Shown here one piece after another: positions 1 through 43,442 of a stretch of 43,442 nucleotides of DNA (within the stretch, counting starts at the first letter, position 1; each line of letters starts with the position of its first letter). The notes under the pieces were generated by a model. The model was not told where the DNA came from and did no database searches. It saw only the letters and a program-made list of their open reading frames with translations. The position numbers were made by a program, and so were the translations under genes. Where the stretch lies: the NCBI GenBank assembly GCA_030587475.2, contig JAUQYZ020000087.1, positions 1 through 43,442 on the forward strand, written 5' to 3'. Source of the DNA: Candidatus Sigynarchaeum calidifontis (GTDB taxonomy: Archaea > Asgardarchaeota > Lokiarchaeia > Sigyniarchaeales > Sigyniarchaeaceae).

Positions 1-1889
1 GGACGTTTTTTGCTGTCGTTTTTCACCGTTGCATCGTGGGATTCATAATCTACATGCTCCGGTGGCGGAAAAATCTGCAATCGACGACCAACGCGGGCGT
101 GGTGCTCTCGCGCGTTTCCGTGGGGATCTCGATCATCTTGATGTTCACGTTGTATGGTGCCTTCCCCATGGCCGCCGTGGCATGGGGCGCGGTTAATTTC
201 GTCGACGCGTGGCCATCCATCGCGCTGGCGATCGCTGTTTGCGGTGTCTTGTTTATCTTTGGCTGGATCGGCGCGTCGAACCGTATCGGTGCGCTTTTCA
301 CGTTCTTGTCGTCCGCGCTAGCGATCTATGCCACGTGGGATTGGATGTACGGGGACGACGATGGCTTCTTCGTGCCGGCGTTTTCGATCTTGAAGTGGAC
401 GCTCCTTGTCGTCATCGTGGTTTTGGGGTTCAACGGGTTGTTCAACTTTTTCGGGATGTGGTTCACCCCGAACAATAGCTCTCGCCGCCGATGGGCATTT
501 GTCGAGAAAATCAGGAAAAAGGCAAGACAGCACGCGAAAGCCCTTACCCTGGCAGGATTTGCGACGATTGCGCTCGTACTGACCGGCACATTGTCGCAGG
601 TCGATGCGTTGTATCCACAAACCATCACGATAACGCCAAGGAATTACCAGGCACGATTGGCCTTCTGGGGCAGGACCACCTACGATTACTACACGGACAC
701 CCAGAAAGCCGAGCTGAACGAGCACAACGTCACGATCGTCTTCTACAACACCCCGGACATAAGGTATCCCGCATACAACACGTCTTTCATCAATGAAATG
801 AAATTATGGAGAGATAATTACCCGAACGTGAAATTTATCGCGGCGATACCGGGTATCACGCGAATCGCGAACACGGGCAACGAGTTAACGGATTTCCGAT
901 GGGGTGGCTTTGCATGGGACGGTGCAGTCGAAGGAACGGTCAAGTATGCCAAAAAATTCATTGAAATCGCTCAATACGAGAATCTCACGAATTTCATTGG
1001 CATTAACACCGATCAAGAGTCCCCCGACGACGAATTGGCCTCCATATATGGTGTTAATATCAGTCCAAATGCAACGCGCCATGCAGAGGCCATCCAAATG
1101 TACAACGATTTTCGCGCATGGGTGAACACGAATGCACCGGGGATGTTCCTCACGAGTACCATGGGAAACGAGCCGTTCGTCGACATGCAAGATGGAGATA
1201 ACGATTTACACGTCATTCACATGTGGAACGTGCTCGACGTGACGACATGGGACGAGATCGCCCCGATGATCTACCGTGGCGGCCACAAGGGCGAAAGGCC
1301 TTACGGCGGATACAAAAGCATCACCGAGGGCGGCGACGTGGTCGACGGCAGCATCATGGTCTATAACAAGCTCAAGTTCTTGAACAATTCCTTGTTCATG
1401 GTCGACGGGAATGCCGACCGCCTTGGGATCTACCTCGGCATCACGAACTGCACGTGCTACGGGCGGGACATCGACCAGTATGATAGTCACGGGAACTACC
1501 TCGGAAAGGGATATGACAGCCTCGTCCGCGACGCGCTGATCGCGAAGCACTTCGGTGCCAAGATCATCACGATCTTCATCCTCGACACGGTTATCGAGAA
1601 CGGGTATTCCATGGGCGGCGTGTTCGACACGTGGGGCGATAGCTTTCTCGACAATTTCAACGAGTCGATCAACGGCGAGAATTCCACGCGGCCCTTCACG
1701 ATCTATGTCGATCCGAATTACAACTTCTTGGCGGACATGAACAAGGATCTCATGTACAACCTCGGCCGACCGGCCGGCTTGGCGATCGTCCTGGCGCTCG
1801 TGGTTATTAATATCGCAGCCGCAACGTGCCTGCACCCGGCAATCAAGGCCCGGATCGTTTCCAAGCTGAAGCGAGTCGAATTTTCTTGA
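1..1889 (+). CDS. Multi-pass membrane protein with a large extracytoplasmic TIM-barrel/glycoside-hydrolase-like domain and a C-terminal TM helix (probably 5'-truncated by the window)
   Basis: ORF 36..1889. The frame stays open back to the window edge. It has about 6 N-terminal hydrophobic helices, then a soluble domain (IGINTDQES, WDEIAPMIY, many NxS/T sequons) and a C-terminal TM (AGLAIVLALVVINIAAA). Confidence 0.6.
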   Translation, partial: TFFAVVFHRCIVGFIIYMLRWRKNLQSTTNAGVVLSRVSVGISIILMFTLYGAFPMAAVAWGAVNFVDAWPSIALAIAVCGVLFIFGWIGASNRIGALFTFLSSALAIYATWDWMYGDDDGFFVPAFSILKWTLLVVIVVLGFNGLFNFFGMWFTPNNSSRRRWAFVEKIRKKARQHAKALTLAGFATIALVLTGTLSQVDALYPQTITITPRNYQARLAFWGRTTYDYYTDTQKAELNEHNVTIVFYNTPDIRYPAYNTSFINEMKLWRDNYPNVKFIAAIPGITRIANTGNELTDFRWGGFAWDGAVEGTVKYAKKFIEIAQYENLTNFIGINTDQESPDDELASIYGVNISPNATRHAEAIQMYNDFRAWVNTNAPGMFLTSTMGNEPFVDMQDGDNDLHVIHMWNVLDVTTWDEIAPMIYRGGHKGERPYGGYKSITEGGDVVDGSIMVYNKLKFLNNSLFMVDGNADRLGIYLGITNCTCYGRDIDQYDSHGNYLGKGYDSLVRDALIAKHFGAKIITIFILDTVIENGYSMGGVFDTWGDSFLDNFNESINGENSTRPFTIYVDPNYNFLADMNKDLMYNLGRPAGLAIVLALVVINIAAATCLHPAIKARIVSKLKRVEFS

Positions 1890-1977
1890 TTTTTTAACCT
1901 ATCTCGCGAAGTTTAACACCAGCGAAAGCTTTCAAAGCACTAATAACCAAGCAAAATTCCGCCTCAGGATCGATATC

Positions 1978-3621
1978 ATGGAGAACAAAAAAATCCAAAA
2001 CGGTGGAAAAAAATCGCCGGATGATCCCGTGGTGTCATTATCCGGTTCGATCGTGCTATTCCTTGTCTCGTGTTACCTATCCATCCTTCCAGCATCGACC
2101 GCGGGGTACTTGTTTCTCAAGTTGTTTGATCCATGGGCCGCGCTGGAAGCCACGGGCTCGTGGCTGGTGCCGGTCGCCATCATCCTTGCTGCCGTGATGC
2201 TCTCTCTCCTCGTTTTATATGGCTGGTCGTGGCTCCAGGCAAAACTTTCGGTTGGGTTGGTGATGGGATTCAAGGAGATTCCCGAGGGAAAATTCAAGAA
2301 GTCCTTGTATGACAAGGATTTCCAACAATTTTCAAAGCGGCACCTTGTCAAGAAATTCTCTATTTGGTTGTACAAGTTTCATTCGCCGCGCTGGTTGTAT
2401 CGAAAATATGCCGGCACGTTTATCAAGATCGGCAAGCACGTCGAGCTGCCCGAGTGGTTTCCCCTGGAAAAATGCGAGATCGGGGATAACACGGTCATTG
2501 CGAGGCAGATCGTGATCGGCTCGCACGTGATCGAGGGAGATTACGTGACGCTGAAGGCCGTGAAGATCGGGAAGAATTGCATCATCGACGCCGATGATGA
2601 AATGCACCGCACATGCGTCGCCCCTGGCGCTATAATAGAAGATAACGTGATCGTGAAGCCGGGCACGAGCATCATGAAAGACACCTTGTTGAAAGAAGGC
2701 GGGATCTACGAGGAGAATCCGGTGGTACACCGCATTGGTGAGGTCTCGAAGCTGCCCGATGACGAGATCGATGCATGGCGGAAGAAAGTTCTTGCCAAGA
2801 ACAAGCTCAAGTCGAAAATGCTTGACGATTGGTCGTCTTTCACATCCAGGATGCCCCGCTTGGTCAACAAGGCCGCGTCGCTGTTCGGATACGCCATGGG
2901 ACTTGGATTGATCATTGCATGGTGGTTCGGCGTGGTCGTAGCCCTCGATACATCTTTTCCCCTGTATGGATCCATTATCAACATCGTCCTTCTGCCGGCC
3001 ATCTTTTTCCTAGCTTATGGTTTTAACATTTTCTTCCCCTTCGTGGTGACAAACCACGCGGTGAAGAAACTTCGAAAATCATACCCCGCCATCTGCGGCC
3101 CCGTAGATAATAATCGCGCTATCGAGATCACGGATCCCGCAGTAATCGAGAAGTGGAAGTGTTACAAGTGGTTGCAGTGGCAATCGGTGGATCGCTTGAT
3201 GAGATCGCTGTTCCCGGATGTCATGACGTTCATGTACAAGTATATCGGCAAGGGAAACGATATCAATTTGAAATCCACGTTCACGGAAGCGCTTGTTGAC
3301 CCGGATCACGTTTCCATCGGGGAAAACACGCTTTTTAGCGTGGGTACGCACGTTTATGCCTATAGCTTGACTCGTGGCCCGAATCCACGGCTGGTCATAA
3401 AGAAGACATCTATCGGTAAAAATTGCATCATCGCGCCGTCGAACATCATGGCAGGGGCAAGCATCGGCGATAACGTGGTACTCGGTATTCACTCGGTCGT
3501 ACCAGAGGATGCTCGCTTGGAAGGCAATCAAGTGTACGCGGGAAACCCGGCAGTCGATTTCAAGACCTTCATAGCCATGAAAAAGCAGGCCAGGCAAAAT
3601 CTGGGGATAACTAGTACTTGA
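1978..3621 (+). CDS. Membrane protein with two left-handed beta-helix (hexapeptide repeat) acyltransferase-like domains
   Basis: Architecture is TM pair-LbH-TM pair-LbH. Hexapeptide repeats include IKIGKHV, CEIGDNTVI, VKIGKNCII, VSIGENTLF, TSIGKNCII, ASIGDNVVLG and the terminal YAGNPA. Confidence 0.75.
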   Translation: MENKKIQNGGKKSPDDPVVSLSGSIVLFLVSCYLSILPASTAGYLFLKLFDPWAALEATGSWLVPVAIILAAVMLSLLVLYGWSWLQAKLSVGLVMGFKEIPEGKFKKSLYDKDFQQFSKRHLVKKFSIWLYKFHSPRWLYRKYAGTFIKIGKHVELPEWFPLEKCEIGDNTVIARQIVIGSHVIEGDYVTLKAVKIGKNCIIDADDEMHRTCVAPGAIIEDNVIVKPGTSIMKDTLLKEGGIYEENPVVHRIGEVSKLPDDEIDAWRKKVLAKNKLKSKMLDDWSSFTSRMPRLVNKAASLFGYAMGLGLIIAWWFGVVVALDTSFPLYGSIINIVLLPAIFFLAYGFNIFFPFVVTNHAVKKLRKSYPAICGPVDNNRAIEITDPAVIEKWKCYKWLQWQSVDRLMRSLFPDVMTFMYKYIGKGNDINLKSTFTEALVDPDHVSIGENTLFSVGTHVYAYSLTRGPNPRLVIKKTSIGKNCIIAPSNIMAGASIGDNVVLGIHSVVPEDARLEGNQVYAGNPAVDFKTFIAMKKQARQNLGITST

Positions 3622-3640
3622 AGTTGCAGGGACGTACCTT

Positions 3641-6600
3641 TTAGAAAATGTGCTTGGCCATGCATAGACCGTAGGCTGTTATCGTGAAGGTGTCCGTGAT
3701 CTCCCCCGCGGCGATCATCTCGGCAAATCGTCCGATAGGCACGTAAACCAGGGCATCGATCACCTCCGTGTCCTCTGGCGCCCGCTGCCCTACCCGTTCA
3801 AATTCCATTGCGGCAAAATAATGGACTTTCAAGCTTGATGTTCCCGAGTTATGCCAGAGCGTGGCGAGGGGGACGAGCTTGCCCTTGCAGCCGGTCTCCT
3901 CGAAAGCTTCGCGATTTGCCATCGCTTCGGGCGATTCCCCTTTTTTACCATAACCACGAGGTATCTCGAGCAACCATTGCTTGACCGGATACCGGTAAAC
4001 TTTAAGCAGCCCGATTTCCTTGTGAGGTGAAACGGGGAGTATCACGACGCCATCGATGCCGTCGTTCTCGACGATGACGTTGTATCGGCCCTCTTTTCCA
4101 CCTGGAAAACGAACGTGGTCGTAATAGAGCTTCACCCACGGGTTATCGGGAGATGAATAAACAAGCACCTTCTTTATCTGTTCTATCTGTTTTTTCATAT
4201 CATCACTTCCATCGACATTTTCAACGGGAACCATTGGTACTAGTCCGGGAAAATCGAGTGCAGGGATGTCATACATCGGGGAGATGGGCCGCGACCGCGA
4301 GACCGTGATAGCCAGCGGCCCGAGAATATCGGGTGTAATTGCACGTGGTTGCTCGGGGCTGATATCAGGGGGGATTTCTCTTTCCTCGGGAGGCGTTAAT
4401 TCTTTCTTGATGTATTCGTAATATGCGCTTTGGATCCCGACGAGCTCGCTCTCGCGACCGATGAATTTGGACACGTCGCGGAAAGCCTTGCGGAACTCGA
4501 TGCCGGGACTAGATTCACGCAATCGTAGGATGTCCTCGATATCGATACGCGCCAGCTCGATGCTCCGGATGGTGCCGGTGGAGGATTTCATACGGAAAAT
4601 GACATCCTTGCCAAGCTCAGCCTTGACAATGGGTGAAATGATGTCAAAAAGCTTTTTAGCTTGCTCATCGATGCTGAGTGCAAATCGGAAAACTATAGGC
4701 AAATTTGTCATGTATGCGCTGTCCGCAAGGATAGTGAACAAATGATGGTAGAACCAGGGCTTGCCAATCGCCTCGTTGCGTGCGTCCATCACGGTCTTGG
4801 CTGCTGTATCGCCAAGGCGCGCGATCGCATCCGCGAACTCTTTTTTAAACGCTGCATCGGAGGTCGGCTCCCGAAACAAGTTACCGAATTTGTAGAGCTG
4901 CGACCGGGTGAGCATGCCTCCTTCCAAGCAAGCTCGCACGAACTCGCGCATCGCGGGGATGATCTCCGCGACTCGGGCTGCATCATCACCACTAAAATTA
5001 TTCACGGTTTCCTTGCGTTCCAGCAGGCCCAGCGTGCGGCCACCATAATTGCCAGCGATGGTATCGAAATCGTACCAGTAAAATAAGTCCCGATGCTTTG
5101 AATAAAAGGCATCTAATGCAGTATAATAACTCGGATCTATTTTTTCGTGAAGAAAATCGGCCCGGTTTACCTGGCATTCTGTCCGGTATTCTGCAATAGG
5201 ATTTTCATTGGATACAAAATCGATGTCGACCTGAACCCCGGCTTTTTTCACCTTCTGGTGCCTGGGCAAGAGGGGACGGATCAAACCAAGATAGCGCTCG
5301 TCGGGCTTGCCGTCGCGCGACAGAACCTCGGTGATGAACACGCGAGAATTGAGCAAGAAATTCGGTCCGATAACCACCTTGTCGCTCGTGAGGAGTGCCC
5401 GGTGCAATTCAGCCTTTATATACGTCGCTTCGGGGATACCGAGAAGAAGCGCATTCGTGTTATCGAATGCTGGCACGTACGAAAGTAATTCTGGTCCAAT
5501 CATCACGGGTGATGTTTTCATGGCATCGGTAGACACTATGCTCTCGCGTGCTGACAAATGAGAATCCTTGATCCATCGTTCGATGAATTTGATGCCCTCG
5601 ATGCTTCCCGCGAGTATGGCTTGTTCGAGCGCGTCTCTTCCGAAGGTGTATGCCAGGTCCTCCAAGCCTGCAGCCTCGAGGCTCAATGCAAGCATTGCCG
5701 TGGGAACCCATGAATCGGGTAATGATCGCGCGTCCGGAAAGCCCTTCCGCATGAGTCTCACCGCGTCGGAAGCACGCTTGAATCCTTCACGCACGTCCCC
5801 CCGGGCGAGCGCATCGGCTGCCTGGTTCACGCACGTGGAAATCGCTACCTGGTCCGACGTGGATGTCCCGATATCCGGTCTCGACGCGATGGCTTTCGTG
5901 ATCGCCGCGTTGATTCCTTTGCTTGCACCCGGATCAGCACTGACCGGTAAGACAAGACGCCTCATAACCGCTTCGCTGGCCCCGACCAGCGCTGCCAGAT
6001 CGATCATGACCAGCCGGGCCCAGAACGTGCCGATGTCGCTTCCCCATTGCTTGATGCGACTCGCGAGAGCTGTATTGATGCCCGTGATCTTTCCGGGAAT
6101 GGCTGCACGGACGATTTGGAACCGGTTACCCATCTGTCGTGCAAGCATCTTGAACACGTCCGGTTCTGCATCGCCAGGCCGGACGAGCCAATGCACTGTT
6201 GCCAAGTCGCGCTCGGACTGCAACCGGAGGTAATTTAATCCGGTTTCTAGGTCGCCACCGCCAAATCCCATGAAGAACAAGGGGAATCGTTGTAAAATGA
6301 CAGATAAAACGTGAGCTATGGGCGCGGACAAGCCTTGAAGCCGCTGGGCTGCCGTGTCGACGCAGCTTTCAGGGTGTCGTGCAGTCCCGTGGAGTTTCAA
6401 GATGAACGCGTGGCTTTCCCGGCCGATGATGCCCGGGAACTGCGCGAGCAATTTAAAGCCACGGGGATTGTAAGCGACCACCACGTGCTTCGCCTGGTCG
6501 ATCCTCGATTGCTCATCCAATGCAGCACGATCCGTCGTTTCGTCCCCCGTGAGCTCGCACAGCCGTAGACCCCTGGCTACCAATGCATCCTCGATGCACC

Positions 6601-6994
6601 TATCGAAGTTCGTCGTGATGATCGCGGGAAAATCTCCGTTCTTGAGCCCTTCGGCAATCCAACCGTGGAACGCGTTCGGCTCGTGATTGGCAAGTGAAGA
6701 GATGACGGTCAAGTAATCTGAACCGAGCCGCTGCGCGATCGCCTCGGTCACCTCGAAAGCCTTGATCCGCCCTGCATAGAGATCATCGACGATTTGCCTT
6801 GACAAAACGATTTCTTTTGCTTCGGGAACTTGATCTTCCAGGGCAGATAGGATCATGGCGATGAACTTGTACCACGATGGTAGACTCGTGGGCTCGAACA
6901 TCGAAGCCGCGGAACCGAGGAAAGGGACGATTTTTTTCCCGGCGCTTCGTGTACTGGCGATTATAGTCTCGATTTCTGCGGGCATCTCGAGCAT
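3641..6994 (-). CDS. SIR2-like NADase / TPR-like / unknown domain / Nudix (ADP-ribose pyrophosphatase-like) fusion protein
   Basis: SIR2_2 motifs: IVPFLGSAAS...LPSW, IITTNFD, LKLHG, LFFMGFGGGD. C-terminal Nudix box GYGKKGESPEAMANREAFEETG fits GX5EX7REUXEEXG, with NudF-like YRYPV..WLLEIPRG and GEITD. Start placed at ATG 6994 (alternatives 6985, 7036, 7048). Confidence 0.85.
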   Translation of the reverse strand: MLEMPAEIETIIASTRSAGKKIVPFLGSAASMFEPTSLPSWYKFIAMILSALEDQVPEAKEIVLSRQIVDDLYAGRIKAFEVTEAIAQRLGSDYLTVISSLANHEPNAFHGWIAEGLKNGDFPAIITTNFDRCIEDALVARGLRLCELTGDETTDRAALDEQSRIDQAKHVVVAYNPRGFKLLAQFPGIIGRESHAFILKLHGTARHPESCVDTAAQRLQGLSAPIAHVLSVILQRFPLFFMGFGGGDLETGLNYLRLQSERDLATVHWLVRPGDAEPDVFKMLARQMGNRFQIVRAAIPGKITGINTALASRIKQWGSDIGTFWARLVMIDLAALVGASEAVMRRLVLPVSADPGASKGINAAITKAIASRPDIGTSTSDQVAISTCVNQAADALARGDVREGFKRASDAVRLMRKGFPDARSLPDSWVPTAMLALSLEAAGLEDLAYTFGRDALEQAILAGSIEGIKFIERWIKDSHLSARESIVSTDAMKTSPVMIGPELLSYVPAFDNTNALLLGIPEATYIKAELHRALLTSDKVVIGPNFLLNSRVFITEVLSRDGKPDERYLGLIRPLLPRHQKVKKAGVQVDIDFVSNENPIAEYRTECQVNRADFLHEKIDPSYYTALDAFYSKHRDLFYWYDFDTIAGNYGGRTLGLLERKETVNNFSGDDAARVAEIIPAMREFVRACLEGGMLTRSQLYKFGNLFREPTSDAAFKKEFADAIARLGDTAAKTVMDARNEAIGKPWFYHHLFTILADSAYMTNLPIVFRFALSIDEQAKKLFDIISPIVKAELGKDVIFRMKSSTGTIRSIELARIDIEDILRLRESSPGIEFRKAFRDVSKFIGRESELVGIQSAYYEYIKKELTPPEEREIPPDISPEQPRAITPDILGPLAITVSRSRPISPMYDIPALDFPGLVPMVPVENVDGSDDMKKQIEQIKKVLVYSSPDNPWVKLYYDHVRFPGGKEGRYNVIVENDGIDGVVILPVSPHKEIGLLKVYRYPVKQWLLEIPRGYGKKGESPEAMANREAFEETGCKGKLVPLATLWHNSGTSSLKVHYFAAMEFERVGQRAPEDTEVIDALVYVPIGRFAEMIAAGEITDTFTITAYGLCMAKHIF

Positions 6995-7136
6995 GGTCGC
7001 GTACCGCTGCACGTTTCTTCCAATGAATACCGTCATAAACCGTTCCACGCCATAAAAATCAGCGCGGGGTGGGAAAGTGAATATCCCCGATCAGCACATA
7101 ATCCTTATATCACGACCAAGGGAAGGTCGTAGCATC

Positions 7137-8708
7137 ATGTCAAAGTACGAACCGAGAAAAGAGAGTCACAAGGGCTTCTTATTCCGAAAAGACGACAAGT
7201 TATTTCTCAGGACGAAATTCATGCGCGATGCCGCAGAACTGGAGGTGCCGCTCGAGGAAATCCTCGAAGACTTCGAGGGAAAGGGCGTCGAAATCGACTT
7301 GTACACGCGCAAGACGGGAGAACCAATTTTCGCCTCGAAAGATTGGACCTTGCTTCCCGAGGAGCTGCCGGATCCCGATTACGAGTACTGTTCCGAGAAA
7401 GGGTACGAGAAGTTCCTCGACATGAAGTACGGCCTTTTCATGCATTGGGGGCAATACAGCGTTCTCGGGCTCACGGAGAGCTGGACGGCCAACGCGCAGA
7501 ACTGCCCGATGTACTGGTGGGAGACGTATTACACGCTCTACCAGTCTTTCAACCCGACCGATTTCAACGCAGACGAGTGGGCAGAGATGGCCCAACGCGC
7601 CGGCATGCAGTTTTTCATCCTCACGACCAAGCACCACGACGGCTTTTGCCTGTTCAACACGAAAACCAAGACCAAGGCACTCCGGCGCATCGGCCACTTG
7701 CACAACGTGGTCGTCGGCCCCGTCGAGGAATGTTACATCAACTATAGCATGATGGACACGCCCTACAAGGTCGACATCATCGACGAGGTAACCCGTGCCT
7801 TCCGCAAGAGGAACATGGGCATCGGATTTTACTTCAGCCACATTGATTGGAACGACCCGAACTTCCGATGGGATCCCGCAAACCGCTCGTTCGATCCCGA
7901 TTACAACCCGGAGAAAAATCCCGAGGACTGGAAGGCGTTCATCGAGCGTGAACGCCAGCAGCTGCACGAGATCTGTGGCAATTACGGCCCGCTGGACATG
8001 ATCTTTTTCGATGGAACATGGTACGGCCTAGCATGGACGGAGATGAAAAAGATCGTCAAGGAGATCCGCAAGATGCAGCCCGACTGCATGTTCTCGGATC
8101 GCGGCCTTGGCCCGATGGCAGATTTCACATCGCCAGAGCGCTGGATCCCCGCAGACAAGGACGACAAGCGCATCAAGCAGAAACGCAAGCATCCACTTGC
8201 CTGGCAGGTATGCGACGTCATCGCGACGCACTGGTCACACGTTCCCGACGAGAAATACAAGGACAAAAATGTCTTGCTCGACATGCTCATCAGCATCACG
8301 GCCAAGGGTGGCACGCTCGCGCTCAACGTCCCGCCCATGGGCAATGGCAAGTTCCCGCAGCAGAGCATCGACATCCTCGAATACATCGGCCGCTGGCTCA
8401 AAGTAAACGGCGAGGCCATCTACGCGACCCGGCCTGTCAATGGCGATTTCAAGCAAGGCGATAACATTTATTTCACGCGTTCCAAGGATGACAAGATCGT
8501 GTATGCAATCCATATCGGGTGGCCGCACGACAAGGTCGAGATCGCCAACGTGAAGGCCAAGGAGGGATCCGAGATCAAGATGCTGGGTATCGACGAGCCG
8601 CTGCCATGGCAGAACGCCGGCGGGAAGCTCGTCATCACGATCCCGCCCGCGCTGAACAAGAAAATCCCGTGCGAGCACGCGTTCAGCTTCAAGATCGAGC
8701 GGGCGTGA
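7137..8708 (+). CDS. Alpha-L-fucosidase (GH29) with an N-terminal extension
   Basis: KYGLFMHWGQYS, FNPTDFNADEWA, LTTKHHDGFCLF, MIFFDG (nucleophile), LALNVPPMGNG, IGRWLKVNGEAIYATRP and a C-terminal beta domain. ATG at 7137 follows a GGAAGG-like SD. Confidence 0.92.
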   Translation: MSKYEPRKESHKGFLFRKDDKLFLRTKFMRDAAELEVPLEEILEDFEGKGVEIDLYTRKTGEPIFASKDWTLLPEELPDPDYEYCSEKGYEKFLDMKYGLFMHWGQYSVLGLTESWTANAQNCPMYWWETYYTLYQSFNPTDFNADEWAEMAQRAGMQFFILTTKHHDGFCLFNTKTKTKALRRIGHLHNVVVGPVEECYINYSMMDTPYKVDIIDEVTRAFRKRNMGIGFYFSHIDWNDPNFRWDPANRSFDPDYNPEKNPEDWKAFIERERQQLHEICGNYGPLDMIFFDGTWYGLAWTEMKKIVKEIRKMQPDCMFSDRGLGPMADFTSPERWIPADKDDKRIKQKRKHPLAWQVCDVIATHWSHVPDEKYKDKNVLLDMLISITAKGGTLALNVPPMGNGKFPQQSIDILEYIGRWLKVNGEAIYATRPVNGDFKQGDNIYFTRSKDDKIVYAIHIGWPHDKVEIANVKAKEGSEIKMLGIDEPLPWQNAGGKLVITIPPALNKKIPCEHAFSFKIERA

Positions 8709-8725
8709 TCCCGACCAGCATCACC

Positions 8726-8733
8726 TTTTTTTT
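8726..8733 (+). terminator. Oligo-T tract, archaeal-type terminator candidate after the fucosidase gene
   Basis: T8 run about 18 nt downstream of the TGA at 8708. Confidence 0.35.
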
Positions 8734-8755
8734 CCAGGTCATCATTGTGTCACCC

Positions 8756-9787
8756 ATGAAGGCAGCGGTTCTCGAAGCCGTGCGGAAGCTCGTCGTGAAA
8801 GATGTTCCCACGCCCAAGGCGACGGGCAACATGGCGCTCGTTCGGGTGAAAGCTTGCGGGATTTGCTTGACCGATTACAAGGCATATTCAGGCGACCGGA
8901 CGAACGTGACGTTCCCGACCATTTGTGGCCACGAGTTTGCCGGCATTATCGAGCAAGTGGGCGACAGCGTTCGGTTTTTCAAGCCTGGCGACGAGGTGAT
9001 CTGCGCGCCCGTGGCAAACTGCGGCATATGCCCTGAATGCCGAAAGGGTTTTGCTCAATATTGCAGATACGGGGCGGTCATCGGGGGTGACGGGATGAAA
9101 CACGTGCTCGATGGCGCCTTTGCCGAATACACGCTCGTCCCGGAAGTCGCGCTGTTCCACAAGCCGAAAAATGTCACGTTCGACGCGGCGGCGCTCACGG
9201 AGCCGCTGGCTGGCTCCTACAAGGGACTCATCGAGTACTCGCAGCTCAAGATCACGGAGGACCTCGTCATCATCGGCGCTGGTTCCATGGGCTTGCTCGC
9301 GGCCATGATCGCTCATCGTGCCGGGGCCAACACGATCATCATGGTCGACGTGAGTGATTGGCGCCTTGCATTTTCCAAGAATTGTGGAGCCACCCACACC
9401 ATCAATTCCACAAAGGTCGATGCGAAGAAAGCAGTCTACGACATCATCCCCGATGGCCCCGATGTCGTGTTCGAGGCCGCTGGGCCACTTTCTGCCGCAC
9501 AGCTAATGTTCGATCTTTGCCGGCGCGGCACCCGCGTCAATGAATTCGGTGTCACGACCGATGGTACCATCCAAATATCGCCAGCGAATATCCACTGGAT
9601 GGAAACGCGCATGGACGCGTCGTTCTCGGTTTATCCCCGCGCGATGCAGCAATCCATCAAGTTGCAAGAGAAAGGCTTCGTCGATGCTGGGAAGATCATC
9701 ACGCACCGGCTCGCTCTCGACAAGATCGAGGAAGGAATGGCGCTCATGAAGCAAGAGCATCGGGTCAAGGTCATCATCCAGCCGTGA
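8756..9787 (+). CDS. Zinc-dependent medium-chain alcohol/polyol dehydrogenase (MDR; sorbitol/threonine dehydrogenase-like)
   Basis: MKAAVL start, CGICLTD, GHEFAG, structural Zn motif CGICPECRKG..QYC, AALTEPLA and Rossmann GAGSMG. The real start is ATG 8756; the ORF-track extension overlaps the fucosidase gene. Confidence 0.92.
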   Translation: MKAAVLEAVRKLVVKDVPTPKATGNMALVRVKACGICLTDYKAYSGDRTNVTFPTICGHEFAGIIEQVGDSVRFFKPGDEVICAPVANCGICPECRKGFAQYCRYGAVIGGDGMKHVLDGAFAEYTLVPEVALFHKPKNVTFDAAALTEPLAGSYKGLIEYSQLKITEDLVIIGAGSMGLLAAMIAHRAGANTIIMVDVSDWRLAFSKNCGATHTINSTKVDAKKAVYDIIPDGPDVVFEAAGPLSAAQLMFDLCRRGTRVNEFGVTTDGTIQISPANIHWMETRMDASFSVYPRAMQQSIKLQEKGFVDAGKIITHRLALDKIEEGMALMKQEHRVKVIIQP

Positions 9788-9876
9788 TCGAGCGCTCCCG
9801 CTTCCATGAAGACCAACACGTGTCAACTGGCGATCAAGAAGATAACGAGAAAAAGTTAAGAAATATCGATTTTACC

Positions 9877-12015
9877 TTACTTGAAGGCCTTGGCCTCGAT
9901 GTCTTTCAAGGAGTACTCGTCGCCCTCGCCGTGGATCGAGTACTTGATCTCGATCTCCTCGTTGGCGGCGACCTCCTTGAACGTCCACGTGAGCATCGTG
10001 CCGTCTTTCTGGCCGGCTTGCTCGGGCTCGATGTCCTTGACCTTCGATGCGCTGGTGACCGAGAAACCCTTTGGCACGAAGTCGGCAATCTTGACATCGG
10101 TCTTCGGCGAGTCGCCCTTGTTCTTGTAGATCAGGACGATGTCGTAATCGCCCTTGCTCTTCCCTGGGGCGATGGCCTTCCCGACGTGCGTGCGGCGGCG
10201 CTCGTGCGCGACCGTGATCGGGTCCGGCGTGAACGACCATTCGATGACACCCGATGGCTTGACGAACCCCTGGAAGAGGATGGGCGCCGTGTACTGCGTG
10301 TCCCGGGGCGGCTTGTACGCGACGAGCGGGTACGTGATCTTGATCTCGGTCTCGTCGTCGAGCTCGCCGATGTTTTCGAGCACGTCCTTGATGTCGATGA
10401 GCATCTTGCGTTCCACGCTCAAGTCGTCTCCCGCGGGTTCGAACTTGAATTCGAAATCGTCGGCAGGGATCTCCTTGTCCTCGATCATGATCTTCATGTT
10501 CTCCTTCAAGGGATTCTTGAAGTTGGCCGGGATGCGATCCTCGATGTGGATCTTGTCGATGGGCGCCTTGCCTTGCGTTTTCACCTCGACGAGAGCATCG
10601 ATCGTGCTTTCCCGGTACGACGCGATGCGGCTCTTCGAGAAGGTCTTCTTTCCTTCCAGCGCCAGGATGCGCAGCTCGATGGGCGCGATGGTCTGGCTCA
10701 TCGAGAGCTTGTACTCCGTGTCCGCGATGACCGAATAGACGATGTTCTCGCTGAACGTGGGCTCATCCTCGCTCTTGAGATCCCACGGTTTTGCCTTCCA
10801 CGTTTCACCGGGCGGGATGATCACGTCCGTGAGGATCTCGTCGATGACCTTGGTTTCCGTGTTCTCGTCGCCGAAGACGAAGTTGTACCGTTCCAGTTTC
10901 ATTGGAAACTCGGAGCGGTTGCGGAATTCGAACGTGCAGTCCCAGACATCTGGCTCCTCGTCGCGCTCGTCCCTGTCGACGAAGTGGATCTGGTCGGACC
11001 AGCCATCCACGAAGGTCGTCTTGAGACCACTATACGTGCCCGCGGCAACGAAGTATTTTGCCTTGATCTCGCCGCTCTTGAACGCTTTCTTCTCGTTCGT
11101 GCGCACCTTGATCTTGAGCTCCATGGACGCCTTCTTTCCGCCATCGAGCTCCTCGATCTTCCACACGACCTCGTCGCCGTCCCGCTTGGCCCTGCCGTCG
11201 CTCGTTTTCACGACATCCACGTCGTTGAAGTCGGGTGGTATCGCCTTGCGGATCTCGATCTCGCTGAGCTTTGCCTCGCCCGTGTTCTCGGCGGTGATCA
11301 CGATCTGGGCAACCTGGCCGCGCGAGTCCTTGTCATACACGAAGACCTGGCTTTTCTGCGCCGTCTCGGGGAACGTGTCGATCTCCTCGACGATCTTGAG
11401 CAATGGCGTGTCGTCCTTCCCGATCTTGATCTTGTATTCCTGTTTCCATTCCTCGCCGGGATCCAACTCGGGGATGTGGACCTCCTTGGGCAGGTCAGCC
11501 TTCTCGCCGCCCTCGAACGTGAGGTCGATGTCCCAGATCCGGTTCTTGCTGCCGCCGTTCACGACGGAAACCGTGCCGCTCACCGAGGATCCCGTGATTT
11601 TACCGTCGTACTCGGTCTGGAAATCGAGTGCCTCGACGATCGAGACCTTGTACTTGCTCTTCCCCTCCTCGCCGCGACGTTCGCGGGTCCTGGTCGAAGC
11701 GCTTTCATATTCATCACGCCTTGCGGACACTGCGGCTGCAGCAGTTCCTTCAACCGCTTTCACGCCTTCTACGTCCGCTACTTTACTAAAGAAGACCTGG
11801 AGGACTTGGTGGGTGGACGGGTCTATGCTCACGTCCCGGCCCTTGCTTTTTTCAAGGGCCTCCTTGAATGCATTGTTACTTTTTTTATCGAGCGTGGCGA
11901 CGATATCCTTGTAACTTTTCTCGACGCCCTTCATGTTCGTGTTACCCGACACGTTGAGCGCCGTATCCTTCAACTCGACGTCGCCAAAAGATAGCTTCCA
12001 TTTCTTCGATGCCAT
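9877..12015 (-). CDS. Cytoplasmic beta-sandwich protein with a mu-homology-domain (adaptor/COPI medium subunit)-like core plus DUF11/Ig-like repeats, paralogue 1
   Basis: No signal peptide or TM. Segments resemble mu-adaptin C-domain motifs: VSIVEALDFQTEYDGKITGSSVSGTVSV; IEIRKAIPPDF..SDGRAKRDGDEVVWKIEELDGGKKASMELKI; EIKAKYFVAAGTYSGLK. Full-length similarity to 18516..20642. The CDS is certain; the MHD call is by eye. Confidence 0.6.
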   Translation of the reverse strand: MASKKWKLSFGDVELKDTALNVSGNTNMKGVEKSYKDIVATLDKKSNNAFKEALEKSKGRDVSIDPSTHQVLQVFFSKVADVEGVKAVEGTAAAAVSARRDEYESASTRTRERRGEEGKSKYKVSIVEALDFQTEYDGKITGSSVSGTVSVVNGGSKNRIWDIDLTFEGGEKADLPKEVHIPELDPGEEWKQEYKIKIGKDDTPLLKIVEEIDTFPETAQKSQVFVYDKDSRGQVAQIVITAENTGEAKLSEIEIRKAIPPDFNDVDVVKTSDGRAKRDGDEVVWKIEELDGGKKASMELKIKVRTNEKKAFKSGEIKAKYFVAAGTYSGLKTTFVDGWSDQIHFVDRDERDEEPDVWDCTFEFRNRSEFPMKLERYNFVFGDENTETKVIDEILTDVIIPPGETWKAKPWDLKSEDEPTFSENIVYSVIADTEYKLSMSQTIAPIELRILALEGKKTFSKSRIASYRESTIDALVEVKTQGKAPIDKIHIEDRIPANFKNPLKENMKIMIEDKEIPADDFEFKFEPAGDDLSVERKMLIDIKDVLENIGELDDETEIKITYPLVAYKPPRDTQYTAPILFQGFVKPSGVIEWSFTPDPITVAHERRRTHVGKAIAPGKSKGDYDIVLIYKNKGDSPKTDVKIADFVPKGFSVTSASKVKDIEPEQAGQKDGTMLTWTFKEVAANEEIEIKYSIHGEGDEYSLKDIEAKAFK

Positions 12016-12501
12016 AGGAGTAATCACAACCAGTTACACTGTTCAGTATAGAACGATCACTGGACGATCAACTTGCACTAATCATCCTTAAAAAAGTGTC
12101 GATAGGTGGGGATAGGTGGTCACGAGTGCCCTTTGTTCAACTGGCCTTGTAACGGGGCAATATTAGAAGCCTTTGTGGAATAGCCTACTAAAACGTGGCT
12201 CATCGCCCGATCTGGCACCTCGAAGTCGACGTTCCCGTCGAATACAAGGACTCAATTGGCAAGGAAACGATTAGCACGTGGATGGAAAAATTGACGGTGC
12301 CGATATTTCGAAATACACACGAATTGAATGGTGGTAAAAGTGAAAGTGTCGAACGTGTCGATGGGTGTAGATAGGTAGGCCCGAGGGCATATTCTTCTAC
12401 CGGCCCCGCAGCATAATAATATTACAAGTCTTCGAGGGGTACCTACAAAAACGCGCATATTCCTTTTTATCTCCCGAATAAAAGGTTGATGCCGATACCC
12501 G

Positions 12502-13887
12502 ATGGTCAAGAAACCAACGCTAACCCCGGCCGCTGTCAACGTGTTCAAGGCGCGCTTCGGTGACAAGAAAATCTTCTCCCAGGCCTTGATGCCAGTCCGC
12601 GGGGACAAGGGGTTCAGGAAACTGGACTATGATTTTGCAAAGACCTTGGATGCAGACGCCATCATCAAGAAATGCCGCGACAACGGCTTCAACGCGTTCG
12701 GGCTCGTCGTGAAAGACACCGACGGCGCGACGCTGGCAAATACCAAGCTCGGCTGGAACCCGACCGGCGTGGATTCGGCAAGGCTGTTCGAGGAGGCATG
12801 CCAGCGCTACAAGATGTTTTACATTCTATCGGTGACGAACATGAACGACGCGTACCGTGGTGCCGTCCATCCCGAGAGCGTTTCCGTTCACATCAAGAGC
12901 GGGAAGCCGAGCACGCACAAGGAAGGCGAGATGCGGGTCGACATTCCGCCCGGCAAGGACCTGGACGCGATGCGAAAACTCATCCCGTTCCTCACGTCGG
13001 AAAAGGAAGAGACAGCAGGAAAATCGCGAGGCGCCAGGGGCGTCGGGTACATCCCGATGACATCGTTTCACTGCCCGCGCAGCGACCACATCGATTACAT
13101 GATATCGATCGTGAAGGACCTGGTGAAAAACTATCACGTCGATGGTATATTCGCGGATTACATCCGGTACGATGGCGCGTATACCGATCTGTGCGGGTGC
13201 CATCGCTGCAAGGAAGGCTTTGCCGAAAAATACCCGGGCAAGAAGATGGGACGCGGGAAAGAGTGGTACGACTTCAAGGAGGACAACATCGCGGAGTACG
13301 GGCGAAAGTTCAATGCTGCGATCAAGGAGGTGGATCCGAACGTCGTCACGGGCTGGTTCAACCTCCCGGGGCCGAAGCTGTTCACCAGGAATCGCATCGC
13401 CCAGAACTACACGAAGCTCGGGGCGGCGCTCGATGTTCCCGTTCCCATGGTCTATCCCTATCTCATGGGCACCGCCGATGACGGCCGCAAGTGGCGCCTC
13501 CTCGCCGACATCGCGCACTGGTTTAGCCAGCTCACCATGAGCATGCGGTTCCACGAGTATGGGGCGGACAAGCCCGTGCTCGTGATCACGAACTCGGCAG
13601 AGTGCAATGCGGAAGAGCTCTTGATGCAGTGCAACACGTACGATTACGGCCTGGGCATCGCCGTCTTCTTGTACCACGGCACGACGGAGCAGCAATGGGC
13701 CGCTTGCAAGCTCTATGGCGACTTGCTCGCCAAGCAAAAAGCCGGTGATCCGGCACCCAGTGACGAGCAAATACGCCAGATCTTGATGCAAGTTTATGAA
13801 ACGCACCCGCCAAAGGATCCTCGCTTTTTAAAATGGAAGCCGTTGAAATCAGATGCGGTCAATTCTGTCAAGAAGCAAGAACGATGA
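12502..13887 (+). CDS. Putative glycoside hydrolase, GHL6/GHL10-like TIM barrel
   Basis: FNAFGLVVKDTDG, YHVDGIFADYIRYDG, CGCHRCKEGF, WYDFKEDNI and PMVYPY, which are typical of GHL6/GHL10-type hypothetical hydrolases. Confidence 0.6.
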   Translation: MVKKPTLTPAAVNVFKARFGDKKIFSQALMPVRGDKGFRKLDYDFAKTLDADAIIKKCRDNGFNAFGLVVKDTDGATLANTKLGWNPTGVDSARLFEEACQRYKMFYILSVTNMNDAYRGAVHPESVSVHIKSGKPSTHKEGEMRVDIPPGKDLDAMRKLIPFLTSEKEETAGKSRGARGVGYIPMTSFHCPRSDHIDYMISIVKDLVKNYHVDGIFADYIRYDGAYTDLCGCHRCKEGFAEKYPGKKMGRGKEWYDFKEDNIAEYGRKFNAAIKEVDPNVVTGWFNLPGPKLFTRNRIAQNYTKLGAALDVPVPMVYPYLMGTADDGRKWRLLADIAHWFSQLTMSMRFHEYGADKPVLVITNSAECNAEELLMQCNTYDYGLGIAVFLYHGTTEQQWAACKLYGDLLAKQKAGDPAPSDEQIRQILMQVYETHPPKDPRFLKWKPLKSDAVNSVKKQER

Positions 13888-13910
13888 CATAGTTCCACCC
13901 TTTTTCTATT

Positions 13911-14564
13911 TCACGATATCAAGGTCGAGACATCGAAAGCCTGGTCATTTCCCTGGAATTCAATCTTGATCCGGTCATCAAGCAAGATGGTTTTTCCCTC
14001 GATCTCGGGAAAATCGAAGATCTTGAAGAAATGCACGAAATAATACCTGATAAATTTCGTGAACCGCAAGCCGAGCTCGTGTGTCCCTCGAATTGAGACG
14101 ATCAAGTCGTTCCACGAGAAATGGATTCGCTTGAACCAGCCTTGTCCTGTTGAACCGAGGATGCTCTCCGTGATGTAGGTCAGCAAGCCGGTAATGATCG
14201 TCATTTTGCTCTTCAAGTATTTTTGCACGATCGAGCTTGTAATGTTCTTGTTCAAGTAATCCTTGAGGATCGCGCGCCCGTTCTTTAACGAAAGGAGGGC
14301 AAATTCCTCGATATCAAAGTCGTCCATGAACTCGAGAGCATATCGCATCATCTCCGGATCCACGAGAAAAGTTTGATTTTTTCGGAGCATCACTGAAAAA
14401 CTCATTGCATCGGAAATAGCTTTCCGGACGTAATCACTTTTTTTCATACGTTCCTTCTTTGCGATTTCCTCGAGCTCTTTTAAGAGTTCCTTGCCGATAC
14501 GTATCGACAAGATTTCTTCCTTGACATTCTTGTCTTTCGAGGGGATCTCGTTTTGGCGTGTCAT
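13911..14564 (-). CDS. Ribbon-helix-helix (CopG/Arc/MetJ) transcriptional regulator with a C-terminal putative ligand-binding domain
   Basis: ILSIRIGKELLKELEEIAKKERMKKSDYVRKAI has the beta-alpha-alpha RHH pattern. About 160 aa of C-terminal alpha/beta domain follows. Confidence 0.75.
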   Translation of the reverse strand: MTRQNEIPSKDKNVKEEILSIRIGKELLKELEEIAKKERMKKSDYVRKAISDAMSFSVMLRKNQTFLVDPEMMRYALEFMDDFDIEEFALLSLKNGRAILKDYLNKNITSSIVQKYLKSKMTIITGLLTYITESILGSTGQGWFKRIHFSWNDLIVSIRGTHELGLRFTKFIRYYFVHFFKIFDFPEIEGKTILLDDRIKIEFQGNDQAFDVSTLIS

Positions 14565-14669
14565 ACGATCTCAACGATTATATATATAAAATGTAAACAT
14601 CATGTCAGAATTTAAATAGATTTGTTGACAAGCCAACCAACTTGTCATACGCACGAGGTAATTGTCATG
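14559..14669. promoter_or_regulatory. Divergent promoter with an AT-rich TATA element and repeated TGTCA/TGACA sites (candidate RHH operator)
   Basis: TATATATATAAAA at about 14579-14591. Perfect inverted repeat TGACAAG-N8-CTTGTCA at 14626-14647. TGTCATACG occurs twice (14559, 14643), with further TGTCA at 14603 and 14663. Confidence 0.55.
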
Positions 14670-16361
14670 AAACGGTTCGCAACGCTCGATATCTTGCGAG
14701 GAGCTTCCATCCTCGGAATGATATTTTTGCACCTGGTGGACGATCTATATGATAAAAGCTGGATCCCGGACGGGATGGCCAGTCATAGCATGTTCGATAT
14801 CGTCTTGTTGATAACTGCCTTGTTCTTCGGATCCTGGGCGGGATTGTTCTTGCTCGTATCCGCGACCAGCAACATGGTCTCCATGCAAGGTAACTTGGAA
14901 AAAGGGATGCCCGTTAGGTCCGTGGTCATCAAGCAAGTCGTCGGCGGCCTTGTCTTGCTCCTCTTCGCATTCTTGGCGGAAGGCACGCTGCAATACTATG
15001 CGCTGTTCCAGACCATTCGCGATCCCCCGTTCGACGTGACCCGCATGATCTGGAAGGGATACACGATGGAGACCATCCACACCATTGCCTATTGCATGAT
15101 CCTCAACGGGATAGTGCAAGGTATATTATCAATGAATAGTGGCCACTTGAAGTCGAAAAGAAACATGATCGTGTACGCGATTCTAGCGATCGCCGTCGTG
15201 GCCTTGACACAACCGGTCTGGAACTTTTGCAAGGACGTGGCGCTGGCCAACGGCTGGAGCACGCTCGCGGAACCATACCCGTTTGGCGAGCTCCATGGCC
15301 GCATCGTCCAGAGCCCGGGCGCCAATGCGGGGCTTCTCGAGTACGTCGGCAAGTTTCTCTTGCTGCCGCTCGGCGGCCAGCCCGAGCCGGTATTTCCCTT
15401 CCTGGCAGTCTCGTTCGTGGGGAGCATTATCGGCATTGCCATTACTAGAAAAGACGTTTCACGTGATTGGCCAAAGCAAGGGAACTTTATTGGTTTTCTG
15501 GTCATCGTGGCCGGCGCTGTCATTTTCGTGATCGGAGGGATAGCAGGTTCTTGGGATCTCGAAGACGATCTCACGAATGTCCTCCTCCCGTTGAGTAAAT
15601 TCTCCATGTTCTCAGCCATATACGGCGGATTGAATTATGGCTGGTTGCCATGGATATGTTTCATCACGGGCGGGCAGATCTGCATGACCTGCATTTGCTT
15701 CCGCCTCATCGAACACCGTGGGAATTCGAAGGTGGTTGCCGAAAAATCGAAGTTTATCCGCAAGTTCGGGATGATCCCGTTCACGTTCTATACATTCCAC
15801 AGGATCATCGCAATGGCGCCCCTTCTCTTGTTATCCGTAATATTCGGGGTGGACATGACGATCGACGTGCACAATCTTAACGGCTGGGTCGCACTCGGGG
15901 CCATCGCCGTGTGCTTGCTTTTCATGTACGGCCTGGCGCTGTTGTGGGAAAGGGTGGATTACATCGGGAGCCTTGAATGGATGACCGGCACGATTGGTGC
16001 GTACCTGTTGGGCACCTCGAGAAAATCGGAGAAGCGGGTGCCATGGTACCGGTGGGGCGCCCGTGACCAGCAAGCCTTGTTCTACAACGTGGATTGGGTC
16101 ACGCTGTTCGAAAAGGGAGACAATGGCGGTATCGAGTACCGGGACTCCAAGCTGGCAATGAAAATGGCGATCGGGGGGCTGTTCATCCCGATAGGAACGA
16201 TGATATCGTTTTCGTTATACAAGACTGCGGAAAAAATCGAAGGTAGGAACAAATATAGCCAGAGGGCACGCGTGATCACCATCATCGCGGCCATCATCAA
16301 CGTGGCGGTGATCACGACGCTAATAGTATTGCCATTCGGGATCCTCGGTATTTCTTTTTAA
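14667..16361 (+). CDS. Polytopic membrane acyltransferase-like protein (HGSNAT catalytic/DUF1624-like, DUF418-like C-terminus)
   Basis: N-terminal RFATLDILRGASILGMIFLH motif, ETIHTIA, PVFPFLA, G..PFTFYTFH and GSLEW, with more than 10 TM helices. ATG at 14667 follows GAGGT. Confidence 0.65.
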   Translation: MKRFATLDILRGASILGMIFLHLVDDLYDKSWIPDGMASHSMFDIVLLITALFFGSWAGLFLLVSATSNMVSMQGNLEKGMPVRSVVIKQVVGGLVLLLFAFLAEGTLQYYALFQTIRDPPFDVTRMIWKGYTMETIHTIAYCMILNGIVQGILSMNSGHLKSKRNMIVYAILAIAVVALTQPVWNFCKDVALANGWSTLAEPYPFGELHGRIVQSPGANAGLLEYVGKFLLLPLGGQPEPVFPFLAVSFVGSIIGIAITRKDVSRDWPKQGNFIGFLVIVAGAVIFVIGGIAGSWDLEDDLTNVLLPLSKFSMFSAIYGGLNYGWLPWICFITGGQICMTCICFRLIEHRGNSKVVAEKSKFIRKFGMIPFTFYTFHRIIAMAPLLLLSVIFGVDMTIDVHNLNGWVALGAIAVCLLFMYGLALLWERVDYIGSLEWMTGTIGAYLLGTSRKSEKRVPWYRWGARDQQALFYNVDWVTLFEKGDNGGIEYRDSKLAMKMAIGGLFIPIGTMISFSLYKTAEKIEGRNKYSQRARVITIIAAIINVAVITTLIVLPFGILGISF

Positions 16362-16391
16362 TTACTTCCCTATTTTTCAACCTCGATGGGT

Positions 16392-17435
16392 TTATTTCTT
16401 GCGCACGTGCTCTATAATCTTGATGCCAAGTTCCTTGAAAGCCTCGTCGACGTTCTCGCCGGTCAAGGCCGACGTGAGCACGACCGGCATCCCGAGGGCT
16501 TTCGACAGCTCCGCGATTTCATGGTCGGTCACTCGCCGCTGGTCGGCCAAGTCGTGCTTGTTGCCGAGGATCAAGCCTGGCGTCTCGCCGATCAGCGACT
16601 TGATGTCGTTCGACCACGCGTAGACGCTTTTCAAGGTCTCTGGTTGCGTGAGGTCGAACACGAGCACGTGGCCGGATGCACCGCTGTAGAAACTCTTGCG
16701 AAACCGCTGGAACTTGGCCTGGCCAGCGAGATCCCAAAGCTGGAAGGAGAGATAGCAATTGGGGAGCTCGATGGTCTTGTCCGTGATGTTGGTGCCGAGA
16801 GTTGGCATGTACGTGCGCTTGAAGGCCTTGTCGGTGAACCTGAGCACCAGGGAGGTCTTCCCGACGGCGGGATCGCCGCAGATGATGCACTTGAACTTGA
16901 GGGTTTCTTTTACTTGAGATTGCGGCTGCTCCTCGTCGGCCGCGGGGAACGCAGTCGCCCCCCGGGGCGCCATCTCTTGCGCTCGGAACGACTCCACGAG
17001 GTCGACGGATTCCTTGAACATGGAAGCGACCAGTTCTCGAATCTTTTGCCAGTTGACCTTTTCCTCCTCTCCTTGAACGATCAGCTTCGAATATTTATCA
17101 AAAAGATGTTGGAAATCGTGGATGTACTTGTAAAAAATGATGTCGTTCTCCTCATCAAATACGAGGCACAAGGTTATGTCGCACGCGCGGCCCCGGCGCG
17201 TGGCATCGTGGTAACTGCCGAACTTGACATACGCCTTGAGAGACAGCCCGGGAATCGGGATGATGGCCAGCGCGTCGGGAATCTGATCCCGGCCGAATGA
17301 CAAGCCCATGGATTCCGAGGCCACTCGGTTCCGGGTCTCCTCCGAGATGGAATCTGGAAAACAATAGCTGGGCTTCGGCCCGAGCTTTTCGTCGAATTTC
17401 GAGTACACGATCCCGAGCACTGGAGTCTTTTCCAT
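16392..17435 (-). CDS. Longin/uDENN-like domain fused to a Rab-like small GTPase
   Basis: G1 GDPAVGKTS, G2 YMPTLG, G3 WDLAGQ, G4 GNKHD, G5 TSAL, and Rab-like F..FRKSFYSGA. The N-terminal VLGIVYSKFDEKLGPKP resembles the uDENN/NPRL2 longin start. Start set at ATG 17435 (ORF track gives 17537). Confidence 0.85.
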   Translation of the reverse strand: MEKTPVLGIVYSKFDEKLGPKPSYCFPDSISEETRNRVASESMGLSFGRDQIPDALAIIPIPGLSLKAYVKFGSYHDATRRGRACDITLCLVFDEENDIIFYKYIHDFQHLFDKYSKLIVQGEEEKVNWQKIRELVASMFKESVDLVESFRAQEMAPRGATAFPAADEEQPQSQVKETLKFKCIICGDPAVGKTSLVLRFTDKAFKRTYMPTLGTNITDKTIELPNCYLSFQLWDLAGQAKFQRFRKSFYSGASGHVLVFDLTQPETLKSVYAWSNDIKSLIGETPGLILGNKHDLADQRRVTDHEIAELSKALGMPVVLTSALTGENVDEAFKELGIKIIEHVRKK

Positions 17436-17550
17436 GGTCGCTCGTTCCACCAGCTTGATTTCTTCCTCGATAAATGCAAGCACCAGCGCGTTAAAAACCT
17501 TGCCCAGTTCACGATGATTCAATAGGCCAGCCATCATTCGTCTTTACAAG

Positions 17551-18486
17551 ATGCCGCGCTTGAAGCCACGAACCTACGTGTTCGTGTTCGTCGTGATTTT
17601 TCTATTCAGCACCATCTTCGTGTTTTCAAAAAAAATCATCCCACCTCTGAATTCCTTTTCCTATTTGTTTGTCCGGAGCATGCTTGGCACGATCGCGTTC
17701 ACGATTCTCCTGGCATCGATGCGATTGTTTCCAGCATTCATCGCAGCCCTAAAAAAAGGGTGGAAGCAATTGATTTTATTTGCCCTCGCGATGCATCTCT
17801 TTCCCCTCTTGCTCGTGTTCATAGCCACGCCGATGACGACCGCCACGGATCAAACCATCATCAACAATCTCAACTTGTCATTCGTCATGCTGCTGAATTG
17901 GGCGATCCAGAAAAAGCGACCGACATTGACTCTCGTGAGCATCGTGGGCATCAACTTCGCGGGTGCAATCGTGATCATGATGCCGTTGGATTTCTCGACG
18001 AATCCAAATCTTGTCGGAAACCTTGTCATGCTCCTTGCCGTGTTTTTCGGAGCATTCTTTCCGATATTTAACAAGAAACTAGCACAAGATGTCGACCCGT
18101 TCGTGCTTGCATTCACGATCAACTTGTTTCCTTTTTTAGCGCTCATCCCGATCAATTTCGCAGTGCCAGGGCAGATTGAAACCATTTCATCCTTGGAACC
18201 AATGGGGTGGTTTTACATTTCGTGGATCGGGATTGGTGTTTCCGCTTTTGCTTACACGCTCGGTAATTTCGCCTACAAGGACGAGGGGATGACCCCGGAA
18301 TTGTATTCGATCTTGACGACCTTGATTCCAGTTTGCGGGATCATCTGGGATGTCGCCCTTTTTGGCACGGCAATGACCATTTATAGAATCACGGGTGCAG
18401 CCCTGGTCATCGGCTCGGTATTGCTAGCACAAGTCGTCGAAACGCAACGAAAAACACGAGAAAAAGGAAAGAAAACAAATCCTTAG
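17551..18486 (+). CDS. DMT/EamA family transporter
   Basis: 311 aa with 10 hydrophobic helices in two repeats. EamA-like motifs include F..R, GNLVMLLAVFFGA and ITGAALVIGSV. Confidence 0.85.
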   Translation: MPRLKPRTYVFVFVVIFLFSTIFVFSKKIIPPLNSFSYLFVRSMLGTIAFTILLASMRLFPAFIAALKKGWKQLILFALAMHLFPLLLVFIATPMTTATDQTIINNLNLSFVMLLNWAIQKKRPTLTLVSIVGINFAGAIVIMMPLDFSTNPNLVGNLVMLLAVFFGAFFPIFNKKLAQDVDPFVLAFTINLFPFLALIPINFAVPGQIETISSLEPMGWFYISWIGIGVSAFAYTLGNFAYKDEGMTPELYSILTTLIPVCGIIWDVALFGTAMTIYRITGAALVIGSVLLAQVVETQRKTREKGKKTNP

Positions 18487-18515
18487 CGATCGATTTACGT
18501 GGAGCTGGTCGATGC

Positions 18516-20642
18516 TTACTTGAAAGCCTTGGCCTCGATGTCCTTGAGCGATGCTTCATCGCTTTTTCCTTGAACCTTGTAGGACAGCTCGACCTCTTTA
18601 CCCGCTTCAACGTCGAACGTCCAGATGAGCATGGTTCCGTCGGCACGTTTCGTCGTCTCGCATTCGGGTTTTTGTGCCATCACGGCGAATTCCTTGGGCA
18701 CGAAATCCGAGACCTTGACGCCGGTCTTGTTGAAATCCGCCTTGTTCTTGTAGATGAGAACGATATCGTATTCACCCTTAGCCATGCCTGGCACGATGGA
18801 CTTGCCGACGGTCGTCTTGCGGCGCTGGTGCACTACGACGACGGATTGGGACGTTTCCATTTTACACTCGATGGGCGGGCCAGGCAATGTCAGGTAAGCC
18901 TGGAACAATGATTCCGTCTTGTACGTTGCATCGCGTTTCGGATGATGCACCATGACCGGATACTTGACCTGGATCGACGTGTTGTCCTCGATTTCACCGA
19001 AACGATCCTTGATTTCCTTTACATCGATGGTCATCTTGCGCTCGGTCGCGATGTCGTCGCCCGAATAGGCGACCGTGTACAATGTAGGATCGACCTTTTG
19101 CCCGGCGATAAACACTTCAATTTCCTTTGCATCGGGGTTCGCGAAATCGCGCGGGATGGTATCTTCCAGGTGCATCGATGCCACGGGCGCGGCACCGCGC
19201 GTTTTCACGTCTATGACCGCGTGGAGCAGGTTATCTCGGTAACTCTTCACTGCATAGGCATCGAACGTCTTGGTTCCCTCCAGGGCTAGGACGTGCAAGT
19301 CGAGGGGCTCGATCCACGTGCTATAAATCGTCTTTTGCACGATGTCGGGCGTGACCGTGAAGCCGACGGCCACGTCCTTGAATATGGCGACGACATTGTC
19401 CTTGAACCCGGGCTCGTCCGCGGACTCGATGGTGAATTTCTCCGACGTCCATGCACTGCCGGGATCGATGTCCGTGTTGGCATCCAGCGACACAGGGGTA
19501 ATCTTCCCGCCGGTGGTCTCGAACTTGAGCAAAATCTCGCCGAGATGCATGGGGAACTCGGACCGGTTCTCGATCGTCACGATCCCGTCCCAAACGTCAG
19601 GTTCCGTGTCGCGCTCATCGAGATCGAGGGAGAAAGCCGTCGATCCCCCGAGCAATATCTTGTCAGCTTTCAAACTTACACGCGTGTCGGATGCGATTTC
19701 ATATTCGACATCGATTTCACCACTCGAGTATGCCGTGATATCTTTTGGAAAGGCGCGTGCTTTCAGCTCCAGCGTTGCAGTCTCGCCAGGATTTAAATCC
19801 CCGACATCCCAGACTACTTCACCCGCGTCCCGTTTCGCACTGCCTCGGGATGCCGTGCCGATCGTGACCTCGCGAAAGACGTCGGTCACCTGTTTCGATA
19901 CCTTGAGCCCGGTAGCTATTTTCTGGCCGGAATTCTGCACGTTAAGCTTGAACGACGTGTCTTGCCCCTTTTCTTCCGCGTCGAGCACGAACACGAGCGA
20001 TGGCTGGGTTCCTCCTGGTGCAGTGTTTATTTCCTCCACGAGCTGGACGGGCGGCTTCGTGCCATCCTTGAATGCCATGCCGTATTCCCTTTTCCATTCC
20101 TCGCCTGCCCGCAACTCGTTCACGTGAAATTGGCGGCCTTCCAAGGTCGTGTCATCGCCGCCATCGACGTTGATGTCGATGTCCCAGACGGATTGCTTGT
20201 CGGCCTTGTTCACGATCGAGATAGAGCCTGCACCTTTCGCAGATTTGACCTCGCCATCATGTGATATCTCGTGGTTGATGATCTCCTCGATCATGGCGGA
20301 AATCTTCCCGCCCGGAGCACCCGCTTTCGAGCCCGAGGGAGAAGTCCTTTCGGGTTCCCGCTCCCGCTCTTCCACGTATTCCCCTTGGACACCTTCCTTT
20401 TCGCCGATTTTCGAGAAGTATGCATCGAGCTCCGCGCGGCGCTCCGGTTTGAAGGCGTACACGCGAGTTTTTTTCTTCTCGAAAACATTCATCAGTACCA
20501 TTTTGCTTTCATCGGACAAGCTGGCCGTTTCCTTGTATTTCTTGTCGAGACCCTTGTAATCGGTATCAGCACGTACGGTGAGCTTGTCGTCGAATAATTC
20601 CACGTGACCTATGGAAAGATCCCATATCTTCTTCCGAATCAC
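18516..20642 (-). CDS. Cytoplasmic MHD-like/DUF11-like beta-sandwich protein, paralogue 2
   Basis: Collinear with 9877..12015: shares WDIDI, GEEWK.EY, DERD.EPDVWD, NRSEFPM, LALEG.KTF, SYR, YDIVLIYKNK and the identical end SLKDIEAKAFK. Start set at GTG 20642, which follows an AGGTGG SD and matches the paralogue's N-terminus. The ORF-track extension overlaps the ThuA-like gene. Confidence 0.6.
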   Translation of the reverse strand: MIRKKIWDLSIGHVELFDDKLTVRADTDYKGLDKKYKETASLSDESKMVLMNVFEKKKTRVYAFKPERRAELDAYFSKIGEKEGVQGEYVEEREREPERTSPSGSKAGAPGGKISAMIEEIINHEISHDGEVKSAKGAGSISIVNKADKQSVWDIDINVDGGDDTTLEGRQFHVNELRAGEEWKREYGMAFKDGTKPPVQLVEEINTAPGGTQPSLVFVLDAEEKGQDTSFKLNVQNSGQKIATGLKVSKQVTDVFREVTIGTASRGSAKRDAGEVVWDVGDLNPGETATLELKARAFPKDITAYSSGEIDVEYEIASDTRVSLKADKILLGGSTAFSLDLDERDTEPDVWDGIVTIENRSEFPMHLGEILLKFETTGGKITPVSLDANTDIDPGSAWTSEKFTIESADEPGFKDNVVAIFKDVAVGFTVTPDIVQKTIYSTWIEPLDLHVLALEGTKTFDAYAVKSYRDNLLHAVIDVKTRGAAPVASMHLEDTIPRDFANPDAKEIEVFIAGQKVDPTLYTVAYSGDDIATERKMTIDVKEIKDRFGEIEDNTSIQVKYPVMVHHPKRDATYKTESLFQAYLTLPGPPIECKMETSQSVVVVHQRRKTTVGKSIVPGMAKGEYDIVLIYKNKADFNKTGVKVSDFVPKEFAVMAQKPECETTKRADGTMLIWTFDVEAGKEVELSYKVQGKSDEASLKDIEAKAFK

Positions 20643-20757
20643 TGGTTCCACCTTGACAATATCCAACAAGAACGACAACTCACGGGTTAATGAAGCTTCT
20701 GGTGGCCGGGGAAAAATCAGAACAATGGAATCGATGATCCGGGTGAAAAAAAAGTAC

Positions 20758-21441
20758 CTATCGCTGACGCGTTGCCCAGAGAAGCCCCCGCTTGAGGATC
20801 TCCCTCGCCTCGGGCACTTCGAAGTCAACATAGGTATGACCATATGACATGTAGAAGATCTTGCCATCGCCCCACGTGCGCTTGTAGACGACGGGCATGA
20901 CCACGCCATCGATCCACGGCATCGCGATGTTATGGAAAGTGGTCGTGCAGAGCACTTCCCCGTTCACGCCTTGCAAGATGGCCGGGTCGACATTGATGTA
21001 GTATTGTTCCGATTTCAAGTGAAATCCCTTGAGCCCCTTGACGATGGGATCGTCCTTTTTCGCCTCGACGATGTCCACGTCATAGTCGACGATTCCGCCC
21101 GGGTGGGCGACCCAGTTGCTGCCCGTGAAAAACTCGTAATCCGTCGACTGCCGGAAGGAATCGTTCATGCCACCGTGCCAGCCGACGAAGCCGAGCCCGT
21201 CCATGACCGCCGCGATGAGTCCCTTGACTTGCTTGTCCTCGATTGTCGACATGGTCCAGCATTGCACGAGCAAGTCGAGCGACTCGAGATACTTCTCATC
21301 CTCGTATATCTTGAGCGTTTGCTTGACGTCGACCTCGTATCCGGCCTCTTCGAGAATGTCTTGCACGAGCATCGACGACGCGGAGGGCGTGTGCCCGTCC
21401 CAACCACCCCACGTGATACAAGCCTTCGGTTTTCTCGTCAT
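20758..21441 (-). CDS. ThuA-like domain protein (class I glutamine amidotransferase-like fold)
   Basis: WGGWDGHTP, DLLVQCWTM, GLGFVGWHGGMNDSFR, WVAHPG, SEQYY and WGDGKIFYMSYGH. ATG at 21441 with TTATAAAG about 40 nt upstream. Confidence 0.85.
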   Translation of the reverse strand: MTRKPKACITWGGWDGHTPSASSMLVQDILEEAGYEVDVKQTLKIYEDEKYLESLDLLVQCWTMSTIEDKQVKGLIAAVMDGLGFVGWHGGMNDSFRQSTDYEFFTGSNWVAHPGGIVDYDVDIVEAKKDDPIVKGLKGFHLKSEQYYINVDPAILQGVNGEVLCTTTFHNIAMPWIDGVVMPVVYKRTWGDGKIFYMSYGHTYVDFEVPEAREILKRGLLWATRQR

Positions 21442-21819
21442 ATGAATGCACTTCAAGATGATGATATAGCTCAACCAAAGAACTTTATAAGAAGATAGTC
21501 CATGCCAATAATATGGCTTATCTTGATACGGATACGGTAGGGGAAGGTTGATATGAACGCTTGCTGGCCAATGTGTACTTTGGCTTAGAAAAGAGGACCA
21601 ATGCCAAGTGCAGCACGTGAACGTGGTAATGACCAGGACCAATGATTGATCTTAGCCCTTGATATTTCTCATATAAAGGAATAAAAATCGCTTATTGCTT
21701 CTTTCAAGAAAACAGCACGCGTGAGCACCTTATACTTGGCGCCCTTTTTTTTCCAGAATTATGATCAGAACTCTTATATTGAAAGATACGTGCAAACATC
21801 AATCGGAGGATGAACTTCC

Positions 21820-22578
21820 ATGTTACCTAGCATAGAGGCCATAGCAAATGGTGTTAGTGCAACTGCAATCATCATCACGGGCTATGTAATCGGCATCCAG
21901 CTGCTTTTGGAGACGCGTAGGACGAAATCCAAGCTGCTCGGCTGGCAATCGTTGTTTGCTTTCAGCCTGGGATCGTTCTATCTCGGGACGAGCGTGAGCT
22001 TTTGGATGCTCGTGTTCGTCGACCACAACATACAACCTTTGGAACTCGGAGCGATCTTGTGCTACACGGTGGCACCCGTCGGCATTGCCACGGTCATGTA
22101 CATCGGTTTTTCGATGATCAAGCCAAGACTCGCCCGGCCGGTGTCCATCATCTACGCCCTCACGGCTATCCCGTTCTGGATCAATCTCTGGTTCGATATA
22201 CCCAGCTTGTCCAAGGAGGTCGTGTTGACCGGGCCGGCCGAGTTGATCGATATCGAGCTGCTGAGTTGGGCCAACATCTTGACCGCCTTGTACATCTTGT
22301 CCATGATCCTCGTTTTAGGGACGGGGTTCTTGATCCTCGCCAAGCAGACGACGGGACAGATCCGGAAGCGCGCTGTTTACTACGCGATCGGCATTATCAT
22401 GTTCTCGATAGGGGGGATCATCGATTCTCGTCTCCCGCTCGGGATCTGGATGGTCGTCGTTCGCTTGTTCATGGTACTAGCCTACCTGGTCTTGTACAAG
22501 GCAATGATCCCGCCGAAAGCATCATTTCCCCCCGTTCCCATCGAGACGCTGGCGCGGGAAGAAACACCAAAGAAATAG
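21820..22578 (+). CDS. Stand-alone 7-TM membrane protein (archaeal 7TM/sensor-like), function unknown
   Basis: 252 aa with seven hydrophobic helices, a GGAGG SD and no cytoplasmic output domain. Confidence 0.7.
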   Translation: MLPSIEAIANGVSATAIIITGYVIGIQLLLETRRTKSKLLGWQSLFAFSLGSFYLGTSVSFWMLVFVDHNIQPLELGAILCYTVAPVGIATVMYIGFSMIKPRLARPVSIIYALTAIPFWINLWFDIPSLSKEVVLTGPAELIDIELLSWANILTALYILSMILVLGTGFLILAKQTTGQIRKRAVYYAIGIIMFSIGGIIDSRLPLGIWMVVVRLFMVLAYLVLYKAMIPPKASFPPVPIETLAREETPKK

Positions 22579-22633
22579 GGATAAAAGTCGAAGTACCCTT
22601 GAGAACGGGGACTATCAATCGGCGCCGGCGGGT

Positions 22634-23875
22634 TCAATCCGCACCTGCCGAGCGGGCGATGATCTCCGCAATGTCCATTATTCTCCTTTTTTCCTTGCTG
22701 CTATCATGCGCGATCAAGAATCCCTCCTCGCAGGCCGGGCAAGAGGTGACGATCGCACTTGCGCCGGTCTTGACGAGCTGGTCATAGCGCTGCATGCCGA
22801 TGGCTTCGGACTCGGCCGGGTGGTGCACGTGCGACACGCCCCCCATGCCGCAGCATTGGGTTTCTGCCTTGGTGAGGAACGGTTCCTTTAGAACGAGGCC
22901 AGGAATCTTGCCGAGGATGGCTCGGGCCAAATCCACGTCGTCGAACCCGCGGGCCACGATGCAAGGGTCATGGTACGTGACGGCCTCGTTGACGGGCTTT
23001 TCAAGTTTCAAGGTGCCTTGCTCGACGAGGATCTTGTAGAACTCGACGGTCGTGAGTACCTTGTAATCGTGCTTGATCCCTTGAGCCTTGTACGTGTTCC
23101 GGAGCGTGTCAGCGCAAGCGGGGCAGTCCGTGATTATTGTTTCGGCGCCTGCTTTCGCGAACAACGCCAGGTTCTTCTCCGCGAGGTGGCGCATCGTGGC
23201 ACGGAAGCCTACCGTGTTCGATGGCCCGCCACAACAACAACGCTCGGAGGCATAGGTGCTGAACCGGATACCCGCCTTTTTCAAGATGGCAATGTTGGCC
23301 ATGACCGCCTCGGGCTTTTTTTCGGCCATCACGCACCCCATGAAATAGAACACGTCGGGTTTTTCGACGCGGACATCGAATTCCGGGTGCGAGGAGAACG
23401 TCGTGCTCGAGAACATCGTGCCGCTCTCGAGGACGCGGGTGTCGAAGTCCTTCAGGTCCTCGGAGACGCAGTCCCGCGCGACCAGGTCAGCGCGCACTGC
23501 CTTGAGCAATTGCCCCGTCGAGATGTCCATGGGGCACCAGTGACGGCAGCCATCGCAATTCACGCACAAGTAAGGCACCTCGGCCGTATGTGGATCTGCT
23601 GGATCCAAGTCGCCCCGCTCGATGAGATAGGCAATGCGAGCCTTCACCGCGGGGGCGTACATCTCCTTGTGCGTCACGCGCAGGCTGGGACACTCGAAGC
23701 GGCACATGTTCGGGCAATGCGCGCATTTCAAGAGGGATTTCATGTCCACCGCTGTGCCTTCTGAAGCGGTCTTGTAGTATTTCTTCGCGCCGATAATTCC
23801 CTTGATGAATTTAAATGCGATGTCCGGTTTCATCGAAAAGAATAGCTTGACCATCCACGAGCTCTTGCCCATCAT
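22634..23875 (-). CDS. (Fe-S)-binding oxidoreductase subunit with 2x[4Fe-4S] and two CCG domains (GlpC/GlcF/HdrD-like)
   Basis: CAHCPNMCRFECP, CVNCDGCRHWCP, YFMGC, CCCGG, CPAC, YHDPC, CCGMGG and SCPAC. Confidence 0.9.
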   Translation of the reverse strand: MMGKSSWMVKLFFSMKPDIAFKFIKGIIGAKKYYKTASEGTAVDMKSLLKCAHCPNMCRFECPSLRVTHKEMYAPAVKARIAYLIERGDLDPADPHTAEVPYLCVNCDGCRHWCPMDISTGQLLKAVRADLVARDCVSEDLKDFDTRVLESGTMFSSTTFSSHPEFDVRVEKPDVFYFMGCVMAEKKPEAVMANIAILKKAGIRFSTYASERCCCGGPSNTVGFRATMRHLAEKNLALFAKAGAETIITDCPACADTLRNTYKAQGIKHDYKVLTTVEFYKILVEQGTLKLEKPVNEAVTYHDPCIVARGFDDVDLARAILGKIPGLVLKEPFLTKAETQCCGMGGVSHVHHPAESEAIGMQRYDQLVKTGASAIVTSCPACEEGFLIAHDSSKEKRRIMDIAEIIARSAGAD

Positions 23876-23882
23876 TCCCGCC

Positions 23883-25337
23883 TCATTTCTCGGCTTCCTC
23901 GTAGAGCTTCCCGGGGTTCATGATGTTGTCCGGGTCAAGCGCGTGCTTGACCCGCTTCATGAGCTCGAGCACGGGGCCGTGCTCCGGTTTCATCCACCTC
24001 GCACGCACGATGCCAATACCGTGGTGGTGCGAGATCGACCCGTTCGACTTCAAGGTACCGACCATCGCCGCGTCCCACGCGGCCTTGAAGAAATCATCAG
24101 CGTTCATGTCACCCTTGGCCACGCCACCGAACGTGAAGTAGAAGCACACGCCTTGCGGGTAGAAATGCGACGCGTGCGCGGAGCTCATCGCCATGCCGGG
24201 TACCTTCTTCATCTCGGCGACCACGTTGTCGTAGAGCACGGCCGCGTCCTTCCACATGCACGAGACCTCGATCGTGTCGAATATCACGTCTTTCGGTGTC
24301 CACGTCGACGTTTCTTTCACGTCAAACCGGGTCTCGAACCAATGGTGGACGGGATCTTGCCCGCAATCGATGCCGCCTTGCTTTTCGGCTTCCGCGCGCA
24401 CCGTCGCCAGTTCGAGATCGACGAGCTTGGCGGTGCCCTCGCAGACGAACACGGTCATGAGCTTCCCCTTGGCCTTCGGTTCCTTGTAGAAGTGGCGCTC
24501 GGTCTCGATCTGGTCGTAGATGCGGACGACCGCGGGATAGATTTGCTGGCGCAGCACGAGCCGCACGGCCTCGAGCGCGTGCGCCCAGTCAGCGAACGCG
24601 TAGGCGACGCCCTCTTGCTTCTCGGGCCACGGCCAGATCTTCAGCGTTGCTTGCGTCACGATGCCAAGCGTGCCCTCGGAACTGAGAAACAGCCGCTCCA
24701 GCTGCGGGCCATTCGATGCCCGGGGATATAGCTTCGTGTCGACGATGCTGCCATCCGCCATCACGACGCGCACGGACAGCACGATGTCCTCGATCTTGCC
24801 ATACTTGGTCGAGAACTGGCCCGCCGCGCGGTGCGCGATCCACCCGCCCACGCTCGATGCATGGAAGGACTGGGGCACGTGGCCTATCAGGTACCCTTTT
24901 TCCTTCAAGATACGTTCAAGCGCCTTGCCGTTGATGCCCGTTTGCACGGTAACGGTCAAGTCCTTGTCATTGACGTCGATGACCTTGTCGAGCCGCTTCA
25001 TGTCGACCGTGATACCGCCGTGCACGGGAATGGCGGCACCCACGACGCCCGAGCCCTCCCCGTAAGGAACCACGGGAATCTTGCGCTCGGCGGCGAGCTT
25101 CACTATCTTCGACACTTGGTCCTCGTTCTCTGGCCACACGACGACGTGGGGCAGCCCAGGAACCTTTTTTTCGATGATCCACCGGTTCGTGATGAGCATG
25201 GCATCCTTCGAGTAGGCAACGAGGTCTGCTTCCTCGGTAGATACCCATTGCTCGCCCGCGATGGCTTTCAAGTCTTTCACGAGGCCATCGAGGTCCTTGA
25301 TTTCAACCCGCTTCTTGTAGACGACATCAAGATTCAT
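23883..25337 (-). CDS. FAD-linked oxidase (VAO/PCMH family), alkyl-dihydroxyacetonephosphate synthase-like
   Basis: PYGEGSGVVG, GHVPQSFHASSVGGWIA.RAAGQFSTKYGKIED, SEGTLGIVT, HASHFYPQG, SISHHHGIG and KHALDPDNIMNPGK. Confidence 0.88.
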   Translation of the reverse strand: MNLDVVYKKRVEIKDLDGLVKDLKAIAGEQWVSTEEADLVAYSKDAMLITNRWIIEKKVPGLPHVVVWPENEDQVSKIVKLAAERKIPVVPYGEGSGVVGAAIPVHGGITVDMKRLDKVIDVNDKDLTVTVQTGINGKALERILKEKGYLIGHVPQSFHASSVGGWIAHRAAGQFSTKYGKIEDIVLSVRVVMADGSIVDTKLYPRASNGPQLERLFLSSEGTLGIVTQATLKIWPWPEKQEGVAYAFADWAHALEAVRLVLRQQIYPAVVRIYDQIETERHFYKEPKAKGKLMTVFVCEGTAKLVDLELATVRAEAEKQGGIDCGQDPVHHWFETRFDVKETSTWTPKDVIFDTIEVSCMWKDAAVLYDNVVAEMKKVPGMAMSSAHASHFYPQGVCFYFTFGGVAKGDMNADDFFKAAWDAAMVGTLKSNGSISHHHGIGIVRARWMKPEHGPVLELMKRVKHALDPDNIMNPGKLYEEAEK

Positions 25338-25450
25338 TCGCGTTCACGGCTCGCAAATAGTCATGGTGATTTGGAGGAATGATTCACGCGAGGTGATATA
25401 TCGCTTTTCAAATAAGGTTTTATTAGCTCCCGAACACGACAAAGGCTCAT

Positions 25451-26905
25451 ATGTTAGAGCACGGGCATCAACCGGCCGCTGAAAGCTCGTGCACGGCTGC
25501 GCCTGGAGCCGTGGAACCCATGTCCTTGAGGCATTTCTGGCCGCTGTTCTACATCGAGGCGAGCATGCGCATCTCCGTGGCCGGGCTCCTGCTAAATATG
25601 GTAGGCTTGTCGCAGATCATCTGGCCAGGCGACGCGTTTCACGCGCTCGAGTTCGGGATCATCATCAGTTCCAAGCTCACGATTCTCTCGTTCGCGGGGG
25701 TCATATTCGGTGTTCTTGCAGACCGCTTCTCCCGCAGAAAACTGATGCTCTTGAGCCTGGCCATCATGGCCGCGGGCGATTTCATCGCCGGTTTTTCTTC
25801 CCAGCCATGGATGCTCGTGCAATTCATCGCGTGCTATTCGATCGTCGGCATGGGACAAGGTGGCGTTGAACCCATCATCACGTCGATAGTGAACGATGAT
25901 TGCCACCAGCACTTCAGGTCACGGTTCTTCGGCACACTAGAGGCATCCAGGCAGCTCGCGCTCATCGTGGGAATGTTTGTCAGCGCTGCATTGATAGACT
26001 CGGGCCTCTGGCAGCTGTATTTCTGGCTGATGGGGGCGATCATGGCCGCGAGCGTGCTCGTTACTGCGTTGTTCCTGAAAGAACCAAGACGGGGCTTTCA
26101 GGCGCACGAGTCCCTGAAGAGCGTCATCTCCACCACGACTGCCCGATACGGGTACAAGCTCACGCCCGACACGGTCAAGCAAACGATATTCTCCCGGACG
26201 AACGTGCTTGCCTTTGTAGAAGGCATTTTCACGTGGATCCTCTTCAGCGTGGCCTTTTACTTGATCTACCCGTGGATCCAGGACCAGCACCACGTCACGG
26301 CGACGTCGACCAGCGCGCTCATGGCCGTGTTTGGCGTTCCCGGCGTGATCATCGGCGCGGTTGGATTCTCGCGCATGTCCGACCGCCTGGCCAAGCGAAG
26401 CATCAAGTTCCGCATCTACATGATCACGGGCTCGATCCTCGCGCTTTTCGTGATCCTTATCCTCCTCTTTGTCTTGCCCATTCCAGACATGGGCACGCTT
26501 AACACGAGTGACTTGATGGTGGTCTTCAAGTACCCGATATTCATTGTAATCGGGGTTCTGGTCTTCGCCATGCGTGCCGTGCTCAGCATCTACCACATCA
26601 ACCAGTCGCCCGTCTTGCAAGTGATCAACCTTCCCGAGGCGCAGGGGTTCATCGCCTCAGCAAATCAATTTCTCGAGACTATCGGCTACGCCTTGGGGCC
26701 GCTGATAGCGGGGCTCTTGCTCACGAGCACGAACAACGATTATCCGACCACTGCCTTGATCTCGCTCACCATCGGTTTGCCGTCCGTAGCAATGTGGTTG
26801 CTCGCGAATCGTTGGATCGACGGGGACGTTGCTCGCGTGAACGAGATCTTGCAGATCCGCGCCGGCGAGATGGCACGGCAAAGCCTGGAAAAGAGCAAGG
26901 CATGA
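25451..26905 (+). CDS. MFS transporter
   Basis: MFS motif A (GVLADRFSRRK; SRMSDRLAKR) and about 12 TM helices. Confidence 0.88.
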   Translation: MLEHGHQPAAESSCTAAPGAVEPMSLRHFWPLFYIEASMRISVAGLLLNMVGLSQIIWPGDAFHALEFGIIISSKLTILSFAGVIFGVLADRFSRRKLMLLSLAIMAAGDFIAGFSSQPWMLVQFIACYSIVGMGQGGVEPIITSIVNDDCHQHFRSRFFGTLEASRQLALIVGMFVSAALIDSGLWQLYFWLMGAIMAASVLVTALFLKEPRRGFQAHESLKSVISTTTARYGYKLTPDTVKQTIFSRTNVLAFVEGIFTWILFSVAFYLIYPWIQDQHHVTATSTSALMAVFGVPGVIIGAVGFSRMSDRLAKRSIKFRIYMITGSILALFVILILLFVLPIPDMGTLNTSDLMVVFKYPIFIVIGVLVFAMRAVLSIYHINQSPVLQVINLPEAQGFIASANQFLETIGYALGPLIAGLLLTSTNNDYPTTALISLTIGLPSVAMWLLANRWIDGDVARVNEILQIRAGEMARQSLEKSKA

Positions 26906-26915
26906 GGTGCCCGCG

Positions 26916-28169
26916 ATGAACGAGGCAAGCACGCCCCAACCGGCCAAGGAACATGCCCGCTATGTGGCATTGTACCCGATGTGGGTTGCCCTATTCGTCG
27001 ACGTCCTGGGGTATAGTATCTTCATCCCATTGTTCCCGTTTATCAGTGTCCACTTTCCCGGCGGGAGCCCGATAGTTGTTTCCTTTTTACTGGCAACGAA
27101 CGCCGTGTTCGGTCTTTTCTTCGGCCCCTTGCTTGGCTCGCTCAGCGACAGGTTCGGGCGCAAGCCCTTGCTTATGATTTCGCTCGCAGGGACGATGACC
27201 GGGTTTTTCGTCTTCGCATTCGCACCGAGCATCGAATTTTTGTTTATCTCACGTGCAATCGATGGTATTTTTGGCGGCGTGTATCCCATAACGAGAGCCG
27301 TTATCGGCGACATCGTTCCCATCAAGAACCGATCGAAACAGATGGCGAACATGGGCGTCGTGCATATAATCGCGTCGATGGGCGGTCCCGCTGCTGGCGG
27401 GATCCTAGCCGAACGAACGGGAACGCTCCTCGCCCCCGGATTGCTTGCCGCTGCTCTCGCCTTTGGCTCGCTGGTCATCACGGCCGCATTTTTCAAGGAA
27501 ACCTTGCCTATCAAGACCGGCATGTTTCAAGGAGCGCCATTGCAGCACTTGGAAATCACGGCATCAGTTCAGCCTGGGCAATCTAGCGCTGGCGATGTAC
27601 CCATTGTCAAGAACAAGGTTGCGCTTTACATCCTTACGCAGTGGGGCTTTCATTCGTTGTATTTCATGATCCTGGTCGCAATGGGGAGCTTATACTTGGG
27701 CGTCCATATAGGATTGAATTCCGAGGAAATCGGCTTGCTGATGATGCTGAGCTCGTTTATCCGCATCGCGGTCCGGTACTCCGCGTTCGTACCGATCTTG
27801 AACAAGCTCGGTGACCACAAGACTGCAACCTTCGGTCTTCTCTTGTTCGTCTTGGGATTCTTCTGGCTCATTTTCGTTAATAATTGGATTCAATACATGA
27901 TATCATTGGTCGTCACATCTTTCGCCGCTACTTGCGCCAGGGGACCGATGAATAGTTTTATCTCGCGGAGCGTCTCAAAGTACAAGCAAGGGCGCATACA
28001 AGGGATCGCAAACTCGCTCGAGAAGGTCGGCGAAATAATCGGCCCCATTATCGGGGGATCCATCCTCGCGCTGGTCGGTGGTCCCGGGTTCGGCCTCCTC
28101 TTGTTCTTGCTTTCTTGTGCCCCGTTTGTGATGTCATTTAAGAAACTGCAATTTCCCGGCGAGGAATAA
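26916..28169 (+). CDS. MFS transporter, DHA1/TetA-like
   Basis: LFVDVLG, GSLSDRFGRKPLL, SRAIDGIFGG and GPAAGG (motif C). ATG at 26916 follows GAGGTG. Confidence 0.9.
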   Translation: MNEASTPQPAKEHARYVALYPMWVALFVDVLGYSIFIPLFPFISVHFPGGSPIVVSFLLATNAVFGLFFGPLLGSLSDRFGRKPLLMISLAGTMTGFFVFAFAPSIEFLFISRAIDGIFGGVYPITRAVIGDIVPIKNRSKQMANMGVVHIIASMGGPAAGGILAERTGTLLAPGLLAAALAFGSLVITAAFFKETLPIKTGMFQGAPLQHLEITASVQPGQSSAGDVPIVKNKVALYILTQWGFHSLYFMILVAMGSLYLGVHIGLNSEEIGLLMMLSSFIRIAVRYSAFVPILNKLGDHKTATFGLLLFVLGFFWLIFVNNWIQYMISLVVTSFAATCARGPMNSFISRSVSKYKQGRIQGIANSLEKVGEIIGPIIGGSILALVGGPGFGLLLFLLSCAPFVMSFKKLQFPGEE

Positions 28170-28270
28170 CCGCGGACGCCGCTCGACGGTCGAGAACGCA
28201 CGGCCGGCACGCGTTCGCATCCATCGCCTCTCTCGCGATCAGCCTAATTATCGCAGATGGCGAATACACC

Positions 28271-28579
28271 ATGATGGAAGAACCACGACACGCGACCCTG
28301 AGATTACTGCGCGGTTGGCGATACTGGGGGTATTCCCTGGGCATCCTGGGACAATTCCTACCGTCGGCATTCCTGAACGCATACATCAAGAACTACTATA
28401 TCTACACGATCGGCCACGATCCATCGCTCGTGACACTCGTCACGGGGCTCGGGGTGCTGTTCAACGCGATATCGTCGCCGATCTTCGGCGCGGTCGTCGA
28501 CAATGCCCGGCCGAACAAGCTCGGGAAGCGCCGCCCCTTCTTGCTCCTCGAGATCCCCGTGATGAGCGTCGATTCCTGA
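28271..28579 (+). pseudogene. Truncated GPH/MFS_2 (MelB-like) sugar transporter fragment
   Basis: The first ~3 TMs are present, with FNAISSPIFGAVVDNARPNKLGKRRPFLL (GPH G.RRP motif), then a stop at 102 aa. No continuation in any frame before the next gene. Confidence 0.7.
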
Positions 28580-28644
28580 TAGGAACCGGCCTCGACTAGG
28601 TTCATAGTTTTTTTTCGGGAGGAGAGCATGTAAACAAACAACTG

Positions 28645-30531
28645 ATGATCAAAATGACCGAACCATACATCTCTTCACCGGGTCGCAAGAAAAAGGTAAA
28701 AAGCTTCAAGGATCAAGCGGACACGATATTTGGACTCGTGTATGTCCTGGCTGTCATAGTATGCTCAATTCCAACGTGGATGGAAGTATTCTCTTCTCCC
28801 GACGCGCGGATCGGCATCGCTTTCATGAAATTCACCGCCTTGTTCGCAGTCCTCGCCCGCCCATTCTCGTTGATGGTCGACATGGGCAATTCCACGAGCC
28901 AGTTACTTGGTGTCGTCTTCCCGAACGATAACGGCTGGATCCTCACCCTCCAGGCCAAGTATCCCGAGATCACGGACTTCAACTCGATGTTCCAGACCTA
29001 CATCGGCGTGCCTGACTTCTTGTTTCTCGTGCCGTTCGTTTTCCTTGTACTCGCCCTGGTCTTCCTTGGCTATAAAACCCCGCCCGAGAGGAACGTGATC
29101 GCTGAAGGCATCAAGTTCGCGCTGAACCATTATCTCGGAACACTTGCTGGATTCAGCATCTTCTGGGGCATCAGCGGGATGATCCTCGGCTTGTGGGACT
29201 TCGGTTTCGTGCTCGCGGGCTTGTTCACGGCGTGGGGTACTTATTGGGTAGATCTCTTGCTCTGGATCGGCATTGCCGTGTTCCTCGTCGCCGTCGGTAA
29301 CTTCGCTGCGGGAAAACGGCCCGCCGCAGGAAAGGAGGCGGCCGAGTACCTCGTCAGCTCGCTGCAGCAACCGACACCGCGCGCGTTCCCCGTGCAACCA
29401 CGCGCCGCCGTTCCTCCTGCATCGACCGTCCTTGCCGCCCAGGAAGCCTCGATCGCGGCGCCCGTCATCGCTCCGACAGTATTGCGAAAGTATTGCGAAT
29501 ATTGCGGGTCCAAGATCGAAACAGGAGCGAGATATTGCCCAGGCTGCGGTGTAAATCTCGAGATCCCCGCCATTTCCCCGCCCGCACAAGTCACTGCCCC
29601 CCCACGAATGGAGGTCATCATACCGGCGCCACGTCGCCCCGCCCCGGCACCTCCAGCAGAATCAGAGCCGATGGCCGAGCCGGCCCCCGCTCCACCTGTA
29701 CCGGCCAAGATCGTTCAAAAAACGCCCGGCCAAAAGAGATTGAGCTCGAAAGAGATAGCGGAACTCGAGCGCGCCTTGATCAAGATCGACGGGGTCTCGC
29801 AACAATTCGCCATGCTCATGATGGCTGTCGGCGTCATCGTCGGTGTCCTCGGCATGCTCGGCGGCAACCTTGCAGGATTCGCCTCTGCATTGCTATCCCT
29901 GCCCATGGGCATCTTGATGCTCCTGAAAGACCGGGACGTTTTCACCAAGTGGGTGTTCGAACGAAACTACACGTCCCGCGGCGTAGACATGATCTTGTGG
30001 GGCATCATGGGGAGCTTCTGCTCCGGCGCGGGATTGCTGGTGCTCGTCAAGGGAATTATCATGGTCGTGCTCACGCAAAACTTGCCGGCTCAGTATCCTA
30101 CCTTGTCCAACCAGCAATGGCGTGCCAGGGTCTTCCAGGCCAGCACGACCCTCGCGGGCACGTGGACGTTGCTCGTGACGATCGCAAACCTGTCCCGGCT
30201 CTTCAATCCAGACCCCTTATCGATCGCGTTTGGTGTTATAACCACGTTCATCGGGTTTGCCGCGTATTTCGTCTACACCCGCTTCGTGCGGCCCGAGATC
30301 ATCCAGGGCAAGATCAACGACATGGACGCGCCGCTTATCATAGCCGGGGCTTGTAGCATCATCACTGGCGGGGCGGGTATCTTGCTCTTGGTGCAAGGGA
30401 TTCTCATCGCCATCCAGAAAGACGAGCGCAAGAGACCCGAGGAGCTTATCAAGGATGAAGCGGAGCAAAGCACCCCCAAGGAAGAACCAGCTGCACGTGT
30501 TGATGACGAGAAGCCATTCTCGGAACATTGA
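28645..30531 (+). CDS. Membrane protein with two TM bundles joined by a Pro/Ala-rich linker carrying a zinc ribbon
   Basis: About 5 N-terminal TMs, KYCEYCGSKIETGARYCPGCG, a PAPRRPAPAPP-type linker and about 6-7 C-terminal TMs with an internal repeat (G..GAG.L.LV.GI). Confidence 0.75.
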   Translation: MIKMTEPYISSPGRKKKVKSFKDQADTIFGLVYVLAVIVCSIPTWMEVFSSPDARIGIAFMKFTALFAVLARPFSLMVDMGNSTSQLLGVVFPNDNGWILTLQAKYPEITDFNSMFQTYIGVPDFLFLVPFVFLVLALVFLGYKTPPERNVIAEGIKFALNHYLGTLAGFSIFWGISGMILGLWDFGFVLAGLFTAWGTYWVDLLLWIGIAVFLVAVGNFAAGKRPAAGKEAAEYLVSSLQQPTPRAFPVQPRAAVPPASTVLAAQEASIAAPVIAPTVLRKYCEYCGSKIETGARYCPGCGVNLEIPAISPPAQVTAPPRMEVIIPAPRRPAPAPPAESEPMAEPAPAPPVPAKIVQKTPGQKRLSSKEIAELERALIKIDGVSQQFAMLMMAVGVIVGVLGMLGGNLAGFASALLSLPMGILMLLKDRDVFTKWVFERNYTSRGVDMILWGIMGSFCSGAGLLVLVKGIIMVVLTQNLPAQYPTLSNQQWRARVFQASTTLAGTWTLLVTIANLSRLFNPDPLSIAFGVITTFIGFAAYFVYTRFVRPEIIQGKINDMDAPLIIAGACSIITGGAGILLLVQGILIAIQKDERKRPEELIKDEAEQSTPKEEPAARVDDEKPFSEH

Positions 30532-30633
30532 ACCATATCGTTCGTTTTTTGATCCCCTTTTTTTGATCGCTACTCGTATAAGAGATATTGATGATCTGCG
30601 ATCTGGTTAATGCCGGTAAGGCGTGATACAATT

Positions 30634-32163
30634 ATGGTCCTGGAGAACCTCCATCCAAAAAACGCGTGGTCTATTTTCGAAACGATTTTCGCCAGCACGC
30701 CACGGCCATCCAACCACGAGGACCGGATCAGGGCAAAGATCGCCGGCTGGGCCACGCAGAACGCAAAAAAGGGGATCTCTTGTCATCAAGACCCGGCGGG
30801 AAACTTGCTCTTGCGTAAGAAGGCATCACCTGGATGTGAGACATGGCCTGCCGTCATGCTTCAAGGACACATGGACATGGTATGCGAAACGAGCCGTCCC
30901 GATGGATATAATTTCCTTGACGAGCCCATCCAAGTTCGTATCGATCCGGATGGCGAATGGATCTCGGCGGATGGCACGACGCTTGGTGCGGATGACGGAT
31001 TGGGAGCATCCATCGCATTAGGATTGCTGCTCGACGATGATCCGGCTTTCGTGCATGGCCCCATCGAGGTCCTTCTCACGTTCGCCGAGGAAACGGGGCT
31101 CGATGGCGCGTACAAGCTCGATCCAGCAGCGCTGGGTGTCGAGGCCCGGTACGTGATCAACGTGGATTCCGAGGAGCTCGGCGTCATCACGATCGGATCT
31201 GCAGGCGGGGGGAGCGTCAAGATCGAAAAGACGATCGTACCCGAAGAGCGAGCGTGCCTTGATAGCCTCGCATGGTTCGAGCTCACGGTGTCTGGATTAC
31301 GCGGTGGCCACTCCGGCGTCGACATTCACTTGCCCCGCGCAAACGCCATCAAGCTGGTGGCGCGGCTTCTCTGCGCCGTGATCCAGAAGGTCGAAATATT
31401 CTTGAGCTCCTGGGAAGGCGGCACGCGTGGCAATGCCATACCACGATCATCGGTAGTGCGATTTGCCGCCAAATCGGAAGACAAGGATGTGTTGAGCGAG
31501 ACCGTGAAAAACGAATCCGCCAAGATCGAGCGGTATTACAAGAGCAAGCTCCCAGGTGGCGATATACTCGAACCCGAAATTCACATCACGCTCAACGAGG
31601 CAAAGCATACAACATGCATCACGTCGGACAAGACTGCCGAGATCGTGCGATTGGCGAATGGCTTGCCAAGCGGCCCGCACCGGTTTTCCCCCACGTTGCC
31701 GTCGCTCGTGGAAACATCGGACAACCTCGCGATAGTTAAGAGTTCATTGAACGAGGGGCATATCGAGTTTCTTTTAAGCGTGAGAAGTAATGTCGATGAC
31801 GAGCTCGAATCGTTCCGGCGCAGCATCGCATCCATAGGACAGCTTGCATCGTGGCATGTTACCTTGAGCGATGCATACCCGGCATGGCCGCCAGAGCCAG
31901 GATCCAGGTTCATGGAATTCGTGCGGAAGAAATACGAGGGGCGTTTCGGAAAGCCTGTCGATGTCCGGGCGGTCCACGCGGGCTTGGAATGCAGCATCAT
32001 TGCAAAAAAAATGGCCATTCCAGCAAAAAACATCATTTCCATCGGTCCAGAAATTCAGAACGCCCATAGCCCTGCGGAACGCGCCCGGATCGCGGACATC
32101 CAAGTGCTCTACGACATCCTCAAGGACATCCTTCGCGATGCGAACCAGTTACCGAGGGGGTGA
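30634..32163 (+). CDS. pepD: Aminoacyl-histidine (beta-Ala-His) dipeptidase, peptidase M20C
   Basis: PRPSNHE, LQGHMDMVCE, GTTLGADDGLG, EETGLDGA, INVDSEE, GLRGGHSG.DIH, HAGLEC and HSPAER. Confidence 0.93.
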   Translation: MVLENLHPKNAWSIFETIFASTPRPSNHEDRIRAKIAGWATQNAKKGISCHQDPAGNLLLRKKASPGCETWPAVMLQGHMDMVCETSRPDGYNFLDEPIQVRIDPDGEWISADGTTLGADDGLGASIALGLLLDDDPAFVHGPIEVLLTFAEETGLDGAYKLDPAALGVEARYVINVDSEELGVITIGSAGGGSVKIEKTIVPEERACLDSLAWFELTVSGLRGGHSGVDIHLPRANAIKLVARLLCAVIQKVEIFLSSWEGGTRGNAIPRSSVVRFAAKSEDKDVLSETVKNESAKIERYYKSKLPGGDILEPEIHITLNEAKHTTCITSDKTAEIVRLANGLPSGPHRFSPTLPSLVETSDNLAIVKSSLNEGHIEFLLSVRSNVDDELESFRRSIASIGQLASWHVTLSDAYPAWPPEPGSRFMEFVRKKYEGRFGKPVDVRAVHAGLECSIIAKKMAIPAKNIISIGPEIQNAHSPAERARIADIQVLYDILKDILRDANQLPRG

Positions 32164-32218
32164 ATCTTTTACGAGGAAATGGCCCATCAACCCGTTCCCG
32201 GAAGTCGATATCACCCGC

Positions 32219-33166
32219 TTGCAATATCATCCCGCTTTGCAGCAGCTCCGCGACCGGTACTCCCCGGATCCATCAAACACGAGGCAAGAAACGGGCTATT
32301 TCACGGCGGCCGACGGCACGAGACTCTTCACCCGCCGGTGGTACAAGCCCGGGGTGCGAAGCAAGGGTATCGTGGTGTGCTTTCACGGGCTCGGCGGAGA
32401 TGGTGAATATTTCGTGCTCTTCGCGGACCAGGTTGTTGGGGCTGGATATTCGGTGACGATCAACGATTACAAGGGGCACGGGCTCTCCGATGGAAAGCGC
32501 GGCGACATTGACTCGTTTGCCACCTACACGCGACATGCCTCGGAATACCTGCAGCACGTGTCCAGGCAAGCAAGGGATCTCCCGTTATTTGTCCTTGGAG
32601 AGAGCATGGGGGGGACGGTTCTCATCAACATGCTTGTCGATGATGCAGGACTTCCGCCCATTGCGGGCATTTTGCTCTTCGCGCCTGGCATCAAGATCAA
32701 GGCGTCTAGTGTATCGATCAAGGATTTCTTGATGGTATTGGGGATGGCCTTGTCGTATCCGTTCAAGCCCGGCCGCTTGAGTTACGACGTGCGACCGGTT
32801 CGCGAAAAGACTCTCAAGGACGGCGTGGAAACCATGAATCCGCTTCATTTCGAGTATGATATGAAGAACCCGCTACATCTTGACCTTGTATCCACCCGCT
32901 TGTTGCTCCAGCTCAACAAGGGTTTCAACCGGGGATACAAGCTCGGTCCTGGATCAATAAAACAGCCGCTGATCGTGTTTCTCGGGGAAAATGATCTCGC
33001 GATCGACCGTGATGGCGTGCAATCGTTTGTCGAGAGGTCGGCAACATCCGACAAGGAGTTTATCATCGTTCCCGGGGCGCCCCATGCCATGTTCGCGCAC
33101 GACGCGTTCCAACCGTTCTGGGAAAAAATTCGCGCATGGCTCGGGCATCACGCTCTAGGGAATTGA
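32219..33166 (+). CDS. Alpha/beta hydrolase, monoacylglycerol lipase/lysophospholipase-like (Hydrolase_4)
   Basis: FHGLGG, DYKGHGLSDGKRGDI, nucleophile elbow GESMGG, GENDLAID and GAPH. The start is uncertain: the in-frame TTG at 32219 is used because there is no in-frame ATG near the 5' end. Confidence 0.85.
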   Translation: MQYHPALQQLRDRYSPDPSNTRQETGYFTAADGTRLFTRRWYKPGVRSKGIVVCFHGLGGDGEYFVLFADQVVGAGYSVTINDYKGHGLSDGKRGDIDSFATYTRHASEYLQHVSRQARDLPLFVLGESMGGTVLINMLVDDAGLPPIAGILLFAPGIKIKASSVSIKDFLMVLGMALSYPFKPGRLSYDVRPVREKTLKDGVETMNPLHFEYDMKNPLHLDLVSTRLLLQLNKGFNRGYKLGPGSIKQPLIVFLGENDLAIDRDGVQSFVERSATSDKEFIIVPGAPHAMFAHDAFQPFWEKIRAWLGHHALGN

Positions 33167-33187
33167 TGAAAAAAGCCAGCGATCCGG

Positions 33188-34381
33188 TCACACGTACTCG
33201 ATCGTCGCCGGGGGCTTTGGCGTGGCGTCGAAGTAGACGCGCTTCACCGCTGGAATCTTTAAAATCTTTTCTTTGATCTTGCCGAGCAGCGCCACGGGCA
33301 GCCTCGTGACGCTCGCCGTGCGGGCATCCTTGCTGTTGATAGAGCGAATGATGACATCGTATGTGCCCTTGTCCCTCGCCGCCATCTCAAAAAGAAGCCT
33401 TGCCTTGCCTTTCAGTTTCGTTGCTTTTTCGACCAGCGCATCGAGATCGAAATCTCCACGCTCGATTACCGGGAGATCGTAAATCCTGGTGCCATTGACA
33501 AGGCCAGTGACCCTCTTCGTCGTCACGTCATCACTGATCGCCGCGAATGCCTGGAAAGGTTCTTGTTCACCAGCCGTGTTGATGATGATCGGTTTCTTGT
33601 ATTGTTTAATGTAGTAATCGTCGATGGTCGATTCCACGATGTCGTGCACTTGCTTTTCCATGGAGAGATTAGCTTCCGTGACAGGCCCGATGATGCGGGC
33701 GGACAGCGCGGGGCCCGGGAATGCCTTCCGGTAGACCAGATCGACGGGCATCTTGAAATATTCGAGCACGGCACGAACTTGATCCTTCACGAGACTGGCC
33801 ACTGGCTGAACGGTGGCCTCGACGTCGTACTCGATGCTCAAGTTATGCTGGCTCTTGACGAATTTTGCCTTGTTTTTCTCGAGCAGCTTGGCCTCCTCTG
33901 CGGTAGTCATGGATTCCTTGATATCGCCTATCTTCACGCCGAAACTTTCCTCGATGTCGGGAAGGATCGTGCCGTCCGCGAGCAGCTGGCATTTTTCCTC
34001 CTTGATGACCTTGCTGATCGTTTCAGAATAGGCTTTTTTGAAGAGCTTGCGCTTGTTTTCCGCGTCCTCCCCCGCCGCGTAGATCTGGGGCAAGAACGTC
34101 GACCGGATGTCTATCACGCGTACCTCGGGGAATAGCTTCTTGATGTGTTCCCGCTCCTCCTTTCCCTTGATGATGCGCATCAAGCCGTGGTCGATAAAAA
34201 CGGGGATCGTGTTGATGTTGGCTCTCTTCAAGAGCAAATACGTTGCCGAGCTGTCTATTCCACCAGACAGCGCGCAGAACACCTTCTTTCCCTCCGCGTG
34301 TTTCTTCAAGAACTTCACCGCGTCCTCCACGAAGCTCGCGGCGTCCTTGAATTCCGTGGTGATGAATCGATGGTTGAGCAT
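33188..34381 (-). CDS. guaAB: GMP synthase subunit B (ATP pyrophosphatase subunit, archaeal split type)
   Basis: PP-loop ALSGGIDSS, FIDHGLMR, DAENKRK, GTILPDIEES, VKSQHN, FPGPALSARIIG and C-terminal DATPKPPATIEY. No glutaminase domain. Confidence 0.92.
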   Translation of the reverse strand: MLNHRFITTEFKDAASFVEDAVKFLKKHAEGKKVFCALSGGIDSSATYLLLKRANINTIPVFIDHGLMRIIKGKEEREHIKKLFPEVRVIDIRSTFLPQIYAAGEDAENKRKLFKKAYSETISKVIKEEKCQLLADGTILPDIEESFGVKIGDIKESMTTAEEAKLLEKNKAKFVKSQHNLSIEYDVEATVQPVASLVKDQVRAVLEYFKMPVDLVYRKAFPGPALSARIIGPVTEANLSMEKQVHDIVESTIDDYYIKQYKKPIIINTAGEQEPFQAFAAISDDVTTKRVTGLVNGTRIYDLPVIERGDFDLDALVEKATKLKGKARLLFEMAARDKGTYDVIIRSINSKDARTASVTRLPVALLGKIKEKILKIPAVKRVYFDATPKPPATIEYV

Positions 34382-34438
34382 GGAAAATAGATCGGAACGC
34401 GTCGAAATAAGAAGCGTTATTAACCGGGTCTTACGCCT

Positions 34439-35626
34439 TTACCGAAGCAAACCCTTGAGCGTGTGGACGTTGTGGGCTTTTCTTTCGGAAATCAACGCGC
34501 GCGCGGCCTCGATGTCTCCGCGATGGTTCCAGAAAAGGATGCCACGAACTTGTCCGTTGACCAGGTAGAAGACATTGCAGCTTGCAGGCTCGTCTATCCA
34601 ATCGATGACGTAATTGTACCTGGCGCTAACGTCTCCGACAGCATGGTATTGCATGTCAAAGATCTGCGATTTGAATTCAGGCAGGTAGTCATATGCCACG
34701 TTACCACCGGCCATGTTCGTCCCCGCCACCGCGCCCATCGCGCTCGCGTTGTCGGCATGCTCGTATCGTATAATAGAACCGAGGATTCTACTCGGGAAAC
34801 TCGCAACATCACCCGCCGCGTAGATAGCAGGTTTCGTTGCCTGGAGGTGATCGTCGACGATGATACCGCCACCCCCGTCCAACTTGAGACCACCTGTCGA
34901 TGCGATCGCAGTTTCCGGGTTCGTGCCCATGGCTACGACAACCCCGTCAAAAGCAAGAATGGTGTCCCGGTTCGTTTTAATAACGACCTCCCTGCCAATC
35001 TTCTCAGCACCCGTGGCAAGCTCTTCGGGAACCATGGTTATCCCGTTTGACCTCATGACCGATAACAATTGCTTCGAGATGGTCATGGGGAGGATCGATC
35101 CCAGCAAACCTTTATCCGGGAAGATCATGGTCACGTCTTTTTTTAGAGAAACCAACGCTGCTGCAAGCTCCGTCCCGATGAAGCCGCCACCGATCACGCA
35201 AAAGTGATCGTGTTTCTCCACGAGAGCTTTCAGCTTGAAGTAATCCTCGATGTTTCGATAGTACAGGATGTCGTCCAAGTCGGTCTCAAGCTGCCGCGGC
35301 GTGCTTCCGGTCGCGATGAGTAACTTGTCGTAGCCGTAGATCTGTCCCTCGTGGTCGTAGAGGATCCGCTTGTCTGGAAAAAGCGTGGTGGCGGTTCGAG
35401 AGAGGTGCAAGCTCACTCCGAGATTTCCCGTGTTGCGCCAGATATCGTCGATGTTCGAGCCAAACCACAATGAACGCGACAACATGGTGCGATCGTAGGG
35501 CGATTGATCTTCCTTGCAAATCACGCCGATCGTGCCGCTCGGATCGATCTTGCGAATGGCTTGGATGGCCGAATCGGCCGCTATCCCGCCACCTATGATC
35601 AAGTATCGGTAACTCAACAAGATCAA
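34439..35626 (-). CDS. FAD-dependent pyridine nucleotide-disulfide oxidoreductase (ferredoxin reductase/AIF-like)
   Basis: YLIIGGGIAA, PYDR..LS..LW, YDKLLIATGS, VIGGGFIGTELA, IYAAGDVA and YEHADNA...G..AG.NM. Confidence 0.88.
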   Translation of the reverse strand: MILLSYRYLIIGGGIAADSAIQAIRKIDPSGTIGVICKEDQSPYDRTMLSRSLWFGSNIDDIWRNTGNLGVSLHLSRTATTLFPDKRILYDHEGQIYGYDKLLIATGSTPRQLETDLDDILYYRNIEDYFKLKALVEKHDHFCVIGGGFIGTELAAALVSLKKDVTMIFPDKGLLGSILPMTISKQLLSVMRSNGITMVPEELATGAEKIGREVVIKTNRDTILAFDGVVVAMGTNPETAIASTGGLKLDGGGGIIVDDHLQATKPAIYAAGDVASFPSRILGSIIRYEHADNASAMGAVAGTNMAGGNVAYDYLPEFKSQIFDMQYHAVGDVSARYNYVIDWIDEPASCNVFYLVNGQVRGILFWNHRGDIEAARALISERKAHNVHTLKGLLR

Positions 35627-36156
35627 TTCGCCGTTTAAACCTCGTATTCCTTGTATTAATCCCTTCCGTCATTCGACCACAAGCCTTCATCCTTGCAATC
35701 GCTGTTTCCGACGAATCCAACTCTATCCGAGCGTAGTTTGTTTAAAAAAACATCCCTGGAATCCAACCAACGCCATAAAACGTCTAGATCATGATGGAGG
35801 ACATCAGCCGCGCTTTCTATCTCATCGGGATGCCATACAAGCCGCACTTCTTTAAAACGCTTTTTTTTCAACGAGCAGCCTATATTGGTACAATTAAGCA
35901 GGCAAAAGGCTCCCAGGATGCTCATCATGGCCGGCACTTTCAGCCGCATCGCCGCGCTTCTGGTAACATTCGGGTTCATTGCCCCCCATGCTTACGAGTA
36001 CCACGTGCTCCTTGGTGCATTCATGCTCATGTACCCGATAATCGTTCTCAGCGCGCAATCGGCCTTCCATTTCAGCAAGGCGTTCCTGTCTGTCTAGGAG
36101 CAACAAAAATCTGCGGGTATATAACGTCGTTTCACGCGTTGTGTTATCCACATAAT

Positions 36157-36672
36157 ATGTTGAAACTTAACCCCGCGGGAGCGATCCTTCCAAGACGCAT
36201 CATGAAGCCAATCGGCATCGAACAAAGGACGCTCGGAAGGGCCATTCGCCCCCCGAAACGCGACAACATCGTTTTACCGGACAGGCAAACGATCGAGACC
36301 TTCACCCACGTCTCGCTGGCACGGCATGCCAAGGATATTCCAGCGCTCGCGGATCCAACAGGCGTGAAAACCATGTCTGTCATCGACGAGATCATGCTCT
36401 CGCTGGCGTGGAACAATCCCGCTCTTTCAGATATCCCCGTTCTCGGGGCCAGCACGACGCAGCAAGCGCATGAGCACCAGGATAACCCGCGCGAGGCAGC
36501 CATCGAGCAGAACGCGGCGACCGCCATCGTGGACAATTTCCTCGCGCCCCCGTCCCTCGAAGCAATGGTGTCGCCGTCGTTGGACGAACACATGCGAAAT
36601 GCTCGCTCGCTATACAAGATGGCGATCAGCAAATCATTGCGCAAGAGCATCACGCTAAACCCCAGCAATTGA
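36157..36672 (+). CDS. Hypothetical protein
   Basis: 3' part of ORF 35791..36672 from ATG 36157, preceded by an AT-rich TATATAA stretch at about 36118. No recognisable motif. Confidence 0.35.
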   Translation: MLKLNPAGAILPRRIMKPIGIEQRTLGRAIRPPKRDNIVLPDRQTIETFTHVSLARHAKDIPALADPTGVKTMSVIDEIMLSLAWNNPALSDIPVLGASTTQQAHEHQDNPREAAIEQNAATAIVDNFLAPPSLEAMVSPSLDEHMRNARSLYKMAISKSLRKSITLNPSN

Positions 36673-36776
36673 TGTAGCAACCATCTGACCGATGTCGATG
36701 TACTCGATGCTCTGCATCCCGTTCGTTCCACGTGTTTCCCTTATTCCTTCCATGCATGTGATGGACACGGGGAACT

Positions 36777-38996
36777 ATGTTTATTTCGCATGATTCCGAG
36801 ACAATGGTCATGGAATCATCGCAATTATCATCGGCATTCAAATGGAACAGGATTGCTCTCGTTCTTTTGCTCGCCGGCGCCGCCGCCATTTACGCGGAGA
36901 TCGCGATCAAGCTGGCATTCATCTATACACACACCATCCTCGACGTGGTGCCCGCGGACTTCTGGCTCGATCCAAGGGATGCGATATACTGGATCCTCGT
37001 CCCGGCGATCGGCATCCCGGCCATCGCGCTGCTTTATTTCACTACAAAGCTGTATTTCAAGTACCAGGTGAAGGTGGCTGGCATCACCGCGGCCGTGAGC
37101 TTCGGCCCCGCGTCGCTCGCCATCAACGCGAGCCTCCTCTTCGGCGGGGGCTGGTACGCGGGCACGATCATGGCGGATGCCGGGCTGATCATCTTGCTCG
37201 CATCGTTCGTGATGCTGGAGAAGGCTGGCAAGCCCGAAAAAACCGTGGTGCTGGAGGGGAAAAGAAAATCCCAGGTTCGCAACTTGCAAGCGATTGTACT
37301 CGCCCTGGGTTGCGCTGGCATCGTCATCTCGGCCGTGGTGCCGGTGATCGCCGGGATAAACGCTATCCCGGAGCCACTCGTCCCGGCTGCGACGTCTTTG
37401 CCGAGCGTGGCACCGAACCACGAGAACACGTTCTACATCATGCCCATCTGGGAAACAGCCGTCACGAACTATACGCTCGGCAACAGGAGCTTGGAGTACA
37501 TGAAGCGGGCGGTGGGCGGGAACACGTACACGGGCACGGGATTCGTCAAGATCGGGCGATCATTGAGCTGCTGGTACACGAACGATATATATGATAACGG
37601 CTCTTATAATCCAACGAACCTCATCCACGCGCTGAATCTTGCCAATCAAACAAACACGCCTATCTTGTTCCACATGAACGGGGGCAATTGGGGACAAGGA
37701 AGTTCCACGAATCCCGTCATTTTGGACATGCGCAGCAACGTTTCGAATTGTCAATGGGATCAAAACAACTGGTGCCCCCCGATCAAGTACAATAATGGTC
37801 CGAACGACCGGTTCTGGAGCTTCTGGCCGGGATCTGAGTGGGAACAATTCCGGGAGCGCAACATCAAGCAAGCACTGGCGATCATCCATGCCTGGTGGCT
37901 GAACAATCCCGGCTTGCTCGTGGGCTTCAGCACGGACTCGGAGATTCACTTGAACTATGGAAAATTCACGGATGCGCATCCCATCTACCGGTCATATTTC
38001 GACTACAATCCTGGCACGATCGCCCAGTATCGCCAGTGGGCGATGGCCAACTGGACACTGCAAGCATTTAACAAGAAATGCGGGACAAACTTCGCGACGT
38101 GGAACGACGTCGATGCACCACGAACCAGCGCCGACGGGGTCGGGGTGAAGGGGAACCCGTGGTGGGAAACATGGACAGACTTCCGCATCTGGCACGTGGC
38201 TGAGGCGGGCAAGCGCCAGTGCAAGTGGATCAACGAGAGTGGCTTCCCACGCGAGATGATATGGCATCACCAGATCTTTTCGAAGCCAGGCGACGAGGAA
38301 TCGCGATACGTCCGCTGCGACCCGCTCCAGACGGCGATCAACTCGTATTGCAAGGTGGGCGTGACCCGGTACGACTGGATCTCGCCGAAGGACTGGCACT
38401 CGCTCGGCCAGCTCGCCTTGAATGACGGGTCGGGGGACACGGTTCCTAGCTGGGGGATCTTCGAGTGGAACCTGTGGACGCAGCATGAATATTGGGCATA
38501 CAAGGAAATGCTCAATTGCATCTATCAATACGGCGGCCACGTGATATGCCCGAACGAGTGGACGAATTGCAGCGGCAATCCTGGTCTCTGGATCCCCGGC
38601 GATCCTTGCGTCGTCAACGACACGTACACGATAGGCAGCACGACCTACGGCGACCCGGACACGGGCTGTGGCGGGACGCCGGAGCAGTGCTGCTGCACGC
38701 AGCGATATGACAACGGGACGTGCAAGAGGTGCATCGATCCCCACGGCAACCCCCAGTTCCTCGCGGCACTGCGCGATTTCGTCGCCGAGGCGCAGCTGTA
38801 CGAGCGCGGCACGTGCCCGACCCGGCGGGTCAATAAACTCGATGTCTGGTTCTACGACAATTACCTGGTGGCGTTCGATTACTTCTCCAGAACAAATGGC
38901 TTGGTCTTCATGGCATGCTGCTGGTTCTCGTGCATGATCCTGTTTTTCGTGACGATCGGGGTCACGAACCACATCCGCTGGAGCCGGCGCCCGTGA
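36777..38996 (+). CDS. Membrane-tethered GH42 (beta-galactosidase)-like glycoside hydrolase with a Cys-rich insertion
   Basis: About 5 N-terminal TMs. The catalytic-like region has STDSEIH, FDYNP..IAQYRQW....WTLQAFNKKCGTNFATWNDVDAPR, WETWTDFR and WGIFEWN. A C-terminal TM follows. Confidence 0.65.
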   Translation: MFISHDSETMVMESSQLSSAFKWNRIALVLLLAGAAAIYAEIAIKLAFIYTHTILDVVPADFWLDPRDAIYWILVPAIGIPAIALLYFTTKLYFKYQVKVAGITAAVSFGPASLAINASLLFGGGWYAGTIMADAGLIILLASFVMLEKAGKPEKTVVLEGKRKSQVRNLQAIVLALGCAGIVISAVVPVIAGINAIPEPLVPAATSLPSVAPNHENTFYIMPIWETAVTNYTLGNRSLEYMKRAVGGNTYTGTGFVKIGRSLSCWYTNDIYDNGSYNPTNLIHALNLANQTNTPILFHMNGGNWGQGSSTNPVILDMRSNVSNCQWDQNNWCPPIKYNNGPNDRFWSFWPGSEWEQFRERNIKQALAIIHAWWLNNPGLLVGFSTDSEIHLNYGKFTDAHPIYRSYFDYNPGTIAQYRQWAMANWTLQAFNKKCGTNFATWNDVDAPRTSADGVGVKGNPWWETWTDFRIWHVAEAGKRQCKWINESGFPREMIWHHQIFSKPGDEESRYVRCDPLQTAINSYCKVGVTRYDWISPKDWHSLGQLALNDGSGDTVPSWGIFEWNLWTQHEYWAYKEMLNCIYQYGGHVICPNEWTNCSGNPGLWIPGDPCVVNDTYTIGSTTYGDPDTGCGGTPEQCCCTQRYDNGTCKRCIDPHGNPQFLAALRDFVAEAQLYERGTCPTRRVNKLDVWFYDNYLVAFDYFSRTNGLVFMACCWFSCMILFFVTIGVTNHIRWSRRP

Positions 38997-39167
38997 TTTT
39001 TTGCTCTTTAGACCATTTTCGGTCAAGATAATTTTAATCGATAGTAACGTGGAGAAGAGCATTTTATTGGAAAAAAGCCGTACCCGATGGATTCTTATAT
39101 CTTTCGACCCATTATTGCATTTAGATGGGATATCCATTTTTTTATTCAATAAAAGGCGGTAAAAATC

Positions 39168-41051
39168 ATGCAAAGCGCGAAAAAAGAAGGCTCGGTTTCA
39201 GCATCTTTCATTTTTCTGGTGCTAATCGCTTGTCCGTTCCTGTATTCATCGTATTACCATGCCAGCACGAATACACGCACGTGGAGTCTGGAATCCGACC
39301 TCGATGCGATAATTTCACCTTCAGCACAAGTGATCTTCCAGGAGACCTTCAACACGTACAGCGTGGGATCGTATCCCGGTGGCTGGTTCACGCACGATAA
39401 CAGGTCATCTGGCACGGTTTTCGACGTGAGCAGCACCGTCATCGACAGCGGGAACAGTTTGCGGATCATCGATAACCAAGCGACCGATAACGGGTGGGGC
39501 CGTATACCATTCTCGAGGGCCATCCAAGCCGGCGTACTGGAATTCAAGGTACGTGTGCAAGAGGCCAGCACCGGTTCCACCACGATGCAACACTATATCG
39601 ACTTGCAAGACAGCACGAATACCACCTGCGTGTCCGTGAACATGGAGCAAAACCTCACCGGCAACTACTGGACGATAGGGATCGGCACGACGATGAACAC
39701 GACCCACCTTGCCGAGGATACGACCTATTCAATCAAGGTAATGTTTAATAAGTGGACATTTATTCTCGATTGGCTTCTCATCGACTTGTACGTGAATAAT
39801 GTCTTGTTCCTAAACGACCAGCTCGCGTTTTTCCGGATGATCGATCGCGTGTATGTTGGATCGACGAATCCGACAAACCAGTCGACGTGGTTCTTTGACA
39901 CGATCACCGTGACAGACTCGGTCGCGGGGAACACGATTCCGACCATCTCATCCCCCCCGGACATGACAGTCCCGCCCGGCACGGGACGTACGATCCAGTG
40001 GACGATTACCGATTCAAGCACGATAAATCCTACCTACACGTTGTATAATAACGGCACATGGGCCGGATTAGGCACCTGGAGTTCAGGAGTAACCGTAACA
40101 ATATCCTTACCAAGTCTTGCACCCCGGCAAACCTACAACTTCACGATCGTCGCTACGGACGGGTTAAATGCAACAGTACAAGACACCGTGATTGTAAGGA
40201 CGACGGAGAATACACCACCCTCGCTCTCAGGAAACACGACGGTTACATTCGAGCACGGGTCGGATGGTGAGAACATCATTTGGACTGTAACCGATTCTAG
40301 CGTGGACACGACTGCATCAACTTATCAGATACGACGGAATGGATCGTTAGTAACTACTGGAATCGGATGGGCAAGTGGAGATTTCATCCGATTCAACACG
40401 ACAACGATGAATGTGGGAAATTACAACATCACGCTCACAGTGGCCGACGGGATGGGCAATAGCACGTCGTTCACCACGATCCTTCATATCGTGGAGGATT
40501 TACCACCCCGGATATCCCATCCATCAGACATTACTTACAATATCGACAAGACGGGGAATAAGATCACCTGGATCATTTCGGATTTCAACATGACGTCGGG
40601 CTGGTATGCCATTTACAAGGACAACGTGTTGCTGAGTAATACCACCTGGACTGGGGGGATAACGACCGTGAGCATCAACATCGACGGCCTGGCACAAGGA
40701 GGACACGTGTATGAAATCGTTGCATCGGATGGCCGCCATAGCTCAAGTGACTCAGTCAACATCAACGTTACTAACACTTTGTTGGACACGATGATCGTCG
40801 TTCTCGTGGTCGCGGGTGCCGTGATCGTCGTTGCCGCCATCATCGCGGTGAAGCGCAAGAAAAAAGCAGGGGGCACCAAGGTGAAGCGCAAGGTTCCCAA
40901 GCAAGACACGACCACGCCCGGCACGCCCAAGGGCAAGGTGATCACGTGCCCATCGTGCGGCACGCCCTTCACGCTCACGTCCGATTACGTGAAGCAATAC
41001 GCGGGCCAGAGCTTCAAGTGCACGAAATGCCAGGCTAACATCCCGATATGA
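39168..41051 (+). CDS. Cell-surface glycoprotein: signal/TM, lectin-like beta-sandwich, three Ig-like repeats, TM anchor, cytoplasmic zinc ribbon
   Basis: Three ~95-aa repeats (P.IS.P.D.T....G..I.W.I.D....Y.IY.NG...W.SG...YN.TI.A.DG). TM IVVLVVAGAVIVVAAIIAV followed by KRKKK. C-terminal CPSC...CTKC. Many NxS/T sequons. Confidence 0.8.
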   Translation: MQSAKKEGSVSASFIFLVLIACPFLYSSYYHASTNTRTWSLESDLDAIISPSAQVIFQETFNTYSVGSYPGGWFTHDNRSSGTVFDVSSTVIDSGNSLRIIDNQATDNGWGRIPFSRAIQAGVLEFKVRVQEASTGSTTMQHYIDLQDSTNTTCVSVNMEQNLTGNYWTIGIGTTMNTTHLAEDTTYSIKVMFNKWTFILDWLLIDLYVNNVLFLNDQLAFFRMIDRVYVGSTNPTNQSTWFFDTITVTDSVAGNTIPTISSPPDMTVPPGTGRTIQWTITDSSTINPTYTLYNNGTWAGLGTWSSGVTVTISLPSLAPRQTYNFTIVATDGLNATVQDTVIVRTTENTPPSLSGNTTVTFEHGSDGENIIWTVTDSSVDTTASTYQIRRNGSLVTTGIGWASGDFIRFNTTTMNVGNYNITLTVADGMGNSTSFTTILHIVEDLPPRISHPSDITYNIDKTGNKITWIISDFNMTSGWYAIYKDNVLLSNTTWTGGITTVSINIDGLAQGGHVYEIVASDGRHSSSDSVNINVTNTLLDTMIVVLVVAGAVIVVAAIIAVKRKKKAGGTKVKRKVPKQDTTTPGTPKGKVITCPSCGTPFTLTSDYVKQYAGQSFKCTKCQANIPI

Positions 41052-41149
41052 CCAGCGTTTCTGTGCTACTCGACCTCGTTTCTCCTTTTTCTCGACTTGA
41101 TAGACATACCAGAAAAGTTAAGGATGATGGCGGGGGCACGGAGCACGGG

Positions 41150-42367
41150 CTACAAGGGATACCGGCCCTCTCGCTGGATCGCGTCGCGCGCCGCGATGCA
41201 GTTATCCAGCGGTGTTTCCGTGAGGAAATCGTGTGTCGGACCAGCAATGTAGCCCCCGCCACGTCCCATGGCCAGGACTTGTGCACGGACGTGCTTTTGG
41301 ATGCTTTCCGGGGTGCCAAACGAGATCTCCCGGCTGTCAAGGCCGCCGACGAACAGGAAACGGTCGCCGTATTTTTTCTTGAGCGTCGCGTGGTCGATGA
41401 GCGACGCGGGCTCCAGCGACTGCCAACCATCGAGGCCCGCCTCGATGTAATCAGGTAACAATTCTGTAATGTTGCCGCAGCTGTGGTTGAACGCGATGGC
41501 ACCCATGTCGTGGATCTTCTTGAAGATCTCGCTGTAAGGGCGCTTGAAAAACTTCCGGAACACGTCGGGCGACATGAGCGGCCGCCCTTTCTGCCCCATG
41601 TCGTCGCCCCCGAACACCGCCGCGGGCTTGTACCGGGCGATCTCGTCGAGGATATGCAGCTGGGCCTCCTTCCGGTCGTCGACGAGACGCTGGATGTACG
41701 CCGGATCGTTGCGACAGTAATAGGCGAATCGTGCCTGCCCCATTATCACCCACATCGACTCGTAGAGCTGCACGCCCCCGATTTGGGGGACGAGATACAT
41801 GCGGTCGCCGAACTGCTTGTTGAAGGCCACGTATGCATCGACCTTCGCCTTCGACACGGGCAAACTCGCGAGCCAGCCGTGCTCGTCATAAAACTTGATC
41901 GCTTCCTCCTTTTTCTTCAAGGCCCCGTCCAAGTACCACGTGTACCGGTCGCCGCCCGCGAGGATCTTCACGCCGTGAACCGTTTCCCCGTTCGTGTAAC
42001 GCCCCTCGCTGCCGGGCGGCAGCTTGGAAAAGGCATCTGGGTCAGGATCGATCGTACCATCGTCCTTCACGAGATAAATTGGCCGTCCTCTCCCTTGGAC
42101 CCCGATGCTGGTCATCTCCACGTCGGCACCGAAGAAATACTTGAGCGTGTAATCGCCCATGGGGGTGATCATGATATTGCTATCATCATCGAAGAATGCT
42201 TCGAATTCGCCCCTCTTTTCCCTCTCGACAAATTCCTTGTAGCATCGCGAGTAGGGCGGGATGCCCATGACGTAGTACGGGACCCGGTCTGGTTCCTCGT
42301 GGTGTATCGTGGTGAGGAACCGCTCCGTGGCGGTCATCGTGTCCGTGCCGAGCCTCGTCTGCATCAT
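41150..42367 (-). CDS. Uroporphyrinogen decarboxylase family protein (MtaA/CmuA-like corrinoid methyltransferase type)
   Basis: MTATERFLTTIHHEEPDRVP, GDDMGQKGRPLMSP..F..FF..Y, Zn-binding HSCGNI, FVGGLDS, GTPE and GGGYIAGPTH. Confidence 0.88.
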   Translation of the reverse strand: MMQTRLGTDTMTATERFLTTIHHEEPDRVPYYVMGIPPYSRCYKEFVEREKRGEFEAFFDDDSNIMITPMGDYTLKYFFGADVEMTSIGVQGRGRPIYLVKDDGTIDPDPDAFSKLPPGSEGRYTNGETVHGVKILAGGDRYTWYLDGALKKKEEAIKFYDEHGWLASLPVSKAKVDAYVAFNKQFGDRMYLVPQIGGVQLYESMWVIMGQARFAYYCRNDPAYIQRLVDDRKEAQLHILDEIARYKPAAVFGGDDMGQKGRPLMSPDVFRKFFKRPYSEIFKKIHDMGAIAFNHSCGNITELLPDYIEAGLDGWQSLEPASLIDHATLKKKYGDRFLFVGGLDSREISFGTPESIQKHVRAQVLAMGRGGGYIAGPTHDFLTETPLDNCIAARDAIQREGRYPL

Positions 42368-42654
42368 TCCTCCGAATGCTTGGGCCGGGGCTGGGGCTTT
42401 TCTGGCCGCGGTGGCGGGGGTGCTACCATTGTCGACTGCAGGAATTCGCCATCCGGGCCGTATTCGACGATCTCGCGCACGTTGCCATCGATGTCCTTCA
42501 TTGCAACGACTTTCACGACTGGAACGTCTTTCCCGTCCTTGTCCTTGCGGAAGCGTATGGTTTCCGGCACGCTCTTCACGTCCTCGACCTTCACCAGCGT
42601 CTCCACGCCGTCTCTCGACTCGTAATAGGCGATCTTGCCCGGGTGTTTCGTCAT
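42364..42654 (-). CDS. Small beta-rich hypothetical protein with a Pro-rich tail (96 aa)
   Basis: ATG 42654 (MTKHPGKIAYY...) lies 27 nt after the GH4 stop. Its TGA overlaps the next ATG (ATGA). Codon style matches the neighbouring genes. Confidence 0.7.
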   Translation of the reverse strand: MTKHPGKIAYYESRDGVETLVKVEDVKSVPETIRFRKDKDGKDVPVVKVVAMKDIDGNVREIVEYGPDGEFLQSTMVAPPPPRPEKPQPRPKHSEE

Positions 42655-42680
42655 TGCCGTGCTTGCCTCAAACAATTGAA

Positions 42681-43442
42681 TTAGAAGCCGGGTAACCACC
42701 TGGCCTCGGCCTGGAACAGCTCGTCGACCATCGACCGTATTTCCTCCGGGGAGCACACGCTGGCTGTGTTCGGGTCGAGCAAGATCGCTTGGTAGATCTT
42801 CTCCTTGTCTTTCGCGATGAACCCCTCGACCGTCGCCTTTTGCACCATGATGTTCGAGATGCAAAGCGCTTGGCACGCCGTCGGGAGCTCGATGCCGCCT
42901 TGCGGGTGGAGTCCGTGGTAATCGGCGAACACGGGCACCTCGACGCAGCAATCAGCTGGAAGGTTCGTGATCAAGGAGCCTCTCGTGTTCATCACGTTGC
43001 CGTTGAAGCGGAACGGCTGGTTCGTCTCGATCGCGTTGATGATGCGCGAACCATACTCGCTGGAGGTATGTTGATCGAAGGGCATCTTGTCCATCGCGAG
43101 TTCTCTCTCGAACGTGTCGTCGAGCTTGTTGGCACTGGCCACGTTGCTCGTGTAATACGACGCGTGCTCGAGGCTGTCGAAGCCATGCGGCGCGCCCTTG
43201 TACTTCTCGAGCAAGTCCTTGCGCTTGCGGTAGTAGGGAAGGTACTCGGAGAGGTGCCCGCTCGACTCGGTCATGTAATAACCCGTCGCTTTCATCATGT
43301 CCCAGCGCACCTTCTCGCCGCCAATCATGGCCGGCTCCTCCTTGACGTGCGCCCAGATGATCGGGTACGCGTCTTGCCACTTCGCGTCCTTGACCGTGGA
43401 GTCCTTGAACCAGATCTCGAGGAACCAGGCCATGTGGTTGAT
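42681..43442 (-). CDS. melA: GH4 NAD+-dependent alpha-galactosidase/alpha-glucosidase, C-terminal part (5'-truncated by the window)
   Basis: (I)NHMAWF, YYMTESSGHLSEYLPYYRK, SSEYGSRII.AIET, GNVMN...LITNLP.DCCVEVP and YQAILLDPNTA. Confidence 0.85.
   Translation of the reverse strand: MNHMAWFLEIWFKDSTVKDAKWQDAYPIIWAHVKEEPAMIGGEKVRWDMMKATGYYMTESSGHLSEYLPYYRKRKDLLEKYKGAPHGFDSLEHASYYTSNVASANKLDDTFERELAMDKMPFDQHTSSEYGSRIINAIETNQPFRFNGNVMNTRGSLITNLPADCCVEVPVFADYHGLHPQGGIELPTACQALCISNIMVQKATVEGFIAKDKEKIYQAILLDPNTASVCSPEEIRSMVDELFQAEARWLPGF

Follow-up and report, generated by a model that had tools for sequence, protein, structure and literature searches.

Genes and domains at the locus

The window, by which we mean the whole stretch of 43,442 nucleotides analysed from Candidatus Sigynarchaeum calidifontis, holds on its minus strand one uninterrupted ORF (3641-7048), whose product joins a SIR2 domain, a TPR-like segment, a central domain that we call X and a Nudix domain. 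The protein counts 1135 aa from the GTG at 7048, where the first in-frame start lies, and 1117 aa from the ATG at 6994, the latter being the start point also in the homologue of genome G010, and the AlphaFold model of the whole chain reaches a pLDDT of 83.9 and a pTM of 0.75. The features are as follows.

3641..7048, minus strand: single ORF, SIR2-TPR-X-Nudix (homologues with the same domain order)
6080..6994, minus strand: Zn-less SIR2 domain, SIRim-type, residues 1-305 (Pfam SIR2_2, fold match, motifs)
5555..5914, minus strand: TPR-like helical hairpins, residues 361-480 (DSSP helices on the AlphaFold model)
4220..5506, minus strand: domain X, residues 497-925, Pro-rich tail included (no family matched)
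4136..4219, minus strand: linker, residues 926-953, of low confidence and variable (pLDDT under 50; alignment)
3644..4162, minus strand: Nudix hydrolase domain, residues 945-1117, with loop Glu1077 (Pfam NUDIX, fold match)
7077..8708, plus strand: alpha-L-fucosidase, divergent neighbour (context only)

A first-pass annotation, made from the sequence, had described the gene as standing alone between unrelated convergent and divergent neighbours, and Pfam on the window's main ORFs indeed returned metabolic genes on both sides, in a metabolic neighbourhood rather than a defence island. A fucosidase gene, 52% identical, also flanks the homologue in genome G003, in tandem orientation there. The same genome as our ORF also carries a separate solo Nudix. 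Our literature searches did not find the SIR2-TPR-X-Nudix architecture described, and the annotation's view that it belongs to no named system agrees with the lack of a catalogued match in Pfam, PADLOC and the literature.

The SIR2 domain matches Pfam SIR2_2 above cut-off (E 3.8e-11) and carries a GSAAS loop at residue 27, Asn129 within TTNFD, Asp131, and His202 within LHG; the xxNxD motif and catalytic His of SIRim domains are thus present, and their GxG phosphate-binding motif is lacking. The Zn-binding subdomain with the Cys tetrad of deacetylase sirtuins is absent from this domain, whose three Cys are scattered (133, 146, 211) with no CxxC. The annotated Zn-less SIR2_2 domain (about 6100-6930) with its catalytic Asn and His, and the change from GAGxS to GSAAS, were therefore both correct. 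In fold the domain lies closest to ThsA (7uxt; Z 19.3, rmsd 2.9, 235 aligned), followed by KomC (Z 16.9), Avs5 (Z 14.6-15.9) and FAM118B (Z 13.8), and in sequence profile nearest to KomC, while PADLOC matches cover part of the domain only. The catalytic His occurs in 14/14 family members and the Asn in 13/14; the phosphate-binding GAG loop reads GSA or GAA in nearly all of them, with one GSG, whereas the prokaryotic outgroup SIR2-TPR proteins retain GAG. The NADase chemistry of Zn-less SIR2 domains is established, and the domain is probably of defence type and a candidate NADase, whose predicted activity the altered loop could render weak or altered.

The TPR-like segment, annotated at about 5570-5830 and recovered here as hairpins, weakly resembles kinesin-light-chain TPRs and designed repeats in profile searches, and its combination with SIR2 also occurs in the prokaryotic outgroup proteins. 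The unassigned central domain of the annotation corresponds to X, some 430 aa without a recognised family or clear fold match; the supposed Pro-rich linker turned out to be mostly the conserved tail of X, and a true, poorly modelled linker is confined to the 28 residues listed above. Modelled by itself, X is predicted with confidence (pLDDT 88.8, pTM 0.87), and its conserved residues are D511, R697-S698, Y701, D758, Y761 and N764. A search of 1.84 billion representatives gave 27 matches to X, and Pfam, PADLOC, ESM Atlas (features and structure), Foldseek PDB and BFVD gave no usable one; the best structural match, from VIA, stands at Z 5.5 (rmsd 5.7, 173 aligned), under the tool's trust level, which does not prove that X is a new fold. 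Class I aminoacyl-tRNA synthetases or cyclodipeptide synthases account for many of the 50 best structural rows (Z 5.5 or less, rmsd 5-6). DUF6236, a family that X may resemble, turned up in none of the genomes searched.

The pyrophosphatase chemistry of Nudix enzymes is established; those of the NudF type hydrolyse ADP-ribose (ADPR) as a domain-swapped dimer, and the ADPRase-type signature is S-P-G, with its Pro downstream of the Nudix box. The Nudix domain here matches Pfam NUDIX above cut-off (E 2.4e-7), and its box is canonical and intact (G1014-G1035, positions 3890-3955), as it is in both Asgard copies that reach that far. The fold is of the ADPRase/NDP-sugar-hydrolase type, with Ndx2 (Z 21.0, rmsd 1.9, 137 aligned) and a Bdellovibrio NDP-sugar hydrolase (Z 19.7) among the matches, several of which were solved with ADPR. 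An intact, NudF-like Nudix at about 3641-4170, as annotated, thus stands as to box and fold and not as to family, given 17.3 bits against a NudF HMM cut-off of 248, NSG in place of SPG with the Pro replaced, and a tree in which the domain falls into a clade (SH-aLRT 94) mostly with prokaryotic Nudix genes partnered by X-like genes and three Nudix from plasmids, solo Asgard Nudix falling elsewhere.

Distribution of the family and the X-like/Nudix gene pairs

Homologues were found in 4/400 sampled Asgard genomes (1%), one copy being truncated, and not in a same-genus genome (G001, 81% complete); bacterial genomes were covered by SIR2-part patterns and the representative search only. Outside the Asgards nearly all homologues are eukaryotic or eukaryote-like, from chytrids, ascomycetes, a centrohelid and an intron-bearing environmental eukaryote. 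This patchiness is what the annotation had proposed to look for; that the family is mainly eukaryotic was not visible to it from sequence. As for defence islands, which it also asked about, the source window offers none, whereas the G010 copy adjoins an AriA/AbiL-like ATPase fragment, a DarG-like macro protein and a PIN gene. The G003 copy was considered as a natural short form and rejected: a Ras ORF also stops abruptly at the ORF end, likely at a scaffold join. In the SIR2 tree the Asgard copies nest among eukaryotes without eukaryote monophyly being rejected (p-AU 0.217), and in the Nudix tree the eukaryote-type sequences group together (support 95); because of both results, we claim no donor.

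The constant core of the family is SIR2-TPR-X, retained where the Nudix is absent (8 members) or degenerate (2). Among the complete homologues more than half have an absent or degenerate Nudix, although missed exons may partly account for the missing Nudix in eukaryotic gene models. At all 5 of the 5 loci looked up, the nearest solo Nudix genes of prokaryotes directly follow a gene of 430-471 aa that is weakly X-like, the two overlapping or abutting as a two-gene unit. No SIR2 gene lies in these five loci, which amount to about two partner lineages, and 2 of the 5 hold restriction-modification, Z1, GmrSD or PemK genes. Scored with the X profile, two partners reach 15.0 and 10.8 bits, higher than any of 1,705 decoy ORFs (maximum 4.0), and four motifs are collinear. 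The likeness is weak by hhalign (probability 20%), the second partner group is joined only via P0041 (E 0.015), and the Asp in the partners' second strand is not retained in X. An X-like upstream gene was found for 0/8 plasmid Nudix relatives examined; P0041 and P0042 had no match on plasmids, and neither the SIR2 part nor P0044 had a relative on viral contigs. Since the nearest solo Nudix genes pair with X-like genes, with no SIR2 nearby, and since many family members lack an intact Nudix, this domain is more likely tied to X than in the service of SIR2. A complex prediction of X with the Nudix scored 0.00, which speaks neither for nor against contact.

A proposed gated immune NADase and its rivals

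From the anatomy, the conserved catalytic residues, the folds, the distribution and the gene pairing, all of them observed, we infer an immune role, a gating, a role for X and a substrate for the Nudix. In the explanation we prefer, plausible if still somewhat short of probable, the protein would be an NADase of immunity or cell death that works as a single chain and is normally silent, with X-Nudix in control of a nucleotide signal. It would be assembled from two prokaryotic modules, a SIR2-TPR part of a type common in Lokiarchaeia and bacteria and an X-Nudix part that in other prokaryotes is a stand-alone two-gene unit. X may bind or make the signal, and the Nudix, as its accessory, may hydrolyse a nucleotide linked through a diphosphate, be it ADPR or a signal related to it, whereby an activation threshold would be set or the switch reset. 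We favour this explanation because the SIR2 fold is nearest to ThsA, KomC and Avs5 with catalytic His and Asn kept, because the spread is patchy, because defence-type genes lie near the G010 copy and two X-like/Nudix loci, because prokaryotic Nudix kin pair with X-like genes where SIR2 is absent, and because the Nudix is lost while SIR2-TPR-X stays. It is weakened by the metabolic window, the fucosidase recurring at G003, the changed GAG loop, the weak homology of X to its partners, the small number of partner lineages and the restriction of PADLOC matches to part of SIR2. The annotation's alternative, a Nudix acting as sensor or reset module, fits better than its main idea.

In that main idea, the ADPR formed when SIR2 cleaves NAD+ is broken down by the fused Nudix, which would make NAD+ loss irreversible and block its rebuilding by viral NARP1. 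NARP1 does use ADPR (PMC13464706), and the ADPR-bound fold matches and the intact Asgard boxes speak for such an activity; against it stand the 10 members with Nudix absent or degenerate, the pairing of Nudix kin with X-like genes where SIR2 is absent, the NSG motif and the solo Nudix elsewhere in the genome, and we now regard this purpose as unlikely. It can be compatible with the gated NADase if ADPR is the substrate. Overall, an NAD+-destroying defence candidate survives in its Zn-less SIR2, patchy occurrence, non-chimeric nature and absence from catalogues, and is weakened as to the purpose of ADPR removal.

A toxin-antitoxin arrangement, with X as a toxic enzyme (e.g., HUP-like nucleotidyl transfer), the Nudix as antidote and SIR2-TPR as an added second effector, would suit the overlapping or abutting gene pairs, the conserved polar residues of X and the synthetases among its structural rows. 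We judge it quite improbable, as the HUP-type matches lie below the trust level, X is kept without Nudix in eukaryotic members, and the partners' Asp is missing from X. Equally doubtful is a non-immune or low-activity enzyme of NAD+/ADPR signalling or housekeeping, a weak NADase as reported for human FAM118/SIRanc (10.1101/2024.09.18.613514). The metabolic context with its shared fucosidase, the altered loop and the similarity to FAM118B agree with it; the rarity among Asgard genomes, the absence from G001, the truncated copy and the defence neighbours at G010 and two X-like/Nudix loci do not. Finally, an artefact, either a chimeric assembly or a contig of eukaryotic origin placed in an archaeal bin, suggested by mostly eukaryotic homologues, 5.2% bin contamination and the failure to find reads spanning the gene in one hot-spring DNA run (0.07 share; short pieces near the Nudix end only), is very improbable and already largely refuted by domains in identical order in genomes that are unrelated (P0003, P0009, G019), a 100% identical 993-aa record on a 13-kb contig, a gene GC of 50-59% against 54.2% for the genome, the lack of introns in a gene that sits among prokaryote-type genes, and homologues in three further Asgard genomes.

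A bolder reading is conceivable, on more tentative grounds: X-Nudix might be a defence module not yet described, nucleotide-based and of a new fold, that became fused to a SIR2-TPR NADase. The resulting chain, exchanged between Asgards and eukaryotes (by Asgard inheritance or eukaryote-to-Asgard transfer), might form an unrecognised eukaryotic immune NADase lineage with full-length prokaryotic relatives known only in Asgards. Published eukaryotic SIR2 immune lineages trace to prokaryotic systems such as Thoeris and pAgo; here our searches turned up full-length relatives among prokaryotes in Asgards only. The protein thereby offers a case, open to test, of an immune effector that eukaryotes share with the archaea most closely related to them, or that was transferred back from eukaryotes, and it may connect the antiviral defence of microbes with the immunity of eukaryotes. 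It also exposes a domain that is modelled with confidence and clearly resembles no known structure in the searches made, brings to light a small prokaryotic two-gene unit and, if the Nudix removes ADPR, would represent a countermeasure of the host against NAD+ rebuilding by viruses.

Comparison with known systems

ThsA, KomC, Avs5 and DSR2 share with our protein the Zn-less SIR2 Rossmann fold, the catalytic Asn and His, and an N-terminal effector followed by a C-terminal regulatory part; they differ in that X and Nudix were not found at their C-terminus and in the GAG loop, which is changed here. The hallmark sensor or partner of Thoeris (SLOG or macro plus TIR), Kongming (KomA/KomB), Avs5 (STAND), SIR2-HerA and SIR2-pAgo is missing: no SLOG, macro, STAND, HerA or pAgo part or partner gene was detected by Pfam on the protein and the window's main ORFs or by PADLOC on the protein, where nothing matched outside SIR2. 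For DSR, the sequence match is confined to SIR2 (E 0.019), the whole-chain Foldseek comparison gives TM 0.17 and rmsd 39, and no DSR model matched.

Eukaryotic sirims, grouped into clades A-E including FAM118/SIRanc, the latter described as a weak signalling NADase, likewise have a SIRim domain common to prokaryotes and scattered eukaryotes, patchy and fused to other domains (10.1101/2024.09.18.613514). The text of that report names SIR2-NACHT/NB-ARC-repeats and SIR2-macro as architectures, with no mention of a Nudix or of Asgards as sister group; sequences without the GxG motif were removed from its tree, and its Table S4 could list members. Among ADPR/NDP-sugar pyrophosphatases, the Nudix here lies far under NCBIfam cut-offs, with NSG for SPG and in a separate clade, and it shares the N-terminal beta extension, intact box and loop glutamate with Ndx2, the Bdellovibrio NDPSase, MT-ADPRase, NUDT5 and NudF/NudE. 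The prokaryotic SIR2-TPR proteins of Lokiarchaeia and metagenomes, which keep GAG and in the one sequence compared gave no match to X, are the nearest outgroup, alignable along SIR2 and into the beginning of the TPR region.

Architecture of the fusion protein

The window forms the first 43,442 bases of its contig in a 5.0-Mb genome (GC 54.2%), where the gene under study lies among the following neighbours, the last three being of Asgard eukaryotic-signature type.

36-1889, plus: 617-aa ORF without family, convergent on the SIR2-Nudix gene
1978-3621, plus: membrane hexapeptide-repeat protein resembling the Pls/PosA terminal domain, likewise convergent
3641-7048, minus: SIR2-TPR-X-Nudix ORF, no internal stop, 1117 aa from the ATG at 6994
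9877-12027, minus: adaptin mu-like/DUF11 protein
16392-17537, minus: Ras-family GTPase extended by 210 aa at its N-terminus
18516-20909, minus: second DUF11 protein

Both SIR2_2 (E 3.8e-11) and NUDIX (E 2.4e-7) scored above the Pfam cut-offs, and the full-chain AlphaFold model (pLDDT 83.9, pTM 0.75) divides the protein as follows.

Residues 1-305: SIR2 domain
Residues 361-480: helical hairpins
Residues 497-925: domain X, large alpha/beta
Residues 926-953: loose linker
Residues 945-1117: Nudix domain

The motifs read in the first-pass annotation are there: the SIR2 domain carries GSAAS (residue 27) and the catalytic Asn129 and His202 and is missing the Cys tetrad, and the Nudix box is canonical and intact. 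The hairpins are TPR-like. In structure comparison the SIR2 fold matched ThsA (Z 19.3, rmsd 2.9, 235 aligned), together with KomC and Avs5. The proposed NudF-like identity stood for the fold, closest to Ndx2 (Z 21.0) and also like further hydrolases of ADP-ribose and NDP-sugars, but not for the family, the domain scoring far under the NudF cut-off. Domain X, modelled alone, folds confidently (pLDDT 88.8, pTM 0.87) and gave no clear structural match; its top rows, class I aminoacyl-tRNA synthetases and cyclodipeptide synthases, all have Z <=5.5, a likeness of the model that we take as a lead only.

An artefactual origin, raised as a chimera at first reading, is made very unlikely by the GC within the gene (50-59% vs 54.2% genome-wide), a 993-aa record on a 13-kb contig that is 100% identical to the window's protein, and the identical domain order in proteins of other organisms.

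Distribution in Asgard archaea and eukaryotes

The patchiness considered in the first-pass annotation was borne out: among 400 genomes sampled from the phylum, X was found in four (4 genera, 3 families, 1 order), and it was not found in G001, a same-genus genome that is 81% complete. The G019 copy, cut by the contig start, keeps X and an intact Nudix. In G003 the gene stops at a likely scaffold join (L003:3150-3260), where two ORFs on opposite strands, one for SIR2 and one for a Ras protein, end abruptly at one place; this 63% complete MAG, a single 3.7-Mb scaffold, appears to consist of contigs joined without Ns. A fucosidase gene adjoins the family gene both there and in the window. The G010 gene ends near residue 793 in a short hairpin, and three assemblies break <100 bases from that stop, perhaps owing to a repeat. 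As to a defence island, the window's genes do not make up one. The truncated G010 gene closes a small defence-like cluster (L036:5674-12457) of a DarG-like macro protein, a PIN gene and an AriA/AbiL-like ATPase fragment. The source genome holds three more SIR2_2 genes in 1002-1291 aa frames (contigs C219, C187 and C10; L084, L086 and L087), and related Lokiarchaeia encode numerous SIR2 proteins of 860-940 aa that probably have the SIR2-TPR build.

Among 1.84 billion representatives, the X query returned 27 proteins, and the family is mainly eukaryotic, several unnamed environmental members being assigned to eukaryotes from likeness alone. Named members come from chytrids (Polychytrium, two from Nowakowskiella, Rhizoclosmatium), ascomycetes (Aspergillus caelatus, Lindgomyces, Cladophialophora) and the centrohelid Pterocystis; no full-length member from a named bacterium was found among bacterial genomes, which were probed less deeply. 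The nearest non-Asgard protein, P0003, is 41% identical across SIR2, TPR, X and Nudix, and its gene has an apparent GT-AG intron behind the first motif and eukaryote-type neighbours. In the SIR2-domain tree the family is a single clade (100/99) vs prokaryotic SIR2-TPR proteins, with GSA/GAA replacing the GAG loop, His kept in 14/14 and Asn in 13/14; P0003 clusters with the Asgard copies (96/93), but a monophyletic eukaryote group could not be rejected (p-AU 0.217). The Nudix tree unites the eukaryote-type sequences (95) and places the window's protein next to them as sister (86).

Nudix retention and prokaryotic gene pairs

The constant part of the family is SIR2-TPR-X. An intact Nudix is found in P0003, P0010, P0011 and both Asgard copies that extend to it; P0007 has a shifted one, in two chytrids it has degenerated, and eight members lack it, though gene models may have missed exons. 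P0012 and P0015 lie on short contigs that show no Nudix downstream.

The nearest solo Nudix proteins share 40-46% identity over most of their length, and all five genes examined, from about two lineages, directly follow, overlapping or abutting, a 430-471 aa gene of no recognised family.

X-like + Nudix pairs:
L092:6622-8588
L094:669-2611
L096:684-2647
L097:1348-3268
L101:1814-3653

Restriction-modification, Z1, GmrSD or PemK genes occur at two of the five loci, which are islands rich in restriction-modification genes, and none of the five holds a SIR2 gene; beside eight plasmid Nudix relatives examined no X-like upstream gene was seen. Directly upstream of the L097 pair, near an IS91-type element, lies the co-oriented 261-aa gene P0045 (L097:555-1340), without a match in PADLOC. 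With the X profile, two partners outrank 1,705 decoy ORFs (E 9e-4, 0.016); the other three are interrelated and score those two higher than decoys (E 0.015, 0.13). Four short motifs follow the same order in partners and X. Since profile-profile comparison gives a probability of just 20%, homology is likely but unproven. Given the constancy of SIR2-TPR-X and these SIR2-free pairs, the window's protein appears to be a SIR2-TPR module fused to an X-Nudix module. The two-gene unit is undescribed and is itself a candidate defence system.

Possible function and relation to known systems

NADase and pyrophosphatase chemistry is predicted from the families. Our leading, still tentative reading is a gated immune or cell-death NADase, in which, we infer, TPR and X would keep SIR2 off until a trigger, and Nudix would clear a diphosphate-linked nucleotide handled by X, thereby setting a threshold or resetting. 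The first-pass annotation had instead proposed that Nudix destroys ADPR and could thereby counter NARP1, which uses ADPR (PMC13464706). This fits alongside the gated NADase if ADPR is the substrate, but leaves both the loss of Nudix in members and the SIR2-free pairs unexplained, and we consider it unlikely. That X is a toxin and Nudix its antidote seems more doubtful still, and a weak signalling or housekeeping role is just as improbable.

The architecture was rightly placed outside named systems: Pfam and PADLOC, run on the protein, gave no match for the whole, and no description was found in the literature searched. The text of the sirim survey names NLR-like and macro SIR2 fusions, not the SIR2-Nudix type, and its tree left out sequences without GxG (10.1101/2024.09.18.613514). 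What deserves attention is the sharing between Asgard archaea and eukaryotes and the unclassified X-Nudix module. The window's protein is predicted to work as SIRim NADases do, yet it belongs to no named system.

Follow-up and report, generated by a model that had tools for sequence, protein, structure and literature searches.

A 712-residue protein encoded in the analysed DNA (the window, 43,442 nucleotides) has at its core a genuine homologue of the mu homology domain (MHD) found in the mu subunits of eukaryotic AP1-4 and in COPI delta. Clathrin adaptors, COPI, stonins and muniscins use MHDs to bind cargo and partners, and the origin of these modules bears on the rise of vesicle coats in eukaryogenesis. 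The best overall explanation of our results, which we consider reasonably probable, is an Asgard MHD-homologue protein that would serve as a soluble adaptor or scaffold.

The open reading frame is genuine, with an ATG at 12015, a stop codon at 9877-9879 and a coding part at 9880-12015 (-) for 712 amino acids, and an identical protein is present in public protein collections. The protein is cytoplasmic, all-beta and multi-domain, and comes from an Asgard archaeon. Its nearest named relatives belong to Sigynarchaeota and Lokiarchaeota MAGs, and homologues were found in Loki-, Hel-, Hod- and Sigynarchaeota with E values down to 0. From the N-terminus, a small alpha/beta domain is followed by a disordered charged linker, the MHD, two Ig-like domains and a conserved C-terminal tail; the AF2 model, made with no templates, has a pLDDT of 84. 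The features are as follows.

9877..12015 (-): whole gene, 712 codons plus stop
11749..12015 (-): N-terminal domain, residues 1-89; three short strands, then four helices in the secondary structure of the model
11665..11748 (-): charged linker, predicted disordered, residues 90-117; pLDDT below 50
10681..11664 (-): MHD in the broad sense, residues 118-445, made of subdomain A part 1 (118-227), subdomain B (228-312), return strands (313-349) and the extra beta unit (350-445)
11080..11334 (-): MHD subdomain B, residues 228-312; scores also as DUF11/CLIPPER
10681..10968 (-): family-specific seven-strand beta unit, residues 350-445
10201..10680 (-): Ig-like domain 2, residues 446-605; DUF11/CnaA-type fold
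9916..10200 (-): Ig-like domain 3, residues 606-700; DUF11/CLIPPER-type by hhalign
9880..9915 (-): conserved C-terminal tail, residues 701-712; predicted helix 703-709

The protein carries no signal peptide or TM segment, as the initial annotation had stated, and this extends to all 190 family proteins examined: none has an N-terminal hydrophobic segment, the maximum KD19 value in the protein itself (P0001) being 0.8.

Sequence and fold evidence for the MHD

Pfam PF00928 (Adap_comp_sub) matched residues 116-337 with an E value of 1.2e-8 and 35.1 bits, above the curated gathering cut-off of 31.6, and the match spans profile positions 9-234 of 259. In a six-frame search of the 5-Mb genome this gene was the sole match, and none of the 14 control genomes had one. 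When the protein was compared with the PDB by phmmer, only mu2 chains were returned. A profile of residues 118-349 from 91 diverse family members retrieved nothing but adaptor MHDs at E < 0.01, namely mu3 (1.1e-4), mu2, mu1 and delta-COP. This domain-level profile performed slightly better than the full-length one (E 1.5e-3 against the PDB, no gain over the single sequence), and the matches widened to mu1, mu3 and delta-COP. The initial annotation had proposed an MHD, and had named tandem domains alone, with no mu or delta-COP profile match, as the finding that would speak against it; the Pfam score above the curated cut-off and the significant profile matches to mu and delta-COP bear the proposal out.

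HMMER alignments to AP-2 mu2 also reproduced the three mu-adaptin-like motifs claimed from the sequence at the outset. The opening hairpin pairs with mu2 ~172-202 and residues 250-349 pair with mu2 319-417; the IEIRKAIP block lies against IEVRIPTP, VVWKIEEL against IVWKIKRM and YSGLK against PSGLK. In Foldseek the AF2 model reached E 6e-11 and TM 0.68 (normalised by target). The fold is elongated and all-beta with two sandwiches, and subdomain B sits within subdomain A, an interleaving that we infer from the alignment ranges. Judged on the model, the homology extends to the fold for every MHD class with a solved structure. Together with the profile matches, the A/B interleaving read from the alignment ranges agrees with the earlier description of an expanded archaeal MHD protein.

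Part of this expansion is a beta unit of ~70-95 residues with no mu2 equivalent, which comes after the SGLK strand region and before the fold ends; the initial annotation had noted an inserted Ig-like unit following the core. Residues 350-445 have no sequence counterpart in mu2, and the last strands of the unit match the MHD C-terminus structurally. The unit is either inserted ahead of the last MHD hairpin or packed in place of that hairpin. Its start is weakly DUF11-like (hhalign 62.7% over 21 columns), and no other block is as conserved in the family as the one that opens the unit, with E350, P355, W358, C360, N366 and S368, C360 being the sole cysteine of the protein.

Subdomain B and the C-terminal Ig-like domains

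At the level of sequence comparison, one DUF11/CLIPPER-type (CnaA-like) sandwich is repeated three times in the protein, as subdomain B and as each of the two C-terminal Ig domains. PF01345 (DUF11/CLIPPER) scored 50.2 bits against a cut-off of 24.6 (E 3.8e-13) over two stretches, the best of which, 233-308, falls in subdomain B. In hhalign comparisons, subdomain B aligned with residues 606-700 at 97.8% (E 7.5e-13) and with residues 446-605 at 93.7%. Ig-like domain 3 further gave weak matches to TIGR01451 and NPCBM_assoc at 622-669, and Ig-like domain 2 resembles Gram-positive pilin domains. The further DUF11-like repeats noted in the initial annotation are thus genuine by both Pfam and hhalign, and the link it drew between DUF11-type sandwiches and the MHD is strengthened by the homology of the two following domains to subdomain B as well as to DUF11.

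Surface adhesins are the typical setting of DUF11/CLIPPER and pilin-like domains, and the CLIPPER isopeptide site consists of a Lys on the first strand, an Asn on the penultimate strand and a catalytic Asp. The Lys and Asp are kept in both C-terminal copies (K457/D493 and K613/D645), and a sequence-level look at the family revealed no conserved isopeptide Asn on the penultimate strands.

Distribution and gene neighbourhood

The ~590-residue module is collinear in 169 relatives, with a fixed four-domain architecture and no variable repeat number; some relatives bear N-terminal extensions, including HEAT and NACHT domains. According to whole-genome searches, the module occurs in 253 of the 301 Asgard genomes sampled and in 65 of 71 genera (E<=1e-10), about 224 of the Asgard genomes having a match at E<=1e-30. 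It is also found in at least one euryarchaeal MAG, a 'Methanobacteriota' MAG whose protein P0218 matches at hhalign 99.9%, and a Thermoplasmatota-dominated Atlas cluster resembles it with TM 0.60 over 572 residues. Because of this occurrence in a euryarchaeal MAG and a Thermoplasmatota-dominated cluster, the module is not tied to the Asgard-eukaryote trafficking toolkit, and its reach beyond Asgard makes it a weaker marker of a eukaryote-like trafficking system.

The gene appears to form its own transcription unit, since it is convergent with a Zn-ADH gene (8750-9787 +) and divergent from a GHL10-like gene (12502-13887 +). Its immediate neighbours are metabolic (fucosidase, Zn-ADH, GHL10-like). 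We considered the surrounding genes (fucosidase, ADH, GHL10-like, RHH, HGSNAT-like, EamA) as a functional clue and discarded them, as they are not conserved beyond close relatives. Of 9 dereplicated orthogroup loci, 6 have small-GTPase genes within 10 kb, compared with a background of 0.25 for this genome, a modest enrichment (binomial p about 0.01) in which the background is a single genome and the related genomes are not independent. Near the distant subfamilies, GTPase genes were seen at 4 of 23 loci, which equals the background. At Helarchaeota loci a longin-Rab fusion gene stands 235 bp upstream and a coiled-coil-GTPase fusion 51 bp downstream. In a subfamily of ~600 residues, 6 loci from 4 families place the gene beside a metallo-beta-lactamase-fold gene in what looks like an operon. 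Neither the window nor 8 related loci showed any adaptin-N, sigma or COP gene, and PF01217 had a single sub-threshold match in the genome, on another contig. A complex prediction for residues 1-450 with the nearby longin-Rab GTPase scored 0.00, which gives no answer, neither for nor against binding.

Comparison with known MHD and DUF11 proteins

The similarity to the MHD of the AP-1 to AP-4 mu subunits (PF00928; AP-2 mu2 160-435) covers the first hairpin, subdomain B and the SGLK return strand, and a disordered charged linker precedes the MHD in both this protein and mu2. Unlike the AP mu subunits, the protein lacks an N-terminal longin (Clat_adaptor_s, PF01217) domain, has ~100 additional residues inside the MHD, mostly in the 350-445 unit, continues after it with two more Ig domains and the conserved tail, and has no adaptin or sigma partner genes nearby. 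It is not a mu subunit, because the longin domain is absent and no adaptin-trunk or sigma genes were seen in the window or at the 8 related loci, although such a neighbourhood result says little about membership of a heterotetramer with two large adaptin/COP trunk subunits and a sigma/zeta subunit. The residues F174 and D176 of the mu2 Tyr-motif site fall on K123 and S125 in the HMMER alignment and are apparently not retained, the segment being a low-confidence one that scores only 1.7 bits. W421 and R423 of the mu2 YxxPhi pocket lie past the end of the aligned region, the invariant W358 and C360 being at most possible counterparts by sequence.

The COPI delta-COP MHD (PDB 4o8q, 5fjw) differs from the protein in the same ways as the mu subunits do, and it sits after a longin domain and a long helix. 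A stand-alone MHD with no longin is instead shared with the muHD of muniscins and stonins (PF10291; Syp1, FCHo, SGIP1), which is a protein-interaction hub. However, PF10291 remained below threshold (E 0.038, 14 bits against a cut-off of 25), and neither F-BAR nor other muniscin domains are present. With DUF11/CLIPPER (PF01345; the CnaA-like Ig fold of fibrillar adhesins) the protein has in common the mutually homologous subdomain B, 446-605 and 606-700, but unlike the CLIPPER adhesins it is cytoplasmic, carries neither a signal peptide nor the conserved isopeptide Asn, and has one copy inserted into another sandwich, forming the MHD.

Possible function and alternative explanations

By analogy with eukaryotic MHD proteins, the protein would act as a soluble adaptor or scaffold, a role that we put at close to an even chance. 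Its beta-sheet edges might bind short peptide motifs or partner proteins, the invariant E350-P371 block being the best candidate binding site, and the Ig domains and conserved tail could offer further docking surfaces. Control by small GTPases encoded nearby is conceivable. On the less likely side, though with some weight, is a generic cytoplasmic Ig/DUF11 scaffold that shares MHD ancestry and has no role in membrane traffic, eukaryotes having later taken only the fold; its task might be structural, tied to the cytoskeleton, or concerned with envelope assembly or the organisation of enzymes. The presence of the module outside Asgard, the metallo-beta-lactamase-fold partner of the ~600-residue subfamily in place of trafficking genes, the metabolic neighbours of this gene and Tyr-motif residues that do not look conserved would all fit such a protein. 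Against it, the sole solved relatives by sequence are coat-adaptor MHDs, GTPase genes are enriched beside the orthogroup and directly adjacent in Helarchaeota, and the family is retained in most Asgard lineages, alongside their other trafficking-like proteins (Eme et al. 2023).

The kept Lys and Asp of the CLIPPER sites could point to an exported surface stalk or adhesin of DUF11/CLIPPER and pilin-like Ig domains, in which the likeness to MHDs would be incidental to function. We find this very improbable, as export or sorting signals and TM segments are missing from 190 relatives, no conserved Asn on the penultimate strand completes the isopeptide site, the architecture is fixed at four domains, and the HEAT and NACHT extensions of the relatives are typical of cytosolic proteins. 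Beta-sandwich folds recur often, and PDB searches with the single sequence and with profiles reached E values no better than 1e-3 to 1e-4, so a chance or compositional match of unrelated sandwiches might be considered; it is scarcely credible and already disfavoured, given a Pfam score above the curated cut-off with nothing else matched in the genome or control genomes, and PDB matches below 0.01 that are all MHDs of four paralogous eukaryotic families.

A wider evolutionary scenario can also be drawn, which we regard as speculative and unlikely. The MHD would have arisen in archaea by insertion of a DUF11/CLIPPER (CnaA-like) Ig domain into another beta-sandwich, and the module would be what survives of the ancestral form. 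Together with small GTPases, namely the longin-Rab fusion and the coiled-coil-GTPase neighbours, it would already work in Lokiarchaeia and Helarchaeia as a primitive adaptor for cargo or partners under GTPase control, and a longin domain would have joined later to give the mu subunit. That subdomain B is a repeat of a prokaryotic DUF11/CLIPPER Ig domain suggests a concrete way, open to testing, in which the MHD could have originated. As the family occurs in most Asgard lineages, which include cultured Lokiarchaeia, partner and localisation experiments may be feasible.

Relation to previous reports

Stand-alone MHD-like proteins in Asgard have already been published, and the family is not a new discovery. 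Supplementary Table S3 of Eme et al. 2023 (Nature 618:992) lists it among the Asgard Adap_comp_sub ESP candidates. Among the entries accessible there, those from Hel- and Lokiarchaeales bear the family motifs PDVWDC and NRSEFP, and the Jordarchaeial entry is a related sequence with the same block order. That report describes Pfam-level detection of a stand-alone domain; its accessible text and supplements mention no structure match, fixed four-domain module or relation to DUF11 repeats. Term searches of the accessible main texts of Asgard papers gave no discussion of the family, its earlier mention being in the supplementary material of the Eme et al. (2023) study. Our results add the fold-level homology, the rigid and widely conserved four-domain module, the identity of subdomain B as a DUF11/CLIPPER repeat and the reach beyond Asgard.

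The termini of the protein

The N-terminal domain is restricted to the orthogroup and its paralogue. The region (1-95/118) had zero Pfam matches at E<=10, its Atlas comparisons all gave TM <=0.53 to unrelated helical proteins, and a feature search returned no usable match. A longin identity was considered for this domain and rejected on its three strands and four helices and on the lack of a Pfam match or a longin-like Atlas match. At the other end, the last 11 residues, SLKDIEAKAFK, are the same in the paralogue, with which the protein shares ~37% identity overall by BLASTP.

The P0001 protein and its fold

P0001 is a cytoplasmic protein with a genuine mu homology domain (MHD) core and three DUF11-type repeats, and it belongs to a widespread archaeal family; the core interpretation of the initial annotation, an archaeal MHD protein, holds overall, as does the observation behind it. 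The gene appears to form a unit of its own, since it converges with one neighbour, a Zn-alcohol dehydrogenase gene, and diverges from the other, a GHL10-like gene. Public collections contain the exact 712-aa product, and its nearest named relatives are MAG proteins of Candidatus Sigynarchaeota (72% identity), Lokiarchaeota, Helarchaeota, Hodarchaeota and 'Promethearchaeota', which places the window in an Asgard archaeon of the Loki lineage. The features of the window discussed here are:

9877-12015, minus strand: P0001 ORF, 2,139 nt including the stop, 712 aa counted from the ATG at 12015 (possible alternative start: a GTG four codons upstream)
10936-10938: codon of C360, the sole cysteine of P0001, in a surrounding block at 10903-10968
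16395-17435, minus strand: Rab/Ras-like GTPase gene (longin-Rab), between the P0001 and paralogue genes
18516-20909, minus strand: full-length P0001 paralogue, likely true start near 20657, 6.5 kb from the P0001 gene

The Pfam profile of the MHD (PF00928, Adap_comp_sub) matches residues 116-337 over profile positions 9-234 of 259 (E 1.2e-8), scoring 35.1 bits where the curated cut-off is 31.6. When the whole 5-Mb genome was searched in six frames, the P0001 gene was the sole match, and the same profile search gave no match in any of 14 control genomes. Among all PDB sequences, AP-2 mu2 chains were the only phmmer matches to P0001, and a profile of residues 118-349 built from 91 diverse family members retrieved from the PDB, at E < 0.01, MHDs only: AP-3 mu (1.1e-4), AP-2 mu, AP-1 mu and delta-COP, the last with an alignment extending over subdomain A too. 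With the Pfam score above the cut-off and all PDB matches at E < 0.01 being MHDs, the resemblance is confirmed and is no chance match. The motif pairs that the initial annotation drew with mu2 (the first hairpin and the IE(I/V)R..P, (V/I)VWKI and SGLK strands) were reproduced in the alignments.

The AlphaFold2 model of P0001, built template-free on an alignment of 35 sequences (mean pLDDT 84), consists of a small N-terminal domain (residues 1-89), a disordered linker (90-117) and unbroken beta structure from the end of the linker to residue 700. Foldseek against the PDB ranked mu2 C-terminal domains (E 6e-11, TM 0.61-0.68 normalised by target), and one rigid-body alignment of the model to mu2 spans subdomain A, subdomain B and the C-terminal return. 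In the sequence alignment, residues 313-349 fall on mu2 394-417. Taken together, these alignment ranges argue for the interleaved A/B topology that had been looked for in the initial annotation. Compared to mu2, P0001 has about 100 extra residues within 117-445, placed by the alignments mostly in 350-445, a family-specific unit of seven strands, the last of which align with the MHD C-terminus.

DUF11-type repeats

DUF11 (PF01345) matches P0001 with an E-value of 3.8e-13, its best stretch being 233-308. In hhalign comparisons, subdomain B (228-312) matched residues 606-700 (probability 97.8%, E 7.5e-13) and 446-605 (93.7%, E 2e-7), which also matched each other (96.5%, E 8e-10), and the start of the 350-445 unit matched 606-700 at 62.7% over 21 columns only. 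By the comparisons among 228-312, 446-605 and 606-700, the proposal of two further subdomain-B/DUF11-like repeats after the MHD was correct, and on profile evidence subdomain B of the MHD in this family is itself a DUF11-type domain. Under its recent new name, CLIPPER, DUF11 has been shown to be a CnaA-like Ig fold of fibrillar adhesins, often with a Lys-Asn isopeptide bond. The isopeptide Lys and Asp positions are kept in the two C-terminal copies of the P0001 family, and no conserved Asn was found on their penultimate strand in the family alignment. DUF11 together with pilin-like domains could suggest a surface adhesin, a reading disfavoured by the absence of N-terminal hydrophobic segments and credible TM helices from all 190 family proteins examined.

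Conservation and distribution of the family

HMMER, run exhaustively over 1.84 billion representatives, gave 346 relatives at E<=1e-3, with 135 passing E<=1e-30. Almost all of these align over residues of about 120-705 and differ in their N-termini, some of which are extended by HEAT or NACHT. The module of about 590 aa (MHD, the 350-445 unit and the Ig domains 446-605 and 606-700) is collinear in 169 sequences with occupancy of at least 0.84 throughout. The best-conserved positions include E350, P355, W358, C360, N366 and S368, which sit at the start of the family-specific unit and form the most conserved block of the family; C360 is invariant in the orthogroup of P0001 and 82% conserved across the 169 diverse relatives. 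Some Asgard module proteins also contain Pfam PF27408 (AF2028_C).

At E<=1e-10 the module was found in 253 of the 301 sampled genomes of the phylum (65 of 71 genera), and at E<=1e-30 in about 224 of them by manual count; the families of the phylum with no match have mostly small genomes. The module family is not strictly Asgard-specific, with clear homologues of the whole MHD-plus-Ig module outside. P0218, a 1,021-aa protein on a 5.6-kb contig assigned to a 'Methanobacteriota archaeon' MAG, has a hhalign probability of 99.9% to the MHD profile (E 8.8e-33), and an ESM-Atlas cluster of 52 members, most commonly Thermoplasmatota, has a TM of 0.60 over 572 residues to the P0001 model.

Table S3 of Eme et al. 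2023 (Nature 618:992) gives 44 PF00928 candidates, and because its Helarchaeales and Lokiarchaeales entries bear the signature motifs of the P0001 family, the existence of Asgard MHD-like proteins is, on the evidence of that table, already published, which limits novelty. In the literature searched, no account was found of the structural match to MHDs, of the fixed arrangement in four domains, of subdomain B being a DUF11 domain, or of how the family is distributed.

Gene neighbourhood and possible function

The paralogue shares with P0001 the N-terminal domain type, the module (about 37% identity in BLASTP; the genome search gave 40% across the module) and an identical last 11 residues (SLKDIEAKAFK); Pfam finds only DUF11 in it. 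Relatives as distant as 54% identity retain the two genes as a pair, along with an EamA transporter gene next to the paralogue (loci L004, L005 and L016), and the arrangement with longin-Rab in between is conserved in the close relatives L004 and L016. The N-terminal domain of longin-Rab (about 170 aa) has the longin topology beta-beta-alpha-beta-beta-beta-alpha-alpha, with NPR2 and C9orf72-like clusters as Atlas feature leads, and the genome has six longin-Rab paralogues. In a Helarchaeota MAG (L007, 8702-9766) a full-length longin-Rab orthologue, 40% identical, is encoded 235 bp upstream of the MHD gene. A gene for a predicted coiled-coil protein of about 420 aa follows the MHD gene by 51-60 bp on the same strand in two Helarchaeota MAGs (L017, 12196-14481; L007, 12233-13621), and in L017, the one genome with this fusion, the protein also contains an Arf/Sar-like GTPase and another C-terminal domain.

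When one GTPase HMM was used for loci and background alike, the 75 GTPase ORFs of the host genome, which alone served as background, gave a 0.25 chance of at least one inside 10-kb flanks. A GTPase gene was found within 10 kb in 6 of 9 dereplicated orthogroup loci (binomial p about 0.01, the related genomes not being independent), and in the distant subfamilies in 4 of 23 loci, equal to background. Given the single-genome background and the non-independence of related genomes, the association of GTPase and MHD genes is a lead and not proof.

The N-terminal domain of P0001 was rejected as a longin by model topology, profile search and structural search, which means that P0001 is no orthologue of mu or delta-COP. 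Canonical YxxPhi binding is doubtful since mu2 F174 and D176 apparently have no conserved equivalents in P0001, in a stretch where the alignment is weak. We tentatively favour, at somewhat under even odds, a soluble adaptor or scaffold that would bind peptides or partners, with two candidate interaction sites, the invariant block E350-P371 and the conserved tail at the C-terminus, and a possible connection to small GTPases. The main rival, a scaffold unconnected with trafficking, is rather unlikely; it draws on the homologues outside Asgard and on the operon partner of a 'module-only' subfamily of about 600 aa. In this subfamily a metallo-beta-lactamase-fold gene (about 240 aa, HxHxDH motif) lies directly upstream in the same orientation, separated by 40-145 bp, which looks like a conserved two-gene operon at six loci from four GTDB families:

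L024, 8839-9567: metallo-beta-lactamase-fold gene
L025, 11382-12083: the same
L026, 10971-11690: the same
L028, 8287-9003: the same
L033, 8262-8969: the same
L040, 8308-9012: the same

Elsewhere in the window, the minus-strand gene at 3641-7048 codes for a protein of 1,135 aa that combines a SIR2_2 domain at the N-terminus with a NUDIX domain at the C-terminus.
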